Shown: positions 1-64,000 of the stretch, piece by piece
Layout of the letters: the number at the start of each line of letters is the position of its first letter
How positions within the stretch are numbered: position 1 is the stretch's first letter
Source of the DNA: a virus
Lineage: Duplodnaviria; Caudoviricetes
Strand: one strand, 5' to 3'
DNA length: 64,000 nt
Virus record (IMG/VR): IMGVR_UViG_3300046787_000508
Span: 138,895-202,894 of that record
The notes under the pieces: model-generated
What the model saw: the letters and a program-made list of their open reading frames with translations, nothing else
What the model was told of the DNA's origin: nothing
The model's database searches: none
Program-made: the position numbers and the translations under genes

Positions 1-302
1 TCAGTCTTCTTTGCTGTTTGTAGTTTTTTTGAAATCCAAGCTGCGGTTACGGTTGATACCCCCGCCTGTCTATATTTTCTTGTAATGTTCTCATTATACT
101 TCTCATAATCCTGAATCAATTGTTCTTGGTCAGGGAAAAGTTTTAATGGTACATATTTTTTTTGAGTATTATCGTAAGTTGTGAGGTATGTTCTTAAGGC
201 ATACGGTGCGTCTTTTATAATTCTTGCATATTCATGTAGTTGTTCTAATCTACTCATACTAATAAATATAAAAACTAAAGGTCTCTATTCGAGACCTTCA
301 TT

Positions 303-1595
303 TTATTTTGGTAAACTAATTCCCATCTGTGATAGGAAATCAGTTAAGTCATCGTCTTTATGTTCTTCCATAAATTCATCCATTAGTCGTTTGAATTCTG
401 AATCGGAAGTTGTAACGGTTTCATTATCTACCTTTCTGGTTAAATCGTAATAGATTGCACCTATTAATGTTTTACCCATATCGGTACCACCCATGATTTC
501 TTTAAATAATAATAAGAATTCTTTAACAGGTAGATTTACAATGTTTACATAAATGTAATATTGTATTTTTTTCTTTTCTTCGTCAGTAACAATTGCGTCA
601 GGATACAAATTGGTTAATCTTTTCCAAATTGCTCTACCTAATCTAATGTCCCATATTTCGTGTTGAACTTGGTCTTCTAAATCTTTAGCTTTCTCATAAT
701 TCTCAGGATTTTCAGGTTTTCTTTCTTTACCTAAAAATTCCATAACACCTTTAATTGCTTCATGAATTAAAAATGGAAAAATCATTGCCTCGGCATGTAT
801 TGTTGGTGGATTTGTTGACGTATCAATTCTTGTTTTACCTGATGCCCCACCTTCACCACTACCAGCAGCTGATAACATTTCATTAGGGAACTGCCAATAA
901 CCTAACATCATTGTTGATACAAAAATAGCATACTTTTCAGTAATTCCTTGTACTCCCATGATGTTTTCCAATTCACCAACAACTTTCTCGAAAAGATATG
1001 AACCGTCAACAGCATGACCTTGTGTCATTGCATTTACAATTCTTCTCTTTGCTCTTTCAGGGTTCAATTCATTGACATCATCTGCCAATTCCTCTTCCTT
1101 CTGTTGTAATTGTTGTTTGGTTTGGGTGTTATTTAATTTTATAGATTGTTTAACTAATTTAAAGTCAAATTGAATTCTATTTTCAGGAATTTTAAAATAA
1201 TCTCTAATTAAAGTTTCACAAAGTTGTTCTAATTCAGATTCATGAGTTGTTTCGGCTCTCATTACCTCACCTAATATTCTTCCTGCTTGGTTTGATAATT
1301 GAGCATATTGACCATTAATACCTGTACCAATGTTACGAACACCCGTGTATTCAGCTAACTTATCTAACGCATGTTTATATTCTTCAGACGCCAATAACTC
1401 TTCGTAATTTTCGTGTTCTTCAGGTGCGTTTGGAAAATCAACTTTATCAAACGGGGTTTCTCTATTTGATAAATCAGATTGTACATCGGGACTTGGTCTA
1501 CTATCATCACTAAATGACATAGCCTCTTTTTGTTCTCCTTTTTGACCTAAAATTAGAGGTTTAACCTCCTTATTTGTTGATTTTTGTTTTGCCAT
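303..1595 (-). CDS. hypothetical protein (430 aa, helical)
   Basis: Long ORF, last of a tightly packed minus-strand operon; no family recognised. Confidence 0.8.
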   Translation of the reverse strand: MAKQKSTNKEVKPLILGQKGEQKEAMSFSDDSRPSPDVQSDLSNRETPFDKVDFPNAPEEHENYEELLASEEYKHALDKLAEYTGVRNIGTGINGQYAQLSNQAGRILGEVMRAETTHESELEQLCETLIRDYFKIPENRIQFDFKLVKQSIKLNNTQTKQQLQQKEEELADDVNELNPERAKRRIVNAMTQGHAVDGSYLFEKVVGELENIMGVQGITEKYAIFVSTMMLGYWQFPNEMLSAAGSGEGGASGKTRIDTSTNPPTIHAEAMIFPFLIHEAIKGVMEFLGKERKPENPENYEKAKDLEDQVQHEIWDIRLGRAIWKRLTNLYPDAIVTDEEKKKIQYYIYVNIVNLPVKEFLLLFKEIMGGTDMGKTLIGAIYYDLTRKVDNETVTTSDSEFKRLMDEFMEEHKDDDLTDFLSQMGISLPK

Positions 1596-2212
1596 TAGTT
1601 AAATGAATTGATAATTTCTTTAAATCTCATAAAGTCTGGTAATTCTGAATCTCCCTTTTCGAATTTAGGGTCAGGGTCAGGACCTTCGTTTGGATTGTCC
1701 CATGGGTCAATGAACGGGTCTTTATCCGGTGATATTGAAGGTTGTTTAATGTCCGGTTCAACGTCGATATCCGGTTCTGCAATTGCGGGTCCTTGTTCGT
1801 TTAATTTTGTGTTAATCATTTCCATAATTTCATTTTTTGATGTAAAACTATGAAAATTTTCGTTAGCTAACAACTTTACCCACTCATTTATTTCTTTTTT
1901 TTCTTTATTGACTACTTTTTTGTCCTTTTTTAGAAGTTTGAAATCCTCGGCATCAATCTCTCCATTGTGGTTTTTATCTAACTTATCTTGGTCACCTTTT
2001 AATTCACCCTCATAAGTCTCAATGGTTTTTAAACTTTTTTTCGCAGCTTCAATATCGGCAGCGTAAGTCGGACTTTTTTTAGAGACCATAACTGTTTCTT
2101 CAGAAAGTATTCTCTCTGATAACATGTTTAATTGTTTGTCTGACATATTAACTAATGTACTTTCCGAAAATCCTTCGTTCATTAGTTTTTGTACTATTTC
2201 ATTTCTTTTCAT
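1595..2212 (-). CDS. hypothetical protein with EF-hand-like Ca-binding loop and Pro/Asp-rich tail
   Basis: DKLDKNHNGEIDAEDF resembles an EF-hand loop; start/stop overlap with neighbour. Confidence 0.7.
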   Translation of the reverse strand: MKRNEIVQKLMNEGFSESTLVNMSDKQLNMLSERILSEETVMVSKKSPTYAADIEAAKKSLKTIETYEGELKGDQDKLDKNHNGEIDAEDFKLLKKDKKVVNKEKKEINEWVKLLANENFHSFTSKNEIMEMINTKLNEQGPAIAEPDIDVEPDIKQPSISPDKDPFIDPWDNPNEGPDPDPKFEKGDSELPDFMRFKEIINSFN

Positions 2213-2217
2213 GGAAA

Positions 2218-2610
2218 CTATTCTTTAATTTCTTCGTTTATTAATTCCAACCCTTTTATTCTCAATTTCTCGACAACAGTATCAAATTCTTCACCAAAGT
2301 GAAAAGAAACCCTAATAGGTCTCTCCTCAGCGTCTCTGTCAAATTCTTCCCAACCTAATGCAACAATTCCATCAACAGCATCAATCATTCCATGATAATC
2401 AGAGTTTTGTACGAGTTCAAGTTCTAAATCGGAATTTTTTAATAAACCAACTAAATCTATCGACTCAATCTGAGGTGGAACTGCTCTACCTGATGATGGA
2501 ATTATAAACCATTCGTCTTCTAATACCTCAATGTCTGTTCCGAAAATGAATTCGTATTGTCTTTGACCTTTATAGTCTCTACCAAGTTCATTGATGTATA
2601 TTAAAAACAT
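2218..2610 (-). CDS. hypothetical protein (130 aa)
   Basis: ORF in operon; ends in TAG 5 nt before next start. Confidence 0.75.
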   Translation of the reverse strand: MFLIYINELGRDYKGQRQYEFIFGTDIEVLEDEWFIIPSSGRAVPPQIESIDLVGLLKNSDLELELVQNSDYHGMIDAVDGIVALGWEEFDRDAEERPIRVSFHFGEEFDTVVEKLRIKGLELINEEIKE

Positions 2611-2611
2611 A

Positions 2612-3700
2612 TTATTTTATATATTTCCCTAACGCTTCTTTAACACTTTGGTTAATAACATCAGTTAATTCGTTAATGTCTAACTCTTTGATGTCATGTT
2701 GTTCAGGTTGACCCTCAGAATCACCAATTGGGTCTTCTTCGTTAATATCAAAAGTAAAATCAAAATCTCCGAAACCTTCTTCATCATCATGTGAGTTTTC
2801 ACTATTTCTGAAGTATTCGTCTTCTTCACCACCCGGAGCTAATTCCATACCGAAATCATCATCTTCGTCAATTTCATCAAATGGGGTATTGATTAAAGCT
2901 TCTAAAGCGTCCATTGACATGTCGTTTTCTTCACCTAAATCAGTGTCTTCCCCTTCAGGTGCAACTTCTTCACCACCCATTTCAGGTTCTTCTCCTTCGT
3001 ACTCATCTTCGTCTTCAAATTGAGTAAGAATTTCTTCTTTATCAATTGAATCCAATTTGTCTAAATTCAAAGCTGAAACCACAGAATTGATAACATACTT
3101 AATGTCGTCACTTTCCATATCTTCCTGAGCTCCTCTTAATTTCTGACCTAACTTACCTGTTAGTTTTTGAATTAATTTAATTGGGTCATTATCTTCAGAA
3201 TCATCTTGTGTTGGTTCTTCTTCAGGACCATCAATTGGTTCTTCTGCCGGTAAATCTTCTAAGCCTGCATCTGACATCGGTGCGTCATCCTCTGCAGGTG
3301 GTAATGCCGGCGGCATATCCGCAGGAGGTGCAATTGGAGCTTCAGTCGCTGGTTTGTTTTGTTTTAAAACATATTTTGTAGCTTCCTGTAATTCTTCTTG
3401 ACCTTTTAAAAGTTCAAGTCTTTTCAGTGCTTCTGAATATGAAGAAAATCTGTTTTTATTTTTCATGAACATCCCACCAATGTAATCAAGGGAACTTTCG
3501 TTCAAACCTCTCTTCACATAGTAGCTGTCCTTTTCTTTTACAATTCCGTAAACACCACCAATAGTGGATTCTTTAATAATCTCAGCACGTGGATTAGTCG
3601 GAACGTTTTTATTTTCATTAAAGTACGTGAGTTCAAGGATTCTCTTTAATTTATCCTCGCCTTTTAATTTCTCACTACCGATTGGTTTTAAATCTCCCAT
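2612..3700 (-). CDS. highly acidic protein, possible scaffold/head-internal protein
   Basis: Long D/E/P-rich segments; TATTTATA on sense strand upstream (~3733-3740). Confidence 0.65.
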   Translation of the reverse strand: MGDLKPIGSEKLKGEDKLKRILELTYFNENKNVPTNPRAEIIKESTIGGVYGIVKEKDSYYVKRGLNESSLDYIGGMFMKNKNRFSSYSEALKRLELLKGQEELQEATKYVLKQNKPATEAPIAPPADMPPALPPAEDDAPMSDAGLEDLPAEEPIDGPEEEPTQDDSEDNDPIKLIQKLTGKLGQKLRGAQEDMESDDIKYVINSVVSALNLDKLDSIDKEEILTQFEDEDEYEGEEPEMGGEEVAPEGEDTDLGEENDMSMDALEALINTPFDEIDEDDDFGMELAPGGEEDEYFRNSENSHDDEEGFGDFDFTFDINEEDPIGDSEGQPEQHDIKELDINELTDVINQSVKEALGKYIK

Positions 3701-3769
3701 TTTTGCATTGTTAAATGAAGTTATTCTTATCCTATAAATACATTGATATAAGGAAAAAAATAACTGTAG

Positions 3770-4561
3770 TTATTGTGGTATAGACAATTTTTTATCTGTT
3801 ATATCCGTTTTTAGTGTTAATAGCTTATTAATGTATCCATTTCTTCTAAGTAATTTGAAGGTTAAATTCTCATATGAGTATTCTCCACCTCTCTCTAATC
3901 CACTTTGTCTGAAACGTTTTATCTTATTTTTTAAGGATTTTATCTGATTTATTACGTCAGACCCAGATTTGGACTTTTCAATTAATTTATCAATTAACCT
4001 CATATATTCCTCACCCTTCTCAATTATCTTAGAATCATCAATAAATTCTTTAGTTTTTTGAGGTTCAATTACCCACTTATCGTTTAGTACTGAATACACA
4101 CCTGAAGAGACGTGTTTTTCGTCAACGTCTTGAACATATAATTCAACTTCGTACCCTTTTATCTTAATATTGTGATTTTCGTTCCACACGTCTTTTTTTG
4201 CATCCAAAAATTCTTTTACTAAATCGTGATATGCAGTGTTATTGATTTTGGTACTTTTTCCGTTTTCATCCATGTCAACTAATATATGTAAATCAACATC
4301 TGAAAATTCTGACCAATTGTAATTTGATAATGAACCGGTTAATACAATATCGTGTATGAAAAAATCAACACCTAAGAAATCAATGAACGTATCTGAGATT
4401 TTTATTAATTTCTCCCTTACGTTACTATCCATTTTATACGTGTCTTTGATTTTTTTGAAGATATTAGAATCTAATTCATCTTTAGCCGAAAACGACTTTA
4501 TGATTTTATTATCTAACTCACTATCTTCAAATAGTTCATCAACTAAGGATTTACCAATCAT
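3770..4561 (-). CDS. Pol-beta-superfamily nucleotidyltransferase
   Basis: GS...SDVDLH motif (TGSLSNYNWSEFSDVDLH) plus third acidic residue in VELYVQD. Confidence 0.75.
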   Translation of the reverse strand: MIGKSLVDELFEDSELDNKIIKSFSAKDELDSNIFKKIKDTYKMDSNVREKLIKISDTFIDFLGVDFFIHDIVLTGSLSNYNWSEFSDVDLHILVDMDENGKSTKINNTAYHDLVKEFLDAKKDVWNENHNIKIKGYEVELYVQDVDEKHVSSGVYSVLNDKWVIEPQKTKEFIDDSKIIEKGEEYMRLIDKLIEKSKSGSDVINQIKSLKNKIKRFRQSGLERGGEYSYENLTFKLLRRNGYINKLLTLKTDITDKKLSIPQ

Positions 4562-4803
4562 TTAATTTTTTGAAATTTGTATTTTCCGTTTATATTACTA
4601 CTGAAGTACTTACCTTGAGATTCTGACATCCTAAATTTAGTGAATTCTGACCAAGGAAACTTGTAGTACTCATAAATACCTCCGTTATTGAAAGTAATCG
4701 TTAATGTCTCATCTGTAGTGTTATATTGTGCAGATTTTATGTTGGATGACTTTATGTCAACATTAATGATTGTCCCGTTAATTTGTTCCGATATAATTCC
4801 CAT
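4558..4803 (-). CDS. KTSC domain protein
   Basis: SSNIKSAQYN...LTITFNNGGIYEY...SESQGKYF pattern typical of KTSC. Confidence 0.85.
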   Translation of the reverse strand: MGIISEQINGTIINVDIKSSNIKSAQYNTTDETLTITFNNGGIYEYYKFPWSEFTKFRMSESQGKYFSSNINGKYKFQKIK

Positions 4804-4879
4804 ATTATTTTATTTATGTTATAATATAATACATTTTAAGATAAATATCAACGGATATTTTTTGACATTTTGTCATTTA

Positions 4880-4911
4880 TTTGTTTTTTATTAAAATTTG
4901 TTTTACATTTG
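4880..4911 (+). promoter_or_regulatory. Bacteroidetes-type housekeeping promoter
   Basis: TTTG at 4880-4883 and TACATTTG (TAnnTTTG) at 4904-4911 upstream of clpC. Confidence 0.6.
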
Positions 4912-4934
4912 TATCGAACTAAAAAACATATGAT

Positions 4935-6956
4935 ATGGCAGTAGATTTCTTTGAAGAAGGACCAAAACAAAATCAAAAGAGTAGAAGACCTGGTTCAACA
5001 ACACCTATTTTAGATAATTTTTCACGAGATTTAATAAAGTTAGCTGAAGAAGGTAAGATTGACCCGGTTGTGGGAAGAGATAAAGAAGTGAAACGTATTT
5101 CTCAAATCTTATCTCGAAAGAAAAAAAATAATGCGGTAATCGTTGGGGATGCGGGTGTTGGTAAATCGGCGTTAGTTGAGAAGTTAGCCATACAAATCCA
5201 TAAAGGTAATTGTCCAAACAATCTATTAGATAAACGTTTAGTATCGTTGGACCTTACATCATTAGTTGCAGGAACAAAATACCGAGGACAGTTCGAAGAA
5301 CGTATTAAAGCAATTTTAAACGAATTACAAGAGAATCCAAATGTAATTGTTTTTATCGATGAATTACATACCATGGTTGGTGCAGGTAATGCGAGTGGTG
5401 CAATGGATGCCGCTAATATACTAAAACCCGCATTAGCACGTGGTGAAATGCAATGTATCGGTGCAACCACTTTCGATGAGTATAAAAAACATATTGAGAA
5501 GGATAGCGCGCTTGTACGAAGATTTCAAAAGGTTACCTTAAAAGAACCGACATATAGTGAGACAACAGAAATTTTAAATAACTTATCCCCATCATATGAA
5601 GATTACCACAAAGTATCTTACGGTGAGGATGTTATTGACACTATCGTATTATTGTCAGATAGATACATCACAGATAGACAATTTCCAGACAAAGCCATTG
5701 ACATCCTTGATGAATTAGGTTCAGAGAAAAGAGTTTCAACTAAAGTCCCTGAAATAATTGAAGAATTGAAAAAGGAAGTTGAAGTTATTAGAGAAAAGAA
5801 ACTTCAAGTTGTTAAGAGTCAAAATTACGAATTGGCGGCCAAGTTACGTGACGACGAAAAGAAAGTTCAGAAGAAATTAGAAGAAGAAAAAGAAAATTGG
5901 GTTATCTCACAAAGAGATAATAAAACTCCCGTAATTGTTGAGGATGTATACAAAATTGTATCGGAGATGACAGGTGTCCCAATCACTAAATTAGACGTTA
6001 ATGAAACTGAAAAATTACTTGATTTAGAAAATATACTTGGTGAAAGAGTAATCGGTCAAGATGAAGCAGTTTCTATCATCTCAAAATCAATTAGAAGAAG
6101 TCGTGTTGGGATAAAAGATACAAATAGACCAATCGGTTCATTTATATTTTTGGGTTCAACAGGTGTGGGTAAAACTCACTTGGCAAAATCAATTGCGAGT
6201 ACATTGTTTGGTTCTGAGGATAATGTTATACGTGTTGACATGAGTGAATTCATGGAAAAACACAGTGTTTCTCGTTTGATTGGTTCTCCTCCGGGATACG
6301 TTGGTTACGATGAAGGTGGTCAATTAACAGAGAAAGTGAAAAACAATCCATTCTCAGTTATTTTATTTGATGAAATAGAGAAAGCACATAAGGATGTCTT
6401 TAACTTATTATTACAAATCTTAGACGAAGGACATTTAACGGATTCATTCGGTAGAAAAGTAAATTTTACCAACACTTTGATTATTTTAACATCTAACATA
6501 GGTGCCAAGAAAGTAGTTGAATTTGGTGGTGGTGTTGGATTCAACACATTATCTAAGGAGAGTCAGTCTGAACAAGTTAAAAAGACTATTATAGATAAGT
6601 CATTAAAACAACAATTTAGTCCCGAATTTTTAAATCGTATAGACGATATCATCATCTTCAACCCATTGACCGATGATGTTTTAAATAAGATTATCACTAT
6701 CGAACTTAATAAATTAGTTAAACGACTTGCAGAGAAAAAGTACGATATTGTTTTTGATAAAAGTGTGAACGATAAAATCCTTTCAATGAACAAAAATGAA
6801 GGATACGGTGCACGACCTATTAAACGAATCATTCAAAATTTATGTGAAGATTTCTTGAGTGATGAGATTTTAAGAGGTAAAATAAAAGAAGGTAAATTAA
6901 CAAATATTAAGTGTAATAACGATGGTGTATTGTTAATTGGAAAAAAATTATTGTAA
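4935..6956 (+). CDS. clpC: ClpC-type Hsp100 AAA+ ATPase lacking the N-terminal repeat domain
   Basis: Two Walker A motifs (GDAGVGKS, GSTGVGKT), FIDELH, UVR middle domain (QNYELAAKLRD), RIDMSE-like RVDMSE, GARP. Confidence 0.92.
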   Translation: MAVDFFEEGPKQNQKSRRPGSTTPILDNFSRDLIKLAEEGKIDPVVGRDKEVKRISQILSRKKKNNAVIVGDAGVGKSALVEKLAIQIHKGNCPNNLLDKRLVSLDLTSLVAGTKYRGQFEERIKAILNELQENPNVIVFIDELHTMVGAGNASGAMDAANILKPALARGEMQCIGATTFDEYKKHIEKDSALVRRFQKVTLKEPTYSETTEILNNLSPSYEDYHKVSYGEDVIDTIVLLSDRYITDRQFPDKAIDILDELGSEKRVSTKVPEIIEELKKEVEVIREKKLQVVKSQNYELAAKLRDDEKKVQKKLEEEKENWVISQRDNKTPVIVEDVYKIVSEMTGVPITKLDVNETEKLLDLENILGERVIGQDEAVSIISKSIRRSRVGIKDTNRPIGSFIFLGSTGVGKTHLAKSIASTLFGSEDNVIRVDMSEFMEKHSVSRLIGSPPGYVGYDEGGQLTEKVKNNPFSVILFDEIEKAHKDVFNLLLQILDEGHLTDSFGRKVNFTNTLIILTSNIGAKKVVEFGGGVGFNTLSKESQSEQVKKTIIDKSLKQQFSPEFLNRIDDIIIFNPLTDDVLNKIITIELNKLVKRLAEKKYDIVFDKSVNDKILSMNKNEGYGARPIKRIIQNLCEDFLSDEILRGKIKEGKLTNIKCNNDGVLLIGKKLL

Positions 6957-7070
6957 ATATTTGACTTTTTAATAAAGTTATATATATTTATATCTCGGAG
7001 GTTCTCTTTGTCGATTACCTTTTCGTTTTTTTTTCATAAGTAAATGGGGTTGAACCCATTGAAAGACCTT

Positions 7071-7099
7071 AAACCCCGACAACCTGTTGGGGTTTTTTT
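7071..7099 (+). terminator. intrinsic terminator
   Basis: AAACCCCGACA-ACC-TGTTGGGGTTT followed by T run. Confidence 0.75.
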
Positions 7100-7143
7100 A
7101 TTTAAATTTGGTATTGTCAGAAATAAAGTGTATATTTACTATA

Positions 7144-7320
7144 ATGAAAAAATATATTTTAGTATTCGCGGTTATTGTATCGATTACAATGGCGGCATGT
7201 GGTTCTAAGTCTACCACAAACGAAGCAACAGACTCAACAGCTACTCAAGTTGATAGTACTGCAGTATCTGCGGACTCAACAACGGCTCAAATCCCTGCAG
7301 ATTCAGCTGCAACAAAATAA
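7144..7320 (+). CDS. small lipoprotein
   Basis: MKKYILVFAVIVSITMAAC lipobox followed by DST/DSA-rich tail typical of Bacteroidetes small lipoproteins. Confidence 0.75.
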   Translation: MKKYILVFAVIVSITMAACGSKSTTNEATDSTATQVDSTAVSADSTTAQIPADSAATK

Positions 7321-7322
7321 AA

Positions 7323-7532
7323 ATGGGGCTTCGGCCCTATTTTTCAATTTTTAACATTATGAGAGAAAATTCAAAAGAAAAGGTGCTATTTGTATTAAAC
7401 ATGGCATTACTTGTTTTATTGTGGTTCACAATAAATGTTTATCGGACTAAATTATCTGTTATAGAAAAAAGAGTAACGGTTTTAGAACAAAAAATGAATT
7501 CACAAGAAACAAAGGTGGTAAACGAAAAATAA
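7323..7532 (+). CDS. small membrane protein
   Basis: One TM helix plus coiled coil; true start may be MRENSK. Confidence 0.5.
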   Translation: MGLRPYFSIFNIMRENSKEKVLFVLNMALLVLLWFTINVYRTKLSVIEKRVTVLEQKMNSQETKVVNEK

Positions 7533-7558
7533 CTACCCCTAATTTAATAAAACAATAC

Positions 7559-7879
7559 ATGGCAGCTAAAAAAGAACCATACATTCGATTGGAAATCAAT
7601 ACCAATCACCAAGATTTTACAGATTTCTACGACACCAATAAAGAAATAATTTATAAGTCAATCGTGGAAGTTTTCGAGGGTCTAAAGACATCCAGAAAGA
7701 AAACCTTAAAACTTTTAGTTGTTAGTCAAATAAGTGGATTGGAATGGGACACCGAATTTAACTTCTCCAAAACTGAAACAAAAATATTAGTAAGGGACGT
7801 TATTCCATATTTTGAACAAATTGAAGATTACGAAACTTGTTTAAAAATAAAAAATTTACATTACGAGTTGACAATGTAA
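7559..7879 (+). CDS. hypothetical protein with C-terminal UVR-like motif
   Basis: FEQIEDYETCLKIKNL resembles UVR helix. Confidence 0.65.
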   Translation: MAAKKEPYIRLEINTNHQDFTDFYDTNKEIIYKSIVEVFEGLKTSRKKTLKLLVVSQISGLEWDTEFNFSKTETKILVRDVIPYFEQIEDYETCLKIKNLHYELTM

Positions 7880-8072
7880 TTTTTATAGTTTATATTTTAA
7901 TAGTATCAATCGTAAGAGATACGTTTATTTATTTTTGTCATATCCCTCGTTGTTTCTACTTCGGGGGATTTTTTTTGTATTATATAAAGAACTTGTGGTT
8001 ATTATCCTATTTTTCTTGGTATTTTAACACTTTTGTTGTATTTTTCTAATAATTATATAAAAAAAATACAAT

Positions 8073-8210
8073 ATGTTAAACTTACTAATATCTCTACTAA
8101 TACTATGTTCCACGTTAGGTGCAACAATTTCTAAAATAACTACGGATTACGGTGTTAGAAAACAAAGACAACACACGAGACCGTTAAGATTAGATAAAGA
8201 TGTGTTATAG
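8073..8210 (+). CDS. possible small protein with hydrophobic N-terminus (45 aa)
   Basis: MLNLLISLLILCSTLGATISKITTDYGVRKQRQHTRPLRLDKDVL read by hand. Confidence 0.4.
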   Translation: MLNLLISLLILCSTLGATISKITTDYGVRKQRQHTRPLRLDKDVL

Positions 8211-9641
8211 CATCATTCTTGAACCAATTAAGAAATTGTTAGTCACAGTAGTTCCAGGTTGAGTATTAAGACTCATCTTGTAATTTAAACTTAGACCAAA
8301 CCTTCTCGATAATTTTAAATCAAAACTACTACCAATCAAAAAACCAAAATGTCTACCAACGGTTGTTCCTCCCGTTACTGTGTTATAGTTAATTGGTGAG
8401 TACGTCGTAAAAATTTGTGGAGATATGGTGACTTTCTTACTATATTGGAAAGGTTTTGTCCAAAATACTATTGTTGATGTTGTTAAATTCAAATCGTATT
8501 TATCTTCTTGATTTTTTAATAATAAATTAACCATACCGATGTTATAACCATAGGTACCGAATTTCGGGTGGGGTTTTATGTATGTATATCCGACTAAACC
8601 CATCCATGTACCATTTAGGTACGCAAACGTTGTTGAGTAACTGTGGATTGAATTTAACATTCCCTTATCATCCAATTTCATTTGAGTCATTCCCGTTGAG
8701 AATGCAAATTGATTTAATGTTGACCAAATCATTAAATTGACACTGTATGACTTATCACCCATTAAAGATGATTTAGATATACCTAACGATAACATTGCAC
8801 TATATTGACCATCAGGACTTTCGGTGGTTGCCAAATCTGATGCAACTAATGTTGGGTTTTGTGATTGTTGTTTTTTCTTTTCGTCTTTTTTCTTCTCTTC
8901 TTCTTTCTTTTTCTCCTCTTTAGATTCTTCTTTTTTCTCTTCTTTAGATTCTGATTTTGATTCCTCTTTCTTTTCCTCACTTTTAGTTTCCGATTTTGAT
9001 TCACTTTTAGTTTCAGAACTACTTTCTGATTTTGTTTCAGATGAACTTGAACCACTACTTTCCGAACTTGAACTACTAGATGATGAACTCGAACTACTAG
9101 ATGAGGATGTTGAACCTCCAGTGTTTGTTGAAGATGAACTACTTGTGGATGCCGAACTACTTGCTGCCGATGATGCTGAACCACTCGCGGCTGACGACGC
9201 CGAATTACTTGCTGCGGATGACGCAGAACTACTCGCAGCTGATGAGGCGGCACTACTCGCGGCAGATGATGCGGCACTACTTGCCGCTGCAGTTGCGGCC
9301 GATGTGGCGGCTGCAGTTGCGGCTTGAGTTACGGCTTGGGTTACCGTTTGTTGAACTGTCTGTTGAACTACGGTAGCCGCAGGGCATGGTAATGACGAAT
9401 ACGTGGCATATGTGGTTTGTAACCACACCTGTAATTGTCCTGATTGTACTTCTGACGGTGTAAATGTTCTTACATCACCATAAAAAGATACAACAGCATT
9501 ACCATTAACATATACGGTTTTTGCCGTTCTCACTTCCCCCGTACACTTATCAATGAAGGTTTGTGTAAATGTCTGTCCATTAACTTTTTGTGAAAGTAAT
9601 GAAAACAATAAAACTACGAATATAAAAAGATATCTTTTCAT
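8205..9641 (-). CDS. secreted protein with Ala/Ser- and Lys/Glu-rich linker and C-terminal beta-barrel-like domain
   Basis: Signal peptide; SSAAS repeats; alternating hydrophobic beta strands in the C-terminal half. Confidence 0.7.
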   Translation of the reverse strand: MKRYLFIFVVLLFSLLSQKVNGQTFTQTFIDKCTGEVRTAKTVYVNGNAVVSFYGDVRTFTPSEVQSGQLQVWLQTTYATYSSLPCPAATVVQQTVQQTVTQAVTQAATAAATSAATAAASSAASSAASSAASSAASSSASSAASNSASSAASGSASSAASSSASTSSSSSTNTGGSTSSSSSSSSSSSSSSSESSGSSSSETKSESSSETKSESKSETKSEEKKEESKSESKEEKKEESKEEKKKEEEKKKDEKKKQQSQNPTLVASDLATTESPDGQYSAMLSLGISKSSLMGDKSYSVNLMIWSTLNQFAFSTGMTQMKLDDKGMLNSIHSYSTTFAYLNGTWMGLVGYTYIKPHPKFGTYGYNIGMVNLLLKNQEDKYDLNLTTSTIVFWTKPFQYSKKVTISPQIFTTYSPINYNTVTGGTTVGRHFGFLIGSSFDLKLSRRFGLSLNYKMSLNTQPGTTVTNNFLIGSRMML

Positions 9642-9686
9642 ATGATTCTATTGTTGTTTATAATTTTTGTCATAACTATAAATACT

Positions 9687-9713
9687 AAAAAAGGAGGTTA
9701 ATAAACCTCCTTT
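9687..9713 (-). terminator. intrinsic terminator
   Basis: AAAGGAGGTT/AACCTCCTTT hairpin with A run on + strand. Confidence 0.65.
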
Positions 9714-9739
9714 ATATAAATCAAATTGTAAATTACGTA

Positions 9740-10462
9740 TTACTTAGTAAAAATCCCCTTTTTAATCATTCTATCCAAAATATTAGCACATGCAATATCT
9801 AAAGCTTTCTTTGTGGATATTGAAATTGTAGATTGATTGAATTTTATTGGGTCTACAGTTGCGTCAGATAAAAGTGTTAATTCTCTATTTGTCTTAGCCT
9901 CACCTAATCCAGAACCCGCGAAAACAACCCCTGTTTCTGCGTCTGTAAATCTAACCTGTAAACCAATACGAGTGACCATATTATCTCTAATACCATCTTT
10001 CATATTAATAGTTTCATCTTCAGATATAGAATAATCGTAACATTCAATTGTAACGAAATACTTCGCCAAATTAATCTTACCACGACCATCTAATTTATTT
10101 TCAGAAATACCCGCTTGAGATGCTTGAAATTGTTTTACCATACGGTTTTTTATTTCTGTTGATGACTCAGTGAATTTAAAACGATTTAAATTTTCCAAAT
10201 ACTCCATTGAAATATTTGCAACACCTAATCCTACTCTTTTTTCCTTTAACTCGGGATACATTTCGTATACTTCATCTGAGATTCCACACTTAAGTATTTG
10301 AATCGGAATTTGAGGACCCTCATAATCCATATAAGCGGATATGTCTTTTTTCTTTTCAAAGTCCGCTTTATACTCTTCAGTTTTTGTTTTACCGATTGTT
10401 TGTGCTGTAGATACGAAACTAAAGAACATACAAACTAATAATAATGATAATGTTTTTTTCAT
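9740..10462 (-). CDS. csgG: CsgG-family (curli secretion channel-like) protein
   Basis: Signal peptide; GLGVANISMEYL, NRFKFTE, IGLQVRFTDAETG..FAGSG pattern of CsgG/TolB_N fold. Confidence 0.7.
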   Translation of the reverse strand: MKKTLSLLLVCMFFSFVSTAQTIGKTKTEEYKADFEKKKDISAYMDYEGPQIPIQILKCGISDEVYEMYPELKEKRVGLGVANISMEYLENLNRFKFTESSTEIKNRMVKQFQASQAGISENKLDGRGKINLAKYFVTIECYDYSISEDETINMKDGIRDNMVTRIGLQVRFTDAETGVVFAGSGLGEAKTNRELTLLSDATVDPIKFNQSTISISTKKALDIACANILDRMIKKGIFTK

Positions 10463-10476
10463 AATAATGTGTTTAT

Positions 10477-10683
10477 TTAATATCTTTTCGGCCAAGACCA
10501 ACCTTTTTTAATACCACGAAGACCTAATAATGTTGAAAATCCAAAAAATTGAATAACCCATAATATGCCGGCCCAATTGGTCGTCTTTAATTCATGGTCA
10601 AACACAATGGTTAATGTCACCATGTAAATTATAAGTGAATAAAACAAAATAACTTGTTCATATCTTAAAAACCAATTTTTCAT
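10477..10683 (-). CDS. small membrane protein (2 TM)
   Basis: Two hydrophobic stretches; in operon. Confidence 0.6.
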   Translation of the reverse strand: MKNWFLRYEQVILFYSLIIYMVTLTIVFDHELKTTNWAGILWVIQFFGFSTLLGLRGIKKGWSWPKRY

Positions 10684-10686
10684 AAC

Positions 10687-10917
10687 TTAGTTGTTTACGG
10701 GACCTTCGTACCAAATGTTATCAGGATTGTTTTTAAATCTTCCATCAATTTTCCATGTCACCTTATTTGAAATGTCTCTCATTCTATCTTGTTGATTCGT
10801 AAATTCAAGATAAATAAAAAACACTTGTGTTGACAGGGCAACTACAATCCATACCATTGTAAGGATTAGAAATGAGTTAAAAAGTAACTCACTTGTTTTG
10901 TTCAATATTTTTGTCAT
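10687..10917 (-). CDS. small membrane protein
   Basis: One TM helix; TATTTATA upstream on sense strand. Confidence 0.6.
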   Translation of the reverse strand: MTKILNKTSELLFNSFLILTMVWIVVALSTQVFFIYLEFTNQQDRMRDISNKVTWKIDGRFKNNPDNIWYEGPVNN

Positions 10918-10969
10918 AATATATTGTTTTATTATAAATATAAAAAAAGGGAGATAAATCCCCCTTTAA

Positions 10970-11218
10970 TTATCCTTCATTTTCTTCTTTCTTCTTATGT
11001 GTGAATTTATCCACCGTATCCGCACCCATACCAATTCCCGTTATAATCATAACGGCATTTACTAAGTCAGGTGACGGAGCAAAATCGGCATGTGAGAACG
11101 AATTTAAAATCATTGTAACACATAAAAATAGTGCACCAATCATAGCGATTACCGGTTTTACCGATATTGAACCTCTTTCATCTTTGAAAAGTTCGATAAC
11201 CCATTCTTTAAATTTCAT
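10970..11218 (-). CDS. small membrane protein (2 TM, holin-like topology)
   Basis: Two TM helices and charged C-terminus. Confidence 0.6.
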   Translation of the reverse strand: MKFKEWVIELFKDERGSISVKPVIAMIGALFLCVTMILNSFSHADFAPSPDLVNAVMIITGIGMGADTVDKFTHKKKEENEG

Positions 11219-11246
11219 AGTTTATTTATTTTTGTCATTTTATTTA

Positions 11247-11849
11247 TTAACCTTCCATGTCCATTTCGGCATATTCGTCTTTTACTTTACCACACTTCAA
11301 ACATTCCTCAGTTCCATCACCATCTAAATCACCCCAAACGTGTTCACATTGTCTGTGGGCGAAATATTCGTCAATTTTACCGTCACCGTCAAAGTCTAAA
11401 CCGTCCATAACACCATCACCATCCTCGTCAATCTCAACTCCCTTTTTCTCAGGTTGGTCACTTACTTGGACATCTTGTCCAACTTCTGACGATTCTGTTA
11501 ACACTAATGGCGTTGTTGACATTGGTACAATCGGATTATTAGGACCATCTGCGGTATTACTTAAGGAAATTCCATCTTCTTCGTCCATTTTCTGAACTAA
11601 CATTTTATCCTTATCAGTATCACTAAACCAATAGTCAATGATTTTACCGTAAGAACCAATGAAAGCACCTAACATTAATAATAATAATTCTTTCCATTCA
11701 GCTGATGCCGCTGTGTTTGTGGTTATTGCTCCAAAAATACCACCGATAATTATCATAAATCCACCCAATACCATCGCAGAAATATACCATCTACGTTGCA
11801 TCATTGAATTTAATAGTTCTTTAAACCCACTTGGTTGTTGTTCAGCCAT
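11247..11849 (-). CDS. membrane protein with DxDxDG Ca-binding repeats
   Basis: Two TM helices; DEDGDG, DFDGDG, DLDGDG motifs; C-terminal Cys/His cluster. Confidence 0.7.
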   Translation of the reverse strand: MAEQQPSGFKELLNSMMQRRWYISAMVLGGFMIIIGGIFGAITTNTAASAEWKELLLLMLGAFIGSYGKIIDYWFSDTDKDKMLVQKMDEEDGISLSNTADGPNNPIVPMSTTPLVLTESSEVGQDVQVSDQPEKKGVEIDEDGDGVMDGLDFDGDGKIDEYFAHRQCEHVWGDLDGDGTEECLKCGKVKDEYAEMDMEG

Positions 11850-11879
11850 ATTCTTTTAAATTTTTAACTTTTTAATTTA

Positions 11880-12206
11880 TTACCACTGAGCAGGTTTTTC
11901 CTTAAACTCATCACCTTCTTTTTTCTTAGGTGCCGGAGCAGGTGCAGGTGCCGATTGTTGTGTAGGTGTTGCCTTTTCTTTAATGATAACTGTTTTACCA
12001 GCTGCGGCTGATTGTTGTTGTGCTTGTTGATTTGAGTTTGTAATGTTAATTACCGGTGCGGCTTGTACGGGTGCAGGTTCGTCACCACCACCTCCAAGTA
12101 AACTAGCAGCCCAAACACCACCCGCAGTTACTATTGTACCTAAAGTACCGATTATGGTTTTTTTCAACCCACTCATTGTTCCGTCGTTTTCTGTTTCTTC
12201 TGACAT
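11880..12206 (-). CDS. hypothetical membrane-anchored low-complexity protein
   Basis: One hydrophobic helix, Q/A/P-rich tail. Confidence 0.6.
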   Translation of the reverse strand: MSEETENDGTMSGLKKTIIGTLGTIVTAGGVWAASLLGGGGDEPAPVQAAPVINITNSNQQAQQQSAAAGKTVIIKEKATPTQQSAPAPAPAPKKKEGDEFKEKPAQW

Positions 12207-12230
12207 AATTCTATTTTTAATTTTTTTTTA

Positions 12231-12611
12231 TTATAATTTATTAAAATCTGTAATACCTAACTCCACTCCATTTGAATCGAATAAACCAATTCTATAAGCC
12301 GATGGTGGTAAAGATGAAGTATATACTTTAAGTATATTGTTTCCTGATTTTACTTCAATTTCTTCTTTTGACACAACTTTATTAGTTATGTCAAATATTT
12401 TTATTGTTACTACACCGTTAATTTCGGTCTTAACATTCATTGCAACTTCGCTCGTAACAAACGGAGTTTCTAATTTTATCCCGACTGAATTTTTAATCTG
12501 TAATTGGGGGGTTACAGATACTTCAGGTTCTACTATGAAATCATCTTTGGTACAACCTCCAAGAGTCATAATAATTAACGTAAGAGTTAATAGTTTTTTC
12601 ATTTTTGTCAT
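12231..12611 (-). CDS. lipoprotein with T9SS C-terminal-domain-like Ig fold
   Basis: Lipobox LGGC; TIKIFDITNKVV...SGNN.L...SLPPSAY resembles Por secretion CTD. Confidence 0.55.
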   Translation of the reverse strand: MTKMKKLLTLTLIIMTLGGCTKDDFIVEPEVSVTPQLQIKNSVGIKLETPFVTSEVAMNVKTEINGVVTIKIFDITNKVVSKEEIEVKSGNNILKVYTSSLPPSAYRIGLFDSNGVELGITDFNKL

Positions 12612-12955
12612 TTATTAAGGTTTATTATTGTTTTACCAATTTGGTTATTACTATAATCCACCAGTGTTAAATATAAATACTTTGACTGTATGGAATTAGT
12701 GTAAATTTTCTTTATATTTTCACCGATTTGTCCGTTAAATTTTTCCTTACTAATAACTTGACCGGATTCCTTATCTGTTAAGATTAAAATATATGTTCCC
12801 GATGATGGTAAATCAAAATGTATTGACTGACCATTTGAAACACTACTTTCGGTAACACTAAAGATATCATCTATAGCCATTACCTCAGGATATGGTAGCT
12901 CGGGTTTAGTACATCCTACTAATAAAATCAACGACATTAATATTAGTTTCTTCAT
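12608..12955 (-). CDS. lipoprotein, Ig-like, paralogue-like of neighbour
   Basis: Lipobox LVGC; similar beta-sandwich pattern. Confidence 0.55.
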   Translation of the reverse strand: MKKLILMSLILLVGCTKPELPYPEVMAIDDIFSVTESSVSNGQSIHFDLPSSGTYILILTDKESGQVISKEKFNGQIGENIKKIYTNSIQSKYLYLTLVDYSNNQIGKTIINLNK

Positions 12956-15261
12956 TAGTTTACCTTTATTTTTAATTGTGTTCCACTCTTACTTACAGCG
13001 TCGGTATTCGATATTGAAGTCAATCCCAATATACTACTCAATCCTTGCAATGGTAAGAACGTTATTTTATATTCAGTTGTCTTGTCCAATGTAGTTGAAC
13101 CATCTGTTATCAATGAACCCAATGTTATAAATGAACCTCTGTCAGTTCCAAAATTCGTAGGTGTTCCTTTTGTGGTAAATTCCACCTTTTCAAAACTTAA
13201 TGCGGTGTTATCGTAGTTTAAATTGAATTGAGTCCCAACCACTTCCTGTTGTAAAGGGTCTAACGTTATTGTTACAACTAACTTACCACCGACATTCTCA
13301 CCCATTAGATAAGCGTTTATTTCATTTGACGTTGTTTTTGACGATATGGACATTGTTCTCATTGAATTGGTTGCAACACCACTTATACTTTGTTGTGCTG
13401 AATGAGATAGATTTATATCCCCCAACCAAGTCACATTAAGATTATACGTATTATTCAATACCCCACTATTCAAATTAAATGGGTATAAACTTCTCGTTGA
13501 ATTTAAGACAGTATTCCAATTTGATTTAGTTATTGCATCGTATTCTGATTTACTATATAACTTCATCAAATAAGTTAAAGCAGTGTACTGTGTTATTGGT
13601 TGTATACCTGTTATGTGTTGTAATAATCTATATGTATCTGCTTCGTTAAATATTCCGTTCCCATCCACATCTGCATTCATAAACTGTATACCTGATGTGA
13701 ATTCTAACCCACTTTGATTCCCAAATATTCCACCATTTGATAATTCTTTAAATGCCAAATAAACATCTGATATTGTAACAACACTATTATATAAAGTGTT
13801 TAATTCAGTTTGATTGTTTGCAATAATGTCAATACCATGTTGTTTGAAACTTTCGATTGGGGTAAATGTAAATTCAGATGTTAATGCATAATAACCTCCA
13901 CCATTTCGTATGTTAGATGTAAATGATGAACTATTAAAGTTGAGTGGTGTTGTTGTATAGATGTACACCTCGGTCCAACCATTAGGGTCATAACTACCAT
14001 AAGTTACCGGTCCATTATATAAATCAAATAATTGTAAATTAGTTATTGTAGATGGGTCCGAAATGATACCATTTACCTCCCTACTATCTATCCCAACTCT
14101 ATACCTTTGATTATACGTGTCATACTCATAAATCACGCACCATTCCACTTGTCCTGGTGTTGATGATACCTTAATACCTCCATTTGTTATTTTAGCAGTA
14201 TCCAAATCGTTTGTGATATCTACTTTACCCAAACCACTTAATACTCTCGATGTGTTGGTTGTTACACCCCATATATTATTTACATAAGTGTTTGCCTTTG
14301 CTGAAAATTTAGTTTCATCCACATTACCACCAAAATCAATATTGAATCGTGCGGTTAATACATCTCCATTCGTGTGTGTCGTTGAATTGGTGTAAAATTC
14401 GGTAAATGTTGCGTTATCTGGATTAGTCCAAGTCCCATATTCAATCACATATGGGTTATTATAATTGGGATGTAAATCATTCCAACAACTTGCACCATTC
14501 CATTTTGCTACGGGGTAATCTTCACTATGGTTACCACCATTTGGTTCACCACCACACCAGTTATTATAAACACCGGGAATATTACCCGCGGTTTGTCCAT
14601 TCGATGTTTTCATCACAGTCCCCAATTCAGGACCATCATCAATCACCCAAGTCCCGTCAATTACTTTATCCGTTGCCGCAAACCATATGTTAGATTGTGG
14701 TACATTTGCTCTAATAAATGATTCCTCATCTGCAGATGTTAGAGTTAGTAGATACCCTTCTTGACCTTTGAATGTAGTGGCATGTGCATTTGTTTTTGCC
14801 ACGGGATAGTAAGCACCAATTGACACTGGTTTGTAAAAGTGTCCATTTACACCATTGTAATAATAACCCGTTGGATTAATCGTTGCAGCTACTGATAATT
14901 TTACATTACCTTTATTTACACCTGTGTTCACTTTTAACGTAGTTAATGCGGTATTAATATTTGTCATCGTACCCGTCACAACTAAACGAGTTTTATTACC
15001 CGACAACGTAAAACCACTTGCGGCTGTTAATCCTGTTGTTGTTGTTAAATAAAATGTTGTACCTGTTGGATATTCCACTAAACTAATCGATGCAAGTATC
15101 ACATCGGTCGTTGAAAAACCAATTAATGAAAATCCACTAGCATCTTGTCCCGTTGTAGATGGTATAAACGATTTAGAGTCCGGAGCAGATACACTCTGTC
15201 CGAACCCTAAAAATGATGTTAATAGTAATAATATTACTAATATTTTACGCATGTTATTCAA
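12955..15261 (-). CDS. secreted multidomain protein: C-type lectin + dockerin-like + cohesin-like
   Basis: GHFY...YLLTLTSADEESFI...WFAATD...NNWCGGEPN...WND (CTLD); DVDGNGIFNEADTYRLLQHI (dockerin-like); VGTQFNLNYDNTALSF (cohesin-like). Confidence 0.7.
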   Translation of the reverse strand: MNNMRKILVILLLLTSFLGFGQSVSAPDSKSFIPSTTGQDASGFSLIGFSTTDVILASISLVEYPTGTTFYLTTTTGLTAASGFTLSGNKTRLVVTGTMTNINTALTTLKVNTGVNKGNVKLSVAATINPTGYYYNGVNGHFYKPVSIGAYYPVAKTNAHATTFKGQEGYLLTLTSADEESFIRANVPQSNIWFAATDKVIDGTWVIDDGPELGTVMKTSNGQTAGNIPGVYNNWCGGEPNGGNHSEDYPVAKWNGASCWNDLHPNYNNPYVIEYGTWTNPDNATFTEFYTNSTTHTNGDVLTARFNIDFGGNVDETKFSAKANTYVNNIWGVTTNTSRVLSGLGKVDITNDLDTAKITNGGIKVSSTPGQVEWCVIYEYDTYNQRYRVGIDSREVNGIISDPSTITNLQLFDLYNGPVTYGSYDPNGWTEVYIYTTTPLNFNSSSFTSNIRNGGGYYALTSEFTFTPIESFKQHGIDIIANNQTELNTLYNSVVTISDVYLAFKELSNGGIFGNQSGLEFTSGIQFMNADVDGNGIFNEADTYRLLQHITGIQPITQYTALTYLMKLYSKSEYDAITKSNWNTVLNSTRSLYPFNLNSGVLNNTYNLNVTWLGDINLSHSAQQSISGVATNSMRTMSISSKTTSNEINAYLMGENVGGKLVVTITLDPLQQEVVGTQFNLNYDNTALSFEKVEFTTKGTPTNFGTDRGSFITLGSLITDGSTTLDKTTEYKITFLPLQGLSSILGLTSISNTDAVSKSGTQLKIKVN

Positions 15262-16918
15262 TAACTAAATTTATTTTTTCACCTTTAGAATCAATAGCAT
15301 CCGATAGAACAAAATAAAACAATCCCGCAGTGTTTGTTAAATTTGTTTTAGGAGTAAAAATCAACTTATACGGTGTACCTGTTTTTATTCTTGCGGTTTT
15401 TAATTGGTCAATAGAACCAAATGTTAATCTACCATTATCATGAGTTGAGAAGTTTGTAATTGTACTTCCCGCATTGAAAACAACTTCATCTAATGTTAAT
15501 TTTGATTCGTCATAATTCATAATAACCTGTAAACCTGCCAAATCCGACTTAGTCAAATTCGTCAATAATACAACTTTCCCATTTTCAATTTTAGATACCA
15601 CACTTAAAGTTGCGGTTTCTAAAGTTTTTGACGTATATGATAAAGTTCCGTATGTTGACATAGTTCTATTCATTGTAACCACATTAGTGTTTACCGAATT
15701 AACATAGTTTCCACTAGCAATTCTACTACTAATTTCACTTGGCGATGATGAGTGTGACCAATCTAAATCTCCACCCCAAGCGTAAACCATATCAACAACT
15801 TGAGTTGGAGTGGTTATGGTTACGTCATTTTTAACAATCCCATCTAACCAACCTTGGTTTAATAAACCACTATACCATCTTACTGAGGTTGATGTAGATT
15901 TAGGGATAAATGCGTTTGTTGATACATCTATACCCATAACATGTGAAAACATATAATATGAGTCCGATTCACTAAATGCCGTTTTATTGAATGTTATTAA
16001 ACCAACTTTCTTTTCTAAAGCAGGATACGTAAAGAAATTAGTGGTACCACTTATATCAGTTTGTGAGATACCTAAAAATGCCTTATAAGCATCTGACACC
16101 GTTACAATATTATTCATAAATGATTTCTGATTGGCAGGTGCAACAAATACACCGAATTCATCACCTACTTTTACTTCAGTAGTGAATAACGCCTCTCCTG
16201 TCCCATCTAATTGTTTAACTGCAATAGGTTGTTGAGTCCAATCAATTTGTTTAGTTCCGTCTGTTTTTAATTTCATTAATTGAACACTATGGTCTGTTAT
16301 GTTCGTATATGAAGATGGAAATAAAACTCTAACTTTAAATTGGGAAGTGTTACCGACAACGTTAGTTAATGAAATCCCATCCGTTGATGTGGTAATTGGT
16401 GATATATATAAACCCGCGGCATCAATTGAATATGATAAATCTAATTTATGAATATTATTATATGTGTTTTGGTCTTTTATAATATATTTTTGAGTTGCCA
16501 ACAAACCGTCAATTGAATTATCGGTTCTCTGTAATGTAATTTGACCAACATTCCAATCAGGGTTCGATAAATAATTCCAAGGAGTTGTTGTATATTGACC
16601 ATACAATGATTTAGAGTCAACATTCTGAGATGGTGTAAATGAATAATTATTCCACCCAGTATAATAAGTTTGAACTGATGACCCTTGATTATATGTGGTT
16701 GATAGGTAACTTAAAGCCTTATTATTATATTGATATCTTAACCAAAAGTAACGAGGTGTTGTAATTGGGTTTGAACCCTTGATTACGGTGTATTTTATAG
16801 TTAACGTATCACCAACCTTATATGAAGATTGTGTTACTACAGATTGATTGATTGTTAATTGTGCGAACGTTGAAAATGATATTAAAAACGTCCCAAGTAA
16901 AAATAATATTTTTTTCAT
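15254..16918 (-). CDS. secreted protein with cohesin-like domains and degenerate dockerin-like helices
   Basis: Signal peptide; LRYQYNNKALSY and LAGLQVIMNYDESKLTL cohesin-like strands; VTVSDAYKAF. Confidence 0.6.
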   Translation of the reverse strand: MKKILFLLGTFLISFSTFAQLTINQSVVTQSSYKVGDTLTIKYTVIKGSNPITTPRYFWLRYQYNNKALSYLSTTYNQGSSVQTYYTGWNNYSFTPSQNVDSKSLYGQYTTTPWNYLSNPDWNVGQITLQRTDNSIDGLLATQKYIIKDQNTYNNIHKLDLSYSIDAAGLYISPITTSTDGISLTNVVGNTSQFKVRVLFPSSYTNITDHSVQLMKLKTDGTKQIDWTQQPIAVKQLDGTGEALFTTEVKVGDEFGVFVAPANQKSFMNNIVTVSDAYKAFLGISQTDISGTTNFFTYPALEKKVGLITFNKTAFSESDSYYMFSHVMGIDVSTNAFIPKSTSTSVRWYSGLLNQGWLDGIVKNDVTITTPTQVVDMVYAWGGDLDWSHSSSPSEISSRIASGNYVNSVNTNVVTMNRTMSTYGTLSYTSKTLETATLSVVSKIENGKVVLLTNLTKSDLAGLQVIMNYDESKLTLDEVVFNAGSTITNFSTHDNGRLTFGSIDQLKTARIKTGTPYKLIFTPKTNLTNTAGLFYFVLSDAIDSKGEKINLVIE

Positions 16919-16919
16919 T

Positions 16920-17459
16920 TTATTTCGTGTTTGTGAATATTTTATTAATTAATGACACACATGTCTTTTTAATTGCAGAAGACAATGCTTGTTGGTTTAC
17001 TTTATCACTACCTGAATCGGTAATTAATGTTGATGTAGAAATTTCGCTACTTGATTCCTCAGCAACGGCATCCTTTATCTTTTTCCCATCTTTGTCAGTT
17101 AAAAAACCACGCATAACAACTAATGTCTCCTCAACATCAGAATGGAATACGGAAACATTTCTTTTGGTTCTATTAACATCAAAGTAAAGTAGTTCAGCCC
17201 TAAAAATGTAATCAGCGTTTTCAGGACTCTCAACAATAACATAATCTTTTTCTTGAAGAATTTCTTGAAAGATATTCTTTACCCCAAATCCAAGGTTACG
17301 ATTATTGGTGAGTTTACCAATTTTAATTTTATTCTCAACACCTGAAACGTAGACTGATTTCGTCTCATCTATTGGTCTTAACACGTCTACGAAGAACGCA
17401 AACGTGAAAAGATACAATAAGGGCAGTAGAGATACATTGAGTCTCTTTATTTTTGTCAT
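16920..17459 (-). CDS. CsgG/TolB_N/LptE-like alpha-beta envelope protein
   Basis: N-terminal TM; LGFGVKNIFQEIL...ENADYIF...ALSSAIKK, similar layout to 9740..10462. Confidence 0.5.
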   Translation of the reverse strand: MTKIKRLNVSLLPLLYLFTFAFFVDVLRPIDETKSVYVSGVENKIKIGKLTNNRNLGFGVKNIFQEILQEKDYVIVESPENADYIFRAELLYFDVNRTKRNVSVFHSDVEETLVVMRGFLTDKDGKKIKDAVAEESSSEISTSTLITDSGSDKVNQQALSSAIKKTCVSLINKIFTNTK

Positions 17460-17522
17460 ACTAATAAATATCATCTATTAGTCAACTGATTATAAAAAAA
17501 AATAAAAATATTTTAATCTTTT

Positions 17523-17554
17523 CTTGTTTATTACAATACTTATTGTTACCTTTG
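17523..17554 (+). promoter_or_regulatory. Bacteroidetes-type promoter of first tRNA cluster
   Basis: CTTG at 17523-17526 and TACCTTTG at 17547-17554. Confidence 0.6.
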
Positions 17555-17583
17555 TACTATAAATCAAAGGAAAAAAAAATTCA

Positions 17584-17682
17584 ATGAGACAATTTACACA
17601 TACAATGTCGTTTACAATCTGTTCAAAATGGGCGGATGAGCGTTCTATGTCCTATAGTCTCGGAATTGATGAATTAAGTTAA
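17584..17682 (+). CDS. putative leader peptide (32 aa)
   Basis: MRQFTHTMSFTICSKWADERSMSYSLGIDELS between promoter and terminator preceding tRNA-Ala. Confidence 0.5.
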   Translation: MRQFTHTMSFTICSKWADERSMSYSLGIDELS

Positions 17683-17704
17683 AAGTAAATTAACTAATAA
17701 TATT

Positions 17705-17738
17705 AAAACCCTGAGACTTATAATCTCAGGGTTTTTTG
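17705..17738 (+). terminator. intrinsic terminator/attenuator
   Basis: AAAACCCTGAGA-CTTATAA-TCTCAGGGTTTT plus T run. Confidence 0.8.
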
Positions 17739-17742
17739 TTTT

Positions 17743-17812
17743 GGGCCTGATGTCAACGGCAGACCACCTGATTTGCAATCAGAGTGTTTGGGTTCGATTC
17801 CCACAGTGTCCA
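17743..17812 (+). tRNA. tRNA-Ala(TGC)
   Basis: Loop TTTGCAA; G3:U70 pair; imperfect acceptor stem. Confidence 0.75.
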
Positions 17813-17817
17813 CAAAT

Positions 17818-17891
17818 TGGAATATAGCTCAGTTGGTTAGAGCGTCATCCTGATACGGTGAATGTCGATGGTTCGAGTCCATCTATTCCAA
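17818..17891 (+). tRNA. tRNA-Ile(GAT)
   Basis: Cloverleaf, loop CTGATAC. Confidence 0.9.
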
Positions 17892-17898
17892 CAACAAT

Positions 17899-17971
17899 GG
17901 TGATGTAGCTCAGATGGTAGAGCGCTACCCTGAAGAGGTAGGCGTCGGCGGTTCGAGTCCGTCCATCACCA
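17899..17971 (+). tRNA. tRNA-Phe(GAA)
   Basis: Cloverleaf, loop CTGAAGA. Confidence 0.92.
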
Positions 17972-17975
17972 CAAT

Positions 17976-18049
17976 GACCTCGTAGCTCAGTTGGTTAGAG
18001 CACCTCACTTTTAATGAGGGAGTCAATGGTTCGAGTCCATTCGGGGTCA
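17976..18049 (+). tRNA. tRNA-Lys(TTT)
   Basis: Cloverleaf, loop CTTTTAA. Confidence 0.93.
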
Positions 18050-18055
18050 CAATAT

Positions 18056-18127
18056 GCTGCGGTAGTGAAGAGGTTAACACGTATCACTTTCTATGATAAG
18101 GCCGGGGTTCGATTCCCCGTCGCAGTA
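18056..18127 (+). tRNA. tRNA-Glu(TTC)
   Basis: Cloverleaf, loop CTTTCTA. Confidence 0.85.
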
Positions 18128-18132
18128 CAAAA

Positions 18133-18203
18133 TACAAATTAGGCTAAGGTAGCCAAATGGTCTCCAAAACCATAGGAGAAAGTTCGATTCTTTCAATTTG
18201 TGC
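18133..18203 (+). tRNA. tRNA-Trp(CCA), AT-rich/divergent
   Basis: ATGGT-CTCCAAA-ACCAT arm; GAAAG-TTCGATT-CTTTC T arm. Confidence 0.75.
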
Positions 18204-18258
18204 AAAATATAAATTATGAAAAAGAAATTTGATATGCATTAGGTTAAATTCCTAATAT

Positions 18259-18480
18259 ATGAAACCGTTCAAAAACAAAGTAAGTCAAACGACAACTCAC
18301 AACAAAGAGTATAAAATAGTAACAAACGATAAATTCGACCCATATTGGGATGAAGGATATAATTTTTATCCGAGATATCGTAGAGGGTATAAGAACCCAA
18401 ATAAATGTATAATGAGTTTTCAAATTAGAATGTATCGAACTTGGAAACATAATAGAAAAACACAATGGAGAATAATGTAG
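18259..18480 (+). CDS. hypothetical basic protein
   Basis: ORF between tRNAs, overlaps next start. Confidence 0.55.
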   Translation: MKPFKNKVSQTTTHNKEYKIVTNDKFDPYWDEGYNFYPRYRRGYKNPNKCIMSFQIRMYRTWKHNRKTQWRIM

Positions 18481-18887
18481 AGGGATTTAAGTTAAAGGCC
18501 GAAGCTCAACTTATCCAAATCAGAGAGGAAAGAAAAAAGAGGGTAAAGGAGTATTGGGAAAATCTCCCCAAGATTGTTACTCCAAACGATGTCCCTGAAT
18601 TACCAAGAGTAGATATTCAGGAATGGAAAGATTTCTACGTCCCAAAATTAATTGAGGCGGGAGCAATTGGTAAGGACGATTTGATTGAAGGTCAAATTTA
18701 CATTGGTGAACATAGAAGAGCGAATGTTGCTAAATGGAACGGAAATGAATTCATTTACAATAGAGAGAAATTTGGAAACGTTTATGAAGATAAATGTAAC
18801 CACTTTGAAGATGATGATGGGTTCGCTTTATTTGTTCCAATTAGATTTGGTACTGAGGAAGAATATAAGCAAAATTGTTTACAATAA
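18465..18887 (+). CDS. hypothetical protein (140 aa)
   Basis: ORF inside tRNA cluster. Confidence 0.7.
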   Translation: MENNVEGFKLKAEAQLIQIREERKKRVKEYWENLPKIVTPNDVPELPRVDIQEWKDFYVPKLIEAGAIGKDDLIEGQIYIGEHRRANVAKWNGNEFIYNREKFGNVYEDKCNHFEDDDGFALFVPIRFGTEEEYKQNCLQ

Positions 18888-18896
18888 ACAATAAAG

Positions 18897-18968
18897 GGTC
18901 TCTTGGTGTAACGGATAACACGGAACACTACGAATGTTTTGTTAAAGGTTCGAATCCTTTAGAGACCT
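18897..18968 (+). tRNA. tRNA-Arg(ACG)
   Basis: Cloverleaf, loop CTACGAA. Confidence 0.9.
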
Positions 18969-18974
18969 CAAATA

Positions 18975-19048
18975 AGTCAGGTTGACCGAGTTGGTAAGGT
19001 GAAGGTCTGCAAAACCTTTTACGTTGGTTCGAATCCAACACTTGACTC
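18975..19048 (+). tRNA. tRNA-Cys(GCA)
   Basis: Cloverleaf, loop CTGCAAA. Confidence 0.9.
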
Positions 19049-19056
19049 TAATATAT

Positions 19057-19131
19057 GGTGATTGTAGCTGAAATGGTAAAGCACCTGATTGTGGTTCAGG
19101 CGATTGTGGGTTCGATTCCCACCTTTCACAC
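19057..19131 (+). tRNA. tRNA-His(GTG)
   Basis: Loop TTGTGGT; encoded G-1. Confidence 0.88.
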
Positions 19132-19137
19132 AAAAAT

Positions 19138-19221
19138 TGCGGGATGTCAGAAGATGGTATCTGGGGAGTCTCATAAGCTCTTGCGTAAGCCTCGTGGGTT
19201 CGAGTCCCACTCCCGCAACCA
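19138..19221 (+). tRNA. tRNA-Met(CAT) with long variable arm, CCA encoded
   Basis: Loop CTCATAA; GC-GTAA-GC variable hairpin; could be a lysidine-type Ile tRNA. Confidence 0.8.
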
Positions 19222-19256
19222 TTTACAATGATATTTATATTCGGTAAATTATTACT

Positions 19257-20075
19257 ATGGAGTATAAATGTCAATATTGTAATGAAATGTTTGTTTTTGA
19301 AAAAAAACAACAAGCGGGAGCTCACGTAACTAACTGTTCTATGAATCCCAAAAAAAAATTAATGACCGAGAAAAGGTTATTAAGTAAGGACCAAGTAAAA
19401 ATAGATAGAGTATTAAATTGTGAAAGATGTAATCAGGAATATACAATTAATATAACCAACCATCTATTCTCAATTGGTGATTATAAAAAACATTGTTCAA
19501 GAAAATGTGCAAACAGTAGAACACAAAAAGAAGAAACAAAAAATAAAATATCGGAATCGGTTAAAATGTGGTTTGAAAAACCTGAAGTTAAAATAAAATT
19601 ATTAAAAGATAAATCAAAATATAGAAGAAATAGAAAATGTCCATCTTGTAATGATGATTTTTTAACATTAAAATCGTCAAAACAAAAATATTGTTCATTG
19701 AAATGTGCAGGTTCCGCCGGAGGTAAAAACTCTAAACAGGGGAAAAGGAGTTTAAATGAAATTATGTTTTTTGAATTATGTAGTGAACATTTTGAAGGTG
19801 TAATGTCAAACGAAAACGCGTTTAATGGTTGGGACGCTGATGTTATTCTACCAAATGAAAAAATTGCAGTTTTATGGAATGGAATTTGGCACTATAAAAA
19901 AATAATGAAAAAACATTCATTAACCCAAGTTCAAAATAGGGATATGATTAAAATAAAGGAAATAAAAAAATTAGGGTTTAAACCATATATAATAAAAGAT
20001 ATGGGTTCACATAATCCAGAGTTTGTGAATGAACAATTTATTATTTTTAAAAAATATTTAGAAAATATTTTGTAA
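19257..20075 (+). CDS. putative homing endonuclease (Zn-finger/NUMOD-like repeats + Vsr/DUF559-like PD-(D/E)XK domain)
   Basis: Multiple CxxC motifs, QKEETKNKISES, WDADVIL...IAVLWNGIWH; free-standing inside tRNA array. Confidence 0.65.
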   Translation: MEYKCQYCNEMFVFEKKQQAGAHVTNCSMNPKKKLMTEKRLLSKDQVKIDRVLNCERCNQEYTINITNHLFSIGDYKKHCSRKCANSRTQKEETKNKISESVKMWFEKPEVKIKLLKDKSKYRRNRKCPSCNDDFLTLKSSKQKYCSLKCAGSAGGKNSKQGKRSLNEIMFFELCSEHFEGVMSNENAFNGWDADVILPNEKIAVLWNGIWHYKKIMKKHSLTQVQNRDMIKIKEIKKLGFKPYIIKDMGSHNPEFVNEQFIIFKKYLENIL

Positions 20076-20130
20076 ATTAAAAAATAAATATTACATTTGT
20101 ACAAGAATTAAATGTTCATTGAAAATATAT

Positions 20131-20202
20131 CGCAGGGTAGAGCAGTGGTAGCTCGGGAGGCTCATAACCTCTAGGTCGTCAGTTCGAATCTGGCCCCTGC
20201 AA
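20131..20202 (+). tRNA. initiator tRNA-fMet(CAT)
   Basis: C1:A72 mismatch, loop CTCATAA; TACATTTG promoter at 20092-20099. Confidence 0.85.
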
Positions 20203-20251
20203 CAAAACATAAGATTAATTACCTTATGTATGGAAGGTTCGAAACTTCCGA

Positions 20252-20365
20252 TTGATTATGGTGTAAAGGTGCACGGCAGAACGGAGTAGGAATACGAAAA
20301 GCATTGAGCTTTCGTCGGTTCCGAAAGGGGAAACAGGATTATGGTTCGAATCCATTTTAGTCAAC
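20252..20365 (+). ncRNA. tRNA-like RNA with anticodon arm replaced by larger domain
   Basis: Acceptor TTGATTA/TAGTCAA, D-arm TGGTGTAAAGGTGCACG, T arm ATGG-TTCGAAT-CCAT; no canonical anticodon arm. Confidence 0.6.
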
Positions 20366-20498
20366 TATTGTAATTGACATAACGTCCTTAGCGGGAGAGC
20401 TTAGTATATTACGGATAATCCTTCGGTAATTTACGATATGGTAACGTAGAAACAAGAGTAAGAGGATTTGAGTTCTACCTATGTTAGTTACAATTTTT

Positions 20499-20571
20499 GG
20501 GATTGAGGTCAAACGGTTAAGATGTCGCCCTGTCACGGCGCACGGAGCGGGTTCAACTCCCGTCAGTCCCG
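20499..20571 (+). tRNA. tRNA-Asp(GTC)
   Basis: Cloverleaf, loop CTGTCAC. Confidence 0.92.
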
Positions 20572-20779
20572 CAAATGAGTAAGAGATACTCAATGATTTG
20601 GCATCGTTCGAAATAATGATGTAGTTGTTTCCTTCCACGATTTTATAGAGGGGGTCTCGGAATATGGTCGTAACAAAACTACCGAGTATGTTTGACGTTT
20701 TAAGCGGTAAGACGCGATGGGTTTTTCAATACGAAAAACTGTGAATATCTACCTCGAAATAATCTCATCGGGGACAATT

Positions 20780-20865
20780 GGAAGGATGGCAGAGTTGGTC
20801 GATTGTACCTGACTTGAAATCAGGCGTACTGCAAGGTACCGTGGGTTCGAATCCTACTCCTTCCG
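20780..20865 (+). tRNA. tRNA-Ser(TGA)
   Basis: Loop CTTGAAA; long variable arm. Confidence 0.93.
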
Positions 20866-21139
20866 CAATTCGACGACATTTAGGGTGATTTAGTATCTAG
20901 ATTACTCTTTGTAACGATTACGGAAGTACACATTTATTTGTGTTAAACGTTAAGTTCGACAGGTAGAAACTAAGTGGTTCGGAATTTGACTGAAACAAGG
21001 TGACTTGGTCTTTGAAGTATTCAAACGATTTATCGTTGTAGGTACTGAATAACAAGAAGATAAACTAAGAACATCATCGTATGAAGTTTACCTAGAGAAA
21101 TTTATAAAACGATGACTGCTCGGAAAGACGGGCTCATTT

Positions 21140-21251
21140 AATTAGGTGGCGGAATTGGTAAACGTAGAGATGTTGAAGTTTAGGTATCACTATGATTAAG
21201 TTCAGAAACTTGACCTAATGCTCTAAACAGGTTCGAATCCTGTCCTGATTA
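21140..21251 (+). ncRNA. tRNA-like RNA with ~50-nt structured expansion of the anticodon loop
   Basis: Acceptor AATTAGG/CCTGATT, D-arm TGGCGGAATTGGTAAACG, stem AGAG/CTCT, T arm ACAGG-TTCGAAT-CCTGT. Confidence 0.65.
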
Positions 21252-21456
21252 CAGGTCGTCTTTTTATATTGCTCCCGTTTGTGAGTTAACTTTATAGACG
21301 TAAAACTTAAAGTAATGAAAATCATTCCCTTCTGGAGTTGACGGTAAAACTATCCAGTCCTGTTCCTTACCGAAGGAGTTTCCGGACGTTAATATGAAAC
21401 TCAAACGACAGTGAAAAGTAGGGACTTATAAGTTTTACCTGAACTTGTCCCGAATT

Positions 21457-21528
21457 GGCCCGTTCGACTATCGGTTAGGTCGTCAGGTTTTCATCCTGGA
21501 AAGAGGGGTTCGACTCCCCTACGGGCTA
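21457..21528 (+). tRNA. tRNA-Glu(TTC), second copy with a different body
   Basis: Cloverleaf, loop TTTTCAT. Confidence 0.9.
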
Positions 21529-21542
21529 CTAAATTTAATGAA

Positions 21543-21734
21543 ATGAAAAAGTTAATTTTATTATTGGTTGTGATGTTTAGTATGAGTGGTTGTTATACCA
21601 CATATAGAACGCCACAAAGACACAATGGACTTAGACCTTTATGGTATAATCCAAGAACTCATCAAGGACCGTTTTATAATCATCCAAGACCAAGAAACAT
21701 GAGACCACATTTCAATCCAAGAAATCGTTGGTAA
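21543..21734 (+). CDS. small lipoprotein with Pro/Arg/His-rich tail
   Basis: MKKLILLLVVMFSMSGC lipobox. Confidence 0.7.
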   Translation: MKKLILLLVVMFSMSGCYTTYRTPQRHNGLRPLWYNPRTHQGPFYNHPRPRNMRPHFNPRNRW

Positions 21735-21775
21735 CATTTGACTTTTTAATATTTTATTAGTATATTTATATTATT

Positions 21776-22105
21776 ATGAAACAACATTAGACACATAGAC
21801 TTATAACCGTAACGAGAAAAGATATTTCTCCGGGTTATCAAATTGCACAATCGGGGCATGCAATTGCACAATTCTTTTTAGACCATCCCGATTTATCTAA
21901 AAAATGGAACAACAACTATCTTATTTCGTTGTCCATAGATTCCGAACAAAAATTACATAAACTTTTTACCGACTTAATTGAGTGTGGAATATCCGTATCC
22001 GTGTTTAACGAACCAGATATTGATAATCAACTAACGTCACTGTGCTTCCTCGAAACGGGAGATACAAAAAAATACACACATAAACTTAAATTATCTTTAA
22101 ATTAA
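21776..22105 (+). CDS. peptidyl-tRNA hydrolase 2-like protein with in-frame TAG at codon 5
   Basis: MKQH*THRLITVTRKDISPGYQIAQSGHAIAQF...FNEPDIDNQLTSLC matches Pth2 pattern; missing from ORF track because of TAG at 21788-21790. Confidence 0.75.
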
Positions 22106-22214
22106 GAAACCATGAAATAGATACGACCACCGAACTAAACTTAATAAAGTAAAAAATGCTCGATAAAGGCATCAACTTTATCATTAAACAATAACTTTAT
22201 TAAATTTAAACAAA

Positions 22215-22553
22215 ATGAAAAAATACACAAATAACCCAACACAAATGATTAAATGTACATTCTCTAACTCAGTTCATAAAATATTAGAACCTAATATCGA
22301 TATTAAAAATCGTGAAAGATGGAGAAAAGAAAATCGTGACAAATACAATTTCACTGATGAACAAAAAATAGAAATGTTCGATAAGATAATGAAAATACAT
22401 AAAGAAACATCTAATGAATTAACATCTTATCAATTTGATAGGAGAGACAAAAAAAGGTTACACGCTGACCGTGTCGCTCGAGGTTATAAATTTAAAACAA
22501 AAACCAAAAAGGAAGAATATGAAAAAAATATTCAGAAAGATTTGGTATTATAA
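22215..22553 (+). CDS. hypothetical basic protein
   Basis: ORF of 112 aa. Confidence 0.6.
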   Translation: MKKYTNNPTQMIKCTFSNSVHKILEPNIDIKNRERWRKENRDKYNFTDEQKIEMFDKIMKIHKETSNELTSYQFDRRDKKRLHADRVARGYKFKTKTKKEEYEKNIQKDLVL

Positions 22554-22681
22554 AAAATAAACAATACATTTGTATTATAATTTACAACCAAAGAGACATT
22601 GACTTAGTAACCCAGTGGAGGCACACATAAACTGTATTAGTGAAAAGTTGAGGTGATAGACCACCATGTTGTAAATTATTT

Positions 22682-22753
22682 GTCCTGTTAGTGTAGTGGT
22701 AGCACGAAGGTCTCTAAAACCTTTAAGGGTCGGTTCGAGTCCGACACGGGGCA
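22682..22753 (+). tRNA. amber suppressor tRNA (anticodon CTA)
   Basis: Acceptor GTCCTGT/ACGGGGC; AAGGT-CTCTAAA-ACCTT; GTCGG-TTCGAGT-CCGAC. Confidence 0.88.
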
Positions 22754-22826
22754 CAAAAATAAAAAAAATAAAAAATATTTGTTTACTATTGATATTTTTT
22801 GTAAATTTGCATATACTTATTAAACG

Positions 22827-22934
22827 ATGAAGAATATAAATAACATATTGACGAGTACGAGACCCCTTAACAATGGTAATGGGTATGGTGTGCAACCGTT
22901 AAGTTACTTATGTTCGGATATTATTGAGATGTAA
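22827..22934 (+). CDS. putative leader peptide (35 aa)
   Basis: MKNINNILTSTRPLNNGNGYGVQPLSYLCSDIIEM after TAAATTTG (22802-22809), before a terminator. Confidence 0.45.
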   Translation: MKNINNILTSTRPLNNGNGYGVQPLSYLCSDIIEM

Positions 22935-22956
22935 ATAAATTTTACAATTATAAATC

Positions 22957-22992
22957 AACCCGAACAAATTAAAAAAATGTTCGGGTTTTTTG
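22957..22992 (+). terminator. intrinsic terminator/attenuator
   Basis: AACCCGAACA...TGTTCGGGTT plus T run. Confidence 0.8.
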
Positions 22993-23053
22993 TTTTAATT
23001 AAATTTTATTATTACATTTGTAACGTAGTTCATTGACATTCTGAGAAAGTAAC

Positions 23054-23138
23054 GCCCGGGTGGTGTAATGGTAGCCACGAGGGACTTAAAATCCCTTGGA
23101 CAGAAACGTTCGTGCCGGTTCGAGTCCGGCCCCGGGTA
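23054..23138 (+). tRNA. tRNA-Leu(TAA)
   Basis: Loop CTTAAAA; long variable arm. Confidence 0.92.
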
Positions 23139-23186
23139 CGAAGCTTAGTTCACACTATACTCGCGAAGAGGAGGAAGTGTATTTTT

Positions 23187-23260
23187 GGTTCCATAGCTCA
23201 ATTGGATAGAGCAACACACTTCTAATGTGTAGGTTTCAGGTTCGACTCCTGATGGAATCA
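23187..23260 (+). tRNA. tRNA-Arg(TCT)
   Basis: Loop CTTCTAA. Confidence 0.92.
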
Positions 23261-23318
23261 CACCGGTGGTAGTTTTGAGGTTGACGAATTCTACATAAAA
23301 AAAATAATTCATCCACTA

Positions 23319-23391
23319 CTAGGTGTGGGAAAGTTGGTAATCCGCGTGGTTTGGGACCACGAGACCGTAGGTTCGAGCCCTACCACTTAGA
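23319..23391 (+). tRNA. tRNA-Pro(TGG)
   Basis: Loop TTTGGGA. Confidence 0.88.
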
Positions 23392-23469
23392 CGAGATGGT
23401 GATAACCAATCAGCAGCCAAAATGTATACAGAAATGCTGGAGGTGACAAACGGGGAGAGACCCGTACAT

Positions 23470-23549
23470 ACCCGAGTGGTGGAATGGTATACACAGCGGT
23501 CTTAGAAACCGTGTCGAAAGGCGTGTCGGTTCGAGTCCGACCTTGGGTA
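23470..23549 (+). tRNA. tRNA-Leu(TAG)
   Basis: Loop CTTAGAA; long variable arm. Confidence 0.92.
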
Positions 23550-23557
23550 CGAAAATT

Positions 23558-23629
23558 GGCCTTGTAGCTCAGTGGTAGAGCAGTTGACTGTTAATCAACT
23601 GGTCGTTGGTTCGAATCCAACCGGGGCCT
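23558..23629 (+). tRNA. tRNA-Asn(GTT)
   Basis: Loop CTGTTAA. Confidence 0.93.
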
Positions 23630-23823
23630 CAAAAAGTTTAACCATATAAGGTTGAATAAGATGACAGACGAAAGTTATCTCTTGAGGGTAAAATGAAAAG
23701 ATTGGTAGAGTGGTACTACGGGGTGACGGCCCAAACGCAGGTTCGATTCCTGTATCGAAGTAATTTGAGAGTAAAGGTAAAAGGTATTAATAGCGGTCTA
23801 AAAACTGGGTTAAACTTTGATAT

Positions 23824-23905
23824 GGGAGCATCGCATAGCGGCAATTGCAGAAGACTGTAAATCTTCCCTCTTTCGAGTTCGTAGGTTCGAGTCCTACTGC
23901 TCCCA
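23824..23905 (+). tRNA. tRNA-Tyr(GTA)
   Basis: Loop CTGTAAA; long variable arm. Confidence 0.92.
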
Positions 23906-23919
23906 CAAAAAAACAAATT

Positions 23920-24573
23920 ATGGCAACATTAGAAACACAGTACAAGGATTTTTTGGTTAAAAACCCAAGTTCAACGTTTACATTTGAAGAATGGAAAAAC
24001 GACCACGGGGTTAAGATTGCAAATGCAGTTGAACGTTCTTCCTCACTTAAGAAAATTATTGATGAGATTAGAACACCCGAATACAAGGAAAGGAGATTAA
24101 AAGAAAAAAAAGAAAGTAAAGAAAGATTAACCGCCGAGTATCAGTTTGGATATTATGTTGGTGAAGAAATTGTGACAAGGCATTTACCAACGATTACAAC
24201 AGATATGATAAAGTCTCGTAATCAAATTAAAGTTTCGGATGAAGACACTGAAGAAAACAAACGTATACATGACCTATGGTGGGAGAGTGGAAAATATGGT
24301 TCCAATCCTGACGATGTGGTTAATAAAGAAACTTGGAAATTATATCGACAACATATGGTTATGTTGGAAAAGAAGTATCTCCCAAATCCTTTAAAATGTA
24401 ATATTGATTTATTAAATATTCGTGACGAGAAAGATTTTAAAGATGGGTTAATCCATTCGTTGTGGAATTGTGATATGTGTACTTACAGTTTAAAACCTGA
24501 AGACATTAAGATATACGATGATGAAGATATGTGGTTTACCATCATTGAATTTATCCTAAGAGACGAAGAATAA
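23920..24573 (+). CDS. hypothetical protein
   Basis: Start MATLETQ at 23920 (the ORF-track start lies inside tRNA-Tyr). Confidence 0.7.
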   Translation: MATLETQYKDFLVKNPSSTFTFEEWKNDHGVKIANAVERSSSLKKIIDEIRTPEYKERRLKEKKESKERLTAEYQFGYYVGEEIVTRHLPTITTDMIKSRNQIKVSDEDTEENKRIHDLWWESGKYGSNPDDVVNKETWKLYRQHMVMLEKKYLPNPLKCNIDLLNIRDEKDFKDGLIHSLWNCDMCTYSLKPEDIKIYDDEDMWFTIIEFILRDEE

Positions 24574-24579
24574 TAGTTT

Positions 24580-24653
24580 GGACTTGTAGCTCAGTTGGTT
24601 AGAGCACCGCACTCATAATGCGTAGGTCCCTGGTTCGAGCCCAGGCTGGTCCA
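24580..24653 (+). tRNA. tRNA-Met/Ile2(CAT)
   Basis: Loop CTCATAA; Ile-like body, possibly lysidine-modified. Confidence 0.85.
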
Positions 24654-24661
24654 CAAAATTT

Positions 24662-24736
24662 GGAAAGTTAGCTCAGTTGGTTCAGAGCACCTCGTTTACA
24701 CCGAGGGGGTCGTAGGTTCGAATCCTACACTTTCTA
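24662..24736 (+). tRNA. tRNA-Val(TAC)
   Basis: Loop TTTACAC. Confidence 0.9.
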
Positions 24737-24929
24737 CAATGTATCAAATGTGCAGTGAAAGTTGATGTAGGCATACATCGGTGAGGTGGGTTCGAATCCC
24801 AAGTAACAATACCCAATTTGGTGGGGGCCGAGTAACTGATAACACATTATAGCCGATTTTGGGTTGTGCACCTCGTCCGAGAAACCCTAATAGTTCCTAA
24901 TAGACCGGTATGGAACTGATACATAATTT

Positions 24930-25002
24930 GCCTCCATAGCTCAGTTGGTAGAGCAGCTGATTTGTAATCAGCAGGTCGTTGGTTCGAGCCCGACTGGAGG
25001 CT
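24930..25002 (+). tRNA. tRNA-Thr(TGT)
   Basis: Loop TTTGTAA. Confidence 0.93.
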
Positions 25003-25007
25003 CATAA

Positions 25008-25079
25008 GCAGATGTCGTATAATGGTCATTACTTCAGACTTCCAATCTGAAGATGAGAGTTCGATTCTCTCCATCTGCT
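25008..25079 (+). tRNA. tRNA-Gly(TCC)
   Basis: Loop CTTCCAA. Confidence 0.92.
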
Positions 25080-25175
25080 CTGTCGGTACCCAAAGGGTGA
25101 AGGACGTGGTATGGGACTTGTTCCCTCAAACTCAATACCGTAAGTTGAGCGGCCAATCTACGGGATTGGCTTTAC

Positions 25176-25247
25176 TGTTCCATGGTGTAACGGTTAACAC
25201 TACCGGTTTTGAGCCGGTCATTTCAGGTTCGAATCCTGATGGGACAA
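25176..25247 (+). tRNA. tRNA-Gln(TTG)
   Basis: Loop TTTTGAG. Confidence 0.9.
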
Positions 25248-25251
25248 CAAA

Positions 25252-25337
25252 GGAAGGTTACCCAAGTTGGTGAAGGGGCCTGTTTGCTAAACAGGTAGGG
25301 TGTAACAGCCGCGAGAGTTCGAGCCTCTCACTTTCCG
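25252..25337 (+). tRNA. tRNA-Ser(GCT)
   Basis: Loop TTGCTAA; long variable arm. Confidence 0.92.
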
Positions 25338-25410
25338 CAAATCGATAGTGCTGTACGCGACGGAGACACAAGACAGAAGTGAAGGAACTGTCCCTATTGA
25401 TTTTTTTTAT

Positions 25411-25547
25411 TGTAATGTGTTGGAATTAGATATGAATAATATCTTTGGCAGACAAGCCCTCCTGTCTCGGGGGTGATGAAAAAGAAATAGGTTAATGGTA
25501 ACATAAACTGAATCTCATCGTGGATGGTTCGAGTCCTCCCATTACAG
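25411..25547 (+). ncRNA. oversized tRNA-like RNA (GTC anticodon, D-loop hairpin insert, very long variable arm)
   Basis: Acceptor TGTAATG/CATTACA; CCCTC-CTGTCTC-GGGGG; insert AGATAT-GAATA-ATATCT; bulged T stem. Confidence 0.6.
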
Positions 25548-25661
25548 CATTATAAAAAAAACAAAAAATTTTTACAAAAGGCTTGTTTTTTAAAAAATAT
25601 TATGTACATTTGTACTCACAACAACAATTAACAACATTATTAACAACAAAATTTTACAACA

Positions 25662-27734
25662 ATGGAATTGACTAAGAACATCGTCGCTCTACAAAAAGGT
25701 CTTGTAGTACCATCTAACGACGGGATGGATAACAGAATTGCAGTTTCAACTGTACAAACTCACTTAATGGAGTGGGGTTATATGTTAGACCAAGACGCTT
25801 TCACAGAATTATCAAAATCAGACTTATCGGTTATCGTTAAATTCAATGACGAAGTAATTTCATATTTGAAAAACGTAATGGGAGGTAAAAGAGATTACCA
25901 ACCACTTTACAAAAACTTCCCTGAAGAAGTTATGTCATTATCCGATTACGAATTATATTTCAACGCCATTGTTCATTATTGGTCAAATGGTAATTGGGAA
26001 CCATCAACTGTTACATACGAGAAACCAATTAAATTTGAGAAAATCAAATATACGTTGATTAAGTTTGCAACACCTGAAAGATTCTCACAAATCTTTACTG
26101 ATTTAGTTTCAATTAACACATCATTATCTCCACAAGATATGTCAATTATTCAATGGTTTGTGAATAGCGGTGAGAAACTTGTTTTCCCAGATGTTATTCC
26201 ATTCAAAGAGAATCTTTGTACATTAGCGTCAATGGGAATTGAAGGTTTACCTGTTAAAACGACAACGGATGTATTAAGAATTGCGGTATCATTATCTGGT
26301 GGGGATATTTCATTACCTAAATTACCATTTAAAGAAGTTAGAGCAAGTCGTTGGACAACTCAAAAAGTTGATAACCCGGCAAGAGAATTGTTTAAATTTA
26401 AAAAGTTCACTCGTAAAGAGAGAAAATACCTTTTAGGTTTATTAGAACAGACAAACTGTGATGCAAGAGAAATGGTTCTTAGAGACCAAAGATGGATTCG
26501 TTTAGGTGAAATTTTACATCCGGGTGAATATAAAACAAAATTCCCTAAATCCGCTGAGGTGTTTAACAAAATCAGAAATGAGAAAGTTAAATCTTGGTAT
26601 GGAATATTGAACGATTCATTCAAGAAAGGATTGGAAGACGGTTTGAAAGTTTTATCACAAAGACCGGGTGAATTCTCACGTAGAATTGATTGGTTAATTA
26701 GAACTAACCCAAACCAATTGGATTTAATCATGTCTTATTTCAATGAGTCCGTTAAAGGAACATCGAATAAAGTATTATTTGAAGTGTATGGTCATTTCGA
26801 AGGTAGATTAGAACCAAAGAATAATCGTTCGGTTATGATTAAAGGAGCAAGAAAACGTACCGAATTACCATCATTACCTGCATTGTCAAACGATACAGTA
26901 GAAATGATTCATTCAAAACTTTTTGAAACTCTTAAAGATAAATTCTCAACATTAGAACCGTTAGGTGATTGTTGGATTGATGAGGAATTGAAAAAGATTC
27001 CATTACCGACAAATATGAGAAGTATGAACTTTTCAACTAAACCAGTTTTACGTGGTCAAAGAACACCGTTGGATAATCCTGACGCTAAAGTAATTAGACC
27101 TTTCGTTCATTGGAATGATAAAACGGGTAATGAAGATTTGGATTTAAGTGTTACCTTTGTTGGGGACTCGAATAATGTACTTTCTTTCAGTAATATGAAG
27201 GTTGGTAATTCGGTTCACTCAGGTGATGTTAGACATAGACAAGGACCTTGTGCTGAGTATATCGATATTGATATTGCCGACGCTAAATCACGTGGATTCA
27301 AATACGCTATTATTGATGTGAGAAACTATAATGGTCGTTCATTGAAATCTGTGGAATCTACATTTGGTATTATGGAAAGAGAATTTCCAGAATCAAATAA
27401 GACTTGGTTACCTGAAACTATGGTCGGTGCACAATCATTGGAATCTGAATCATCTAATACGTTAATCGCGATTGTTGATTTATACACCAAAGAGTACATT
27501 ATGTTGGATATAGATTCTGACGGTGAGGTTACCGCAAGAGGTGACGTTAAGAACACTTTGAAGATGATTGAGCAATATGCTAAACCACCAAAGGTAAGTG
27601 TATATGATTTAGTTCTATTACACGTTGAAGGGAGAGGTAGACAAGTGACATTAGATTCTAATGTTAACACCTACTTCAAATTCGAAGACTTTATGACTTC
27701 GTATGAACAAACAGGAAAATTAATGGGTGTGTAA
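25662..27734 (+). CDS. 690-aa protein: long alpha-helical region plus C-terminal TerD-like beta domain
   Basis: RPGEFSRRIDWLIR; RPFVHWND...EDLDLSV...HSGDVR...AEYIDID (TerD-like); TACATTTG promoter at 25605-25612. Confidence 0.7.
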   Translation: MELTKNIVALQKGLVVPSNDGMDNRIAVSTVQTHLMEWGYMLDQDAFTELSKSDLSVIVKFNDEVISYLKNVMGGKRDYQPLYKNFPEEVMSLSDYELYFNAIVHYWSNGNWEPSTVTYEKPIKFEKIKYTLIKFATPERFSQIFTDLVSINTSLSPQDMSIIQWFVNSGEKLVFPDVIPFKENLCTLASMGIEGLPVKTTTDVLRIAVSLSGGDISLPKLPFKEVRASRWTTQKVDNPARELFKFKKFTRKERKYLLGLLEQTNCDAREMVLRDQRWIRLGEILHPGEYKTKFPKSAEVFNKIRNEKVKSWYGILNDSFKKGLEDGLKVLSQRPGEFSRRIDWLIRTNPNQLDLIMSYFNESVKGTSNKVLFEVYGHFEGRLEPKNNRSVMIKGARKRTELPSLPALSNDTVEMIHSKLFETLKDKFSTLEPLGDCWIDEELKKIPLPTNMRSMNFSTKPVLRGQRTPLDNPDAKVIRPFVHWNDKTGNEDLDLSVTFVGDSNNVLSFSNMKVGNSVHSGDVRHRQGPCAEYIDIDIADAKSRGFKYAIIDVRNYNGRSLKSVESTFGIMEREFPESNKTWLPETMVGAQSLESESSNTLIAIVDLYTKEYIMLDIDSDGEVTARGDVKNTLKMIEQYAKPPKVSVYDLVLLHVEGRGRQVTLDSNVNTYFKFEDFMTSYEQTGKLMGV

Positions 27735-27758
27735 TACCACCCATTATTAAAATATATT

Positions 27759-28408
27759 GTGGCTATGTGTTATGTTACTTCTAAACTTTTAATTGGCTAA
27801 AAACATACATACACTCTTTCCACTTTTTAAAAATTATTGCGGCTATGTGAGATTCCAAAAGGATAACCATTAACCACATTTACTTGAGACGGGATGTTTC
27901 CGTAATGTGGTCTTAGATTAGGTGAAAGTACGGGAACAAAGGTCTTACTTCTAACATACAAATTAAGATAACACGTTAGACACACTTTTTCCGCAAAACT
28001 TATAAACGGCTATACATATTCTTACTTCTATCCAAACTTTTACTTTGACAATAGATTTGTGATTTCCGTTTTTTATTACGTTCTTTGAAAAAATATTTGG
28101 CTATAGATTGTGTTACTTCTATATGGTTAATCTTGGTTCGAATCCAAGTCATACCTGTAACAGGGTAAGATTTTTACACAACTAATCTCCAAATAAATTA
28201 TATTTTAATGGCTATGTGGGCGTGAATTGGTATAATATTTACATATCAACCACGGACTGGTTACTTCTACATCATCTGCGGGGAACTCAGCTTCGCCGCA
28301 ACCATAACAATTAACCAGCACAGTTTCCATTAAAAACTTATATCGGCTATGAATCGAGTTACTTCTAAAAACTATCAATAATGAAAACTCACTCATCCAA
28401 TTTCCGAT
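27759..28408 (+). ncRNA. array of six structured ncRNA-like units with conserved GGCTAT...TTACTTCTA
   Basis: Units 27759-27823, 27838-27995, 28005-28070, 28094-28195, 28206-28332, 28342-28408; each has covarying terminal pairing (GTGG/CCAC, TGCGG/CCGCA, AACGG/CCGTT, TATTTGG/CCAAATA, TAATGG/CCATTA, ATCGG/CCGAT). Confidence 0.75.
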
Positions 28409-28420
28409 TAATTTAAAATG

Positions 28421-28546
28421 AGGGTGGTAGCTCAGTTGGTAGAGCACGTATTCACTGGTTTAATTACCGTTTATATGGCTATATTCACAGTTACTTCTAT
28501 TAGGCTGTTAACCTCGTGGTCGTGAGTTCGAATCTCACCCACCCTC
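28421..28546 (+). ncRNA. tRNA-Asn(GTT) scaffold with 53-nt insertion carrying the seventh GGCTAT...TTACTTCTA motif
   Basis: AGGGTGG/CCACCCT acceptor, perfect D and T arms; CG[28449-28501]AGG-CTGTTAA-CCTCG. Confidence 0.75.
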
Positions 28547-28583
28547 CTATAATAAACAATAAACAACAATTAAAACAACAAAA

Positions 28584-29030
28584 ATGGCAACATCAAAAAC
28601 AACAGATGAAAAAGTTAAAGATTTATTTAACTCAGTACAAGAAAAAAAATTAGCAATTGAAAAGGCAGAAAGACCTTGTTGGTTGACTTCGGGTAATTTT
28701 GGTTACTCAACAAATTCAGCTCACGATAGAATCAATGTTCAAATCGTTAGTGATTATCGCAAAATAGTGGAAATGTACGCATTTCTTATTGATAGAAAAG
28801 AGAAGTCTGAAAAATCTGCAAATGAACTTGGAGTAGATTATAAATTTACTTGGTTAGGATTTACGGTTGACGAATGGAAAAACGATTTTCAAACAAGAGT
28901 TAATCAACTTTCAATTCAAGAAAAACGTAACGAACTTGCAGAAATCGAAGCTCGTTTAAATGCTATTATCTCACCAGATTTAAGAGCTCAAATGGAACTT
29001 GAAGCAATTTCTAAATTGCTTGATAAGTAA
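28584..29030 (+). CDS. hypothetical coiled-coil protein
   Basis: ORF directly after the ncRNA array. Confidence 0.75.
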   Translation: MATSKTTDEKVKDLFNSVQEKKLAIEKAERPCWLTSGNFGYSTNSAHDRINVQIVSDYRKIVEMYAFLIDRKEKSEKSANELGVDYKFTWLGFTVDEWKNDFQTRVNQLSIQEKRNELAEIEARLNAIISPDLRAQMELEAISKLLDK

Positions 29031-29110
29031 GTTTTCTTAGTTTCGTAAAACTAAGTGGTGGAATCGTCGTCAGTAAACTGTCGGCCCCAATAAAAAGGCT
29101 AGAAGGAATT

Positions 29111-29428
29111 CTAGTCTTTTTTGTTTATAGAAGTGTTGTCTTTATATGCGGAATTAACCTCGTATTTTGTAACACCGTGAGTTCTGGCAATATAAGCCTT
29201 TACAGGTTCAATTGCCGATTCAGTGTTATGGTAAGAATAACAATGTGGAACTAAATCTTTTGGTCCACAAATTTTACCTCCACTTTTTGTATTACTAACT
29301 GAACAATTGGCGTGTGATTCGGCCCAAGATAATACTCTTTTGAGTTCTTTACTGTTATGTGGACCTTCCATGATGAAGTTATCCAATACCTTTTTAATTT
29401 GTGATTCAGTTAAAATAATAGTCTTCAT
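29111..29428 (-). CDS. hypothetical protein with IILTESQ N-terminal motif
   Basis: MKTIILTESQIKKVL; TATTTAT upstream. Confidence 0.7.
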   Translation of the reverse strand: MKTIILTESQIKKVLDNFIMEGPHNSKELKRVLSWAESHANCSVSNTKSGGKICGPKDLVPHCYSYHNTESAIEPVKAYIARTHGVTKYEVNSAYKDNTSINKKD

Positions 29429-29487
29429 ATATCGATAATATTAAATAAATATTTGGTTTTTTAAATAAAAAAACGTATATTTTCATT

Positions 29488-30240
29488 ATGAGAATAGTTT
29501 GTATATCCGACACGCACGGTCTTCATAACATTATGGAGGATTATAACCAATTACCGAAAGGTGATATTCTTATTCATGCGGGTGATTGTACAAACGTTGG
29601 TAAACCTCAAGAAGTGATAAACTTTGTTGAATGGTTTATGAACGTAAAAGGATTTAGTAGTAAGATTTTTATTGCGGGTAATCACGATTTTGCGTTTGAA
29701 AAAAAGAATTTACCTCACCATAGAGGTGACTTCGATTGGTATTGGAATCTAATGAATGAAGAAAATCTAACCCAATCAGATGTTATTTATTTGGAAGACA
29801 ATGAATTCGTTATTGAATCTTCTGAGTTTTCTAAACCCATAAAAATTTACGGGACACCATGGCAACCAGAATTTTATAATTGGGCATTTAACCTACCAAG
29901 ACAAGGAAAAGAACTTGAGGAAAAATGGTCAAAAATTCCTGATGATACTGATATTTTAATTTCACATTCCCCACCTCATGGTTGTCGAGATTTTGTTAAA
30001 GATAGATTTGGACCAACCTCAGTTGGTTGTGAATTATTGAGACATAGGGTTGAACAAATAAAACCAATACTTAACATATTTGGACATATACATGAGGCGT
30101 ATGGATGTGTGTACGTTAAAGACACCGCACATATTAACGCATCAATATGTGATGAAAGATATGTTCCTAAAAATAAACCAATAATAATAGACCTTATTGA
30201 AATAGAAGGTATTTTAACACCAATTTTTATAGATGAGTAA
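29488..30240 (+). CDS. calcineurin-like metallophosphoesterase (MPPED/239FB type)
   Basis: ISDTH, HAGD, IAGNHD, SHSPP, FGHIHE motifs. Confidence 0.9.
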   Translation: MRIVCISDTHGLHNIMEDYNQLPKGDILIHAGDCTNVGKPQEVINFVEWFMNVKGFSSKIFIAGNHDFAFEKKNLPHHRGDFDWYWNLMNEENLTQSDVIYLEDNEFVIESSEFSKPIKIYGTPWQPEFYNWAFNLPRQGKELEEKWSKIPDDTDILISHSPPHGCRDFVKDRFGPTSVGCELLRHRVEQIKPILNIFGHIHEAYGCVYVKDTAHINASICDERYVPKNKPIIIDLIEIEGILTPIFIDE

Positions 30241-31771
30241 CATCGTATCAGTTGTAGTCTCAACAAGAAAAAAAGACGAATCGTATTATAATCACATTAG
30301 AAAAGTGTTCTCGAATCCAAAGACTGAAATCTTAATTTATGAGAATGACGGTGAAATGTCATTACCTGAAGTTTATAATAAAGGTTTAGAACAAAGCACA
30401 AATGAAATTGTGGTTTTCATGCATGACGACTTACAAATCGATTCTAAGAATATTGGTGAGAAGATATGTAAGATTTTCCAAAAGAATCCTGAGTATGGTA
30501 TTATAGGTCTTGCCGGAACCACTGATTTGGTAAATGGTAAATGGTGGGAGATTAGAAAATCAATGTACGGTAAAGTTGGACATGAGAAGGACGGTAGAAA
30601 ATGGTTATCAAAATATTCAAACGAATCCTTCGCCGACACGTTAAAAGAAGTTGTGGTGATTGATGGACTTTTTATGATGGTTCATAAAGGAAGAATAAAA
30701 AATACATTTGATACTGATTTTAAAGGATTTCACTTCTATGATATTCCGTTCTGTGTGTCTAATCACATTAACGGTGTTAAAATTGGTGTAACCACTAAAT
30801 TTGATATAACTCATAAATCAATCGGTGAAACTAATTTACAATGGGAAGAGAATAAAATCCAATTTGAAGAAAAGTTTAAAGATATTCTTCCATTGAAGAT
30901 GACAAACAACAAGAGTTTTGAAGAAAGATTAAACTATTCAAAAGACAGTATCGGTGTTGGTATGGTTACATATAATGCTGAACATAGAATTAGACAATCA
31001 TCGATAACTGTTCCTTTATGGGTGAAACATTTTGTTATTGTAAATGATGGTACACCATACACTGAAGGTTCGTATCCCGAAAACGCACATATCATCCAAC
31101 ACGAAACAAATAAGACTGTCGGTCAAGCTAAAAATAGTGCAATTGATTACTTAATGTCCCAAGGATGTGAACACATTTTTATTATGGAGGACGATGTCCT
31201 TATTAAAGATGAGAACGTATTTGACAAATACATTAAGACATCAATTAACACTGGAATTAAACACCTAAACTACGCACTACAAGGTCCGGCAAATAGAAAG
31301 GGATATCAATCATTCAATACTTTAGATGAACGTGCCAAAATGGAAGTTGATAATGACCCAAACCCAAGAGAGGTTGTTAAGTATTCAGATGACACTGAAG
31401 TTGCGTTATATCCAAACTGTGTGGGGTCATTCTCATATTACCAACGAGAAGTGTTAGAAAGTATCGGTGGGTTTGACAGTGAGTATAAAAATGCGTGGGA
31501 ACACGTTGACCACACCGTAATGGCATTTAAAAATGGATTTACAACACCTTTTTGGTGGTTTGCCGATATTAATAAATCGTGGGAGTACATTGACGATATT
31601 GAGAACTGTATTGCCGAATCAACAATTGGTCATACACCTGAGTGGCAGGCTAATAGTGTTAAGGGTTTTAAACATTTTGAAAAGAAACATGGAATGGGTC
31701 CAACCCAAATTCCAGACACATCTAAAGAGACCTTACATAAGATTTTGACCAATCTTTACCAATTTAGGTAA
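30233..31771 (+). CDS. tandem GT2-like glycosyltransferase
   Basis: VFMHDD and FIMEDD DxD-type motifs in two GT-A domains. Confidence 0.8.
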   Translation: MSNIVSVVVSTRKKDESYYNHIRKVFSNPKTEILIYENDGEMSLPEVYNKGLEQSTNEIVVFMHDDLQIDSKNIGEKICKIFQKNPEYGIIGLAGTTDLVNGKWWEIRKSMYGKVGHEKDGRKWLSKYSNESFADTLKEVVVIDGLFMMVHKGRIKNTFDTDFKGFHFYDIPFCVSNHINGVKIGVTTKFDITHKSIGETNLQWEENKIQFEEKFKDILPLKMTNNKSFEERLNYSKDSIGVGMVTYNAEHRIRQSSITVPLWVKHFVIVNDGTPYTEGSYPENAHIIQHETNKTVGQAKNSAIDYLMSQGCEHIFIMEDDVLIKDENVFDKYIKTSINTGIKHLNYALQGPANRKGYQSFNTLDERAKMEVDNDPNPREVVKYSDDTEVALYPNCVGSFSYYQREVLESIGGFDSEYKNAWEHVDHTVMAFKNGFTTPFWWFADINKSWEYIDDIENCIAESTIGHTPEWQANSVKGFKHFEKKHGMGPTQIPDTSKETLHKILTNLYQFR

Positions 31772-31818
31772 TATTTATATATATAAAATTAAAAACTAAA
31801 AATTAAAAACAAAAAATT

Positions 31819-32109
31819 ATGACATTATTATTAATTATTTTAGCAGCTGTAATTGGAATTTCAATAGCGTTCTTTGCAATGAAGAAAGGTATGATTGAAG
31901 ATAAAGACGGTAATAACATTCCCGATGTTATTGATGTAAAAATCGAAGAAACAAAAGAAGTTGTTAAAGAGGTTAAAAAAAGAGCAAAACGAATTAAAGA
32001 AGAAGTATCTGATGTTGTTGAAGCCTCTAAAGAAGTTACTAAACAAATTAAAGGTGTTGCTAAAGCAGCAAAAGGTGAACCAAGAGTTGGTAGAAAACCA
32101 AAAAAATAA
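31819..32109 (+). CDS. membrane-anchored coiled protein
   Basis: N-terminal TM, DKDGNNIPD motif, Lys/Glu-rich helix. Confidence 0.65.
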   Translation: MTLLLIILAAVIGISIAFFAMKKGMIEDKDGNNIPDVIDVKIEETKEVVKEVKKRAKRIKEEVSDVVEASKEVTKQIKGVAKAAKGEPRVGRKPKK

Positions 32110-32178
32110 ATTATTTTATGATATAATTTGTTTTATAAATTAATTTATATTACATTTGTATCAGTTCTTTAAAATAAT

Positions 32179-32585
32179 GGGGATGCTTTGGAATTGATTT
32201 CAAGTATCGGGGATAAATGGCATGTAGTCAGACTTCATCTATGACTTAAATCTATGGTGGAAAACTTTTAGACGGCAACGTTTACAACAACATGGAGACT
32301 GCAGGTATTCTTGCAACTTCAAACGTAGCAGTAGCCTAAGGCCAAACTACATCGGGTCGAATAACACATAACCTAGGAACAGAAGTTATCAAGGTGTAAT
32401 ACCACCAAAAGATGTATTAGGAGTCTCGTTCAGGGTGCTACTCCAACACAAGTGAATCCGACACAGTTATTGGTAACGATGTTAAAATAGGAACCAATTA
32501 TTTGTCAGTTGAGAATTAACTGAATAAACATGTAGTCATTTATTGTTGAGCGGGAAAGACCGGAGTTCGAGTCTCCGCATCTCCA
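32179..32585 (+). ncRNA. ssrA: tmRNA
   Basis: 5' GGGGATG...GGAATTGA, 3' GACCGGAGTTCGAGTCTCCGCATCTCCA; tag ORF 32274-32339 GNVYNNMETAGILATSNVAVA*; TACATTTG promoter at 32151; adjacent smpB. Confidence 0.92.
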
Positions 32586-32590
32586 CTTAT

Positions 32591-32613
32591 AAAGGGTCTT
32601 AGGACCCTTTTTT
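32591..32613 (+). terminator. terminator after tmRNA
   Basis: AAAGGGTC-TTAG-GACCCTTT plus T run. Confidence 0.7.
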
Positions 32614-32624
32614 AATTTATTAAA

Positions 32625-33062
32625 ATGAAAAATATCATAGATAACCGTAAATCGTATTTTAACTATTCCATTGAGGACAAGTACACGGCAGGTGTTCAAT
32701 TAATTGGGACAGAAATAAAATCTATTCGTGAAGGTAAATTAAACTTTAACGATTCATTTTGTTTGTTTATTAATGGTGAACTATTTGTCCGTGGAATTTA
32801 TATTTCCGACTATTCTTTTGGTGTTAAACATGAGAATGTACGAGATAGGAAGTTACTATTGTCTAAAAAAGAATTAAATAAGATACAAGAATCGGTAAAA
32901 GAGAAAGGATATACTATAGTACCCCTAAAAGGATACTTTACAGACACGAACTATTTTAAAATAGAAATCGGTATTGGTAAAGGTAAAAAGTCCTACGATA
33001 AGAGGGAAACCATTAAAAAAAGGGACACTGAAAGAGAAATCAGGAGATTGGTAACTACCTAA
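32625..33062 (+). CDS. smpB: SsrA-binding protein SmpB
   Basis: NRKSYFNY.IEDKYTAG.QL.GTEIKSIR...RDRKLLL...GKGKKSYDKRETIKKRD. Confidence 0.95.
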   Translation: MKNIIDNRKSYFNYSIEDKYTAGVQLIGTEIKSIREGKLNFNDSFCLFINGELFVRGIYISDYSFGVKHENVRDRKLLLSKKELNKIQESVKEKGYTIVPLKGYFTDTNYFKIEIGIGKGKKSYDKRETIKKRDTEREIRRLVTT

Positions 33063-33176
33063 ACGAACAAAAGGTCCGAAGACCCTTTGCCGAGATTAAG
33101 ATACCTCCTTTTCGTTTAATATTCATTATCGATTAATGGCGACCAAACCATTAACCTCTAATATAAATATCTCAAA

Positions 33177-34106
33177 TTATACAAATCTCGCGATTGCTTT
33201 CAATGCATTTATACCCATAAAACTACCAACCGCAGCTCCGATACCTGGTTCGGAACTATCTTGTTGTGGTACAGGTAGTTGTTGTGTTTGTTGTAATGAT
33301 GACATTTCTTCAGGTGTTGTGGTTTGTTGCACAAACTGAGCAAATTGTGGATTTTTCATTAACATTTCTGCCTCTGAAGGGTTTGACATTTTTCTTTCCA
33401 AATCCTCAATGTTAAAAATTCCTAATGCACCTAAGAAATTACTACCAAGTAATAATCTTTTTACAACTGCACGTCTCGCCATTTTACCTTTATAAACAAC
33501 GTTCCACCATCTTGATAACCAATTTGTTGGTGTTAGTCCACCTGTTTTAATCATGTATTTTTGTAGTGCGTCTCTTTGGAATGTTTGTTTAAGAGTTTTA
33601 CCCACACCATTTTTTAAAACCTCCCCTGTCTTAGCTGCCGTAGATTCAATCTTAGAAGCTAACCCAACATGTAAATTTCTTGCTGAATTCATTTCACCAC
33701 CCCATTTACCTGACACTTTTGAAACATCTCCAATTAGTTTATCAACTTTTGGGTTCGTAAAATATTTCGATGCTTTGGCGTAATTTGCTCTAGCGACCGG
33801 ATTCTCAGCTAAAAATTTAGTAAATGTCGACGCAGTTCTAAACGCTCCCATACCTTTACCCATTTTAAGTATTGGTTTAATTAAGAAGTCACCAACTGTA
33901 GGTATTAATGCAAATAACATTAATCCCGCCTCAATGTATCGCTTTTCTCTTAAGAACTTTATAATAAGAATAACATCGGCTATTTCACCTATCACAGGAA
34001 CAAATCCTGCAATCATTAATGCATTCTCGAAGAAACTCTCATCCAAATCCTGATTCACTTCGAACACTTCAGATTTGATATATTTTTTTTGTTTTATATT
34101 TTCCAT
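33177..34106 (-). CDS. protein with pre-toxin-TG-like hydrophobic hairpin, putative virion-internal protein
   Basis: ALMIAGFVPVIGEIADVILII...EAGLMLFALIPTVGD. Confidence 0.55.
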   Translation of the reverse strand: MENIKQKKYIKSEVFEVNQDLDESFFENALMIAGFVPVIGEIADVILIIKFLREKRYIEAGLMLFALIPTVGDFLIKPILKMGKGMGAFRTASTFTKFLAENPVARANYAKASKYFTNPKVDKLIGDVSKVSGKWGGEMNSARNLHVGLASKIESTAAKTGEVLKNGVGKTLKQTFQRDALQKYMIKTGGLTPTNWLSRWWNVVYKGKMARRAVVKRLLLGSNFLGALGIFNIEDLERKMSNPSEAEMLMKNPQFAQFVQQTTTPEEMSSLQQTQQLPVPQQDSSEPGIGAAVGSFMGINALKAIARFV

Positions 34107-34111
34107 TTTAA

Positions 34112-34747
34112 TTAGTTTTTCCAAATGGCACCACATACTTTTTCTGCGATACCTTCACCTAAGTTTGATTGTCTTAACACATCGGCAAATACGTTTCTTA
34201 ATGCAACCCCACCGATATCTTGTCTAATGTTCATTGGTCTTTCTCCTGTTTGTAAATAAGCCACAACACCTTCAATTACTGCGTCCGATATTCCTGGCAT
34301 ACCTTCAGGTGCCAAACAGAATTCTTTACTTTTAAATACCTTTAATAGGTCTCTAACATCGTAATCCGCTAAAACTGCTGAGATGAAAGTCGCTGCACCT
34401 GCACCCATACCTAAACTTGTTAATAACCACTTAAGTATTTGTTCTTTTACTCCTGATAATCCGCCACCAAATAACGCACTTAAAACATTTGTTTTATCCC
34501 AAGTATCTGCTGCCATACCACCAATACCTTGTTTTAACCTATCAGTTAAACTCTGCTCCACTAATGGTTCTATTTCTTCTAATGTATAACCTTCTTCCAT
34601 CAAATTATCCGCAATTTGGATATATGATTGAATGAAGAATCCCTCATCAGAAATATCTGATAAGGGTTTCAACGATTCTGTTAGATAATTTGTACGAGAT
34701 TGTTCTTTTTGAAGTTCTTCTCTGATTTTTTTCTTAATATCGTTCAT
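34112..34747 (-). CDS. hypothetical helical protein
   Basis: ORF in minus-strand operon. Confidence 0.75.
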   Translation of the reverse strand: MNDIKKKIREELQKEQSRTNYLTESLKPLSDISDEGFFIQSYIQIADNLMEEGYTLEEIEPLVEQSLTDRLKQGIGGMAADTWDKTNVLSALFGGGLSGVKEQILKWLLTSLGMGAGAATFISAVLADYDVRDLLKVFKSKEFCLAPEGMPGISDAVIEGVVAYLQTGERPMNIRQDIGGVALRNVFADVLRQSNLGEGIAEKVCGAIWKN

Positions 34748-34753
34748 TATTAT

Positions 34754-36553
34754 TTATTTTTTTAACCACACGTATTTTTCACCGTATCTCTTATCAAGTT
34801 TTTGTTTAATTCTATCGTAACCCATTCCTGATAAAATTGAATCCAATTTACCAACGGTTTCATCGTCTAATTCGGGTCCTTTGTATTTTACTCGATTAGT
34901 TGGTGGAAGTACTGTTCCATCTTCTAATGTTGTTTCATTTGCATCACCTCTTAATAAATTAGCATCTTTCAATGCCTTATATAAATCGGTAGGTTGTTGG
35001 TTCGATTGAATCAATTGAGTTAACTCAGGAAGTTTAATGTCGATTGGATTAATTTTTAATCCCGCCATTTTTAAAGGTTCAATCGGCTCTAATTTTTTTC
35101 TATTACCTGAGCAATTTGTCAAAACCGCTTTATAAATGTCCTCAGTGATACCTTTTGATGTATCATATCCAGCTTCCTTTAATGAGGTTTGTGTTTTTGG
35201 TCCGTAATTACCTGTTTGTAAATTAGTTGGTAACCCTAAACATACTTGCATTTCTCTAATTAAATCATTTTTACATCCATAAGAGAAAGGTAAACCTTTA
35301 CACGGTTTATATGGTGAAGGTTTCGATTTTGATTTTACTTTTGGGTTTGGATTAGTTGTGGTAGTTGTTTTCTTTTCACCATCCCAATCAATATGGATAT
35401 TTGCATATTTTGAAAACTCACCAGATTGTTCTTGTAATTTAGCAGCAACATCAGATGCCCCACCACTTGTACCTTTACAATAATATGAACCTCTCACTTT
35501 ACCATCACCGGTAATTGCTCTACCATTTGGCCAAAAGAATAAACCATTATGTCCACTTGATTTTTGGTCAATTCCATCTGCAATTTTTGCAACTGCAACA
35601 TCACCAGTACCCACCACAAAATCAACACCATCTAAATTGGCTATACAAGCGGGTATAATACCGTTAGTGTTCTTACCGTCTTCACCGAACATACCTTTTA
35701 GTAGTTCATAGATTCCATAACCGGCCAATCCATAAAGAGCCAATTGTTTAGCGTTTAATCTACCCTTCAATTTTTTCAATCTATTGAAAACATCTGGTTT
35801 AAATCTTTTTAATTGTTCTGATGCTTTTTTCGCCAACTCAGCTCCTTTATCACCAATCTTAGTTAATAAACCAGCACCCTTAGCAACTTCTTCCGCAGGT
35901 TTAACAACGTCTTTAGCCACAAACTTAGCAACTTCAGGAGACGTTCCTTTTAATGTATTAGGGTTTAATGCGGGATTACCACCTTTTACACCTTTAAATT
36001 GACTTACATTTTTTACATTTCCACTTGCTTTCTGAGCTGCAGTTTTCAATGCCGCTTCCGCTTCTTGTGCTGACATACCGTATGTCTTAACTAACGTATC
36101 TTTTGCCAATTTTAAATTTTGAGCATTTGGAGCCATTACTGTCCCATTAGGGTAAACCTTTCTAGAAATTTCTTGAAATGATTTAGAATCAGTTAAAAAC
36201 CCTTTTAATTTAGCGGCAACTTCAGGTACCTTGTTAGCTTGTTTTATAATATTAAACGAATCCATCGTTGACATTTCACCACTTTTCAAAGCTGCGATTG
36301 CCTCATCTGCCGTTTTAAATTTACTTAATCCAGGAATCTCATTTTTAAATGTTGAGAATAGACCCTTTTCTTTAGACAAAACATTTGCTAAAACTTCAGC
36401 ACCACCCTTAGCTGCTTGAGTTACCTGTTCGTCAACTTCCACTTCTGGTGTTGTTATTTCTTCTTCTGATATAATTGATTCTGTTTTAACATCTGTTGTT
36501 TCAACCAACGTTAACATTTTTCTAATTAAATCTACGTTTTGATTATTTTCCAT
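34754..36553 (-). CDS. 599-aa protein with peptidoglycan-binding-like domain
   Basis: GCKNDLIREMQVCLG...GNYGPKTQTSL resembles PG_binding_1; central TM-like segment. Confidence 0.6.
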   Translation of the reverse strand: MENNQNVDLIRKMLTLVETTDVKTESIISEEEITTPEVEVDEQVTQAAKGGAEVLANVLSKEKGLFSTFKNEIPGLSKFKTADEAIAALKSGEMSTMDSFNIIKQANKVPEVAAKLKGFLTDSKSFQEISRKVYPNGTVMAPNAQNLKLAKDTLVKTYGMSAQEAEAALKTAAQKASGNVKNVSQFKGVKGGNPALNPNTLKGTSPEVAKFVAKDVVKPAEEVAKGAGLLTKIGDKGAELAKKASEQLKRFKPDVFNRLKKLKGRLNAKQLALYGLAGYGIYELLKGMFGEDGKNTNGIIPACIANLDGVDFVVGTGDVAVAKIADGIDQKSSGHNGLFFWPNGRAITGDGKVRGSYYCKGTSGGASDVAAKLQEQSGEFSKYANIHIDWDGEKKTTTTTNPNPKVKSKSKPSPYKPCKGLPFSYGCKNDLIREMQVCLGLPTNLQTGNYGPKTQTSLKEAGYDTSKGITEDIYKAVLTNCSGNRKKLEPIEPLKMAGLKINPIDIKLPELTQLIQSNQQPTDLYKALKDANLLRGDANETTLEDGTVLPPTNRVKYKGPELDDETVGKLDSILSGMGYDRIKQKLDKRYGEKYVWLKK

Positions 36554-36572
36554 CTTTTATTCTATTTTATTT

Positions 36573-37808
36573 TTAATTCATTTGAGATAATAAATTACCC
36601 ATGTCTCCCTCAATACCTTGTTTTATTACATCGTCAGGTATTGCTGATGCAACTTTACCAATCTCTTGATTAGATTTGTTTGCTGAGTAATTTTTATATT
36701 TATCGGCACCATACTCGATACCTTTATTTAAAGCGTAGAATCCAGTACCTACTTTTGCACCTTTAATCGCACCTTGACGTGCCATTGATTTAGTCACCTG
36801 TTTTAGTGGATTAGTAATGTCTTGTTTTATACCTTTAGATACAATAGATTTTAATGAAGGATTATTTACCGATGCCTTCTGTAATGCAGGACTAAATGTT
36901 GACTTCATGTCGGTAAAGACTTTACCAAGACTACGTTTAGCGGTTGAAACTAAAGACTCGGCTTTAGGTCCGAAAACACTTGCCAACCATTCAAACGGTT
37001 TTGCCAATAGACTTAATATTTTTCCGGCACCTCCGGCTAACATTTCAATTAACGGACCTAAGAATTTAGGACTCATTTTTGCTATATTACCACCCACACT
37101 TGTAAATGCGGTTTTTAATCCCTTAGCGGCACCTGAGAAAATTAATCCTACGAAACAAACCGCAATATCAATATAAGCCCATGCACCTTTTATTTTACCT
37201 GTCATTAATTGGTAAATTTTCCATATACCTAAAATACCCCATAAAATTCCTGTGGCTAACTTACCGACACCAATTGCCGTCAACGCAACATCTAAACCAA
37301 TTCCAACGGGTGATAACATGAAGTTTTCTAATTTCTCCATAAACCAAGGTAAACCTTTATTCAATACCCAAGCACCTGCCTCTTTAACTTTATCCCATGC
37401 TTTACCTGCAACTCCCTTTACATCGTCCCAAATACCTTCAGCCAATAATGGATATTGTTCCACTAATTTTAGTTTAACAAAATCCCAAGCTTCCTCTATA
37501 AGTTGTAGTGTGTCAGTTGAGTGTTCATTCTCAACCAATAGTGATTGTCCATATTTCATCTCATATTCCATAATGTAATTAGGTTCGTTACCTAACAATG
37601 GATATATCAGTTTTCTCATTTTACTAAATAAATCAGTCGATTCCATTAAAGAATGTTCATAAGATAATGTAAATTGAGATTTGTACATTTCGGAAACAAA
37701 AATAGGATTTGGTGAGTTGATATCGGTAGAAAGACCTGTCTCAATGTCAACAAGTTTGTTAAACATTTGTACAAATCTACCGTCCTTTGTGATTATTGGT
37801 TCTCCCAT
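36573..37808 (-). CDS. helical protein with hydrophobic hairpins, putative virion-internal/ejection protein
   Basis: GIGLDVALTAIGVG...WGILGIWKIY...IDIAVCFVGLIFSG. Confidence 0.55.
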   Translation of the reverse strand: MGEPIITKDGRFVQMFNKLVDIETGLSTDINSPNPIFVSEMYKSQFTLSYEHSLMESTDLFSKMRKLIYPLLGNEPNYIMEYEMKYGQSLLVENEHSTDTLQLIEEAWDFVKLKLVEQYPLLAEGIWDDVKGVAGKAWDKVKEAGAWVLNKGLPWFMEKLENFMLSPVGIGLDVALTAIGVGKLATGILWGILGIWKIYQLMTGKIKGAWAYIDIAVCFVGLIFSGAAKGLKTAFTSVGGNIAKMSPKFLGPLIEMLAGGAGKILSLLAKPFEWLASVFGPKAESLVSTAKRSLGKVFTDMKSTFSPALQKASVNNPSLKSIVSKGIKQDITNPLKQVTKSMARQGAIKGAKVGTGFYALNKGIEYGADKYKNYSANKSNQEIGKVASAIPDDVIKQGIEGDMGNLLSQMN

Positions 37809-37848
37809 TATTTTTGTGATTATACTATAAATATCAAGTAAAACTTAA

Positions 37849-38103
37849 TTATTTTAATTGATTTGCGGGACCGTCTCTTTTTGTTCTATCGTCCATTTTT
37901 TTATTACCAATTGGGTTTGCGGGTCCCCTTGAAAGTTTAGAACCTACAATGTCTGACCATTTTGTTACTTCAGGATAACCTTGACCTCCACTCTGTGTTG
38001 CCGATGTACCGGCACTAGGTTCTGCAGATGCTGGGTCTTCCTGTTCTTCAATATCTTTAGTAATAAGATTTTTTAATTGTTTTTCGGATATAATAAGTCT
38101 CAT
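37849..38103 (-). CDS. small protein with IISEKQL N-terminal motif
   Basis: MRLIISEKQLKNLI; TATTTAT upstream. Confidence 0.7.
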   Translation of the reverse strand: MRLIISEKQLKNLITKDIEEQEDPASAEPSAGTSATQSGGQGYPEVTKWSDIVGSKLSRGPANPIGNKKMDDRTKRDGPANQLK

Positions 38104-38197
38104 GTTAATAAATACTGTAGAATATTTTGTATATAGAAAAATACTCAATTTTCTTGAGTTTTTAAACCTTATATCCGTGAATTTGTTTGAATAACGA

Positions 38198-38566
38198 TTA
38201 CTCGTCGTAGATAGTTGGGTCTATCTTTGAAAACATTTTAATGTAAACACCCGCCTTAGCGTTTGCCTCATCTTCAATTTCTCCACCTATATCCGGTGGT
38301 TGTACTTTAAGTCTACCTTGTTCGAATTGTTTGTGGTGAACCATTTCGTGTGCGATACTTCTTAACACGTCAACAAGTGCTCTATTTTTACCCGTAACTC
38401 TTATTAGTTTATTTTCTTTGGTATAATCGTAATTTGCGGTTGTTTTTAGACCGTCACGATTATTCTGAACGGCAATCGTCGGTACGGTTTTTAAGTCAAG
38501 TTCTTTTTTAACAAACCTAACAAATTTGTCTAATGTATCTTTTTTCTTTTCGTTTAAGAATCCCAT
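38198..38566 (-). CDS. zincin-like (HExxH) protein
   Basis: SIAHEMVH...EDEANA. Confidence 0.65.
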   Translation of the reverse strand: MGFLNEKKKDTLDKFVRFVKKELDLKTVPTIAVQNNRDGLKTTANYDYTKENKLIRVTGKNRALVDVLRSIAHEMVHHKQFEQGRLKVQPPDIGGEIEDEANAKAGVYIKMFSKIDPTIYDE

Positions 38567-38577
38567 AGTAATAAATA

Positions 38578-38817
38578 TTACAAAGTTTTTTCTTCAGGTA
38601 AATCGTTATCCTTAAAATATTGGGTTAACAAATCAATAATGAAATCTTCATCAATTTCATTCATTTCATCTTCAGTTATTATTGTTGGTGAGTTATATTC
38701 AATGTCTTCAAAAACAAGTTCCACCACTCTGTAGTACCTGTCTCTATCCTTTCTAGTAGAAAATTCGACATACAACGTCCTGTTGTCGTCGTTATAAAAA
38801 TATTCAATAATTGTCAT
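38578..38817 (-). CDS. hypothetical acidic protein
   Basis: ORF of 79 aa. Confidence 0.6.
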   Translation of the reverse strand: MTIIEYFYNDDNRTLYVEFSTRKDRDRYYRVVELVFEDIEYNSPTIITEDEMNEIDEDFIIDLLTQYFKDNDLPEEKTL

Positions 38818-38858
38818 ATCTAAACAATCATAATTATATTACATTTAAGGAAAAGACC

Positions 38859-39518
38859 TTAAGCCATATCAGAATGAACGTTTTTAGGGTTCATTGCAAT
38901 ACTTGCTGAATTTAAAACTTCGTAGTGTAGGTGAGCTCCCATTGAGTTTCCTCTATATGGGTCATTTGGTCCACCTCCAGAATATCCAATTAATTGTCCT
39001 TTTTTCACGTCCTGACCTTGACTAACTGTCCATCTTTTTAAGTGACAGAATTTAGTTTTTAACCCAACACCTGTATGGTCAATCTGAACAAATCCACCGC
39101 ATCCGTTTGGTGAGGTATCTTTAGCCGTTACAACCCTACCATCTGCGGGTGCATATACAGGTGAACCTGATACCGCAGGTAAATCGACCCCTTTATGGTT
39201 TTTAGATGCACTACCACCGACATTACGTGGACCAAATCCACTTGTTACTTTTGTTCTTTTACCTAGTGGGTTCATTAACTCAGTTCCCGGTGGAATATCG
39301 TTTGCGAATGTACTTGACGAACTATCAGTATTACCCCCATTTAATTTATCAACAGCGGACCCAATTGGGTCTCTCATAAATTTAGCAAATGCCGCAAGTG
39401 CTGGTGCCTCTTTTTCGAGACTACCCATTAAATCTCCACCTTCCTTTTTAGGTGCTTCCTGTTCATCTAAGGTTACCATCAATTTATTCAATTGACCCTC
39501 GGTTAATTTTAGCTTCAT
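38859..39518 (-). CDS. M23 family peptidase
   Basis: HKGVD, FCHL, HLHYEV motifs; N-terminal LTEGQL motif. Confidence 0.9.
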   Translation of the reverse strand: MKLKLTEGQLNKLMVTLDEQEAPKKEGGDLMGSLEKEAPALAAFAKFMRDPIGSAVDKLNGGNTDSSSSTFANDIPPGTELMNPLGKRTKVTSGFGPRNVGGSASKNHKGVDLPAVSGSPVYAPADGRVVTAKDTSPNGCGGFVQIDHTGVGLKTKFCHLKRWTVSQGQDVKKGQLIGYSGGGPNDPYRGNSMGAHLHYEVLNSASIAMNPKNVHSDMA

Positions 39519-39565
39519 ATACATATAAATATACTGTTTATTGTACTTTCTAAATAATTAATAAT

Positions 39566-39856
39566 ATGACCGTTAATTTTCTACTTCGAGCAACTAGAAT
39601 TATTCATTCGGATGATTATGACGACGATGAGTTGGTGATGGTGTACGATTATATACGTAGACTTGACAATGAAACATTAATAGTGTATCTTAATACATGT
39701 ACGGTAATATCGTATGATAACGATTTAGAATTTTTTATTGAGATAATTGACGGATTAATTTCTATTCTTGAAAAAAGAGAAGAGTATGAAAAATGTGATA
39801 AGTTATTTAAAAGAAAACAACAATCGTTAGAAATAATTAAACTTAAAAAAATATAA
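39566..39856 (+). CDS. hypothetical protein with C-terminal UVR-like motif
   Basis: LEKREEYEKCDKL. Confidence 0.65.
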   Translation: MTVNFLLRATRIIHSDDYDDDELVMVYDYIRRLDNETLIVYLNTCTVISYDNDLEFFIEIIDGLISILEKREEYEKCDKLFKRKQQSLEIIKLKKI

Positions 39857-39857
39857 T

Positions 39858-40007
39858 ATGTCAGTATTTGGAATGTCAGAAGAAGAGAGAAAGAAAATCT
39901 CCGACCAACACAAAGTAGCTATGAAAAAGGATAGTGAAAAAAAAGAAGAATTAAAAAAAGGTTTACAAAAACCAGAAGAAAAGAAAGAAGATAAAAAAAC
40001 CTCCTAA
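39858..40007 (+). CDS. small charged protein (49 aa)
   Basis: MSVFGMSEEERKKISDQH... read by hand. Confidence 0.55.
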   Translation: MSVFGMSEEERKKISDQHKVAMKKDSEKKEELKKGLQKPEEKKEDKKTS

Positions 40008-40020
40008 TCGGAGGTTTTTA

Positions 40021-40722
40021 TTATTTTTCCCAAGCGTAATGTTTAAAATTTCTCATAAACATATGAACCGCGGGACTATTTTCAAATATTGGTAAACCAC
40101 TATTTCTTATTGCAACCCCAATGGAATATCCTTCACCGTAACCTAAAATATATTGATTACGTTCCGTATCCTTCTTATCACAAAAATCAGATAACATATC
40201 CCAAGTCTCTAAGAATTTAACTATTCTCTCATCTTTTCTAATTATAAGAAAACTTTCTTGGAAAAGAATCACTCCATCAGTTAATAATGATGACCTATCG
40301 CAGAACTCCTTGTATTCAACACCATAAGGAACCCTATCAACTTTACCCAATATGAATTTATCAAAGGAACAATCTGCCGGATATTTCCATAAAATTTGAG
40401 GGTAGATTCCGGGTTCTAAATCTAAATCTGTAATCTCATTTAAAAAGTTTACATCCCTAACCCCATGGTCAGCATCCATTAGAACTACATGGTCATAGTT
40501 CTTAAATCCTTCTTTAAATAATAATTTCTTATCATGAAATGAGAACTTCTCCTTTTCATATTTTATAGTTGTAATTCTATCTGAAAAATTAAATTTTTCC
40601 ACATCATCAGTTAAAATGATGAATCTAACATCAATTACATTACTAATATCGTTTATTAGTTTTATTGTTTTTTCGTGGTATTTTACACCGACAGATGCAA
40701 TACCAATTACAAAATTTTTCAT
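40021..40722 (-). CDS. putative glycosyltransferase
   Basis: FIILTDD and VLMDADH DxD motif; in GT cluster. Confidence 0.6.
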   Translation of the reverse strand: MKNFVIGIASVGVKYHEKTIKLINDISNVIDVRFIILTDDVEKFNFSDRITTIKYEKEKFSFHDKKLLFKEGFKNYDHVVLMDADHGVRDVNFLNEITDLDLEPGIYPQILWKYPADCSFDKFILGKVDRVPYGVEYKEFCDRSSLLTDGVILFQESFLIIRKDERIVKFLETWDMLSDFCDKKDTERNQYILGYGEGYSIGVAIRNSGLPIFENSPAVHMFMRNFKHYAWEK

Positions 40723-41519
40723 TAAATAAGTGTCCAATTTTCACAAACCAAATCACCAAAAGACTTATTATGTGATTTTTCTTTATAGTATTTCTCAGAG
40801 AACCAATTATTAGTTGGGTCCGGTGAGATAACGTTATTATTATCCCCTAACCAAGCACTCCACCAACTAAAGGTGCTATTGGCTATTATGTTATTTTTAA
40901 ACATTGACATCAAATGTAACTCAGTAAAATCACTTTTCTCGTTGATGTAGGTTTTGTTTTTAATAAAAGTTAAGTTATCCTTACACCATTGAATATCATC
41001 TGAAAAAATAACAAATGTTGTGTCGTCATCGAAACGACTAACAGCATCCATATAGTAGTCTAAACTTAGGATGTTCATATCCGGATTTAATAATGAATCA
41101 CCTTTCCTAACATGTAACGTACAAGTTTTACCATTTATAAGTTCTGAGTAGTCATTAACTAATCTATTTTTTATCTCATCTTTAATTGAGAATAATTCAA
41201 CAACCTCATCTCTGACGTGTTTGAAATACTTTTCAGATTGAAAAAACCCATCGATTATTGTGTCAGTATTAAATTTTGGTGGTTTAACATATTTTATATC
41301 ACCTATACCCCAACGACTCACATCGGTAAGGGAATTTAAATCTACCCATGGTAATTCATGTTTAAATTCTGAATTTGCACCGTATCTAACTCTTCTAAAA
41401 TTACAAACGTCAGGAAATGCAAACGAAGTATTACTATCGTTTGCTGCTCCCATCGTTGTTGCAATTTGAAATAAAGAGTTACCTAATCCCCAACCACCTA
41501 GTCTTTCAAAAACTATCAT
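40722..41519 (-). CDS. GT11 alpha-1,2-fucosyltransferase-like
   Basis: GLGNSLFQ, GFFQSEKYF, LHVRKGD, FSDDIQWCK, IANSTFSWW. Confidence 0.9.
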   Translation of the reverse strand: MIVFERLGGWGLGNSLFQIATTMGAANDSNTSFAFPDVCNFRRVRYGANSEFKHELPWVDLNSLTDVSRWGIGDIKYVKPPKFNTDTIIDGFFQSEKYFKHVRDEVVELFSIKDEIKNRLVNDYSELINGKTCTLHVRKGDSLLNPDMNILSLDYYMDAVSRFDDDTTFVIFSDDIQWCKDNLTFIKNKTYINEKSDFTELHLMSMFKNNIIANSTFSWWSAWLGDNNNVISPDPTNNWFSEKYYKEKSHNKSFGDLVCENWTLI

Positions 41520-42217
41520 AATTCAAATTTATTATAAAGTTCATTAACTTCAGCCAATTTATCTTTTGATTTCTCACCAATTCTTGCCCAATAACTATCA
41601 CCTCTTAAAGTGTGGTCATACTCATAATCCTTAATACAGAATAATTTGTAACCAGAACTTAACCATAAATAATTAAAGTATATGACATCCACCGCCCAAT
41701 ACGCGAAGGACTCATCAATTTTCTCTGATACCTTTAAATAATTTTCCCTGTTAATTAAAAAATTACCTGTATTTAAAAATATTTGCATATCTAAATTAGG
41801 TATTTTAGGTTTAACAAATTCCATATCCATCAAAACGTTTGAGAAAACTTTAAATCCAAAATTAGGTCTTGCAAAATCAGGGCAGTACGTTGTTTCGTTA
41901 TTTAACTCTAATTCTTTGATTTTATCAAAACAATTCTTTTCTAAGAAATTGTCTGAATCCATCAATAGGACCCAATCATTTTTACAATTCCTCACTAAAT
42001 TAACTCTACTTAATAAGGGTGACAAATTCTTTTCATTTTGAAATACTTTAACGTTTTCACTTTCGTACGGTTTAAGTAAATCGTAATCTTCGGTAAAATC
42101 ATCTTGAATGACAATCTCATCAATTAATCCTCCGGACATCGTGAAAAAGTCTCTTTCTAATTGTTTTAAGATGTATTTGTAACTATTGTATGTTGTAAAT
42201 GCTAAGCTTATTTTCAT
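41516..42217 (-). CDS. GT2 glycosyltransferase
   Basis: IVIQDD, WVLLMDSD. Confidence 0.8.
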   Translation of the reverse strand: MKISLAFTTYNSYKYILKQLERDFFTMSGGLIDEIVIQDDFTEDYDLLKPYESENVKVFQNEKNLSPLLSRVNLVRNCKNDWVLLMDSDNFLEKNCFDKIKELELNNETTYCPDFARPNFGFKVFSNVLMDMEFVKPKIPNLDMQIFLNTGNFLINRENYLKVSEKIDESFAYWAVDVIYFNYLWLSSGYKLFCIKDYEYDHTLRGDSYWARIGEKSKDKLAEVNELYNKFEL

Positions 42218-43422
42218 AGTGAATAATCTTTTCTTTCAACCCAATTACCTTGTTTATCAACAGGCCAATAAACCCATTTACTCGGTTCGATGAATGTTTT
42301 AACAGTAACATTTAATGTCTCAACATGTTCTTGTAGGTCATTTCTATAAATTACATTACCGTCTTTATCTTCTATACCAATGTATATGAATTGGAAATCG
42401 ACCGTTGGTTTTGGTATTGTTAAATTATATGTATGTTCAATTTCGACAAGTTTATCCCATTCTGTGTTATCGTTAACTGGTGGATTAATACCCTTAATTG
42501 CGTTTGGGTGCAATTTTCTATTTAAAAAGTTAATACCAGCATATAACTCATAGTCACGGTGAGACCTAACTGTCCCTAATCCATAAATCCCTAAGTCTAT
42601 GTTATTATCCTCTTCTTGTAACATGTGTCTTAACCTTCTCTTACTCTCATTGTCCATCTCCCACCAAGGTTTTTCAACTAAACCTTTAGTTTTGTTTTCA
42701 TTGTTAAAGTCCGTCCAATGTTTTGTTCTACCTTCTCTTGTGTATTCATGCCACACAACAGTTTTATGTGGGTGAAATAAATCATAACCCAATGTGTAGG
42801 AACGAATTGATAAACTAATCTCGTCACCTGCGAAGTAGATATTTGGGTCGTATTTGTACTCTTCACAGTGGTAACCCCATGTAAAGAAAAAGTGTCCACT
42901 GACAAATCTAGCCGGTATCGGTTCAGTTAATGATTGCCAATTTTCAATATGATGAGGTCTAAATAAAATAGTTCCACCTGGTGTAAAATTAGACGGTACC
43001 ATTTTATACGGTTCAACATTTAATAACGTATTGTCAGATGGTCGATACATCCCCGCATATGCTGTGATAATTGGTTTCTCCGACCCTGTTTGGTTCATCA
43101 TGGTAATTAACTCCTCGTCCCAATCCTGAAGAAAACGGTGGTGAGAATCTAATTGCATCGTGTATTCTTCATCTTTCCATAGTTTCTGAATTTCACTACG
43201 TGCCCAACATAAACCTTTACTTTCGTTCCATGGATAATCTAAAATTGTGAATCTTTCATCATTGGCATATTCTTCCATGGATTCAGTTTCATCTCTTTGC
43301 CAACAAATACCGAAAGTTAACATTTCGGGCTTACTAGCTTTAGCAATACAATCTCTTATTGTTGGTAATAATTCAGGGTCTCTATATGAGGCTATCTGAA
43401 CAAAAATCTTTCTGTTTCCCAT
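42214..43422 (-). CDS. GT60-like polypeptide GlcNAc-transferase
   Basis: IFVQIASYRDPEL, GLCWARS, MQLDSHHRF, FAGDEISLSIR. Confidence 0.8.
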   Translation of the reverse strand: MGNRKIFVQIASYRDPELLPTIRDCIAKASKPEMLTFGICWQRDETESMEEYANDERFTILDYPWNESKGLCWARSEIQKLWKDEEYTMQLDSHHRFLQDWDEELITMMNQTGSEKPIITAYAGMYRPSDNTLLNVEPYKMVPSNFTPGGTILFRPHHIENWQSLTEPIPARFVSGHFFFTWGYHCEEYKYDPNIYFAGDEISLSIRSYTLGYDLFHPHKTVVWHEYTREGRTKHWTDFNNENKTKGLVEKPWWEMDNESKRRLRHMLQEEDNNIDLGIYGLGTVRSHRDYELYAGINFLNRKLHPNAIKGINPPVNDNTEWDKLVEIEHTYNLTIPKPTVDFQFIYIGIEDKDGNVIYRNDLQEHVETLNVTVKTFIEPSKWVYWPVDKQGNWVERKDYSL

Positions 43423-43532
43423 TTTTTATTTTTTTATATTAAAATATACGATTTTTTTTCTAAAAATCAAATCTTTAGTGATTTGTTATTATTGTTTTTT
43501 TTTATTACATTTGTTTTATATTAATAACAGAC

Positions 43533-43895
43533 ATGGGAAAAACTTACCAACCAATTGTAATTGAAAAAACCGATAAACTTGTGGACGCACTATCCGAAAG
43601 TGGATTTTTCGATGATTATGAAATAACGAATACTGATTTCGCAAAAACATATATTAGTGATGCGTTAACCGATAAATTCATATTAGGTGAATTAGATTTT
43701 GAGGAAAATGAACTATTTTCCGAGGAAGAATTTGATAAACTTTTAAGGGAGATTGTTGCAGGTTCAATATTACATGAACTTAAACAAAATGGGTTGGTTG
43801 AATCGTATGAAGATGATGTAACTGAAGAGTTATTCTTTTTGACTGAGAAGGGTAAAATGGCGTTAGCGGATAAAAACAAAAAAATAGAAGATTAG
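43533..43895 (+). CDS. hypothetical acidic protein, winged-helix-like end
   Basis: TACATTTG promoter at 43506-43513; FFLTEKG. Confidence 0.7.
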   Translation: MGKTYQPIVIEKTDKLVDALSESGFFDDYEITNTDFAKTYISDALTDKFILGELDFEENELFSEEEFDKLLREIVAGSILHELKQNGLVESYEDDVTEELFFLTEKGKMALADKNKKIED

Positions 43896-43896
43896 A

Positions 43897-44223
43897 TTAT
43901 TTCTTCTCTTCTATTTGTTGTGTGTATAACGTTTTTTTATATTGTTTAACCTTATCTTTTAATTGTGTAATGACTTTCTGTGCATTAGATAGATTACTTG
44001 ATATTGTGGTAATTCTACCATTTGATAACGTTTTTAAACCTGAAGGTATTGAATCATCTAATTTCCTCAACTCCTTTACTGTCTCATTAAGTGAATTTTG
44101 AAGTTCGTCAATTTTAAACTGTACTTTACTAAATTCTTGTCTTGATACCTTTGAGGTACTTTCACTTAAAACTTTATGTAATAGGTCCTTTATTTGATTT
44201 TCTGAAATGATTTTCTTTTCCAT
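43897..44223 (-). CDS. coiled-coil protein with IISENQI motif
   Basis: MEKKIISENQIKDLL. Confidence 0.7.
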   Translation of the reverse strand: MEKKIISENQIKDLLHKVLSESTSKVSRQEFSKVQFKIDELQNSLNETVKELRKLDDSIPSGLKTLSNGRITTISSNLSNAQKVITQLKDKVKQYKKTLYTQQIEEKK

Positions 44224-44240
44224 ATTACTATAAATAGTGT

Positions 44241-44483
44241 TTACTCGATTCTAAAATCGGTATCTGAACCTTTTAATTCAAGGTCTCTAACCATACCTTC
44301 TTTAATGTACTTTCTAATAAGAACTGAAGTTGAGATATTTTGGTCGTCAGCCACTTCCTTAATTTTCTCAAAATAAGTAGGTACAATTCTAAACGATAAC
44401 ATTCTAATAAGTTGTTTATATTTTGGTATTTCAGTGTGTGATGAATTATCCGGTGCGGTTGTAGTTGTTTTTTTATCTGACAT
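44241..44483 (-). CDS. ribbon-helix-helix-like DNA-binding protein
   Basis: MLSFRI...EVADDQNISTSVLIRKYI. Confidence 0.6.
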   Translation of the reverse strand: MSDKKTTTTAPDNSSHTEIPKYKQLIRMLSFRIVPTYFEKIKEVADDQNISTSVLIRKYIKEGMVRDLELKGSDTDFRIE

Positions 44484-44556
44484 TGTTCTAATATTTCTAT
44501 ATAAATATTTTGTATTACAATTAAAATTCATTATATTATTAAAAAACAAATAAATT

Positions 44557-44916
44557 ATGTCAGAAGATAAACAAGTTCAGTTATCTGTAGTAAAACAATG
44601 TGAGGAGAAATACCCAGAAACAACTGCAGAATTTAAAAAAATCTTAAAAGAACAATATGAAGTGTTCTGTAGAAAACAATTAAACTATGGTCCCGATAAT
44701 ATATCCGTAGGTACTCGTTTAGAGACCGCTGAGGAACTTAAATTATCACAAACAGGTCTTTGGTTCAGAATGAATGATAAGATTCAGAGATTGAAGCAAT
44801 TGGTGTTATTAGGTCAACCTGACACTGTTGGTGAGGCCGTGGAAGATACATATCAAGATTTATCTGTATATAATATCATTGCACAAATTGTCATCAGAGG
44901 TAAATGGGCTAAGTAA
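44557..44916 (+). CDS. nucleotide-modification-associated domain 1 (DUF1599-like)
   Basis: RKQLNYGPDNI...FRMNDKIQRL...EDTYQDLSVYNII. Confidence 0.75.
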   Translation: MSEDKQVQLSVVKQCEEKYPETTAEFKKILKEQYEVFCRKQLNYGPDNISVGTRLETAEELKLSQTGLWFRMNDKIQRLKQLVLLGQPDTVGEAVEDTYQDLSVYNIIAQIVIRGKWAK

Positions 44917-45012
44917 TTGGTAATCTTATTAATAGGGGGTATTGTCTATTTTTAATGGATTATACCCCTTTTTAATGTAACGTAATGGTATTTATTAATA
45001 AACGGAAAAGAC

Positions 45013-45375
45013 ATGAGAGTTAACATTAATCACCCATCATTTGTGTCCTTCTTGGAGGGAGTATCAAATAGTATTTTAACATCTATTAACTTAGACAACT
45101 ACTTTACTTTAACTGACAAAAAGAAACTACCGTTACTATATGGGGTTTTTAGTATGATTAAAAGTATGGCCAAAATTAAATCTGACCTAACGGATTTAGA
45201 ATTAAGGAGTTTTATCATTGTCTTATGTAAGAAAAATGAGGAGATTGAAAATTATGAATTTGCGGCACTTCTAAGTGATATATCAAAAAGTTTTGATATG
45301 ATTTGTGAAATGTCAAAAACACCCCCAATAAAGAAAACAAGTAGAACAACAAAAAAAACAGACACAACTAAGTAA
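45013..45375 (+). CDS. hypothetical protein with UVR-like motif
   Basis: EEIENYEFAALLSD. Confidence 0.65.
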   Translation: MRVNINHPSFVSFLEGVSNSILTSINLDNYFTLTDKKKLPLLYGVFSMIKSMAKIKSDLTDLELRSFIIVLCKKNEEIENYEFAALLSDISKSFDMICEMSKTPPIKKTSRTTKKTDTTK

Positions 45376-45767
45376 TGTCTCGAAAAATTGATATTGAAAC
45401 CAAAAAACGTTACGCACTGTTAACATTAAAATGGTGCGAAACGTATTTCGGTTTATGTCTAAGAAAAAAGAGAAAATTACTTTTTAAGTTTAGTGAAAGA
45501 AAAAGAAAAATTGAAAACTGTGATGTTTTTGGGAATTACTGTTTTTATCGAAATGAAATTATTATCTACCTACCAAATAACCACACTATCTACGATGTAG
45601 TTTCTACCGTAATTCACGAATATACACATTATTTACAGGTAAGAAGAAAATATAGAGAGTTTGAAAAAACTAGATATTATTCTCAAAATCCTATGGAAAG
45701 ACAAGCAAAAAGAAACGAAGACAAGTATACCAACATCTGTTTAAAAGAAATTAAGAAACTTCTGTAG
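45375..45767 (+). CDS. zincin-like (HExxH) protein
   Basis: VIHEYTHYLQ...NPMERQA. Confidence 0.7.
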   Translation: MSRKIDIETKKRYALLTLKWCETYFGLCLRKKRKLLFKFSERKRKIENCDVFGNYCFYRNEIIIYLPNNHTIYDVVSTVIHEYTHYLQVRRKYREFEKTRYYSQNPMERQAKRNEDKYTNICLKEIKKLL

Positions 45768-45972
45768 TTTCCTCTTCAGTGACTATAATTGCTTCTTCAA
45801 TCTCCCTCATAAAAAGTAACACGTCGTCGTCATTATTACGACTTTTAACGACCATGTCACACATCCAAAACTCTTTAAGGTCACTTACTGAACCTTCTTT
45901 TACGTGACTTTGTCTAACTTTTCTATAAACCCAATATAGTTTATTTTGGTAATTTACGAGTTCTTTTGTCAT
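45751..45972 (-). CDS. hypothetical protein
   Basis: ORF coupled to the endonuclease gene. Confidence 0.6.
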   Translation of the reverse strand: MTKELVNYQNKLYWVYRKVRQSHVKEGSVSDLKEFWMCDMVVKSRNNDDDVLLFMREIEEAIIVTEEETTEVS

Positions 45973-46610
45973 TATTTTTTAAATTTAAATCCTGTTAACT
46001 TTTCGATATCAATTACATCCACTTTGTTATTGTTAATTCCGTCAGGTTTCGATGTGTCGTTATCAAATAAAAATCCCATCCACTCTTTTGATTTTACAAT
46101 ATAGATAACTTTCCAACATTTAGAAGGGACGGCAACTTTACCAATTCTTTTTAATTCACCAATATTCCCACACCAAACTTTAACACTGTCTTGTTCAGAA
46201 GCAATCTTTCTCTCTAACGTTTCAACTGATTTCCAATCTCCAGCATTTAATGAATGATATTGAGCTGCCATATTTGAGAAGTAAAAACACTCATCCTGAA
46301 TTGCAGGTGTTTGACACAGATTCTCCGCTGCCGGCATCATATGTCCTCTATCGGTTCCACTACCAACATAGTCAGATGATAAATTTGTTTCCGAAATCAA
46401 CAATGGGTCAGGTTTAAAATTGTCTTTTCTTGCTAACGGTTTTTCACAAGCAACTTTAGCTTTAGTTATCCACCATTCCACCATTACGGGATACTTTTTT
46501 GATTTACTGTAATGTGATGTGTAATTTGTGTGTTTTAAGACCACAACGTCTTGTGCATTTACTGTTACCCCAAATGTAATAATTGAGATTAATAATAATA
46601 GTTTTTTCAT
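45972..46610 (-). CDS. DNA/RNA non-specific endonuclease (NucA-like), signal peptide
   Basis: DRGHMMPAA, FSNMAAQ, W..VE. Confidence 0.9.
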   Translation of the reverse strand: MKKLLLLISIITFGVTVNAQDVVVLKHTNYTSHYSKSKKYPVMVEWWITKAKVACEKPLARKDNFKPDPLLISETNLSSDYVGSGTDRGHMMPAAENLCQTPAIQDECFYFSNMAAQYHSLNAGDWKSVETLERKIASEQDSVKVWCGNIGELKRIGKVAVPSKCWKVIYIVKSKEWMGFLFDNDTSKPDGINNNKVDVIDIEKLTGFKFKK

Positions 46611-47161
46611 ATATAATATTGCTTTATATAACTAAATATATCCGAAGCAGTATTACTATTAACGTTAAATTCAACAAAAGGTATGTCATGAGTGATAAGT
46701 TTCTGTTTAATATCCTCATCAATTTGTTTAGATTCTTGTAGATTTTGAAACCTACCATTTTCGTCATATGTTGCATCATTTCTGGTTAATAGAATATTAA
46801 GACTATTATACTTCTTAAATAGAGTAACAACGAAAGTGTCAAATGATTCATCGTAAAACATTGCCGGGTACTCCGGTTCAACACTATAACGGTCCTTATA
46901 AACCATCCCAAGTATTATCGGCGAATCCACAATTATATATTTTACTTTATTGTATAACCTACTAATGTTCCTATGTTGATTGGCTGTAATGTAAAATTGG
47001 TCTTTTATTGCTGAATGGTTTTCCTCCCACGCAACTATTTTTGGGAATTCATATGTTAGTTCAACATCCATATGTGCCTTTTTCATTTTAGTGAATAACC
47101 CAGCCGATTGTGTGGATTTACCGATACCCGGACCACCAAAGAAATTAATAATTAAACTCAT
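46607..47161 (-). CDS. P-loop kinase/ATPase (NadR/AAA_28-like)
   Basis: GGPGIGKS Walker A; IIVDSP. Confidence 0.75.
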   Translation of the reverse strand: MSLIINFFGGPGIGKSTQSAGLFTKMKKAHMDVELTYEFPKIVAWEENHSAIKDQFYITANQHRNISRLYNKVKYIIVDSPIILGMVYKDRYSVEPEYPAMFYDESFDTFVVTLFKKYNSLNILLTRNDATYDENGRFQNLQESKQIDEDIKQKLITHDIPFVEFNVNSNTASDIFSYIKQYYI

Positions 47162-47229
47162 ACTAAAATATACAAAAAAAAAGGGAGAATGTAAAAACAT
47201 CTCCCCTTAATTTTTATATGTTGTGTAGA

Positions 47230-50200
47230 TTATCTACCAAATGTATAACGAATACCTAATTGAGCACTCCACACATCAAATACCGATGAATTATACTGAT
47301 GAGTATCTCTAGCTAAAACCGTAGAACCATCTGTTAATCTTTGAGTTGCCAATCTATATGTTGGGACGTTATTTACATCTCTACTTACGAAGTTCAATAA
47401 TTGCGGTGCCGTCGCTCTTTGAGAAACACCGAATGTATTGTCAACCATATTACCAAAGTTAAGAATATCTGCTCTGATTTGGAATGAATTTTTCTTTCCA
47501 CCAATCTTAATGAAGACATCTTGAGCTACTGATAAATCAAATCTATGTAAGTAAGGTAACAATCCACCATTTCTTTCTGCATATTGACCTCTACGAGTTG
47601 ATAAGTATGGGTCTTGGTCAATGAATTTGTCAAAAGCCGCTTGTTGTTCACCTTCAGTATAAGTTCTACCACCTGTAGTTAAACTTGTAAATTTAATATC
47701 CGAACCTTTTAATGGAACGAAAATTAAATCGTTGTTGTTTACTCTATCACCATTCAAGTCACCTGCTACGATGTAAGAGTATGGGTTAGATTGTTGACCT
47801 ACATATCCTAATGTAATTGTAGTTGCACCACCTAAACCTTTTCCGTATTCAATTCTATATCCTAATAAACCTACGAATCTGTTTTTTACAAATCCATCTG
47901 CCAATGATAATCCTAAATCATTATTACCATTAACCGATAATGCCGATTGCCAAGAACCACTGGCGATTGAACCAGCACTCATATAATCTTTTGAATTTGC
48001 AGTTGTCCAAGCGATTGAGCCCCATAATCCTTTTTGAACTGGTTTCTCTAATTTCAATGTTAATGATTGGTGGAATGCGCCGTCTCTATTTGTAAGAACG
48101 GCTCCCATAGAAACATTATCATTAACTCTTACACCATTATCATTTCCTGCGTAACGAGGTCTATTATCAACACCACCTAATGTTCCAATCGGTGCGTCTA
48201 AGTTTGCGTTATAGTAATGAACTGCATTAAGTGTTTTGTTATAAAGATATTCCGCACTTGCGATTAATCCTAAGAATGGTAATTTTTGGTCCACCGCCAA
48301 ATTCGTTTTCCAAACTTGTGGGAATTTATAGTTCTCATTCGTTAACGCCAAATCAAATGTGGATGGTAATGTTGGTGTTGACGGAATAAAATATTGATTT
48401 GGGTTCGCAGTAAATCCATATTGAGAGGCTGCTGAACCACTTACATCGATAAATCCTGTTAACACACCATTATTCCCAATTTGGTTAGATAAGAACACAT
48501 AAGGAGGTCTACCTGTGAATACACCAGTACCACCTCTAAATTGTGTTTTACTTTCACCTTTTAAATTATAGTTGAAACCAACACGAGGTTCGAAAAGAAC
48601 TTGTGTCTTTGGCATCACACCAGTATTAAATCTCTCACCGTTGGCAAATGTCATTGATGATACTGCAGGGTTTTCTAATGCCGTATTCTCGAATCCAATG
48701 ATATTAGCTCTCACACCAAATGTTAATTTTAAATCTTCGGTGGCATCATACTCATCTTGTAAGTATAAATCTAATCTATCTGATTTCAAAGTTTGCATCG
48801 GTTCAATTGCTCCAGGTAACGCCGAATATCGGAATTGGAAACGGGCAGGTACAAATGTTGATGGTGCCCCACCGTTTGCCAACGATTGGTTAGCTGCGGT
48901 GTAAAAATCATTCAAACTATTAAAGATATAAACACCGTTCGATGCAGGAAAGAATAAGTTATTAGATTGATACTTTTGATAGTTAAATCCACCAACCAAT
49001 GTATGTTTATCTAAATATTTAGTTACGTTATTCGTAATATTAAATGTACTATAATCTAATTTGTTTCCTGGTGTGAATGGGTCAAATCCTACCGATGTAA
49101 GAGTTGTGGCACCTTCCTTGATGTCAATTGTTGGAAACATTTGAGATAGGTAACCTCTATTTTCAATTTGTTTATCATAAGAAACAATTAAGTTATTATG
49201 TAATGTATTTGAAAACTTCGAGTTTAATTCCAACACGGCTGAACGAGTGTTATCCATAATAGTGTAACCACTATTTTGAAAACTCATTGCGTTGATGTTT
49301 TGAGTTCTATTACCAAAACCTGCCGATTGTGAATTTGAAATGTTAATTTGAGCTTCTGAATCGTGATAAACGTAACGACCAGTTAATTTGTGTTTATCGT
49401 TGATATTCCAATCTACACGAACTAAGAATTTATCCGATTTGTTTGTATTAGAATAACCTTCAAATGGACCTGTTTCATAATTGAACTTATCTTTCATAAA
49501 CTTAGAAAGGTCGGTCAATTGTTGAAAAGTTGGTCTACTTACTTGTGAACCCGCTAATGGGGAACCTGTCGATGTCCAAGTTGTTCCTGGCTCAGTCCTT
49601 TCAATTCCCTCGTAGTTACCAAAGATGAATAATTTATTCTTAACGATTGGTGCTCCCAAACGAAAACCTTGAACCTTCTCGTCAAATTTAGACGGAGTAA
49701 TTGTGGTTCCATTAGCATTGTTACCAACATAAGTAGAACTATTATCTCTCTGTGTTTGATATACTGAACCTTCAATTTCATTTGTCCCACTACGTGTTAC
49801 TGCATTGATACCGGCACCTGTAAATCCACTCTGACGAATATCAAATGGTGCAACGTTAACTTGTAATTGTTCAATTGCATCCAATGAAATTGCACTTGCC
49901 CCTGTTCTACCACCCGCTTGTGCCGATGAACCTAAACCGAAATTGTTATTAAATTGGGAACCGTCAATTGTGAAGTTATTCAAACGAGAATCTTGTGCAC
50001 CAAATGAGTTACCATTACCAAATGGATTGTATTTTGTAATACCATCGATAGTTCTAGCACCGGTAATTGGAATTGTAGTTAATTCCCTTTTACCAAACTG
50101 TTGAGATGCACCCGTTCTTTCACGTGAAATAATGTTATTTCTACTTGAAGTTACGATTACTTCCTTTAATGATGTGTTAGCTTCAATTAAGACCACATCT

Positions 50201-50508
50201 AAATTTGTGGTTACACCTAATGAAGTGTTAACATCCGTTTGTTCATCTGTTTTGTAACCAAGAAATGTTACAATAACTTTATAGGGACCACCAACCCTAA
50301 CGGCCGGTACTACGTAACGTCCTGATTGATTTGTACTTGTACCATACTTTGTCCCTGTTGGTATGTGTACCACTTGGACGGTGGCTCCTGGTAATGACTC
50401 ACCTTTTTCGGTTTTTACGATACCCGATATCGTTGAGGTTGTGACTTGTGCAAACCCCGAAAATCCAACCACTAATAAAAGTAGTAAACTGAGAATTGTT
50501 TTTTTCAT
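47230..50508 (-). CDS. TonB-dependent outer-membrane receptor (Oar-like, carboxypeptidase regulatory N-domain)
   Basis: Signal peptide; ESLPGATV; NNFTIDG; DAIEQLQV; FTGAGINAVTRSG; C-terminal GIRYTF. Confidence 0.92.
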   Translation of the reverse strand: MKKTILSLLLLLVVGFSGFAQVTTSTISGIVKTEKGESLPGATVQVVHIPTGTKYGTSTNQSGRYVVPAVRVGGPYKVIVTFLGYKTDEQTDVNTSLGVTTNLDVVLIEANTSLKEVIVTSSRNNIISRERTGASQQFGKRELTTIPITGARTIDGITKYNPFGNGNSFGAQDSRLNNFTIDGSQFNNNFGLGSSAQAGGRTGASAISLDAIEQLQVNVAPFDIRQSGFTGAGINAVTRSGTNEIEGSVYQTQRDNSSTYVGNNANGTTITPSKFDEKVQGFRLGAPIVKNKLFIFGNYEGIERTEPGTTWTSTGSPLAGSQVSRPTFQQLTDLSKFMKDKFNYETGPFEGYSNTNKSDKFLVRVDWNINDKHKLTGRYVYHDSEAQINISNSQSAGFGNRTQNINAMSFQNSGYTIMDNTRSAVLELNSKFSNTLHNNLIVSYDKQIENRGYLSQMFPTIDIKEGATTLTSVGFDPFTPGNKLDYSTFNITNNVTKYLDKHTLVGGFNYQKYQSNNLFFPASNGVYIFNSLNDFYTAANQSLANGGAPSTFVPARFQFRYSALPGAIEPMQTLKSDRLDLYLQDEYDATEDLKLTFGVRANIIGFENTALENPAVSSMTFANGERFNTGVMPKTQVLFEPRVGFNYNLKGESKTQFRGGTGVFTGRPPYVFLSNQIGNNGVLTGFIDVSGSAASQYGFTANPNQYFIPSTPTLPSTFDLALTNENYKFPQVWKTNLAVDQKLPFLGLIASAEYLYNKTLNAVHYYNANLDAPIGTLGGVDNRPRYAGNDNGVRVNDNVSMGAVLTNRDGAFHQSLTLKLEKPVQKGLWGSIAWTTANSKDYMSAGSIASGSWQSALSVNGNNDLGLSLADGFVKNRFVGLLGYRIEYGKGLGGATTITLGYVGQQSNPYSYIVAGDLNGDRVNNNDLIFVPLKGSDIKFTSLTTGGRTYTEGEQQAAFDKFIDQDPYLSTRRGQYAERNGGLLPYLHRFDLSVAQDVFIKIGGKKNSFQIRADILNFGNMVDNTFGVSQRATAPQLLNFVSRDVNNVPTYRLATQRLTDGSTVLARDTHQYNSSVFDVWSAQLGIRYTFGR

Positions 50509-50735
50509 TCGTTTTTTTTTTAATTTTTATTGTTTAGTAAAGTATAAGGAAAAATATCCATATAAAAAAAGGTTTTGTCTGAATAACTTAAAATTATCAT
50601 TAATAAATAAGTTTTTTCTTTGTAGAATCTTTCCAATTTTAATGATTATTTGTTAGGTTAAAATTAATTTAAGATTGGAGGTAACTGAGGGAGGAAAAAT
50701 TAAAATTTTTATTTTTATCGAGGTATTTATTCAAT

Positions 50736-51044
50736 ATGGAAAACATTTATTCAGTTTTGATAACCGCAGTTACGGTACTAGGTGGTACGGGAGCTTGGAG
50801 ATATTACGAGAAAAGAGCTCTACATAAAGAAAGAGACGAGGATTTTATTCGACACGATTGTAAAGATAGAATAACTAAGTTAGAAGCACTTTTGGAAGCA
50901 TCATCAAAAGAAAAAGACGATTTGAGGTCTATGGTATTAACCTTAACCAAAGAGGTTGCGGCATTATCCGTTAAAGTTGAGTTTCTTAATAGAGAAAACG
51001 AAACATTACATAAAAAAACAACAACAAAAAGAACAATTAAATAA
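50736..51044 (+). CDS. membrane-anchored coiled-coil protein
   Basis: N-terminal TM then coiled coil. Confidence 0.65.
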   Translation: MENIYSVLITAVTVLGGTGAWRYYEKRALHKERDEDFIRHDCKDRITKLEALLEASSKEKDDLRSMVLTLTKEVAALSVKVEFLNRENETLHKKTTTKRTIK

Positions 51045-51045
51045 T

Positions 51046-51405
51046 ATGAAAAAATATATTTTCACAGAAAGTCAAATAAAATCGGTAATCAACACAACGA
51101 TTAGTGAACAAACTAACGAAATGAACCTTAAAAAGGCAGTTCAATGTTTTTTAAATAAATTATACGGTACTAATATTAAAGTTGACGGATATCATGGAGA
51201 TGCAACTGAAAACTTAATTTCAAAATTACAATCAAGTAAAAAGGTATATCCTGTCGACGGTGTTTGGGGACCTGACACTGTTAGTAAATTAAACCCAAAG
51301 GAACGTGAGTTATTTGATGATTGTATTTCTGAATATGGAGATATCATCGATAAAGGTATTCATGGTCTAAAACAAGTTGGTAAGAAAATATCTAATATGT
51401 TTTAA
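51046..51405 (+). CDS. peptidoglycan-binding-domain protein with IFTESQI motif
   Basis: VDGYHGDAT and VDGVWGPDT repeats. Confidence 0.7.
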   Translation: MKKYIFTESQIKSVINTTISEQTNEMNLKKAVQCFLNKLYGTNIKVDGYHGDATENLISKLQSSKKVYPVDGVWGPDTVSKLNPKERELFDDCISEYGDIIDKGIHGLKQVGKKISNMF

Positions 51406-51961
51406 CGGTATCATCAAATATTTTAACGATATCATCTAAACAAACATAATCAAAACATTCGGAATAACCCGAAAACGATTTTAAAACTGGTCTGTATTTT
51501 TTTACAGACCTTTTTTTATCAAGTTTGTTTTTTATTTCCTCCTCCAATTTTTCAGCATGGGGAGTGTCAACCCTTCTTAAGATGGTTTCTACAATATAAC
51601 CCTCATAACCATGAACCTTACTAAATCTTCTCATTATGAATTTTTTAGATGTAAACCCAACTTTAACAAATGTTTTTCCTGTACTATCCTCCTTTATCAA
51701 TACCAAATATAATGACTTAGGTAATGAATCCAATTTCTTTTTTTTATCTTGAGTTTTTTTAACTAACTTAAGATTAACATATTCCTTCGCTTTGTCTAAG
51801 GATTTAAATTCTTTTAGGTCTCGATATGGATTGACGATATATTTTTTAAATCTTGCAACATACAGTGTTTTACCACTATCCACAATGTATTTGGTACCTT
51901 TAAATGTTTTCTCAACGTAAATTGTGTAATATCCAATTTTCATTAGTTGTTCCTGTGACAT
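51392..51961 (-). CDS. T5orf172/Mug113 (GIY-YIG-like) domain protein
   Basis: LYLVLI...VKVGFT...RRF...KLEEEI...GYSECF. Confidence 0.6.
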   Translation of the reverse strand: MSQEQLMKIGYYTIYVEKTFKGTKYIVDSGKTLYVARFKKYIVNPYRDLKEFKSLDKAKEYVNLKLVKKTQDKKKKLDSLPKSLYLVLIKEDSTGKTFVKVGFTSKKFIMRRFSKVHGYEGYIVETILRRVDTPHAEKLEEEIKNKLDKKRSVKKYRPVLKSFSGYSECFDYVCLDDIVKIFDDTVKTY

Positions 51962-52107
51962 AGTTGAATGGTTTCTTTAATTTAAATAATTTACCATTTA
52001 TTTTTACATTTGTAAACCAAAGTTTAATAACGTTAGTTTATGTGTGATTGACGTATTGTTATCGGTATTTCTTGTCTATTAAACATATTTATTGTATATT
52101 TATAGAT

Positions 52108-53778
52108 ATGAAATTACATGATATTGTATTGCACATTTTAAATGAGCAACCGGAAGAACCAATCGATGGTAACCAAATAGCAAATCCAGAGGACGGTCAA
52201 GAACAACCTAATGACGGTCAACAGGAACCGGAAGTAACGGATGAACCTTCAGATGAACAACCTCAAGCACCTGTTAAACCTAAAAAAGAAAAGCCTCAAA
52301 GTCCAATAGAAAAAACCAAAATAAAATGGTTAGAAGAAAACCCTCACCTTAATAATTTATTAATGGATGAGGCAATAGAATTTTTCAACGGACGTAAAAA
52401 TAATCTTAGACCATTTATTGACCCACAATCACCAGGAGCGGCTAGAAATATGCCGGAAATCTTCGCGTTAAAACAAAGATTCCCTGATTTCCCTGCTGAA
52501 GATGTACAAAAACTTAAAGACATACAGTCATATAGTTGGGAACAAATCGAATTCTTAATGGATAGATTTAACACAACGGATGCGGCTGCTGAAGTTGATT
52601 TCTCAATCGAGGGGGACACACCTGAAGATAGAAAGAAAAGTGCGTTAGATAAATGGAACAAAGAGTATAACAAACTAATTGACGAAAATAATATCATCGT
52701 ACATAAAATTGAGGGTAAGGACGAAGCAATTGCGTTAGGTCGTTTACAACACATTTTAGTTGAGAAATATGGTGGTATGAGATGGTGTGTTACAATTCCA
52801 CCGGGTATGGGTAGTAACCTTTATTCTGGTTATCGTGATAGAAGGTCATTTTATTTTATTATGGATAAAAATAAAGATGAAAGTGACCCAAATTACATCT
52901 CAGCAATCCAAGTTGTGGATATGTCAAAAAATTCATATGAAGGACCATTTGTTATTACCCCAAGACCTAACGGTGACCAAACACAAAGAAGTTGGGAAGA
53001 CATCGTTAATATATGGCCGGGATTACAAGGTAAAGAGAATATGTTCAGAATTATTCCACTTTCCAAAAAAGAACAATTTGACGGTATGTTAGATAGAATT
53101 AGATTTTATCCAATACCACAGAACCCACCCGCAAGTAATGACTTTGCAATTCAATCAAGAGCAATACAAGAAATGTATGTAGATTCACCAAACCGTGTTA
53201 TTAATGACCCAAGGTCTTTTATGACAATGGCTGAAGATTTACAAAAGAAATATGTTGCAATGACTACATTGGACAATTATAAACAAAAATATAAAAATCT
53301 TGATGAGTCTAAACCATTTGGTATGTTAGAAGCATTAGGGGGTAGAAATTTAAAATTCTTAGATGCCGTTTTAAAGACACAATTAGGTATTAGAGATGGT
53401 GTATTGGCAGTTAAAGCAAGTATATTGAAACTAAACTATAAAATGTCATTTAGTGATTCTGAAAATGATAACATTAAAATGTTTATCAGTAAGGGTTCAC
53501 AAAAGTACGGTGTAATGGATTTAAACACCATAGAATGGATAAAACCATTAACATATATCAGAACTAAGGCAGAAACGTTTTTTACACCTGAGGATAGAAA
53601 AATGTACATCCTACAGAGATATACAAGTGAAGATGGTTCAGATTACTTCTATTGGTTATTCCCAAGAGAAAATCTAACATCAAAAGATAAATCAAGTGCT
53701 ACACACTTAAAAGGTAAATTCCTTAATAAAGAAGAAGGTGATAATATACCAAGTAACTTTAGAAAGTTAGGTGAATAA
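52108..53778 (+). CDS. large hypothetical protein (WC motif)
   Basis: Start MKLHDIV after TATTTATA (52097-52104); GMRWCVT...RSFYFIMDK. Confidence 0.75.
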   Translation: MKLHDIVLHILNEQPEEPIDGNQIANPEDGQEQPNDGQQEPEVTDEPSDEQPQAPVKPKKEKPQSPIEKTKIKWLEENPHLNNLLMDEAIEFFNGRKNNLRPFIDPQSPGAARNMPEIFALKQRFPDFPAEDVQKLKDIQSYSWEQIEFLMDRFNTTDAAAEVDFSIEGDTPEDRKKSALDKWNKEYNKLIDENNIIVHKIEGKDEAIALGRLQHILVEKYGGMRWCVTIPPGMGSNLYSGYRDRRSFYFIMDKNKDESDPNYISAIQVVDMSKNSYEGPFVITPRPNGDQTQRSWEDIVNIWPGLQGKENMFRIIPLSKKEQFDGMLDRIRFYPIPQNPPASNDFAIQSRAIQEMYVDSPNRVINDPRSFMTMAEDLQKKYVAMTTLDNYKQKYKNLDESKPFGMLEALGGRNLKFLDAVLKTQLGIRDGVLAVKASILKLNYKMSFSDSENDNIKMFISKGSQKYGVMDLNTIEWIKPLTYIRTKAETFFTPEDRKMYILQRYTSEDGSDYFYWLFPRENLTSKDKSSATHLKGKFLNKEEGDNIPSNFRKLGE

Positions 53779-53805
53779 AAAAAGGGACATTAAGTCCCTT
53801 TTTTT
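53777..53805. terminator. bidirectional terminator
   Basis: A run-AAGGGAC-ATTAA-GTCCCTT-T run between convergent genes. Confidence 0.75.
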
Positions 53806-54643
53806 ATGCTAATAAATGATAATATTCTTTAAAGTGTTTGATTCGGTCGGCCAATCCAATTGTACCACCATTTACTCTTTTTGTAATTTTAGTAACTACA
53901 ACATCAGAAGCTCCTTCATCGGCCATTCTGTGTAAACCATTTTTATTAAAAAACCAAGCGGCGGATAATAAAGCATATTGTGATGCAACTTTATCGGGAT
54001 TAGATAATATATCTTCATTAATTGACTTACCAAATGCAGTGTAATTTTCTTTACCTGTAAGTTGGATATAACCTCGTCCACAAAATTTTGAACCTTCCCC
54101 TGATGATTCAGGACCATTACCCATTCTGTTACCGTAAACTTTATTTGCAATTTTGGCAGGTTGTCTTTCGTAAGGTTTAGCAGCCGCCTCAGTTGGGAAG
54201 TACTTTTTAAATGTTCCTGTTAAACCTTTAGCTGAATAGTTTAGGTTTTCTTTTGTTGCTCTGAAACCTCCAGATTCGTGACCACATTGTGCTAAGAAAT
54301 GTGCCAATCTTAATGGTGTGTTGATTTGGAACTTAGCTGCCGTATCGGGTATTTGAGCAATAACCGCATCAGGAATGTGTCCTTTTAATTTTTCTAATTT
54401 TAATCCACCGGTAGATACAGGTGCAGGTTCAGTTATTAAAGTTTGAGTTGTCACGTTACCTTCAGCAAACATCTTACTCCAAGTACCATCACCAACAATA
54501 CCATCGGCACCTAATCCGTGAGAACTTTGCCAAGCTTTAACTGCAGCTTCGGTTTTTGGTCCGAATTTACCTATAGGGTCCACCCCTAATTTTTTTTGTA
54601 ATTTAATTACATCATCTCCTGTTGAACCTAATTTTAGTAACAT
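53804..54643 (-). CDS. endolysin: PG-binding domain + GH19 lysozyme/chitinase
   Basis: LQKKLG..PIGKFGPKT, ADGIVG; AHFLAQCGHESGGF, GRGYIQLTGKENY. Confidence 0.9.
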   Translation of the reverse strand: MLLKLGSTGDDVIKLQKKLGVDPIGKFGPKTEAAVKAWQSSHGLGADGIVGDGTWSKMFAEGNVTTQTLITEPAPVSTGGLKLEKLKGHIPDAVIAQIPDTAAKFQINTPLRLAHFLAQCGHESGGFRATKENLNYSAKGLTGTFKKYFPTEAAAKPYERQPAKIANKVYGNRMGNGPESSGEGSKFCGRGYIQLTGKENYTAFGKSINEDILSNPDKVASQYALLSAAWFFNKNGLHRMADEGASDVVVTKITKRVNGGTIGLADRIKHFKEYYHLLA

Positions 54644-54724
54644 ATTTTGTATTTGATTTTCTTATTTATTTATCTATAAATATTCGTTATATTTTAATTG
54701 GATATTTATCATTAAACATATTTG

Positions 54725-55771
54725 ATGAAAACAATAATTTTAACAGAGGAACAGGCCAAAAATGTAATTCACAATCTTTTAAACGAAGACGGTCCTACAC
54801 CTACAACTAAACCATTAAAACAATTCAATATTACCAACTCATTTAGTAGTGGTCAATATCAGTTAACAACAACTGAAGAAATTGATGTCGCAATAAATGA
54901 GATTAACGCTATTGTTAGTAAAACACCGGATGTTAAATATGACGTTGTTGTTACATCATCGGAATCGAAGGTACCTAATAGAGGTGTTGGATTAAAACCG
55001 GGTGAATTATCAATTAGACGTGGACAATCTGCCGAGAATTATATTAAAAGTAAATTAGGTGATAAAGTTAACTTCCAAGTAAAAAACTTAGGTATCCAAG
55101 GACCTGAATGGAATCCTCAAAATGGTAGTGACAATCCACAATATACAAAATTTCAATATGTTACGATTAGTTTAGTTTTAAGTGGGGGAGAATCAACGGG
55201 ACCAGAAGATGTTTGTACCTTTAAATTTAACGGTAAAGGAAAACAAGGGGTGAAGGAGAAAAACTATGTAACAGTTAACAAACAATTAAAAGGTAAAGGT
55301 TCGTTATCAATTACCACCGGTTCGATACCCGATAGGATGGTTATTACCGATAGTAAGAACCAAATAGTTAAGGATATGGGTTATGTGGCAACCCAACCAC
55401 ATAGATACACAAGATTTAAATACGTACCAATATATGTTGCGGGTCTAACCGCTTTGATAGGTACCCCAGCAGTTTCGGGAACAAAATTAATATCATTGAA
55501 AGTTAACACTTTTGAAGACTTAATGAAAAAGATATTGGTTAACCCTGAGACAATACCAAGTCAAATGGAATTAATTAAAGACGGTAGAGAAGTATCGGAC
55601 GGTGTTAATTTTTTAAAACAACAATTCAATAAAGGTGTAAGAACCTTTGCTCTTTATGATATCGTTTCAGGTTCATCGTCATTGAATTTTGATAAAGGAC
55701 TTGGTGACAATTCAGTAATGGTTATGTCGCCTCTCGGACAAACAGGATACGAAATAGTTGGTACATGTTAA
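54725..55771 (+). CDS. protein with IILTEEQ motif and OmpA-like domain
   Basis: SSESKVPN...ELSIRRGQSAENYI resembles OmpA_C. Confidence 0.55.
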   Translation: MKTIILTEEQAKNVIHNLLNEDGPTPTTKPLKQFNITNSFSSGQYQLTTTEEIDVAINEINAIVSKTPDVKYDVVVTSSESKVPNRGVGLKPGELSIRRGQSAENYIKSKLGDKVNFQVKNLGIQGPEWNPQNGSDNPQYTKFQYVTISLVLSGGESTGPEDVCTFKFNGKGKQGVKEKNYVTVNKQLKGKGSLSITTGSIPDRMVITDSKNQIVKDMGYVATQPHRYTRFKYVPIYVAGLTALIGTPAVSGTKLISLKVNTFEDLMKKILVNPETIPSQMELIKDGREVSDGVNFLKQQFNKGVRTFALYDIVSGSSSLNFDKGLGDNSVMVMSPLGQTGYEIVGTC

Positions 55772-55937
55772 TATAAGAAGACCTCGAATGGGGTCTTTTT
55801 TTTTTACCATTTACTTTTTTTATTTTTAACCGTATACTTATAATTGACCTTGTGGTTGAAGTCGAAGTGTCTCAGTGGCATTTGAGTTGGAATTGATACC
55901 AACGAATTCGGGTTCAAATACAAAAAAATATAAGGAA

Positions 55938-56786
55938 ATGGCAAAATTATCAGTATGGACAGGTTCGTCTGCACCTCAATCTTTTATTACCAAGGGTAAA
56001 CATAGATTAAAGCAACACATTGACACCGTATATCTTAACAACGGTGATGAGTTCGAAGTAGAACTCTATAATCCAACCCCAACTAAAGTCTTAGCTAAAA
56101 TCGAAATGAATGGTAACTCCATCGGTTCGGGTATTATACTTCGTCCTGGTGAAAGAGTATTCCTCGAGAGATACTTGGATGAGGCTAAGAAGTTTTTATT
56201 TGAAACCTATGAGGTTAACGGTAAAAACAGTGAGGTACAAAAAGCAATAATGAATAACGGTAGTGTGGTTGTAAAGTTCTACGAGGAACAAAAAATAACG
56301 TCATTTACTAACGTATCCTACCAACCTTGGTACGGAACGAGTCTAAGTAATACACTATCAGGTTCTTCGACTGGAGTTGCAACATTTACAACGACAGGTG
56401 GTTCTTTTAACTCAACAACCACAAACATATCAAATATTAACTCAACATTTACATCGGGTAACACAGCATTTTACAATTCATCAAACGTATCTAACACTAT
56501 AGGTGGTGAACGTAGAATAACTAAAAAATTAAATGATGTAACATTAGATGCGATAAAAACAATGGAAACCGGTAGAGTGGAAAAAGGTTCCAACTCAAAT
56601 CAGTCATTCTCAACGGACTATAGTAATTTTAATTATTATCCAATGTCAACAGATACTTGGAAAATATTACCGAATTCTCAGAAGTTATTAACGAGAGAAG
56701 ATTTAGTAATCTATTGTACTGAGTGTGGGTCAAAAAGAAAAAAAGACACACATAAGTTCTGCCCTAGTTGTGGAACAAAATTCTAA
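55938..56786 (+). CDS. hypothetical protein with low-complexity S/T/N linker and C-terminal zinc ribbon
   Basis: YCTECG...KFCPSCG; likely start MAKLSV at 55938. Confidence 0.75.
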   Translation: MAKLSVWTGSSAPQSFITKGKHRLKQHIDTVYLNNGDEFEVELYNPTPTKVLAKIEMNGNSIGSGIILRPGERVFLERYLDEAKKFLFETYEVNGKNSEVQKAIMNNGSVVVKFYEEQKITSFTNVSYQPWYGTSLSNTLSGSSTGVATFTTTGGSFNSTTTNISNINSTFTSGNTAFYNSSNVSNTIGGERRITKKLNDVTLDAIKTMETGRVEKGSNSNQSFSTDYSNFNYYPMSTDTWKILPNSQKLLTREDLVIYCTECGSKRKKDTHKFCPSCGTKF

Positions 56787-56807
56787 ATAAACTAATCACA
56801 AGGTCAT

Positions 56808-56837
56808 AAAAAAGGAGAACGTAGTGTTCTCCTTTTT
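56808..56837. terminator. bidirectional terminator
   Basis: AAAAAAGGAGAAC-GTAGT-GTTCTCCTTTTTT. Confidence 0.75.
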
Positions 56838-57049
56838 TAATAATATAGTTTTTTGATTGGTTTCTTGAAGAACACGGAAAAATCTCCAGTTACCTTTTCC
56901 TTTATCTCATAGATAAATTCAAAACAATCAAGACACAAATCAACCTTAAACGTGTACAACTTAAATTCGTTGTCAAGTACCTTGTAATTTTCTCTAATTC
57001 TCGTAGGGTTTTGACAACCTCTACAATTACATACGTTTGTCATAAGCAT
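56837..57049 (-). CDS. small Cys-containing protein
   Basis: CNCRGC...LCLDC. Confidence 0.55.
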   Translation of the reverse strand: MLMTNVCNCRGCQNPTRIRENYKVLDNEFKLYTFKVDLCLDCFEFIYEIKEKVTGDFSVFFKKPIKKLYY

Positions 57050-57072
57050 AAAAAAACCCCGATAATACGAGG

Positions 57073-57630
57073 TTAAATTTTTGGAAAATATACATATGAC
57101 GGTTGTCTATATGTACCAAATTCTTTTAATGATTGGATTGTCCTGTGCCAACCTTCTAATAGTTCTAAACCATTTGGTCTATAAATTGCTATTATCGGTT
57201 CATTGGATGGACTACCTTGTTTTTTAATGAGTGATAATTGTGTTTGGTGCCTCTCAGAATCGTTCGGTACCTCGAATGGATTTTCATCCCCACCTTTTCT
57301 TGATAATATTTTTTCCTTAGTCTTAGGTTCAAATTTATCGATATTAATGTCCAATACGCTAAATCTCCATTCACCTGGACCGTATTCATTAATAAAACGT
57401 CTAACAAGTGTTTCAGTAAGCTTTCGATACGAGTTTGGTGTATCCCTTTCACTATAGTCTTTTGTGTTTTTATATAACCAATCCATCAATACGTATTCAG
57501 GCCATTCCTGTCCTGTCATTTGTTTCGTTTTGTCCTTCACATATTGATAGTGTGAACGTCTCAGTTCATCTATTTCAATCTCCTCTTTTATGAGGTACTG
57601 CAATTGGTTTTCGTTTATTAGTATTTTCAT
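57073..57630 (-). CDS. ParB/Srx-like domain protein with LINENQL motif
   Basis: PIIAIY...LELLEGWHR. Confidence 0.6.
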   Translation of the reverse strand: MKILINENQLQYLIKEEIEIDELRRSHYQYVKDKTKQMTGQEWPEYVLMDWLYKNTKDYSERDTPNSYRKLTETLVRRFINEYGPGEWRFSVLDINIDKFEPKTKEKILSRKGGDENPFEVPNDSERHQTQLSLIKKQGSPSNEPIIAIYRPNGLELLEGWHRTIQSLKEFGTYRQPSYVYFPKI

Positions 57631-59456
57631 TATATGTTTTTCTTAAATGTAACAAAAGTTTCAAATAATTTGTAGTTTGTAACGTAAGTTGCTAAATTAT
57701 CAATTTGAATTCCTCCCGAATAACTTTTGTTCGTGTCCTTGTTATAATAATCAACATCAACAGAACCTTTACCACAATCAATATCCATGGATTTTAATTT
57801 AAGTGATATATGTTCATTCTCAAATGAAGTTGACCCCTTAAACACGTCACGAATAATAGTGTTCAATTTCTTTCTCATTTCCACACAACCTTCAGAACCC
57901 TCACTATCCTCCATTAACTTATCGAAATACGAATCCATTGTTCTAACGAACGTCGAATTATCACCGTATTTTGGGTAAACCATATCAAAATTATAAATCG
58001 GTTCATACTCTTCCGTTATAATATTATAATGGTCAATATACATATCCATTACATCCTGTACTGAATACGAATCCTCATCAATTTTAACAATACCCTTCAA
58101 TATAAGAAACTGAACAAAATATACAACATTAACACTATATTCCTCATCTCTATATCCGAAGTCAATGTATTTTTCAACGTCATCCGCGGCAACCCCATTT
58201 TCAGTTTCGTAACCTTCTCGAGATAAATCCGCAATCGTGTCAATGAAATCATCTTTAATGTCGTTATTGTGTAGGAAATTCTCAAAATAATTATTCTCAA
58301 ATGTTTGGTAATCTTGTATACCTAATTTGGATGATAAATCGTAACTATTCTCCTCATAATAAGCCTTAAAATATGGTAGTAATTCTACCTTATAGTCCTC
58401 ATCACTATAGTATCTATCTTGTACATCATTATAGACAAACTCATAACCATTGTCTTCCTCATATCTATAATGATTGATTGAACGCATGGTATAACTAGCT
58501 TCCCCGTTTATTTCTCTAACAGGAATTACTAATCTACCTTTATTAATCTCAATAGGTCCGTCAATTTCATCATCGATGATTAAGTTGGAAACACTTTCCT
58601 CGTCATCATTCATTATCGCCAACGCCAGAGGGTTGTCAACATTACCAATTGATTTCTTTAATAACTCAACACCCTCTTCGTCGGATAATAAATAAATTCT
58701 ACTAATTTCAAGTGCCGATTGTTCTTTACTCACTTCTTTAGTTAAAGACGGGAAGAAGTAATGTTTTAGTTCATCCTTATTTATAAAGAATTCGGACTTA
58801 TCGATTTGTTTATCGTTAATATCCATGAACTGTTTGGTTTCAAAATGGAATTGGTATTTGTCATCGTGATTGGTTTTATTAATCATGATGTATAATGGTC
58901 CACGTTTACTGTAGTGATTAAACATGTTACCTCTTTCCTTGTGTTTCTTGTTCAATGCGTATGGACCCCATGTTGTGCACCATTCAGTCGAAACTCCAAG
59001 ATAACATGCACCCTTCTCAGTTAAAGGTTGGTAAATCACCCAATCCTCACCATTATGAAGGAGTTTATAATCTTCACTAGGTGAAAGATGTTTCAATATT
59101 TCAACAAAGTTCTTCGTGTCTTGTACAATGTATTGTTTAACAATATTATACAAATCACCCAATTCTTTAATTTTGGAAATCTCTATAGGAGTGTTATGTT
59201 TGTAAACATATTCTAAGTATTCTTTCGCTTTGTCCAAATCCTCAGTTTTCAAACCACCCTTTTGGTACATACTAATAAGAAGTTTTGAAAACTTACCCAT
59301 TCTTGCAATTACGGTTCCATCGTCTATTTTTGTTTGTGGGTCGGCACTAACAATTAAAAGAAATTCTTCATAAGGTATTTTACTATAATACTTTTGATAT
59401 ATTTCACTTCCCGATAACTCCGTTAATAATTCTTCTACTATTCTTGAAAACTTCAT
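57630..59456 (-). CDS. large acidic hypothetical protein (WC motif)
   Basis: GACYLG.STEWCT...GPLYIMINK...KYQFHF. Confidence 0.75.
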   Translation of the reverse strand: MKFSRIVEELLTELSGSEIYQKYYSKIPYEEFLLIVSADPQTKIDDGTVIARMGKFSKLLISMYQKGGLKTEDLDKAKEYLEYVYKHNTPIEISKIKELGDLYNIVKQYIVQDTKNFVEILKHLSPSEDYKLLHNGEDWVIYQPLTEKGACYLGVSTEWCTTWGPYALNKKHKERGNMFNHYSKRGPLYIMINKTNHDDKYQFHFETKQFMDINDKQIDKSEFFINKDELKHYFFPSLTKEVSKEQSALEISRIYLLSDEEGVELLKKSIGNVDNPLALAIMNDDEESVSNLIIDDEIDGPIEINKGRLVIPVREINGEASYTMRSINHYRYEEDNGYEFVYNDVQDRYYSDEDYKVELLPYFKAYYEENSYDLSSKLGIQDYQTFENNYFENFLHNNDIKDDFIDTIADLSREGYETENGVAADDVEKYIDFGYRDEEYSVNVVYFVQFLILKGIVKIDEDSYSVQDVMDMYIDHYNIITEEYEPIYNFDMVYPKYGDNSTFVRTMDSYFDKLMEDSEGSEGCVEMRKKLNTIIRDVFKGSTSFENEHISLKLKSMDIDCGKGSVDVDYYNKDTNKSYSGGIQIDNLATYVTNYKLFETFVTFKKNI

Positions 59457-59555
59457 ACTGTATATAAATACCTGTTTTTTGATATAAGAGCAAAAAAATA
59501 ACCTCTTACCGTTAAGTGAAGAGGTTAGATTATATCAATCGCTTATTTTTTTTTA

Positions 59556-60467
59556 TTATAAAATAGATAAACCGTTGTATTTCACTGATTCAGATAAAAT
59601 TGTTAATGAATCTGTACCTGTGAAACTGTTGTATCTTTCAAAAAATTCACGTAGGAATCCTTGAATTGCTCCGACTGCCGAACCGGCCATACCCGCAGCT
59701 CTGTTTGCGATGTTAGTTGCAGCACCTTGAACGGCATCTACACCTTTACTAACCGCACCGGCAACTTTCTGCCCAATTTTCTTAACACCACTAACGGCGT
59801 CATTAAATGCTACACCCACTTGTTGTGCAATTGTATCGTATTGTTGTTTAATCCACCCACCAAGTGCACCTGCCCATTCTTTAACTGAAGTTGCGGCAAT
59901 TAGAATTTTACCCCACATCATTGTTCCAAATTGTTTGAATTGGTTGATAATCCATTTCACAATTGAGATACCACTATCTTTTAAAGAGTTTAATTGTGCG
60001 CTAACGTATTTTGCACCTTTAGAAACCATGATACCGGCAGCAGTTAATGTTATAAGACCCGCTTTAGTGATGGCTGTTGCCCCTGATACGGTAGCTTTAC
60101 CTGTTGATGATAAGAACTTAAGTAATGCGTTTCCAATTGCTGCCGTTACTTTATAAACACCTTTACCAATTAAAAACACAATTGCTGTACCATATATAAC
60201 AACGTTAAACACAACCTTACCGATTGTTACCACAACTTGTTTACCAAATTTGGCAACTTCGATAGATGCATCCCCCACGGCTTTTACACCTGTGTTTACT
60301 GCTTTACCAATTGCTTGTTTGGCGGCTTGTTTAGCTGCGTACGCTGCTTGGTCGGAACTTTGTCTCTTTTGTTGAAACTCTTGACCCATGTTTAAGTTTT
60401 GTTCTTCAATTATCTTTTCAATAATTTTCTGTAACTCACTCTCAGTTAATTTTATACTTTTTCCCAT
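59556..60467 (-). CDS. Ala/Gly-rich amphipathic helical protein with LTESEL motif
   Basis: Tape-measure-like composition; TATTTATA upstream. Confidence 0.65.
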   Translation of the reverse strand: MGKSIKLTESELQKIIEKIIEEQNLNMGQEFQQKRQSSDQAAYAAKQAAKQAIGKAVNTGVKAVGDASIEVAKFGKQVVVTIGKVVFNVVIYGTAIVFLIGKGVYKVTAAIGNALLKFLSSTGKATVSGATAITKAGLITLTAAGIMVSKGAKYVSAQLNSLKDSGISIVKWIINQFKQFGTMMWGKILIAATSVKEWAGALGGWIKQQYDTIAQQVGVAFNDAVSGVKKIGQKVAGAVSKGVDAVQGAATNIANRAAGMAGSAVGAIQGFLREFFERYNSFTGTDSLTILSESVKYNGLSIL

Positions 60468-60506
60468 TTTTTTATTTTATTTCTATAAATATTAAATATT
60501 TTGTTA

Positions 60507-60833
60507 TTATTTGTGTTTAATGATTAATTCCCCTAAAACTTCAATTAAACCAACCAATTTCTGGAATTCAACTTGTTCCATGTCATTTCCAACGTCACAT
60601 AGTTTATCTAAGTGTTGTTTAAATTCTTTTTTAGATTCCTCCATGTTGAATTTTCCTTCAGAAGCTTTCTTGTAATATGGTAATTTAACCACGAAGTGGT
60701 GATAGGTTAACATAGAAGGTCCACCTTTCTCTTTTGCATTATCAACTATTTTAGTTGCACCACCTAAACGGGTTTCAGCGAATTTTTCAAATTCACCTTC
60801 TTTACCCTCGTTTAACATTTCAATTAATTTCAT
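60507..60833 (-). CDS. hypothetical protein
   Basis: MKLIEMLNE start. Confidence 0.7.
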   Translation of the reverse strand: MKLIEMLNEGKEGEFEKFAETRLGGATKIVDNAKEKGGPSMLTYHHFVVKLPYYKKASEGKFNMEESKKEFKQHLDKLCDVGNDMEQVEFQKLVGLIEVLGELIIKHK

Positions 60834-60853
60834 AAAAATAAATATCCGAAATT

Positions 60854-62077
60854 TTATAAATCTTTACGGGACAACACTTTATCAATAATTTCTATTGATT
60901 TGTCGACACCCTCTTTATCTAAAGTGAGGGGAGGAAACCCAAGAATAGAATCGTTATCCCCTGAGTAACAGAACATTACCCCTTCTTCAATCATCTCATA
61001 AACAAGACGACCCACCAGAAACACGTTATGTTTTTCATTATCTGTAAGGAATTTAATGGCAACCATCATACCAATACCACGAACTTCAAATTTGGTCTTC
61101 TTACAGTGTTTAGTGAAGACACGGGTTAATTCATTTTTCAAGTACTCACCAACCACACGGGAATTCTCACATAGATTATCATTCTCAATGATTTCAATGT
61201 TCTTGGTTGTAACGGCACATGAGAACGGTGTCCAAGCAAATGTTGCCGACACGTCCCCAAACTTAAACGATTTAAGGTGTTCCTCTTTGATTAAGACGGC
61301 ACCAATTGCAGCATACCCTGATGACATACCTTTGGCGAATATTAATCCGTCAGGTTCAATCTCGTAGTATTGTGATGCGAACATTTCACCCATCCTTCCA
61401 AAGGCGGTAATAGTCTCATCCAAGACAAGGTAAACGCCATGTTTCTTACACACCTCGTAGAACGAGCTCCAGTACCCCTTATTTGGAATAATAACTCCAC
61501 CGCTACCAAGTATTGGTTCGGCGATAAATAACTTAACCAGGGGGTTCTCTGTGAAGAATTTGTCCACATCCTCGATGGTATGTTCATTGGGTGGTGAAAG
61601 TTTCTTGGTAATATATTCTTTTCGAACGTTTGGAAGTTTGAATTTATCGATTTCACCCATTCCGAGGGTTGTTTGTGACCATCCGTGGTATGACCTTTCG
61701 AATGTTCCGATTTCCCCACCACATAGGTTATGGAATACGGATATTGCCACCTCGTTACCATTGGCACCACCGGTTGTACGAAGACATTTATATCCGGGGA
61801 AGTAGGAGGTTAGTTTCTCGGCGAGACCCAAAGCTTCAACCGTGGGCATCCACGTCGGGGCATAGTTCGAGTTAATAAGGTATTTCATTTGTGATACCAA
61901 CATCTCGGGGTGGTTATAACCGATATTGGTAACGGCATAACCTGAGGAGAGGTCAACGTACTCTTTATCTTGAATATCACGAATGGTATAGTTGGAACCG
62001 TCCTTAAAAGAAACGGGTACGTAATATGACGCACCCATTTTATCTTTTATGGTTCTATAAAGAGATTTGTTATCCAT
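60854..62077 (-). CDS. class III PLP-dependent aminotransferase
   Basis: YVDLSSG..V.NIGYNHP, SYHG, AEPILG, DETITAFGRMG, FAKG. Confidence 0.9.
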   Translation of the reverse strand: MDNKSLYRTIKDKMGASYYVPVSFKDGSNYTIRDIQDKEYVDLSSGYAVTNIGYNHPEMLVSQMKYLINSNYAPTWMPTVEALGLAEKLTSYFPGYKCLRTTGGANGNEVAISVFHNLCGGEIGTFERSYHGWSQTTLGMGEIDKFKLPNVRKEYITKKLSPPNEHTIEDVDKFFTENPLVKLFIAEPILGSGGVIIPNKGYWSSFYEVCKKHGVYLVLDETITAFGRMGEMFASQYYEIEPDGLIFAKGMSSGYAAIGAVLIKEEHLKSFKFGDVSATFAWTPFSCAVTTKNIEIIENDNLCENSRVVGEYLKNELTRVFTKHCKKTKFEVRGIGMMVAIKFLTDNEKHNVFLVGRLVYEMIEEGVMFCYSGDNDSILGFPPLTLDKEGVDKSIEIIDKVLSRKDL

Positions 62078-62508
62078 TAGATTACGGAGATAGAATGAAT
62101 TTTATCACCCACACCAATTGCATCGATAATATCCAACCCTTCAATCACTTTACCGAAACATGTATGGTTTCTATCAAGGTGTGACGTATTGTCACGACTA
62201 TGACAGATAAAGAACTGTGAACCACCGGTGTTTCTACCAGCATGTGCCATACTTAAAACCCCACGGTCATGGAATTGTTTATCGGCATTAACCTCACAAG
62301 GAATTGTGTAACCTGGTCCACCGGCACCTGTACCATTAGGACAACCCCCTTGGATAACGAAATTAGGTAGAACTCTATGGAAGTTTAATCCATCATAGAA
62401 TTTCTTACCAACCAACTCAAGGAAGTTATTTACAGTACCCGGGGTTTCGTTATCGTACAACTCGGCAATCATATCCCCTTTTGCCGTCGAAATTTTAACT
62501 TTACTCAT
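62077..62508 (-). CDS. cyclophilin-type peptidyl-prolyl isomerase
   Basis: FYDGLNFHRV..NFVIQGG, GVLSMAHAG..TGGSQFFI. Confidence 0.95.
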   Translation of the reverse strand: MSKVKISTAKGDMIAELYDNETPGTVNNFLELVGKKFYDGLNFHRVLPNFVIQGGCPNGTGAGGPGYTIPCEVNADKQFHDRGVLSMAHAGRNTGGSQFFICHSRDNTSHLDRNHTCFGKVIEGLDIIDAIGVGDKIHSISVI

Positions 62509-62614
62509 AATGTTATATGTTTATAAGTAAAATATACGAATAATATTTTAAAAAAACAAAAAGAAACCCCACCTTTTTGGGGTGGGGGTCTTTATGAGTT
62601 TCCTCAAAGTGATA

Positions 62615-62857
62615 TTATAGGAATCTATTAAATTGTGTTTTAATTTTTAAAATAGATTCATTCATTGTTTTTTCCTCTTCAGTAGGTTCAACCTCTTCTT
62701 CGGATACTTCCTCAACTTTATCATCTTCTTCAGATATCTCAGCATCAGGGTTCATAGTTAATTCACTTTCTTCTACTTCCTCTTCTTTAGAGATGTATGA
62801 ATGACGACGTTCAGTTAAACGTTTCAATTGTTCTTCGGTTATTTTTATTTTAGACAT
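62615..62857 (-). CDS. small acidic protein with ITEEQL motif
   Basis: MSKIKITEEQLKRL. Confidence 0.7.
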   Translation of the reverse strand: MSKIKITEEQLKRLTERRHSYISKEEEVEESELTMNPDAEISEEDDKVEEVSEEEVEPTEEEKTMNESILKIKTQFNRFL

Positions 62858-63041
62858 AATATATGGTTTGTTTAATAAATACCCCAAATAAATTAAAAGG
62901 ACAACCCGGCGTCGGACCGTATACCGGCGTACGAGGTTCATTTATGGGGAATAAAAAAGGGGATGAAGTAGCGAATCCTCATCCCCACGGGATTATGTAA
63001 CTAGTCCCGGCCCTAAGTCCGGTCTTCAAACCGGAGGTGTC

Positions 63042-63149
63042 TTAAGAAAGTCTACGTAGGATTTCTACGTTCTTCGCTATAAGTGCTTTTGTTTTCTTCT
63101 GAGAACGTGCACTCTTCTTTCTTGGTTGTTTTTTAACTGATTTACTCAT
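63042..63149 (-). CDS. small basic protein (35 aa)
   Basis: MSKSVKKQPRKKSARSQKKTKALIAKNVEILRRLS read by hand. Confidence 0.5.
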   Translation of the reverse strand: MSKSVKKQPRKKSARSQKKTKALIAKNVEILRRLS

Positions 63150-63165
63150 AGTGTATAATGTTGTT

Positions 63166-63411
63166 TTATCTAAAAAGTGAAAAACCTTTCTTACGGTTAG
63201 TTTGAATGATTTGTCCAATCTTCTCTCTCATTAAATCCTCATTCTTCTCAGGAGTGATTTTTTCTTTGGCCCACTGGTCGTTCAGTGCTTGTCCTGCCGT
63301 TTTCATGGCCTCGGCTTTATCGTTACGTCTTTTCATATTGATAAATAGTCCACTATCCTGTACTATCGATAAATTCGATTTCTTTTTTGGTAAACCCGTT
63401 GGGTGTATCAT
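63166..63411 (-). CDS. hypothetical protein
   Basis: ORF of 81 aa. Confidence 0.5.
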   Translation of the reverse strand: MIHPTGLPKKKSNLSIVQDSGLFINMKRRNDKAEAMKTAGQALNDQWAKEKITPEKNEDLMREKIGQIIQTNRKKGFSLFR

Positions 63412-63763
63412 GTGATTTACTCCTTGCTCTATGTGTGTGAATATAATAACCGTTTTTATCCACTCCCATACTAAACCCTGAAGGAAGTCCCTCAGATTCT
63501 ATTTTCTTCTTTAAATCAGGATGTAATTGTAATTCATTAACTTTACCACTACCCACACTTGAAATCCAATCAGAGTGGTTCTCCATAGCGTACTGACGAC
63601 ACTCATCGGATAACCCACGTACGTGTTTTATTTTCTTCTTAATATTCTCGGAACTATTGTGGTTGTCTGTTTCGTTCCACTCACCCTTGGTCATAATTCC
63701 CTTACGTTCTTTTTCCGTAAACAAATCTGACACCGCTTCTATTACAACATCTATTAATTTCAT
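63353..63763 (-). CDS. hypothetical protein
   Basis: MKLIDVVIE start; TATTTAT upstream. Confidence 0.7.
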   Translation of the reverse strand: MKLIDVVIEAVSDLFTEKERKGIMTKGEWNETDNHNSSENIKKKIKHVRGLSDECRQYAMENHSDWISSVGSGKVNELQLHPDLKKKIESEGLPSGFSMGVDKNGYYIHTHRARSKSHDTPNGFTKKEIEFIDSTG

Positions 63764-64000
63764 ATTAATAAATATAATAAATTACTATAACACATTAAAG
63801 TCCGAATTTTCAGAAAAAATCCCAAAAATTTTTTTTCTCTGTTGGGAGGGTTATTTGTCCCCACGAAGTTTTTCCCCCGAATAATATCCCCCGAAGTCGG
63901 ATTTTAGGAAAAAAATTCTGGAAAAATTTCATCGACGGCATTGTCCCCCCTATTAGAACACCCAAAATACCCTTATATAAGGGGGGATACGGGAGGGGGG

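What the first reader, a model, noticed from the sequence alone, without database searches (positions are those of the whole stretch)
27759..28546. Seven-unit array of structured RNAs with constant GGCTAT...TTACTTCTA core and interchangeable payload domains
Seen: GGCTAT at 27761, 27841, 28008, 28099, 28210, 28345, 28477 and TTACTTCTA at 27775, 27945, 28022, 28113, 28261, 28359, 28491; five units space them by exactly 8 variable nt, two carry long hairpin inserts. In units 1-6 the variable 5' flank pairs with the 3' end and the variable 8-mer pairs downstream (e.g. TTGTG/CACAA, GAGTT/AACTC, CTGGTT/AACCAG), i.e. compensatory change within one genome, so selection is on RNA structure. Payloads differ: unit 4 has a T arm followed by a capped stem (order seen in permuted tRNA-like Y RNAs), unit 5 a GC hairpin. 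Inference: a protein-plus-multiple-guide/decoy RNA system resembling Ro60-Y RNA, not CRISPR.
Basis: partly seen in the sequence, partly recalled or inferred. Interest (0 to 1): 0.92.

Follow-up and report, generated by a model that had tools for sequence, protein, structure and literature searches.

The report
New RNA family partnered with TerD protein
The seven repeats are genes for an apparently undescribed family of folded RNAs, some shaped like pieces of tRNA, that sit beside one uncharacterised 700-residue protein gene in many bacteria and phages, much as Y RNAs sit beside Ro60.

Summary

- **RNA structure.** Units 1-6 share a covarying scaffold. It has a closing stem P1 ending GG/CC, an internal loop (5' CUAU, 3' nnUUU), and a stem P2 of 4+4 pairs with a one-base bulge. 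A conserved apical junction follows (GUUACUUCUA ... UUAC). A variable payload sits at the apex or at the bulge. On 53 units from many loci, 90% of cells pair, against 62% in shuffles.
- **Unit 7.** It is the same scaffold circularly permuted and inserted in the anticodon arm of a tRNA-Asn.
- **Link to the protein.** In 141 Paenibacillaceae-type genomes, 42 hold the RNA and 41 hold the protein, and 41 hold both. All 212 model hits in protein-anchored loci lie on the gene's strand, directly beside it. No other neighbouring gene is conserved in bacteria.
- **The protein.** The 690-aa protein has a helical domain plus a TerD beta-sandwich. It has no TROVE domain and only a weak whole-length fold resemblance to Ro60.
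- **Payloads.** They include anticodon-arm-like hairpins, a T arm with a capped stem and, in relatives, the permuted tRNA module of YrlA or a whole tRNA.
- **Novelty.** Rfam 15 has no family for the scaffold, and I found no paper on it.
- **Reading.** It is a Ro60/Y-RNA-like ribonucleoprotein of a new kind. Binding, processing and function are inferred, not shown.

The parts
25662..27734 (+). Gene of the 690-aa partner protein: N-terminal helical domain, TerD-like beta-sandwich (about residues 470-636), C-terminal helices
   Evidence: ORF. No Pfam hit. phrog_33734, unknown function. NCBIfam NF041916 RING_SCO0854 below its cut-off. AF2 model pLDDT 88, pTM 0.85. TerD structures at Z 13.2 and 11.9; Ro60 structures at Z 5.2-5.9. 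Adjacent to the RNA array in every testable locus.
27758..27824 (+). Unit 1: minimal scaffold; payload holds the UUGGn motif shared by one unit class in phages and bacteria
   Evidence: Model R1, 64.2 bits. P1 is GTGG/CCAC; P2 is GTGT-T-ATG-T with A-CAT-ACAC.
27837..27996 (+). Unit 2: scaffold with a conserved, branched domain of about 95 nt inserted at the P2 bulge
   Evidence: P1 is TTGCGG/CCGCAA. Local R1 hit on P2b and the apical junction. The insert domain is conserved and shows compensatory changes in 8 phage loci.
28004..28071 (+). Unit 3: scaffold whose payload is an anticodon-arm-like hairpin (CAAA CUUUUAC UUUG)
   Evidence: R1, 59.4 bits. Hairpin listed.
28094..28195 (+). Unit 4: scaffold whose payload is a T arm (CTTGG TTCGAAT CCAAG) followed by a capped acceptor-like hairpin
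   Evidence: R1, 43.4 bits with a 44-nt insertion at the apex. Sequence. Orthologous units in other phages. Fuller versions with a D arm occur in L267 and L173.
28203..28335 (+). Unit 5: scaffold with a 38-nt hairpin insert at the P2 bulge and a G+C-rich hairpin as payload
   Evidence: P1 is TTTTAATGG/CCATTAAAA. R1 matches P1, the internal loop and P2a. The single-sequence fold agrees.
28342..28408 (+). Unit 6: minimal scaffold with a short A-rich payload
   Evidence: R1, 65.1 bits.
28421..28546 (+). Unit 7: tRNA-Asn(GUU)-like gene interrupted between nucleotides 28 and 29 of the anticodon stem
   Evidence: Rfam tRNA, 45.3 bits, with 66 nt where the model has 13. Its stems differ from those of the intact tRNA-Asn at 23558.
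28449..28501 (+). 53-nt insert of unit 7: a circularly permuted scaffold, in the order UUC-ACUG (P2b'), P2a', AAUUA, CCGU (P1'), UUAU loop, AUGG (P1), CUAU, AUUC-A-CAG (P2), UUACUUCUA
   Evidence: Read by hand against the consensus of alignment A2. The same permutation occurs in all 8 distinct interrupted tRNAs found (Asn and Tyr types) and is clearest in L217.

Best explanation
The array encodes seven paralogous members of an undescribed family of modular non-coding RNAs. Each has a conserved scaffold hairpin of about 45 nt: stem P1, the CUAU/UUU internal loop, stem P2 and the GUUACUUCUA/UUAC apical junction. I take the scaffold to be the binding handle for the adjacent 690-aa protein (helical domain plus TerD domain). 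The variable payload at the apex or at the P2 bulge is the working end. In this family the payload is often a piece of tRNA: an anticodon-arm-like hairpin, a T arm with a capped acceptor stem, the full permuted tRNA module known from YrlA, or a whole tRNA. Unit 7 has the same handle turned inside out and grafted onto the anticodon arm of a tRNA. The array is most likely transcribed with the protein gene and cut into unit-length RNAs. Each RNA would load onto the protein, giving a set of ribonucleoproteins that present tRNA-shaped modules to tRNA-binding factors, or recruit such factors, in the manner of Ro60 with its Y RNAs. In this large phage the array sits at the end of a region with 27 tRNA genes and near a tmRNA gene, so it is probably part of the phage's translation and tRNA toolkit. 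Shown here: the RNA structure, the gene linkage and co-occurrence, the tRNA-like payloads, and the protein's TerD domain. Inferred: protein-RNA binding, processing into units, and the tRNA-directed function.
For: Structure:
- Covariation on A2: 90.4% of cells paired against 61.9% in shuffles; 12 of 15 pairs have changes on both sides.
- Covariation on 95 further units, A3: 93.8% against 57.7%.

Specificity:
- Model R1 finds only these units in the window and in the whole virus record.
- Whole-genome searches of Paenibacillus, Chitinimonas, Brevibacillus, Variovorax and Achromobacter find the RNA only next to the gene.

Linkage:
- Motif-first loci: 21 of 23 arrays have the gene adjacent, and the other 2 are cut by the locus end. 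In L059, L072 and L102 the gene lies on the other side of the array.
- Protein-first loci: 42 of 80 bacterial loci and about 60 of 79 viral loci have hits. All 212 hits are on the gene's strand, directly upstream or downstream.
- Of 141 genomes of one family, 42 have the RNA, 41 have the protein and 41 have both. Genomes with two gene copies have RNAs at both.
- No other protein neighbour is conserved in bacteria.

tRNA-like payloads:
-.
- Rfam YrlA matches model positions 23-87 only, in L173 (31.6 bits) and L267 (44.3 bits).

Protein:
- Confident model and a clear TerD domain.
- Three Ro60 structures align over about 300 residues at Z 5.2-5.9.
Against:
- Gene adjacency and co-occurrence do not prove binding.
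- The Ro60 fold match is within the range that helical repeat proteins reach by chance, and Foldseek does not see it.
- In most Paenibacillaceae the RNAs lie 60-150 nt upstream of the gene, which would also fit a leader.
- The perfect anticodon-loop halves flanking the insert in the Tyr-type tRNAs (CUGUA ... AA) suggest excision rather than a permanent chimera. That points to an RNA-processing role which the simple 'handle plus bait' model does not explain.
Confidence: 0.62

Rival explanations
1. Excision and splicing cassette. The scaffold marks an RNA for cutting at the two apical junctions, after UUACUUCUA and before UUAC, by the partner protein or by the RNA itself. In ordinary units this releases the payload, perhaps as a circle. 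In the permuted form inside tRNAs it removes the scaffold as an intron, and a ligase rejoins the tRNA.
For: - In all 8 interrupted tRNAs, removing the insert restores a canonical anticodon arm: CG|AGG with CCUCG in the Asn type; CUGUA|AA, or |GA in L217, in the Tyr type.
- The tRNA bodies have diverged with compensatory changes while the anticodon loops stay canonical.
- The insertion point differs between the two tRNA types, but in both it lies at the open top of the scaffold.
- One unit in L125 carries a complete tRNA-CAU with an encoded CCA end between the same two junctions.
Against: - No bulge-helix-bulge motif is present, and the insert lacks group I or II features.
- The 203-kb record holds no EndA, RtcB or Rnl2 gene.
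- The distance from UUACUUCU to the 3' junction varies from 1 to 8 nt.
- Bacterial units have payloads of only 13-30 nt, so there is little to release.
- The window holds intact tRNA-Asn and tRNA-Tyr genes, so splicing is not needed.
- No catalytic motif was recognised in the protein.
Confidence: 0.15
2. Regulatory or antitoxin-like RNA. The RNAs bind the protein mainly to hold it inactive or to titrate it, as the ToxI repeats do for ToxN in type III toxin-antitoxin systems. The payloads would be secondary.
For: Tandem RNA units lie on the same strand next to a single protein gene, and nothing else is conserved. Ter-family genes have been linked to phage exclusion (PMC7824862).
Against: - The units are not near-identical repeats; their stems have diverged with compensation.
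- Payloads are elaborate and conserved across phages.
- The protein is about 700 aa with no nuclease signature, and PADLOC does not recognise it.
- The units lie downstream of the gene in many lineages.
Confidence: 0.1
3. The system is a true but divergent member of the Ro60/Y RNA system: the protein is a Ro60 orthologue whose vWA domain was replaced by TerD, and the RNAs are divergent YrlA/YrlB.
For: Three Ro60 structures align over 292-304 residues spanning both domains. YrlA model positions 23-87 match the payload in L173 and L267.
Against: - No TROVE hit in the protein or in the genome record.
- The A4 profile finds no PDB sequence.
- The Ro60-binding motif GNCGAAN0-1G (PMC4201824) is absent from the scaffold.
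- YrlA scores are far below the gathering score of 69 because the stem module does not match.
- 34 of the 141 genomes carry separate TROVE-matching genes, with no clear relation to this locus.
Confidence: 0.05
4. The element is a cis-acting leader (riboswitch or autoregulatory protein-binding site) of the TerD-family gene, or a DNA-level repeat such as an operator or recombination site.
For: In Paenibacillaceae the units lie 60-150 nt upstream on the same strand.
Against: - The units lie downstream of the gene in this phage and in at least 12 bacterial loci.
- A locus holds from 1 to 9 units.
- Payloads are tRNA-like, and a permuted copy sits inside tRNA genes.
- The compensatory changes preserve RNA pairing, not DNA sequence.
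- The two motifs tolerate inserts of 40-100 nt between them, which a DNA operator would not.
Confidence: 0.03

Closest known systems
Bacterial Y RNAs, YrlA/YrlB (Rfam RF02553), with Ro60/Rsr
   Same: Modular RNAs encoded next to one RNA-binding protein gene, usually two or more per locus. A stem formed by the 5' and 3' ends carries conserved loops. At least one RNA per locus often carries a permuted tRNA module (T arm, capped acceptor stem, D arm) in place of the anticodon arm. The YrlA model matches that module in L173 and L267. Both occur in bacteria and in phages (PMC4201824).
   Different: The stem module is unrelated: it has GGCUAU, UUACUUCUA/UUCCUUCUA and UUUCC instead of GNCGAAN0-1G. 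The partner protein has no TROVE or vWA domain; it has a helical domain plus a TerD domain. Payloads also include anticodon-arm mimics, whole tRNAs and large novel domains. A permuted copy sits inside tRNA genes.
Archaeal pre-tRNA-Trp intron encoding a box C/D guide RNA (from my own knowledge, not checked here)
   Same: A protein-binding small RNA module is housed inside the anticodon-arm insert of a tRNA precursor. This brings its partner protein to the tRNA in cis.
   Different: There are no C/D boxes and no bulge-helix-bulge motif. The host is a bacterial virus. Splicing has not been shown.
Type III toxin-antitoxin systems (ToxIN)
   Same: A tandem array of structured RNA units lies on the same strand next to a single protein gene.
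   Different: ToxI repeats are near-identical 36-nt units cut by a small endoribonuclease toxin. Here the units have diverged stems and different payloads, and the protein is about 700 aa with a TerD domain.
TerD-domain proteins of the tellurite-resistance (Ter) system
   Same: The C-terminal beta-sandwich superposes on TerD structures (Z 13.2 and 11.9). The DxDL and SGD motifs are conserved.
   Different: Classical TerD proteins are about 190 aa, stand alone in ter operons, and have no known RNA partner. Here the domain is fused to a 450-aa helical domain, and the gene is not in a ter operon.

Membership tests
YrlA / Y RNA (Rfam RF02553, RF00019) | Reaches the family's Rfam gathering score | tested here: not met
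   No YrlA or Y_RNA match at E<=10 in window 27600-28700. In relatives the score is 31.6 and 44.3 bits against a gathering score of 69, and only model positions 23-87 match.
YrlA / Y RNA (Rfam RF02553, RF00019) | Ro60-binding motif GNCGAAN0-1G (GGUCCGA-like) in the 5' strand of the terminal stem (PMC4201824) | tested here: not met
   The 5' strand of the scaffold reads nnnGG-CUAU-N8-UUACUUCUA in all units. The motif is absent.
YrlA / Y RNA (Rfam RF02553, RF00019) | tRNA-like module in permuted order: T arm, capped acceptor stem, D arm | tested here: met
   Complete in L173:6118-6186 and L267:3445-3507. Window unit 4 has the T arm and the capped stem but no D arm.
YrlA / Y RNA (Rfam RF02553, RF00019) | Encoded beside a Ro60/TROVE gene | tested here: not met
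   No TROVE match in the 203-kb record, which is 60% complete. The neighbour is the TerD-family gene.
Ro60 / TROVE proteins | TROVE domain recognisable by sequence | tested here: not met
   No Pfam TROVE hit for P0001 or for any of the 39 homologues. The A4 profile finds no PDB sequence at E<=10.
Ro60 / TROVE proteins | Ring of helical repeats closed by a C-terminal domain (fold) | tested here: inconclusive
   VIA-align gives 1yvp Z 5.9 with 304 residues aligned, 9l5y Z 5.5 with 292, and 2nvo Z 5.2 with 294, each spanning model residues 128-690. These values are below the level that excludes chance for helical repeats. Foldseek does not list Ro60.
Ro60 / TROVE proteins | C-terminal vWA domain with a MIDAS site | tested here: not met
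   The C-terminal domain is a TerD beta-sandwich.
TerD domain family (PF02342) | TerD beta-sandwich fold | tested here: met
   2qz7 at Z 13.2 with rmsd 2.5 over 147 residues; 2kxt at Z 11.9. Foldseek E-values of 4e-5 to 1e-3. The Pfam TerD model is hit by only 2 of 39 homologues.
CRISPR array | Near-identical direct repeats separated by unique spacers of constant length | tested here: not met
   Only 15 conserved bases per unit. Stems differ and compensate. Unit lengths run from 65 to 160 nt.
Known tRNA intron classes | Group I or II ribozyme core, or an archaeal bulge-helix-bulge motif at the junctions | tested here: inconclusive
   The insert is 50-56 nt, and Rfam finds no intron family. I saw no bulge-helix-bulge motif by eye or in the folds. 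I did not run a dedicated search for that motif.

The most novel reading that the evidence does not exclude
The scaffold and its TerD-family protein form an RNA-cutting and RNA-joining machine. Cleavage at the two apical junctions would excise payload RNAs from ordinary units. It would also splice the permuted scaffold out of tRNA-Asn and tRNA-Tyr precursors. This would be a new, protein-guided kind of tRNA intron in bacteria and their viruses.
Probability: 0.15. Interest if true: 0.95.

Novelty: new variant of a known kind. Interest (0 to 1): 0.85.

Why it matters
If the reading holds, this is a second Ro60/Y-RNA-like ribonucleoprotein class in bacteria and phages, independent of the first.

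- It has its own RNA handle and its own protein.
- It occurs in Bacillota, Beta-, Gamma- and Deltaproteobacteria, Acidobacteriota, Bacteroidota, Planctomycetota, cyanobacteria-related lineages and large phages.
- It gives a first functional lead for a large 'TerD-domain / RING_SCO0854-like' protein family that has no known role.
- It shows that the permuted tRNA module of YrlA has been combined with at least two different protein-binding stems.
- It provides a covariance model and cultivable hosts (Paenibacillus, Brevibacillus, Heyndrickxia, Achromobacter, Variovorax) in which the system can be tested directly.
- The permuted copies inside tRNA genes raise the testable possibility of a new kind of tRNA intron.

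Tried and rejected
- **Rfam.** Scans of the window, of the array at E<=10 and of 14 bacterial loci found no family for the scaffold.
- **Phage records.** blastn against GenBank phage records gave no match.
- **Known ribozymes.** Hammerhead, twister, pistol, hatchet and HDV-like ribozymes are all in Rfam, and none matched.
- **Promoter reading.** I rejected a sigma-70 promoter reading of the two motifs. Inserts of 40-100 nt lie between them, and the promoter and terminator scans were at or below the shuffled expectation.
- **Guide reading.** I rejected it for the 8-mer, because it is paired inside the unit.
- **Chance matches.** The pattern scan of viral contigs returned many single matches that chance can explain (15 fixed bases in a very large collection). 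I used only multi-copy loci.
- **Protein families.** Pfam, PADLOC and PDB sequence searches gave nothing for the protein. The AFDB label 'ZorC EH domain' on one 33%-identical homologue is an automatic name, and I did not rely on it.
- **First structure model.** The first AF2 model, built from 12 sequences, was poor (pLDDT 67) and was replaced.
- **RNA repair genes.** RtcB, EndA and Rnl2 were not found in the virus record.
- **Literature.** Searches by motif, TerD, YrlA, SCO0854 and ZorC found nothing on this system.
- **Earlier scan notes.** They hold only first-reader notes on this genome and nothing from other genomes.
Full report
**Where the window lies.** The window is bases 138895-202894 of a 202.9-kb IMG/VR virus record, estimated 60% complete. 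It is an A+T-rich large phage. The window holds 27 tRNA genes at 17.7-25.3 kb, including a CUA suppressor, and a tmRNA gene at 32179-32588. The finding lies just behind the tRNA region, directly after a 690-codon ORF (25662-27734).

- TTACTTCTA is exact seven times between 27775 and 28499, all on the + strand. One unrelated copy lies elsewhere in the window.
- GGCTAT lies 8 nt upstream in five units and 46-98 nt upstream in units 5 and 2.
- The pair of motifs occurs nowhere else in the virus record.

**Anatomy of units 1-6.** I compared them with 53 simple units from other phage and metagenome loci (alignment A2). The common structure, from the base upward, is:
- P1, 4-9 bp, always ending in two G-C pairs (the GG of GGCTAT with a downstream CC).
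- An internal loop, 5' CUAU opposite 3' nnUUU.
- P2, made of 4 bp, one bulged base on the 5' strand, 3 bp and a U-A pair.
- An apical junction in which GUUACUUCUA on the 5' side faces (n)UUAC on the 3' side.
- The payload.

*Covariation.*
- Across A2, 90.4% of cells form standard pairs, against 61.9% when partners are shuffled and 33-49% when partners are slid.
- 223 cells are changed on both sides, against 71 in shuffles. 12 of 15 pairs show compensatory change.
- A second set of 95 units, mostly from bacteria, gives 93.8% against 57.7%. That alignment was fitted to the model.

*Specificity and payload sites.*
- A covariance model (R1) finds the seven units and nothing else in the window.
- Payloads attach at the apex (units 1, 3, 4, 6) or at both the apex and the P2 bulge (units 2, 5).
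- The 95-nt bulge domain of unit 2 is conserved in eight phages and has its own compensatory changes.

**Unit 7 is different and informative.**
- It lies inside a tRNA gene (28421-28546; Rfam tRNA 45.3 bits with a long insertion).
- Removing 28449-28501 restores a tRNA-Asn(GUU) anticodon arm: CG|AGG pairing with CCUCG, and the loop CUGUUAA.
- The insert is not a random sequence that carries the motif. It is the whole scaffold, circularly permuted. Reading from the 5' junction, the order is the 3' strand of P2, AAUUA, CCGU, a UUAU loop, AUGG, CUAU, the 5' strand of P2, and UUACUUCUA. P1 is closed by a tetraloop, and the open end is the apex, where ordinary units carry their payload.

*The eight interrupted tRNAs.*
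- I found eight distinct interrupted tRNAs of two kinds. The Asn type is split between nucleotides 28 and 29.
- The Tyr(GUA) type is split after CUGUA and before AA, or before GA in L217.
- All fit the permuted scaffold. L217 fits almost perfectly: UUACUC-GAUA-AAUUU-CUGA-[GUAU]-UCGG-CUAC-UGUC-A-GAG-UUACUUCUA.

*The tRNA body is not a recent copy.*
- The stems of unit 7 differ from those of the phage's intact tRNA-Asn at 23558.
- Among phages the acceptor and T stems have changed with compensation, while the anticodon loops stay canonical.

**The link to the protein is the strongest result.**
- *Starting from the motif.* Of 23 arrays in viral contigs, 21 have a homologue of the 690-aa protein adjacent. 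The other two are cut at the locus end. In three distant loci (L059, L072, L102; about 30% identity) the gene lies on the other side of the array.
- *Starting from the protein.* R1 hits at E<0.01 occur in 42 of 80 bacterial loci and in about 60 of 79 viral loci (loci). All 212 hits are on the gene's strand, and almost all lie immediately upstream or downstream. One hit, in L195, lies about 2 kb upstream.
- *Carriers.* They include Paenibacillus, Bacillus, Brevibacillus, Heyndrickxia, Lachnospiraceae, Polaromonas, Variovorax, Achromobacter, Chitinimonas, Pyrinomonadaceae, Sphingobacteriales, Thermoguttaceae and others.
- *Co-occurrence.* With a model that includes the bacterial variants (R2), 42 of 141 genomes of one bacterial family have the RNA and 41 have the protein. 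41 have both, one has only the RNA, and 99 have neither. Genomes with two gene copies have RNAs at both loci.
- *Whole genomes.* In whole-genome searches the only hits are those beside the gene.
- *Neighbours.* In bacteria no other neighbouring protein is conserved. The module is one gene plus one to several RNA units, usually two.
- *Position.* The units lie downstream of the gene in this phage and in at least 12 bacterial loci, and upstream in others. This argues against a simple 5' leader.
- *Core variant.* Bacterial units have the core GGCUAU ... CUUCCUUCUA ... UUAG ... UUUCC. The phage clade and its closest bacterial relatives have GUUACUUCUA ... UUAC. The core variant follows the deep split of the protein family.

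**Payloads.**
- One unit class, found in both phages and bacteria, has a short loop with (A)UUGGnGAA (window unit 1).
- Others are hairpins with a 7-nt loop of the form CU-NNN-A(A/C) on a 4-5 bp stem. These are anticodon-arm look-alikes whose 'anticodons' differ between loci (window unit 3).
- Window unit 4 has a T arm followed by a capped stem.
- In L267 (a phage) and L173 (a Lachnospiraceae genome) the payload is the complete permuted tRNA module: T arm, capped acceptor stem, D arm. Rfam's YrlA model matches exactly this part (model positions 23-87; 44.3 and 31.6 bits). It does not match the flanking Ro60-binding stem, so the gathering score of 69 is not reached.
- In L125 one unit carries a whole tRNA-CAU with an encoded CCA end between the two apical junctions.

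**The protein.**
- It has no Pfam, PADLOC or PDB sequence match. It belongs to phrog_33734, of unknown function.
- It is related, below the cut-off, to NCBIfam NF041916, 'MXAN_6230/SCO0854 family RING domain-containing protein'.
- With 39 homologues AlphaFold gives a confident model (pLDDT 88, pTM 0.85).
- Residues 474-636 are a TerD beta-sandwich (2qz7 Z 13.2; 2kxt Z 11.9). The conserved DxDL and SGD motifs fit this.
- The N-terminal 450 residues are helical, with many invariant arginines.
- An aligner that does not depend on Foldseek lists three Ro60 structures over about 300 residues spanning both halves of the model: 1yvp Z 5.9, phage 9l5y Z 5.5, Deinococcus 2nvo Z 5.2. For helical repeats such values can arise by chance, and Foldseek does not list Ro60. 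I treat this as a lead, not as evidence of homology.
- No TROVE gene is present in the virus record.

**What it most likely is.** It is a new family of modular non-coding RNAs. Their conserved scaffold would be the handle for the adjacent helical-plus-TerD protein, and their payloads, often tRNA-shaped, would be the working ends.
- This is the logic of Ro60 with its Y RNAs (PMC4201824), built from a different stem and a different protein.
- The phage has expanded the set to seven RNAs and placed it beside its tRNA and tmRNA genes.
- I infer that the ribonucleoproteins present tRNA-like baits to tRNA-binding factors, or tether such factors.
- Binding, processing and function are inferences.

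**The main rival.** The scaffold may mark RNAs for excision and rejoining. The evidence for this is the canonical anticodon arms restored by removing the permuted scaffold, and the whole tRNA held between the same junctions. Against it:
- there is no known splicing motif;
- the record holds no ligase or endonuclease gene;
- the 3' junction distance is variable;
- bacterial payloads are very short.

I give lower odds to an antitoxin-like regulatory RNA, to a truly divergent Ro60/Y RNA system, and to a cis-acting leader or DNA repeat.

**Novelty.** Rfam 15 has no model for the scaffold. Literature searches by motif, by protein family names and by YrlA or TerD found nothing. Within what I could search, the RNA family, its link to this protein family and the permuted copies inside tRNA genes are undescribed.

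**Downstream genes.** The genes that follow the array are conserved next to it only in the phage clade. They are a 148-aa protein (phrog_2574, with a weak Nmad5 lead), a metallophosphatase, and a GT2 glycosyltransferase with a weak TET-associated glycosyltransferase hit. They look like a separate nucleotide-modification module.

Noticed in passing
L125:7557-7680: One scaffold unit in a Puia sp. metagenome contig (a phage-like region) carries a complete tRNA-CAU with an encoded CCA end as its payload. After tRNA processing the two scaffold halves would stay paired as a split RNA.
   Followed up: partly
window 27785-27805; alignment A3 (many loci): One unit class in both phages and bacteria has a conserved (A)UUGGnGAA in the payload loop. 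UGGN is the sequence that T-box leaders use to pair with the tRNA 3' NCCA end. I did not test whether N tracks a discriminator base.
   Followed up: no
window 28584-31771: The 148-aa protein (phrog_2574, weak Nmad5 lead), the calcineurin-like phosphoesterase and the GT2 glycosyltransferase (with a weak TET-associated glycosyltransferase hit) follow the array in the phage clade only. They are probably a DNA or nucleotide modification module rather than part of the RNA system.
   Followed up: partly
window 32179-32588: A phage-encoded tmRNA (Rfam 81.3 bits) lies 3.6 kb downstream of the array. ARAGORN did not report it.
   Followed up: no
window 22682-22754: A tRNA with anticodon CUA (an amber suppressor, which ARAGORN labels Pyl) lies inside the tRNA cluster. 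This hints at TAG recoding in part of the phage genome.
   Followed up: no
G082:C1:2159686-2159753: This is the one genome among 141 that has the RNA but no protein match at E<=1e-10. The gene may be degraded or may have been missed; I did not inspect it.
   Followed up: no
NCBIfam NF041916 relatives (Actinomycetota, Myxococcota): A sister family carries an N-terminal prokaryotic RING finger on the same helical-plus-TerD body. I did not test whether those genes also have the RNA beside them.
   Followed up: no
L133:6059-6215: In Heyndrickxia sporothermodurans two units follow the gene, and the last P1 stem runs straight into a U tract. This suggests that the gene and the RNAs form one transcript that ends there.
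   Followed up: no

What the first reader, a model, noticed from the sequence alone, without database searches (positions are those of the whole stretch)
27775..28050. Payloads of array units 1 and 3 look like isolated Lys(UUU) anticodon arms
Seen: right after TTACTTCTA, unit 1 has AA-CTTTTAA-TT (same 7-mer as the tRNA-Lys loop) and unit 3 has CAAA-CTTTTAC-TTTG; unit 7 has AGG-CTGTTAA-CCT (Asn). Established: tRNA-Lys is the target of anticodon nucleases such as PrrC and PARIS AriB. Inference: the array may display anticodon-loop decoys or repair substrates on a protein scaffold as anti-defence.
Basis: inference. Interest (0 to 1): 0.62.

Follow-up and report, generated by a model that had tools for sequence, protein, structure and literature searches.

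The report
tRNA-part mimics on handle RNAs
A giant phage encodes seven small folded RNAs that share one constant "handle" and always lie beside one unstudied protein gene; some of them carry look-alikes of tRNA parts, so unit 3 is a real anticodon-arm mimic, unit 7 a whole tRNA-Asn and unit 1 a chance resemblance.

Summary
Only two of them mean something.

- **Unit 7:** this is the anticodon arm of a complete tRNA-Asn. A closed, circularly permuted copy of the array's handle sits between tRNA positions 28 and 29.
- **Unit 3:** a 4-bp stem with the 7-nt loop CUUUUAC, 3 nt after UUACUUCUA.
- **Family evidence for unit 3:** in 106 non-redundant payloads, hairpins with a Y-U-NNN-R-N loop occur 21 times against 2.4 expected. 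Excluding T-loop-type (UUCNA) loops, 18 fit that pattern against 1 for its mirror.
- **Unit 1:** a 2-bp "stem" around a 7-mer at chance frequency, and orthologues do not keep it.

The units are covarying structured RNAs. They lie beside a 690-aa protein gene (helical domain plus TerD fold), on its strand, in 49 of 58 phage loci and 64 of 80 bacterial loci searched.

In orthologous units the loop triplet varies (CGA, AUU, UCA, GAU, UUU), so "Lys" is the commonest identity but not a conserved one.

The best reading is a Y-RNA-like particle that displays tRNA parts. Protein binding is inferred from gene linkage only. The anticodon-nuclease decoy idea fits the layout but is untested. This scan has found the same RNA-protein system before, on this array and on other genomes. 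I found no paper describing it.

The parts
25662..27734 (+). Gene for the 690-aa presumed partner protein: helical N-terminal part plus a C-terminal TerD fold.
   Evidence: ORF. AF2 model pLDDT 92.8. TerD match Z 13.2 over residues 474-636. Ro60 chains give Z 5.5-6.9 over 207-306 residues, which is inconclusive. 2410 clusters of relatives. All 56 aligned members match NCBIfam NF041916; the window's protein scores 233 bits, below the 600-bit cut-off.
27757..27824 (+). Unit 1: handle RNA with a payload of the common AAUUGG...AAAAC type. The CTTTTAA at 27786-27792 is a chance match.
   Evidence: R1 score 79.4 bits. P1 GTGG/CCAC and P2 GTGT.ATG/CATACAC, which covary with L073 and L202. 7-mer at chance frequency.
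27837..27995 (+). Unit 2: handle RNA with a conserved insert domain of about 95 nt inside the P2 5' strand.
   Evidence: Kept in 5 relatives, with compensatory pairs in the insert stems.
28004..28070 (+). Unit 3: handle RNA whose payload is an anticodon-arm-like hairpin, CAAA-CUUUUAC-UUUG at 28033-28047.
   Evidence: R1 score 63.7 bits. Hairpin present in the MFE fold. Family enrichment.
28095..28193 (+). Unit 4: the payload resembles tRNA positions 39-73 (5-nt strand, 5-nt variable loop, T arm CTTGG-TTCGAAT-CCAAG, 3' acceptor strand), followed by a second hairpin.
   Evidence: R1 score 41.1 bits. The same module type occurs in L202, L206, L207, L210 and L222; the second hairpin covaries between the window (CCTG/CAGG) and L202/L186 (ACGGCT/AGCCGT).
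28206..28331 (+). Unit 5: handle with a hairpin insert in the P2 5' strand and a G+C-rich hairpin payload.
   Evidence: Read from the sequence. Weak R1 hit of 16.9 bits because of the insert. Orthologues in L071 and L073.
28341..28408 (+). Unit 6: handle RNA with a short A-rich payload and no tRNA-like hairpin.
   Evidence: R1 score 72.9 bits. P1 ATCGG/CCGAT.
28421..28546 (+). tRNA-Asn(GUU) body carrying unit 7. The anticodon loop CTGTTAA is at 28505-28511.
   Evidence: Rfam tRNA model 45.3 bits, with a 66-nt stretch where the model expects 13. Equivalent fusions in L071, L206, L222, L205, L221 and L227.
28449..28501 (+). 53-nt closed, circularly permuted handle inserted between tRNA positions 28 and 29. 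Order: linker, P2b CUGGUUU, AA-UUA, P1b CCGU, loop UUAU, P1a AUGG, CUAU, P2a AUUCACAG, UUACUUCUA, UU.
   Evidence: Read from the sequence. In L206 the same layout pairs at 7 of 7 positions. In L205 P2 is AGUUCGAG/CUCGGUU.

Best explanation
The array encodes seven non-coding RNAs built on one constant handle. From 5' to 3' the handle is:
- P1 (NNGG paired with CCNN);
- an internal loop, CUAY opposite NN-UUU;
- P2, with 8 nt on the 5' strand paired to 7 nt on the 3' strand;
- the single-stranded element UUACUUCU.

I infer that the handle docks the 690-aa helical-plus-TerD protein encoded directly upstream, as Y RNAs dock Ro60.

The variable payload emerges right after UUACUUCU. In a sizeable minority of family members it imitates part of a tRNA:
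- an anticodon arm with a 7-nt loop of the form C-U-NNN-A-A (unit 3);
- a T arm plus acceptor strand (unit 4);
- a whole tRNA, with the handle set into its anticodon stem (unit 7).

The particle would then present tRNA-shaped bait to enzymes that recognise tRNA, or tether the protein to such enzymes.

Shown here: the RNA fold, its linkage to the protein gene, and the excess of anticodon-type loops. Inferred: protein binding, processing of the array into single RNAs, and the identity of the tRNA-recognising partner.
For: - **The fold is real.** On 13 units, 94.4% of cells pair and the covariation score is 0.815 against 0.27 in shuffles (0 of 500 reach it); all slid controls fail. On 124 units the figures are 94.6% and 0.912, on an alignment fitted to the model.
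- **Strand.** The array lies on the + strand, as do the partner gene and the tRNA genes, and all units found elsewhere lie on the partner gene's strand. Recurrent U-G pairs at one P2 position fit folding of that strand.
- **Linkage to the gene.** In the 203-kb genome the element scores convincingly only at this locus; one weak hit elsewhere has E 0.014. Units lie beside the protein gene in 49 of 58 phage loci and 64 of 80 bacterial loci. All 208 are on the gene's strand, down to 28% protein identity.
- **Anticodon-type loops.** 21 payloads against 2.4 expected. Forward pattern 18 against mirror 1 in the phage set, and 12 against 3 in the bacterial set. Loop consensus: C32 in 22 of 30, U33, A37 in 27 of 30, A38 in 19 of 30, in a background of only 16% C.
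- **UUU loops recur on different stems:** CAAA, TTCA, TACA, TCTA.
- **Constant geometry.** The loop starts 4-10 nt after UUACUUCU in free units and in most tRNA fusions; in L205 and L221 it follows the motif almost directly.
- **Link to Y RNAs.** Some payloads are permuted tRNA bodies that hit Rfam YrlA: L272 at 44.3 bits (E 5e-7) and L307 at 29.6 bits.
- **Protein fold.** Ro60 chains are the longest structural matches to the helical part.
Against: - No binding or expression data exist.
- The Ro60 matches (Z 5.5-6.9) lie below the tool's noise bar for helical repeats. Pfam finds no TROVE domain.
- The handle lacks the YrlA motif GNCGAAN0-1G, and the window array gives no YrlA hit.
- The Lys-type stems are only 4 bp and often drop out of MFE folds.
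- A C-U-NNN-A-A loop is also the general U-turn loop used by antisense RNAs, so mimicry of tRNA is not the only reading.
- In bacteria one unit usually lies 40-250 nt upstream of the gene, which also fits a cis-acting leader.
Confidence: 0.6

Rival explanations
1. One reading: the anticodon-arm payloads, and the handle-bearing tRNA-Asn, are decoys or sponges for host anticodon nucleases such as PrrC or PARIS AriB. The phage deploys them as counter-defence.
For: - Anticodon-type loops are enriched, and UUU is the commonest triplet: 7 of the 26 hairpins listed, or 7 of 17 once the T-loop hairpins and the second hairpin of the L202 T-arm unit are set aside.
- The triplet changes quickly between orthologous units while the loop frame is kept, as an arms race would produce.
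- tRNA-like modules are much more common in the phage arrays than in cellular copies.
- The phage already carries ordinary tRNA-Lys and tRNA-Asn genes, so these extra copies are not needed for decoding.
- That PrrC and AriB target tRNA-Lys is from my own knowledge, not tested here.
Against: - No nuclease was identified or tested, and the host is unknown.
- The stems are 4 bp with no tRNA body, and many anticodon nucleases need more than a loop.
- The triplets include ACA, AUU and UCA, which match no normal tRNA.
- The RNA-protein pair is chromosomal in many free-living bacteria.
- Free drift at positions 34-36 explains the variable triplet equally well.
Confidence: 0.15
2. The element is a small intron or mobile insertion of tRNA genes, like the 'enigmatic introns' of megaphage tRNAs. 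The free-standing units are decayed tRNA genes, so the anticodon-like pieces are relics.
For: - Removing the 53 nt restores a perfect tRNA-Asn anticodon stem, CG+AGG paired with CCUCG.
- Inserts recur in Asn tRNAs, in an Arg tRNA, and in two tRNA-like bodies (L205, L221) whose type is unclear.
- In L205, excision would leave the 7-nt loop CUUGCAA.
- The unit 4 payload looks like tRNA positions 39-73.
- Lak phage tRNA introns are on record (10.1101/356790).
Against: - The element is confined to one locus beside one protein gene in phages and bacteria.
- Most units close on a short payload with no tRNA remnant.
- Some payloads are permuted tRNA bodies that splicing could not turn into a tRNA (L272, L307).
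- The insert position varies: 28/29, about 31/32, and 32/33.
- There is no group I core, and no RtcB or tRNA splicing endonuclease gene in the 203 kb available.
Confidence: 0.1
3. The units are cis-acting operator or leader elements through which the protein controls its own mRNA. The 7-nt loops are generic U-turn hairpins with no relation to tRNA.
For: In bacteria a single unit typically ends 40-250 nt before the start codon, on the same strand. No intrinsic terminator separates the gene from the array.
Against: - In phages, arrays of 3-7 units lie downstream of the gene.
- Payloads include T arms, whole tRNAs and YrlA-like bodies, which an operator does not need.
Confidence: 0.12

Closest known systems
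Ro60 (Rsr) with bacterial and phage Y RNAs, especially YrlA (Chen et al. 2014, PMC4201824; Rfam RF02553; PDB 2nvo, 1yvp, 9l5y)
   Same: - Small RNAs are encoded within a few kb of one protein gene, on its strand, often several per locus.
- Each RNA has a constant stem and a variable module, and the module can be a tRNA-like domain.
- Permuted tRNA payloads in L272 and L307 hit the YrlA model.
- Ro60 chains are the longest fold matches to the helical part of the protein.
   Different: - The protein has no TROVE domain by sequence and carries a TerD fold where Ro60 has vWA.
- The handle sequence (GGCUAY ... UUACUUCU ... UUUCC) is unrelated to the YrlA motif GNCGAAN0-1G.
- Payloads include bare anticodon-arm mimics and a complete tRNA with its anticodon loop.
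- The arrays are longer, up to 7 units.
tRNA anticodon stem-loops as substrates of anticodon nucleases, and phage tRNA-based counter-defence (from my own knowledge)
   Same: A 7-nt loop with C32, U33, A37 and A38. UUU (Lys) and GUU (Asn) triplets recur.
   Different: The stem is 4 bp rather than 5. Units 1-6 have no tRNA body. The triplet is not conserved between orthologues. No nuclease link has been shown.
'Enigmatic introns' in tRNAs of Lak megaphages (Devoto et al., bioRxiv 10.1101/356790)
   Same: Short inserts of unknown mechanism inside otherwise intact tRNA genes of huge phages.
   Different: Here the insert is a defined, covarying handle that also exists free-standing beside a protein gene. 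I could not compare sequences because the paper's intron table is not held.
Phage RNA decoy arrays such as pseudo-ToxI repeats and RNA anti-CRISPRs (from my own knowledge)
   Same: Tandem phage-encoded small RNAs that mimic a host RNA.
   Different: Those repeats are near-identical copies of the mimicked RNA. Here the constant part is the handle and the mimic part varies.

Membership tests
Y RNA / YrlA (RF02553) | Encoded within about 4 kb of the partner protein gene and on the same strand | tested here: met
   208 of 208 units lie on the gene's strand within 2.5 kb, in 49 of 58 phage and 64 of 80 bacterial loci. The partner is the TerD protein, not an annotated Ro60.
Y RNA / YrlA (RF02553) | The partner is a TROVE-domain Ro60 ring protein | tested here: inconclusive
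   Pfam finds no TROVE domain in 56 members. Structural matches to Ro60: 2nvo_A Z 6.5 over 290 aa, 1yvp_A Z 5.8-6.0, 9l5y_B Z 5.5-6.9. These lie below the tool's noise bar for helical repeats. The C-terminal domain is TerD, not vWA.
Y RNA / YrlA (RF02553) | Match to the family covariance model, including the conserved Rsr-binding motif | tested here: not met
   No YrlA hit in the window array at E up to 10. Only payloads in L272 (44.3 bits) and L307 (29.6 bits) match, both below the gathering score of 69.
Y RNA / YrlA (RF02553) | A tRNA-like domain in at least one RNA of the locus | tested here: met
   Unit 7 is a whole tRNA-Asn. Unit 4 carries a T arm and an acceptor-like strand.
tRNA anticodon arm (unit 3) | A 7-nt loop with U33 and a purine at 37 | tested here: met
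   The loop is C-U-U-U-U-A-C at 28037-28043.
tRNA anticodon arm (unit 3) | A 5-bp stem continuous with a tRNA body | tested here: not met
   The stem is 4 bp (CAAA/UUUG), flanked by a C-A mismatch. No D arm, T arm or acceptor arm lies in the unit.
tRNA anticodon arm (unit 1) | A stem closing the 7-nt loop, kept in orthologues | tested here: not met
   Only AA/TT flank the loop. The orthologues read CTTCAAT and ATTCAAT. The 7-mer is at chance frequency.
Bacterial tRNA group I intron | A group I catalytic core inside the insert | tested here: not met
   The insert is 53 nt. There is no Intron_gpI hit in the region.
Archaeal-type tRNA intron | A bulge-helix-bulge motif at the junctions, and a splicing endonuclease | tested here: inconclusive
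   No PF01974 or RtcB match in the 203 kb held, but the record is only 60% complete and host enzymes are unknown. Junction folds show no 3-4-3 motif by eye.
Anticodon-nuclease decoy | Recognised, cleaved by, or inhibitory to an anticodon nuclease | not testable with these tools
   This needs biochemistry or phage genetics.

The most novel reading that the evidence does not exclude
Giant phages use a modular particle, made of one protein-docking RNA handle and exchangeable anticodon-arm, T-arm or whole-tRNA modules, as a programmable display of tRNA bait. The bait traps or redirects host tRNA-targeting defence enzymes. The fast-changing loop triplet would record an arms race over which tRNA is attacked.
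Probability: 0.15. Interest if true: 0.9.

Novelty: new variant of a known kind. Interest (0 to 1): 0.68.

Why it matters
If the handle RNAs do bind the TerD protein, this is a second, very widespread Y-RNA-type particle, with 2410 protein clusters across phages and many bacterial phyla.

Its phage versions carry explicit pieces of tRNA. That gives a concrete way to test what tRNA mimicry by Y-like RNAs is for. It also offers an explanation for at least some puzzling inserts in giant-phage tRNA genes. And it allows a direct test of whether phages use RNA bait against tRNA-cutting defences.

The modular layout, with a constant docking hairpin and a free payload, could also serve as a tool for presenting small RNAs.

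Tried and rejected
- **Exact-motif scans of viral contigs**. Single hits were at chance level, and most multi-hits were coding tandem repeats. Only L186 was a true relative.
- **Promoter reading of GGCTAT-N8-TTACTTCTA.** Dropped because N8 covaries with the payload's 3' end, so it must be transcribed, and because the motif is absent from the rest of the genome.
- **CRISPR-like or ToxI-like array.** Dropped because the repeat interior varies and pairs with the "spacer".
- **Target-site duplication or DNA transposon.** The direct similarity between a payload end and the next unit's N8 held for only two units.
- **Rfam.** No family matches the handle.
- **RtcB and tRNA splicing endonuclease.** Not found in the genome.
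- **Foldseek against PDB.** It found only the TerD domain.
- **Lak phage intron table and Burroughs & Aravind 2016.** Neither is held.
- **The 148-aa downstream ORF as a third component.** It is syntenic only in the close clade, 28 of 159 loci.
- **Literature searches** on TROVE/TerD, SCO0854 and phage tRNA introns found no description of this system.

Full report
**What is at the coordinates**

The window is the last 64 kb of a 202,894-bp virus record rated 60% complete. It holds 25 ARAGORN tRNA genes at 17.8-25.3 kb.

Between 27757 and 28546 on the + strand, TTACTTCTA occurs seven times. It occurs only once more in the window, inside a coding region. Five copies have the form GGCTAT-N8-(G/C)TTACTTCTA, where shuffles expect none. 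The other two carry a long insert in place of N8.

**The units are folded RNAs, not promoters or simple repeats**

I found relatives through the upstream 690-aa ORF and one through a spaced-motif scan. In all of them the same architecture appears, in this order:
- P1, NNGG paired with CCNN;
- CUAY;
- the P2 5' strand, 8 nt with one bulge;
- UUACUUCUA;
- the payload;
- the P2 3' strand, 7 nt;
- NN-UUU;
- the P1 3' strand.

Both helices change by compensatory substitutions between paralogous units and between phages.
- On 13 simple units, 94.4% of cells pair. The covariation score is 0.815 against 0.27 in shuffles, with 0 of 500 shuffles reaching it, and every slid register fails.
- On 124 units aligned to the model, the figures are 94.6% and 0.912, and all 11 pairs show changes on both sides. 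That alignment leans towards the model.

Because N8 pairs with the far end of the payload, the whole unit must be one transcript. That removes the promoter reading.

The array lies on the + strand, as do the partner gene and the tRNA genes, and every unit found elsewhere lies on the partner gene's strand. Recurrent U-G pairs at one P2 position fit folding of that strand. Rfam has no family for the handle.

**Genomic linkage**

- In the phage's own 203 kb, the covariance model scores convincingly only at this array. One weak hit elsewhere has E 0.014.
- The 690-aa protein has relatives in 2410 clusters of the 50%-identity library.
- In 58 phage loci, 49 have units at E below 0.01. In 80 bacterial loci spread over many phyla, 64 have units at E below 0.05.
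- All 208 units lie on the strand of the protein gene, directly upstream or downstream of it, down to 28% protein identity.
- The downstream 148-aa ORF follows the array only in the close clade.
- In cultured bacteria the neighbouring genes are unrelated housekeeping genes. One locus has a divergent RNA ligase gene.

RNA plus protein is therefore the conserved pair. That the two bind each other is an inference from this linkage.

**The protein**

- Pfam finds nothing in the window's protein; one of 56 members hits TerD.
- All 56 members match NCBIfam NF041916, an uncharacterised RING-domain family. The window's protein scores 233 bits, below the 600-bit cut-off.
- The AlphaFold model is confident, with pLDDT 92.8. 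Residues 474-636 are a TerD fold, Z 13.2.
- For the helical part, Ro60 chains give the longest alignments among 48,161 PDB representatives.
  - Whole model: 2nvo_A, Z 6.5 over 290 aa; 1yvp_A, Z 5.8 over 306 aa; 9l5y_B, Z 5.5 over 294 aa.
  - N-terminal model alone: the phage Ro60 9l5y_B is the top hit, Z 6.9 over 235 aa.
- These Z values are below the tool's stated noise level for helical repeats. I count Ro60 likeness as suggestive, not shown.

I extracted the payloads of 121 units, which reduce to 106 after removing near-duplicates.
- Hairpins with at least 4 bp and a 7-nt loop of the form Y-U-NNN-R-N occur in 21 payloads. Dinucleotide shuffles give 2.4 +/- 1.5, and 0 of 500 reach the observed count.
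- Several of these are T arms with the loop UUCGAAU or UUCAAAU. The rest are anticodon-arm-like.
- A control that keeps both hairpins and composition is the mirror pattern. Excluding T-loop-type loops, the counts are 18 forward against 1 mirror in the phage set, and 12 against 3 in the bacterial set.
- Over the 30 non-T-loop hairpins of both sets, the loop consensus is C32 (22 of 30, in a background of 16% C), U33, A37 (27 of 30) and A38 (19 of 30). That is the canonical anticodon loop frame.
- UUU is the commonest triplet and sits on four different stems: CAAA, TTCA, TACA and TCTA. CAU, UGA, GAU, CGA, GUU and others also occur.

Unit 3 of the window belongs to this class. The loop begins 4-10 nt after UUACUUCU in free units and in most tRNA fusions; in L205 and L221 it follows the motif almost directly. 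The geometry relative to the handle is thus broadly conserved.

Unit 1 does not belong to the class. Its stem has only two A-T pairs. The 7-mer occurs at chance frequency, 37 against 32.8 expected. Its orthologues read CTTCAAT and ATTCAAT. Its payload is of the commonest type, AAUUGG...AAAAC.

"Lys" is too specific a label. Units with the same handle (UAAUGG ... GUGUUCAG) in phages whose partner proteins are 75-82% identical carry CGA, AUU, UCA, GAU, GAU or UUU, while C32 and A37 stay fixed. This could be diversifying selection or simply free drift at positions 34-36. I cannot tell which.

**Unit 7 and the tRNA fusions**

Rfam's tRNA model reads 28421-28546 as a tRNA with an insert (45.3 bits). 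Removing 28449-28501 joins CG to AGG and gives a perfect 5-bp anticodon stem around CUGUUAA.

The insert is a closed, circularly permuted handle. In order it reads: P2 3' strand CUGGUUU, AA-UUA, P1 CCGU, loop UUAU, P1 AUGG, CUAU, P2 5' strand AUUCACAG, UUACUUCUA.
- In the window, P2 pairs at 5 of 7 positions.
- In L206 it pairs at 7 of 7, two of them wobbles.
- L205 and L221 show the same layout with different P2 sequences.
- L227 has the layout of its own clade.

Insert positions differ: 28/29 in the Asn and Arg tRNAs, about 31/32 in L221, and 32/33 in L205. Other payloads are a whole tRNA-Met-like gene (L279) and permuted tRNA bodies without an anticodon loop. The latter match Rfam YrlA: L272 at 44.3 bits (E 5e-7) and L307 at 29.6 bits, both below the gathering score.

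The handle therefore behaves as a self-contained docking hairpin that can be attached to a tRNA-like module in either topology. Splicing of the window's tRNA-Asn cannot be excluded from sequence alone. No RtcB or splicing endonuclease gene lies in the 203 kb held.

**Mechanism**

I commit to a Y-RNA-like particle that displays tRNA parts (confidence 0.6).
- Shown: the fold, the linkage to the protein gene, and the anticodon-type and T-arm-type payloads.
- Inferred: protein binding, processing of the array, and the client enzyme.

No intrinsic terminator separates the gene from the array, so co-transcription is plausible.

The anticodon-nuclease decoy idea fits the geometry and the variable triplet. 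It remains untested. It cannot be the basal role, because free-living bacteria keep the same pair with short payloads that do not look like tRNA.

**Novelty and earlier work**

- Full-text searches found Ro60/Y RNA papers and the report of "enigmatic" tRNA introns in Lak megaphages. None describes this handle or protein.
- This scan has reported the same system before, both on this array and on several other genomes. I tested the claims I reuse on my own data.

**Open point**

In L206 and L222, the 3' end of the P2 5' strand can also pair with the end of the motif plus the first exon-2 bases. The pairing is CUUAG/CUAAG in one and CUAAG/CUUAG in the other, which is a compensatory change. I have no explanation for this alternative helix.

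Noticed in passing
window 21140-21251: A second tRNA-model hit (34.9 bits) spans 112 nt, so it holds a long internal insert. The insert does not carry the handle motif. Further tRNA-model hits that ARAGORN did not call lie at 20499-20571 and 17743-17812.
   Followed up: no
window 27850-27940 (inside unit 2): A domain of about 95 nt inserted in the P2 5' strand of unit 2 is conserved in five relatives. It keeps loops of the form AGGAUA and GAAAGUA and has compensatory stem changes. Its role is unknown.
   Followed up: partly
L205:6781-7073; L232:1409-1830; L209:6343-6744; L211:6340-6736; L214:6720-6932: In related phages the handle-RNA locus lies within about 2 kb of GOLLD RNA, tmRNA or a group I intron. 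It appears to be part of an 'RNA island' together with the tRNA clusters.
   Followed up: no
L305:380-1762 (Paludisphaera soli): An RNA ligase gene (PF09414) lies divergently upstream of the bacterial copy of the protein and its RNA unit. This is the only RNA-repair neighbour among the three cultured genomes I looked at.
   Followed up: partly
window 25662-27734: The protein family matches NCBIfam NF041916 (MXAN_6230/SCO0854 RING domain-containing protein) in all 56 members tested; the window's protein scores 233 bits, below the 600-bit cut-off. A RING-bearing bacterial branch of the family therefore exists.
   Followed up: no
A5 and A7 payload loops: Position 36 of the anticodon-like loops is U (17 of 30) or A (11 of 30) before A37. 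These are the contexts of the t6A and i6A tRNA classes. With 72% A+T in the background, the excess is weak.
   Followed up: no
L279:6056-6180 and L279:6189-6310: In one relative, a unit encloses a complete tRNA-Met-like gene in normal order inside its payload. It is followed directly by a handle-bearing tRNA.
   Followed up: partly
L206:5199-5322 and L222:5223-5346: There is an alternative 5-bp helix between the end of the P2 5' strand and the motif end plus the first exon-2 bases. It shows a compensatory change between the two phages (CUUAG/CUAAG against CUAAG/CUUAG). I have no explanation for it.
   Followed up: no

What the first reader, a model, noticed from the sequence alone, without database searches (positions are those of the whole stretch)
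28421..28546. tRNA-Asn with a 53-nt insertion in the anticodon stem that carries the array motif
Seen: deleting 28449-28501 restores a perfect cloverleaf (CGAGG-CTGTTAA-CCTCG). The insert holds GGCTAT-ATTCACAG-TTACTTCTA, and its ACAG can pair with CTGT of the anticodon loop, giving two exclusive folds. Too short for group I/II introns and no clear bulge-helix-bulge. An intact tRNA-Asn exists at 23558. Inference: tRNA/Y-like chimera, protein-dependent switch or unusual intron, perhaps showing how the array units evolved from tRNAs.
Basis: partly seen in the sequence, partly recalled or inferred. Interest (0 to 1): 0.8.

Follow-up and report, generated by a model that had tools for sequence, protein, structure and literature searches.

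The report
tRNA carrying a protein-docking RNA handle
The 53 extra bases inside this giant-phage tRNA-Asn gene are a folded RNA "handle" that also forms the core of a whole family of small RNAs always encoded beside one 700-residue protein in phages and bacteria, so the gene most likely makes a tRNA-shaped partner RNA for that protein (like Y RNAs for Ro60) rather than an ordinary intron-containing tRNA.

Summary
A tRNA-Asn(GUU)-like gene at 28421-28546 is interrupted after anticodon-stem nt 28 by 53 nt (28449-28501) carrying GGCTAT-N8-TTACTTCTA. It is not an assembly artefact: two other metagenome contigs hold the identical 126 nt, and more than 10 further contigs hold variants.

The insert fits no known intron type. 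It is the core of an RNA family absent from Rfam: helix P1 (..GG/CC..), CUAU, helix P2 (the N8), UUACUUCUA, AAUUU. Six free-standing copies precede the tRNA. In the tRNA the same core is wired in circularly permuted order, so the tRNA takes the place of the variable "payload".

The family sits next to homologues of the adjacent 690-aa protein (helical domain plus TerD domain) in most of 37 phage loci and at least 8 of 11 bacterial loci from several phyla. One Verrucomicrobial locus has a YrlA-like permuted tRNA domain on this handle, followed by the protein gene and RtcB.

Best reading (0.6): an unspliced, tRNA-scaffolded, Y-RNA-like partner of the 690-aa protein. Main rival (0.22): a new protein-dependent tRNA intron. 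No expression data were available.

The scan has noted comparable TerD or Ro-like loci with tRNA-shaped RNAs in other genomes.

The parts
28421..28448 (+). 5' part of the tRNA body: acceptor 5' strand AGGGTGG, D arm GCTC..GAGC, nt 26, and anticodon-stem nt 27-28 (CG)
   Evidence: Rfam tRNA model alignment. The acceptor stem covaries among relatives: AGGGTGG/CCACCCT, AGGGGTG/CACCCCT, GGGGAGG/CCTCCCC.
28449..28454 (+). Linker TATTCA between tRNA nt 28 and the handle
   Evidence: Segmentation of 10 embedded modules.
28455..28461 (+). P2 3' strand, CTGGTTT, which pairs with the 8-mer at 28483-28490
   Evidence: Pair table. Covariation on alignment A6: 90.3% of cells paired against 78.4% in shuffles (0 of 500 reach it), slid registers 14-47%, and 3 pairs with changes on both sides. 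In the window itself 5 of 7 pairs form.
28462..28466 (+). J2, AATTA (family consensus AAUUU), single-stranded
   Evidence: Conserved in all embedded modules and as (A)AUUU/GCUUU before the P1 3' strand in free-standing units.
28467..28478 (+). P1 capped by a loop: CC (28467-68), loop GTTTATAT, GG (28477-78)
   Evidence: CC or CU with GG in 8 of 8 modules. In free-standing units the same GG/CC pair is the inner end of the closing helix.
28479..28482 (+). J1, CTAT, a conserved single-stranded joint
   Evidence: Invariant CTA(T/C) in phage and bacterial units.
28483..28490 (+). The variable 8-mer ATTCACAG, which is the P2 5' strand (4+1+3 with a bulged middle base)
   Evidence: The alternative pairing ACAGTT/GGCTGT with the anticodon loop appears in the MFE fold but is not conserved.
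28491..28499 (+). TTACTTCTA, the most conserved element of the family, single-stranded, joining P2 to the payload
   Evidence: Seven of the nine copies in the 203-kb record lie in this array, all on the + strand. It is kept as TT[AC]CTTCTA next to homologues of 25-89% identity in phages and bacteria.
28500..28501 (+). TT linker before tRNA nt 29
   Evidence: Absent in L063/L036/L150/L236, where the motif abuts AGG directly.
28502..28546 (+). 3' part of the tRNA body: AGG-CTGTTAA-CCTCG (rest of the anticodon arm, GUU), variable loop TGGTC, T arm GTGAG-TTCGAAT-CTCAC, acceptor 3' strand CCACCCT, discriminator C
   Evidence: Rfam alignment. The T stem covaries among relatives: GTGAG/CTCAC against GTAGG/CCTAC.
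27759..28408 (+). Six free-standing units of the same RNA family: A 27759-27823, B 27837-27996, C 28004-28071, D 28094-28195 (T-arm-like payload CTTGG-TTCGAAT-CCAAG), E 28205-28333, F 28342-28408
   Evidence: Closing helices covary: GTGG/CCAC, GCGG/CCGC, ACGG/CCGT, TTTGG/CCAAA, TTAATGG/CCATTAA, ATCGG/CCGAT. Of 66 units, 82% reach a P1+P2 score of 10 or more, against 27% of swap controls.
25662..27734 (+). Gene of the 690-aa protein (helical N-terminal domain plus TerD-like C-terminal domain), the presumed partner of the handle RNAs
   Evidence: No Pfam hit; phrog_33734. The TerD fold matches at Z 12.6 over residues 474-635. It is related to NF041916 at E 6e-69, below that model's cut-off. The motif array is adjacent in most of 37 phage loci and in at least 8 of 11 bacterial loci.
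23558..23630 (+). Intact tRNA-Asn(GUU), which makes the interrupted copy redundant for decoding
   Evidence: ARAGORN, and Rfam at 74.2 bits. L006/L007 also keep both copies.

Best explanation
The gene encodes a chimeric non-coding RNA: a tRNA-Asn body that carries, in the 5' strand of its anticodon stem, the conserved 'handle' of a small-RNA family not present in Rfam. The handle is P1 with inner GG/CC, CUAU, P2, UUACUUCUA and AAUUU.

In free-standing members the chain ends lie at P1, and a variable payload sits between the UUACUUCUA motif and the returning P2 strand. In the tRNA the handle is wired in circularly permuted order: P2 3' strand, AAUUA, CC, loop, GG, CUAU, P2 5' strand, UUACUUCUA. 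The tRNA itself is therefore the payload, and the chain ends are the tRNA's own. (Shown: the architecture, its covariation, and the gene linkage.)

The handle most likely docks the neighbouring 690-aa helical+TerD protein. The tRNA body would supply RNase P/Z processing, stability, and a surface for tRNA-binding enzymes. The RNA would work unspliced, as YrlA-type Y RNAs do with Ro60, probably in tRNA or RNA surveillance or repair during infection. (Inferred: the binding, the absence of splicing, and the pathway.)
For: (1) All 10 embedded modules share the element order P2(3')-AAUU(U/A)-C(C/U)-loop-GG-CUA(U/C)-N8-motif.

(2) P2 and P1 covary: 90.3% of cells paired against 78.4% in shuffles (0 of 500 reach it), slid registers 14-47%, and 3 pairs changed on both sides.

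(3) The same core closes 66 free-standing units, including GC-rich bacterial units with compensated helices.

(4) The motif array lies beside homologues of the protein in most of 37 phage loci (28-89% identity) and in at least 8 of 11 bacterial loci from Ignavibacteria, Verrucomicrobia, Lentisphaerae, Planctomycetes, Bacteroidota, Gammaproteobacteria and Firmicutes.

(5) tRNA-like payloads occur in three wirings: an open tRNA (order D-motif-T), a permuted tRNA with a closed acceptor (L163 1566-1715; L240), and a T arm only.

(6) The L240 unit matches Rfam YrlA at 41.9 bits (E 2.9e-8), but only over the tRNA-like positions 23-85. It is followed by the protein gene and RtcB (E 7e-100).

(7) In L137, L141, L135, L166, L153 and L159b the handle replaces the anticodon loop. 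No single deletion restores a canonical tRNA, and L137 and L141 share one body but differ in the linker.

(8) The chimera, insert included, is 100% identical between the window and L006, while the flanking genes are 85.6% and 79.9% identical.

(9) An intact tRNA-Asn exists in the same genome.

(10) For the N-terminal domain model, the top hit among 48,161 chains is a phage Ro60 (Z 7.0, 240 residues). Two other Ro60 structures rank 6th and 13th. This is suggestive only.
Against: No expression or processing data could be obtained, so 'unspliced' is inferred.

In three different tRNA species the insert sits at exactly nt 28|29, and its removal restores a perfect 5-bp stem and 7-nt loop: Asn in the window group, Arg-UCU in L154, and Met/Ile-CAU in L159. 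The Asn anticodon arm is invariant among five variants. That is what a spliced intron would look like.

In the unspliced RNA the split anticodon stem is thermodynamically disfavoured: -27.4 kcal/mol with the cloverleaf enforced against -36.3 for the free MFE. The handle alone is weak at -5.8 kcal/mol.

P2 in the window copy has two U-U mismatches.

Protein-RNA binding rests on gene linkage only. The resemblance to Ro60 lies below the noise bar for helical repeats, and there is no sequence similarity to Ro60.
Confidence: 0.6

Rival explanations
1. A new kind of protein-dependent tRNA intron. The handle is recognised (for example by the 690-aa protein or a host nuclease), cut out at 28|29, and the halves are sealed by a host RtcB-type ligase. 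This would give a second, possibly conditionally matured, tRNA-Asn.
For: Removal restores a canonical tRNA exactly in Asn, Arg(UCU) and Met/Ile(CAU) genes, with the insert at the same position, and nt 27-28 complement nt 42-43 in all three (CG/CG, GG/CC, CA/UG). The Asn anticodon arm is invariant. RtcB follows the homologous protein gene in L240, and a Bacteroides control genome has RtcB. In L063/L150/L236 the 8-mer can pair across the 3' junction (CUAAG/CUU|AG, with an A-U to U-A exchange in L236).
Against: The same module is the terminal scaffold of free-standing RNAs and of permuted tRNA domains, where excision cannot yield a tRNA. At least six embedded types have no restorable anticodon loop. 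There is no bulge-helix-bulge, no ribozyme or group I match. The 203-kb record, about 60% complete, contains no splicing endonuclease, RtcB or Rnl gene. The insert is as conserved as the exons. An intact tRNA-Asn is already present.
Confidence: 0.22
2. An anticodon-arm decoy. The array, including this chimera, displays anticodon-arm-like hairpins (Asn GUU here; CUUUUAA-type loops in units A and C) on a common scaffold. These would soak up or misdirect host anticodon nucleases or tRNA-modifying enzymes, with or without the 690-aa protein.
For: Small hairpins with 7-nt anticodon-like loops directly follow the motif in several units: AA-CUUUUAA-UU, CAAA-CUUUUAC-UUUG, AGG-CUGUUAA-CCU, AGA-UUUCUAA-UCU. 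The motif contains ACUUCUA, which equals nt 31-37 of the phage tRNA-Arg(UCU). The region also holds tRNA, tmRNA and SmpB genes.
Against: Minimal bacterial units and many phage units have no such hairpin. Resemblances of 6-7 nt in an AT-rich genome can arise by chance. No nuclease target is known for these hosts. This reading does not explain the tight linkage to the protein across phyla.
Confidence: 0.1
3. A dead tRNA gene disrupted by a small mobile or repeat element, or an assembly chimera.
For: The insert carries a locally repeated motif, and the genome has an intact tRNA-Asn.
Against: The sequence is identical in three independent assemblies. It is 100% conserved against 80-86% for the neighbouring genes. 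There are compensatory changes in the acceptor, T and P2 helices across relatives. The units are not sequence-identical copies; they are structurally conserved RNAs.
Confidence: 0.03

Closest known systems
YrlA/YrlB Y RNAs with Ro60 (Rsr), often in rsr-yrlBA-rtcBA operons (Chen et al. 2014, PMC4201824; bioRxiv 10.1101/312249)
   Same: Several small RNAs are encoded next to one large protein gene. Each has a modular build: a protein-binding stem ('handle') plus a tRNA-like domain with T, D and acceptor arms. In place of the anticodon loop the RNA continues into the handle. An RtcB neighbour occurs in one relative (L240). The tRNA-like domain of the L240 unit scores 41.9 bits on the YrlA model. 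M. smegmatis YrlA is even cut by RNase P and receives CCA.
   Different: The handle is unrelated. The YrlA model matches only positions 23-85, and there is no YrlA hit in the window at E up to 10. The protein is not TROVE/Ro60 and has a TerD domain instead of a vWA domain. In the window the tRNA keeps open ends, a full acceptor stem and an intact anticodon hairpin, so the handle is an internal insertion rather than the RNA's termini.
b7a-tRNA with Band-7 protein and RtcB (Burroughs and Aravind 2016, as cited in 10.1101/312249)
   Same: A tRNA-looking ncRNA is paired genomically with a non-Ro60 protein in RNA-repair contexts.
   Different: A different protein family. No inserted handle has been described for b7a-tRNA. 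Not tested here.
Archaeal non-canonical tRNA introns (bulge-helix-bulge, at many positions including the anticodon stem)
   Same: A short insertion (about 50 nt) inside the anticodon stem whose removal restores a cloverleaf. The same position recurs in several tRNA species.
   Different: No bulge-helix-bulge can be drawn. The setting is a phage of bacteria, and no EndA-type endonuclease gene was found. The insert is a conserved structured module that is also used outside tRNAs.
Bacterial and phage group I introns in tRNA genes
   Same: They interrupt bacterial or phage tRNA genes near the anticodon.
   Different: Group I introns are about 200 nt or longer, have a catalytic core and lie in the anticodon loop. 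This insert is 53 nt, lies in the stem and has no group I match.

Membership tests
Canonical decoding tRNA-Asn | Acceptor, D and T arms with conserved loop residues | tested here: met
   Rfam tRNA at 45.3 bits (gathering 29), model positions 1-71.
Canonical decoding tRNA-Asn | Uninterrupted 5-bp anticodon stem with a 7-nt loop | tested here: not met
   53 nt lie between nt 28 and 29. With the cloverleaf enforced the fold is 8.9 kcal/mol worse than the MFE. ARAGORN does not call it.
Group I intron in tRNA | Catalytic core (P3-P9), length of about 200 nt or more, position in the anticodon loop | tested here: not met
   No RF00028 hit in the window at gathering score, nor at E up to 10 in 27600-28700. 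The same model does find introns in relatives elsewhere. The insert is 53 nt and lies in the stem.
Archaeal/eukaryal protein-spliced tRNA intron | Bulge-helix-bulge at the exon-intron junctions | tested here: not met
   Read from the sequence. The intron 5' end UAUUCAC cannot pair with the exon-2 start AGGC to form the central 4-bp helix, and both junctions lie on the same strand of the stem.
Archaeal/eukaryal protein-spliced tRNA intron | Splicing endonuclease (EndA/Sen) available | tested here: inconclusive
   PF01974 was not found in the 203-kb record. However, the record is about 60% complete and the host genome was not examined.
YrlA (Rfam RF02553) / Ro60 Y RNA | tRNA-like domain with T, D and acceptor arms | tested here: met
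   The window RNA has all three arms. The relative L240 unit matches YrlA model positions 23-85 at E 2.9e-8.
YrlA (Rfam RF02553) / Ro60 Y RNA | Ro60/Rsr-binding stem formed by the RNA's 5' and 3' ends | tested here: not met
   No YrlA or Y_RNA hit at E up to 10 in 27600-28700. In L240, model positions 1-22 and 86-114 are unmatched and the score of 41.9 is below the gathering score of 69.
YrlA (Rfam RF02553) / Ro60 Y RNA | Adjacent TROVE-domain (Ro60/Rsr) gene | tested here: not met
   No TROVE match in the protein or in the whole record. A profile search of the PDB finds no Ro60. The fold resemblance is only weak: Z 5.9-7.0 over 205-240 residues.
GGCUAU/UUACUUCUA handle RNAs (family defined here) | P1 with inner GG/CC, J1 CUAU, P2, UUACUUCUA, J2 (A)AUUU | tested here: met
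   All elements are present at 28455-28499 in permuted order, with covariation.
GGCUAU/UUACUUCUA handle RNAs (family defined here) | Encoded next to a homologue of the helical+TerD protein | tested here: met
   The tRNA lies 687 nt downstream of the 690-aa gene, at the end of that gene's array. The linkage holds across phage and bacterial loci.
GGCUAU/UUACUUCUA handle RNAs (family defined here) | Physical binding of the handle by the protein | not testable with these tools
   No RNA-protein modelling or experimental data are available here.

The most novel reading that the evidence does not exclude
The handle is a conditional tRNA intron of a third kind, neither self-splicing nor bulge-helix-bulge. 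The TerD/Ro-like protein would recognise it, and excision plus RtcB sealing would switch a phage tRNA from a stored, nuclease-resistant or inactive chimera into a working decoder. The free-standing units would be the same recognition module used for other cargo.
Probability: 0.15. Interest if true: 0.92.

Novelty: new variant of a known kind. Interest (0 to 1): 0.72.

Why it matters
If correct, it reveals an RNA-protein system that resembles Ro60/Y RNA but uses neither. It has a new structured RNA handle absent from Rfam and a roughly 700-aa helical+TerD protein family with no known function. The system is spread across huge phages and at least seven bacterial phyla, and is once coupled to the RNA ligase RtcB.

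It shows that a protein handle can be grafted into a complete tRNA, into a circularly permuted tRNA, or onto a bare T arm. This gives a natural series for asking what tRNA-like domains do in such particles.

It also warns annotators that long tRNA hits in phage genomes may be scaffolded ncRNAs rather than intron-containing tRNAs.

The rival reading, a protein-dependent tRNA intron in phages of bacteria, would be a first. It can be tested directly with one small-RNA sequencing experiment.

Tried and rejected

2. A DNA search of the phage collection with 25600-29100 found nothing.

3. My first idea that the motif is a promoter, or the end of a mobile element, was dropped. The flanks covary as helices, the spacer can be 8, 45 or 98 nt, and the sigma-70-type scan shows no enrichment.

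4. An apparent helix between exon-1 end plus insert start (CGUAU) and the flank of GG (AUAUG), seen in MFE folds, was set aside in favour of the permuted P1/P2 model. That model holds across all types.

5. The direct repeat TATTCAC (insert start and 8-mer) in the window is not kept in L063/L036/L150, so it was treated as chance.

6. No exact complement of TTACTTCTA exists anywhere in the 203-kb record, so no trans target within the phage was found.

7. The pattern scan GGTAGAGCA-N25-55-TTACTTCTA in viral contigs returned mostly coding-sequence chance hits and only one new variant, L236.

8. PADLOC gave no hit for the protein. No papers mention SCO0854 or MXAN_6230. Literature searches for phage tRNA introns in the anticodon stem, or for TerD with Y RNAs, found nothing relevant.

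9. RtcB, Rnl1, Rnl2, EndA and TROVE were not found in the own record, which is about 60% complete. The Rnl1 search rang in no control genome and is uninformative.

10. Foldseek against the PDB found only the TerD domain. The Ro60 resemblance appears only with VIA-align, at Z 5.5-7.0.

Full report
**Observation.** The window is the last 64 kb of a 203-kb IMG/VR phage record that is about 60% complete. It contains a large tRNA array, a tmRNA and an SmpB gene.

At 28421-28546 the Rfam tRNA model scores 45.3 bits, with 66 nt where 13 model positions are expected. ARAGORN does not call the gene. Reading the sequence, the acceptor stem (AGGGTGG/CCACCCT), D arm and T arm are canonical. Anticodon-stem nt 27-28 (CG) are separated from AGG-CTGTTAA-CCTCG by 53 nt (28449-28501). 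Only this deletion register restores a 5-bp stem. A deletion scan with ARAGORN returns Asn(GUU) as the dominant call.

The insert holds GGCTAT-ATTCACAG-TTACTTCTA. This pattern occurs 5 times in the window against 0.15 expected by chance, and only in 27761-28499 of the whole record. Two further copies have spacers of 98 and 45 nt. An intact tRNA-Asn(GUU) lies at 23558.

The same 126 nt occur in two other contigs from different samples (L006, L007), so the gene is not an assembly chimera.

**The free-standing units.** The six units upstream of the tRNA (27759-28408) are each closed by a helix whose inner pair is the GG of GGCTAT with a CC that follows TTT. The outer pairs covary: GTGG/CCAC, GCGG/CCGC, ACGG/CCGT, TTTGG/CCAAA, TTAATGG/CCATTAA, ATCGG/CCGAT.

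The variable 8-mer pairs, usually as 4+1+3 with a bulged middle base, with the segment just before TTTCC. Each unit is therefore:
- P1 (5' strand)
- CUAU
- P2 (5' strand)
- UUACUUCUA
- payload
- P2 (3' strand)
- (A)AUUU
- P1 (3' strand)

Over 66 units from phage and bacterial loci, 82% reach a combined P1+P2 score of 10 or more. Only 27% do so when the flank and 8-mer are swapped between units.

**What the insert is.** All ten distinct embedded modules I found share one order of elements: P2(3')-AAUU(U/A)-C(C/U)-loop of 8-10 nt-GG-CUA(U/C)-8-mer-motif. These are the window type, L063/L139, L036/L136, L150, L236, L135, L137, L141/L230, L166 and L153.

This is the free-standing core with its connectivity circularly permuted. 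P1 is capped by a loop, and the place of the payload is taken by the tRNA, whose own ends are the chain ends.

On an alignment of eight modules, 90.3% of pair cells are standard pairs. Shuffles give 78.4% (0 of 500 reach the observed value) and slid registers give 14-47%. Three pairs change on both sides. Examples of P2 are UGUC-A-GAG with CUCGAU in L141 and AGUUCGAG with CUCGGUU in L135.

In the window the elements are:
- linker 28449-54
- P2(3') 28455-61
- AATTA 28462-66
- CC 28467-68
- loop 28469-76
- GG 28477-78
- CTAT 28479-82
- 8-mer 28483-90
- motif 28491-99
- TT 28500-01

The window's own P2 is imperfect, with 5 of 7 pairs.

Relatives instead show other local pairings, such as CUAAG/CUU|AG in L063 and L150. 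I therefore treat it as lineage-specific or chance.

**Linkage to a protein.** The 690-aa ORF upstream (25662-27734) has no Pfam family. A model with mean pLDDT 80.8 shows a helical N-terminal part and a TerD-fold C-terminal domain, which matches 2qz7 at Z 12.6 over residues 474-635. AlphaFold-DB clusters named 'TerD family protein' match the full length. One cluster named after the ZorC EH domain matches residues 1-451. NCBIfam NF041916 (MXAN_6230/SCO0854 family) matches at E 6e-69, below its cut-off.

Thirty-seven viral contigs encode homologues at 28-89% identity. In most of them a TT[AC]CTTCTA array lies directly beside the gene. It is usually downstream, but upstream in L163/L164.

Eleven bacterial contigs encode homologues at 25-47% identity. 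At least eight of them have GGCTAY-N7-9-TT[AC]CTTCTA units within a few hundred bases of the gene. These come from Ignavibacteria, Verrucomicrobia, Lentisphaerae, Planctomycetes, Saprospiraceae, Lysobacter and Paenibacillus. Two Bacilli MAGs show the motif alone.

In GC-rich Lysobacter and in Paenibacillus the helices are fully compensated, while CUAU, UUCCUUCUA and GCUU stay fixed.

Rfam has no family for these units.

**tRNA-like payloads and the Y RNA parallel.** Payloads take three forms:
- a complete open tRNA with the handle inside (order D arm-motif-T arm), as in the window;
- a circularly permuted tRNA with a closed acceptor stem (order motif-T arm-acceptor hairpin-D arm), in L163 1566-1715 and L240 2230-2360;
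- a T arm only, as in window unit D.

The L240 unit matches Rfam YrlA at 41.9 bits (E 2.9e-8), but only over the tRNA-like model positions 23-85. The Ro60-binding ends of that model are replaced by the GGCUAU/UUCCUUCU handle. In that Verrucomicrobial locus the protein gene is followed, with overlap, by RtcB at E 7e-100. This is the gene order of rsr-yrlBA-rtcBA operons (PMC4201824; 10.1101/312249).

The protein is not Ro60 by sequence. However, for the N-terminal domain model (pLDDT 83.7) the best of 48,161 chains is a phage Ro60 (9l5y, Z 7.0, 240 residues). Rsr (2nvo, Z 6.2, 237 residues) ranks 6th and Xenopus Ro60 (1yvp, Z 5.9, 205 residues) ranks 13th. These values lie below the tool's stated noise bar for helical repeats, so I count them as suggestive only.

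**Spliced or not?**

In favour of splicing:
- In three tRNA species the insert lies at exactly 28|29, and its removal restores a perfect anticodon arm. These are Asn in the window group, Arg-UCU in L154 (two tandem copies) and Met/Ile-CAU in L159.
- nt 27-28 complement nt 42-43 in each.
- The Asn anticodon arm is invariant in five variants.

Against splicing:
- At least six other embedded types carry the handle in place of the anticodon loop, and no single deletion restores a canonical tRNA. These are L135, L137, L141, L166, L153 and L159b.
- L137 and L141 share one body but differ in the linker after the motif.
- The module also forms the termini of free-standing and permuted RNAs, where excision makes no sense.
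- There is no bulge-helix-bulge, no ribozyme match and no group I match.
- The record holds no endonuclease or RNA ligase gene, although it is incomplete.
- The whole chimera, including the 53 nt, is 100% identical between the window and L006, whereas the flanking genes are 85.6% and 79.9% identical.
- The genome already has an intact tRNA-Asn.

Thermodynamics do not favour the split cloverleaf: -27.4 against -36.3 kcal/mol. The handle alone is weak at -5.8 kcal/mol. This suggests that a protein holds the functional fold.

**Conclusion.** It is shown that the insert is a copy of a conserved, covarying RNA module that is genomically coupled to one protein family across phages and bacteria. It is also shown that this module is combined with tRNA-like domains in several wirings.

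It is inferred that the module docks the 690-aa protein and that the window RNA acts unspliced as a tRNA-scaffolded, Y-RNA-like particle in tRNA or RNA surveillance or repair. I put this reading at 0.6, a protein-dependent intron at 0.22, a decoy role at 0.1, and a pseudogene or artefact at 0.03.

Earlier notes of this scan describe related loci in other genomes: a TerD protein with Y-like RNAs and RtcB, handle-like arms inside giant-virus tRNAs, and tagged tRNA scaffolds. I used these as leads and re-tested the RtcB and YrlA links on loci fetched here.

Noticed in passing
window 27847-27944 (unit B) and 28216-28260 (unit E): Two units carry long structured inserts (98 and 45 nt) in the position of the 8-mer. 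The 98-nt insert is conserved in many relatives (L008, L010, L036, L063). Its fold and role were not analysed.
   Followed up: no
window 28094-28195 (unit D): The payload holds a T-arm look-alike (CTTGG-TTCGAAT-CCAAG) followed by a second hairpin. The stem covaries in relatives (TATAGG/CCTATA in L036, CTCAGG/CCTGA in L063).
   Followed up: partly
window 23187-23261 compared with the motif copies: TTACTTCTA contains ACTTCTA, identical to nt 31-37 (last stem base plus anticodon loop) of the phage's own tRNA-Arg(UCU). A tRNA-Arg(UCU) gene directly follows the array or the protein gene in L159 and L163, and the embedded tRNA in L154 is Arg(UCU). This may be chance.
   Followed up: partly
L240 2230-6098 (Verrucomicrobiales MAG): A handle RNA with a YrlA-like permuted tRNA domain, then a second minimal unit, then the TerD-type protein gene, then an overlapping RtcB gene. 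This is a Ro60-less look-alike of the rsr-yrlBA-rtcBA operon.
   Followed up: partly
L163 1566-1715: In a phage whose protein is only 30% identical, one unit's payload is a circularly permuted tRNA: T arm GGAGG/CCTCC, closed acceptor GGGGTG/CACCCC, D arm, and anticodon stem GAAGT/ACTTT.
   Followed up: partly
L135 6781-7073: A GOLLD RNA (RF02032, 210 bits, cut by the locus end) lies about 2 kb downstream of the array in a related phage.
   Followed up: no
L143, L145, L146, L148, L157 at 6720-6932: A group I intron (RF00028, 68.8 bits) lies about 2 kb downstream of the array in five related contigs. The interrupted gene was not identified.
   Followed up: no
window 28584-29030: A 148-aa ORF (phrog_2574, unknown function) follows the array or tRNA in all phage relatives examined. 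The first + strand terminator-like site after the 690-aa gene is at 29092-29121, so the protein gene, the RNA array and this ORF may form one transcription unit.
   Followed up: partly
window 17743-17812 and 20499-20571: Two tRNA-model hits (30 and 50 bits) that ARAGORN does not call. Not examined.
   Followed up: no
window 29488-30240: A calcineurin-like metallophosphoesterase (PF00149, E 1.4e-17) lies two genes downstream. This fold serves as the end-healing phosphatase domain in bacterial Pnkp-type RNA repair enzymes (from general knowledge, not tested).
   Followed up: no
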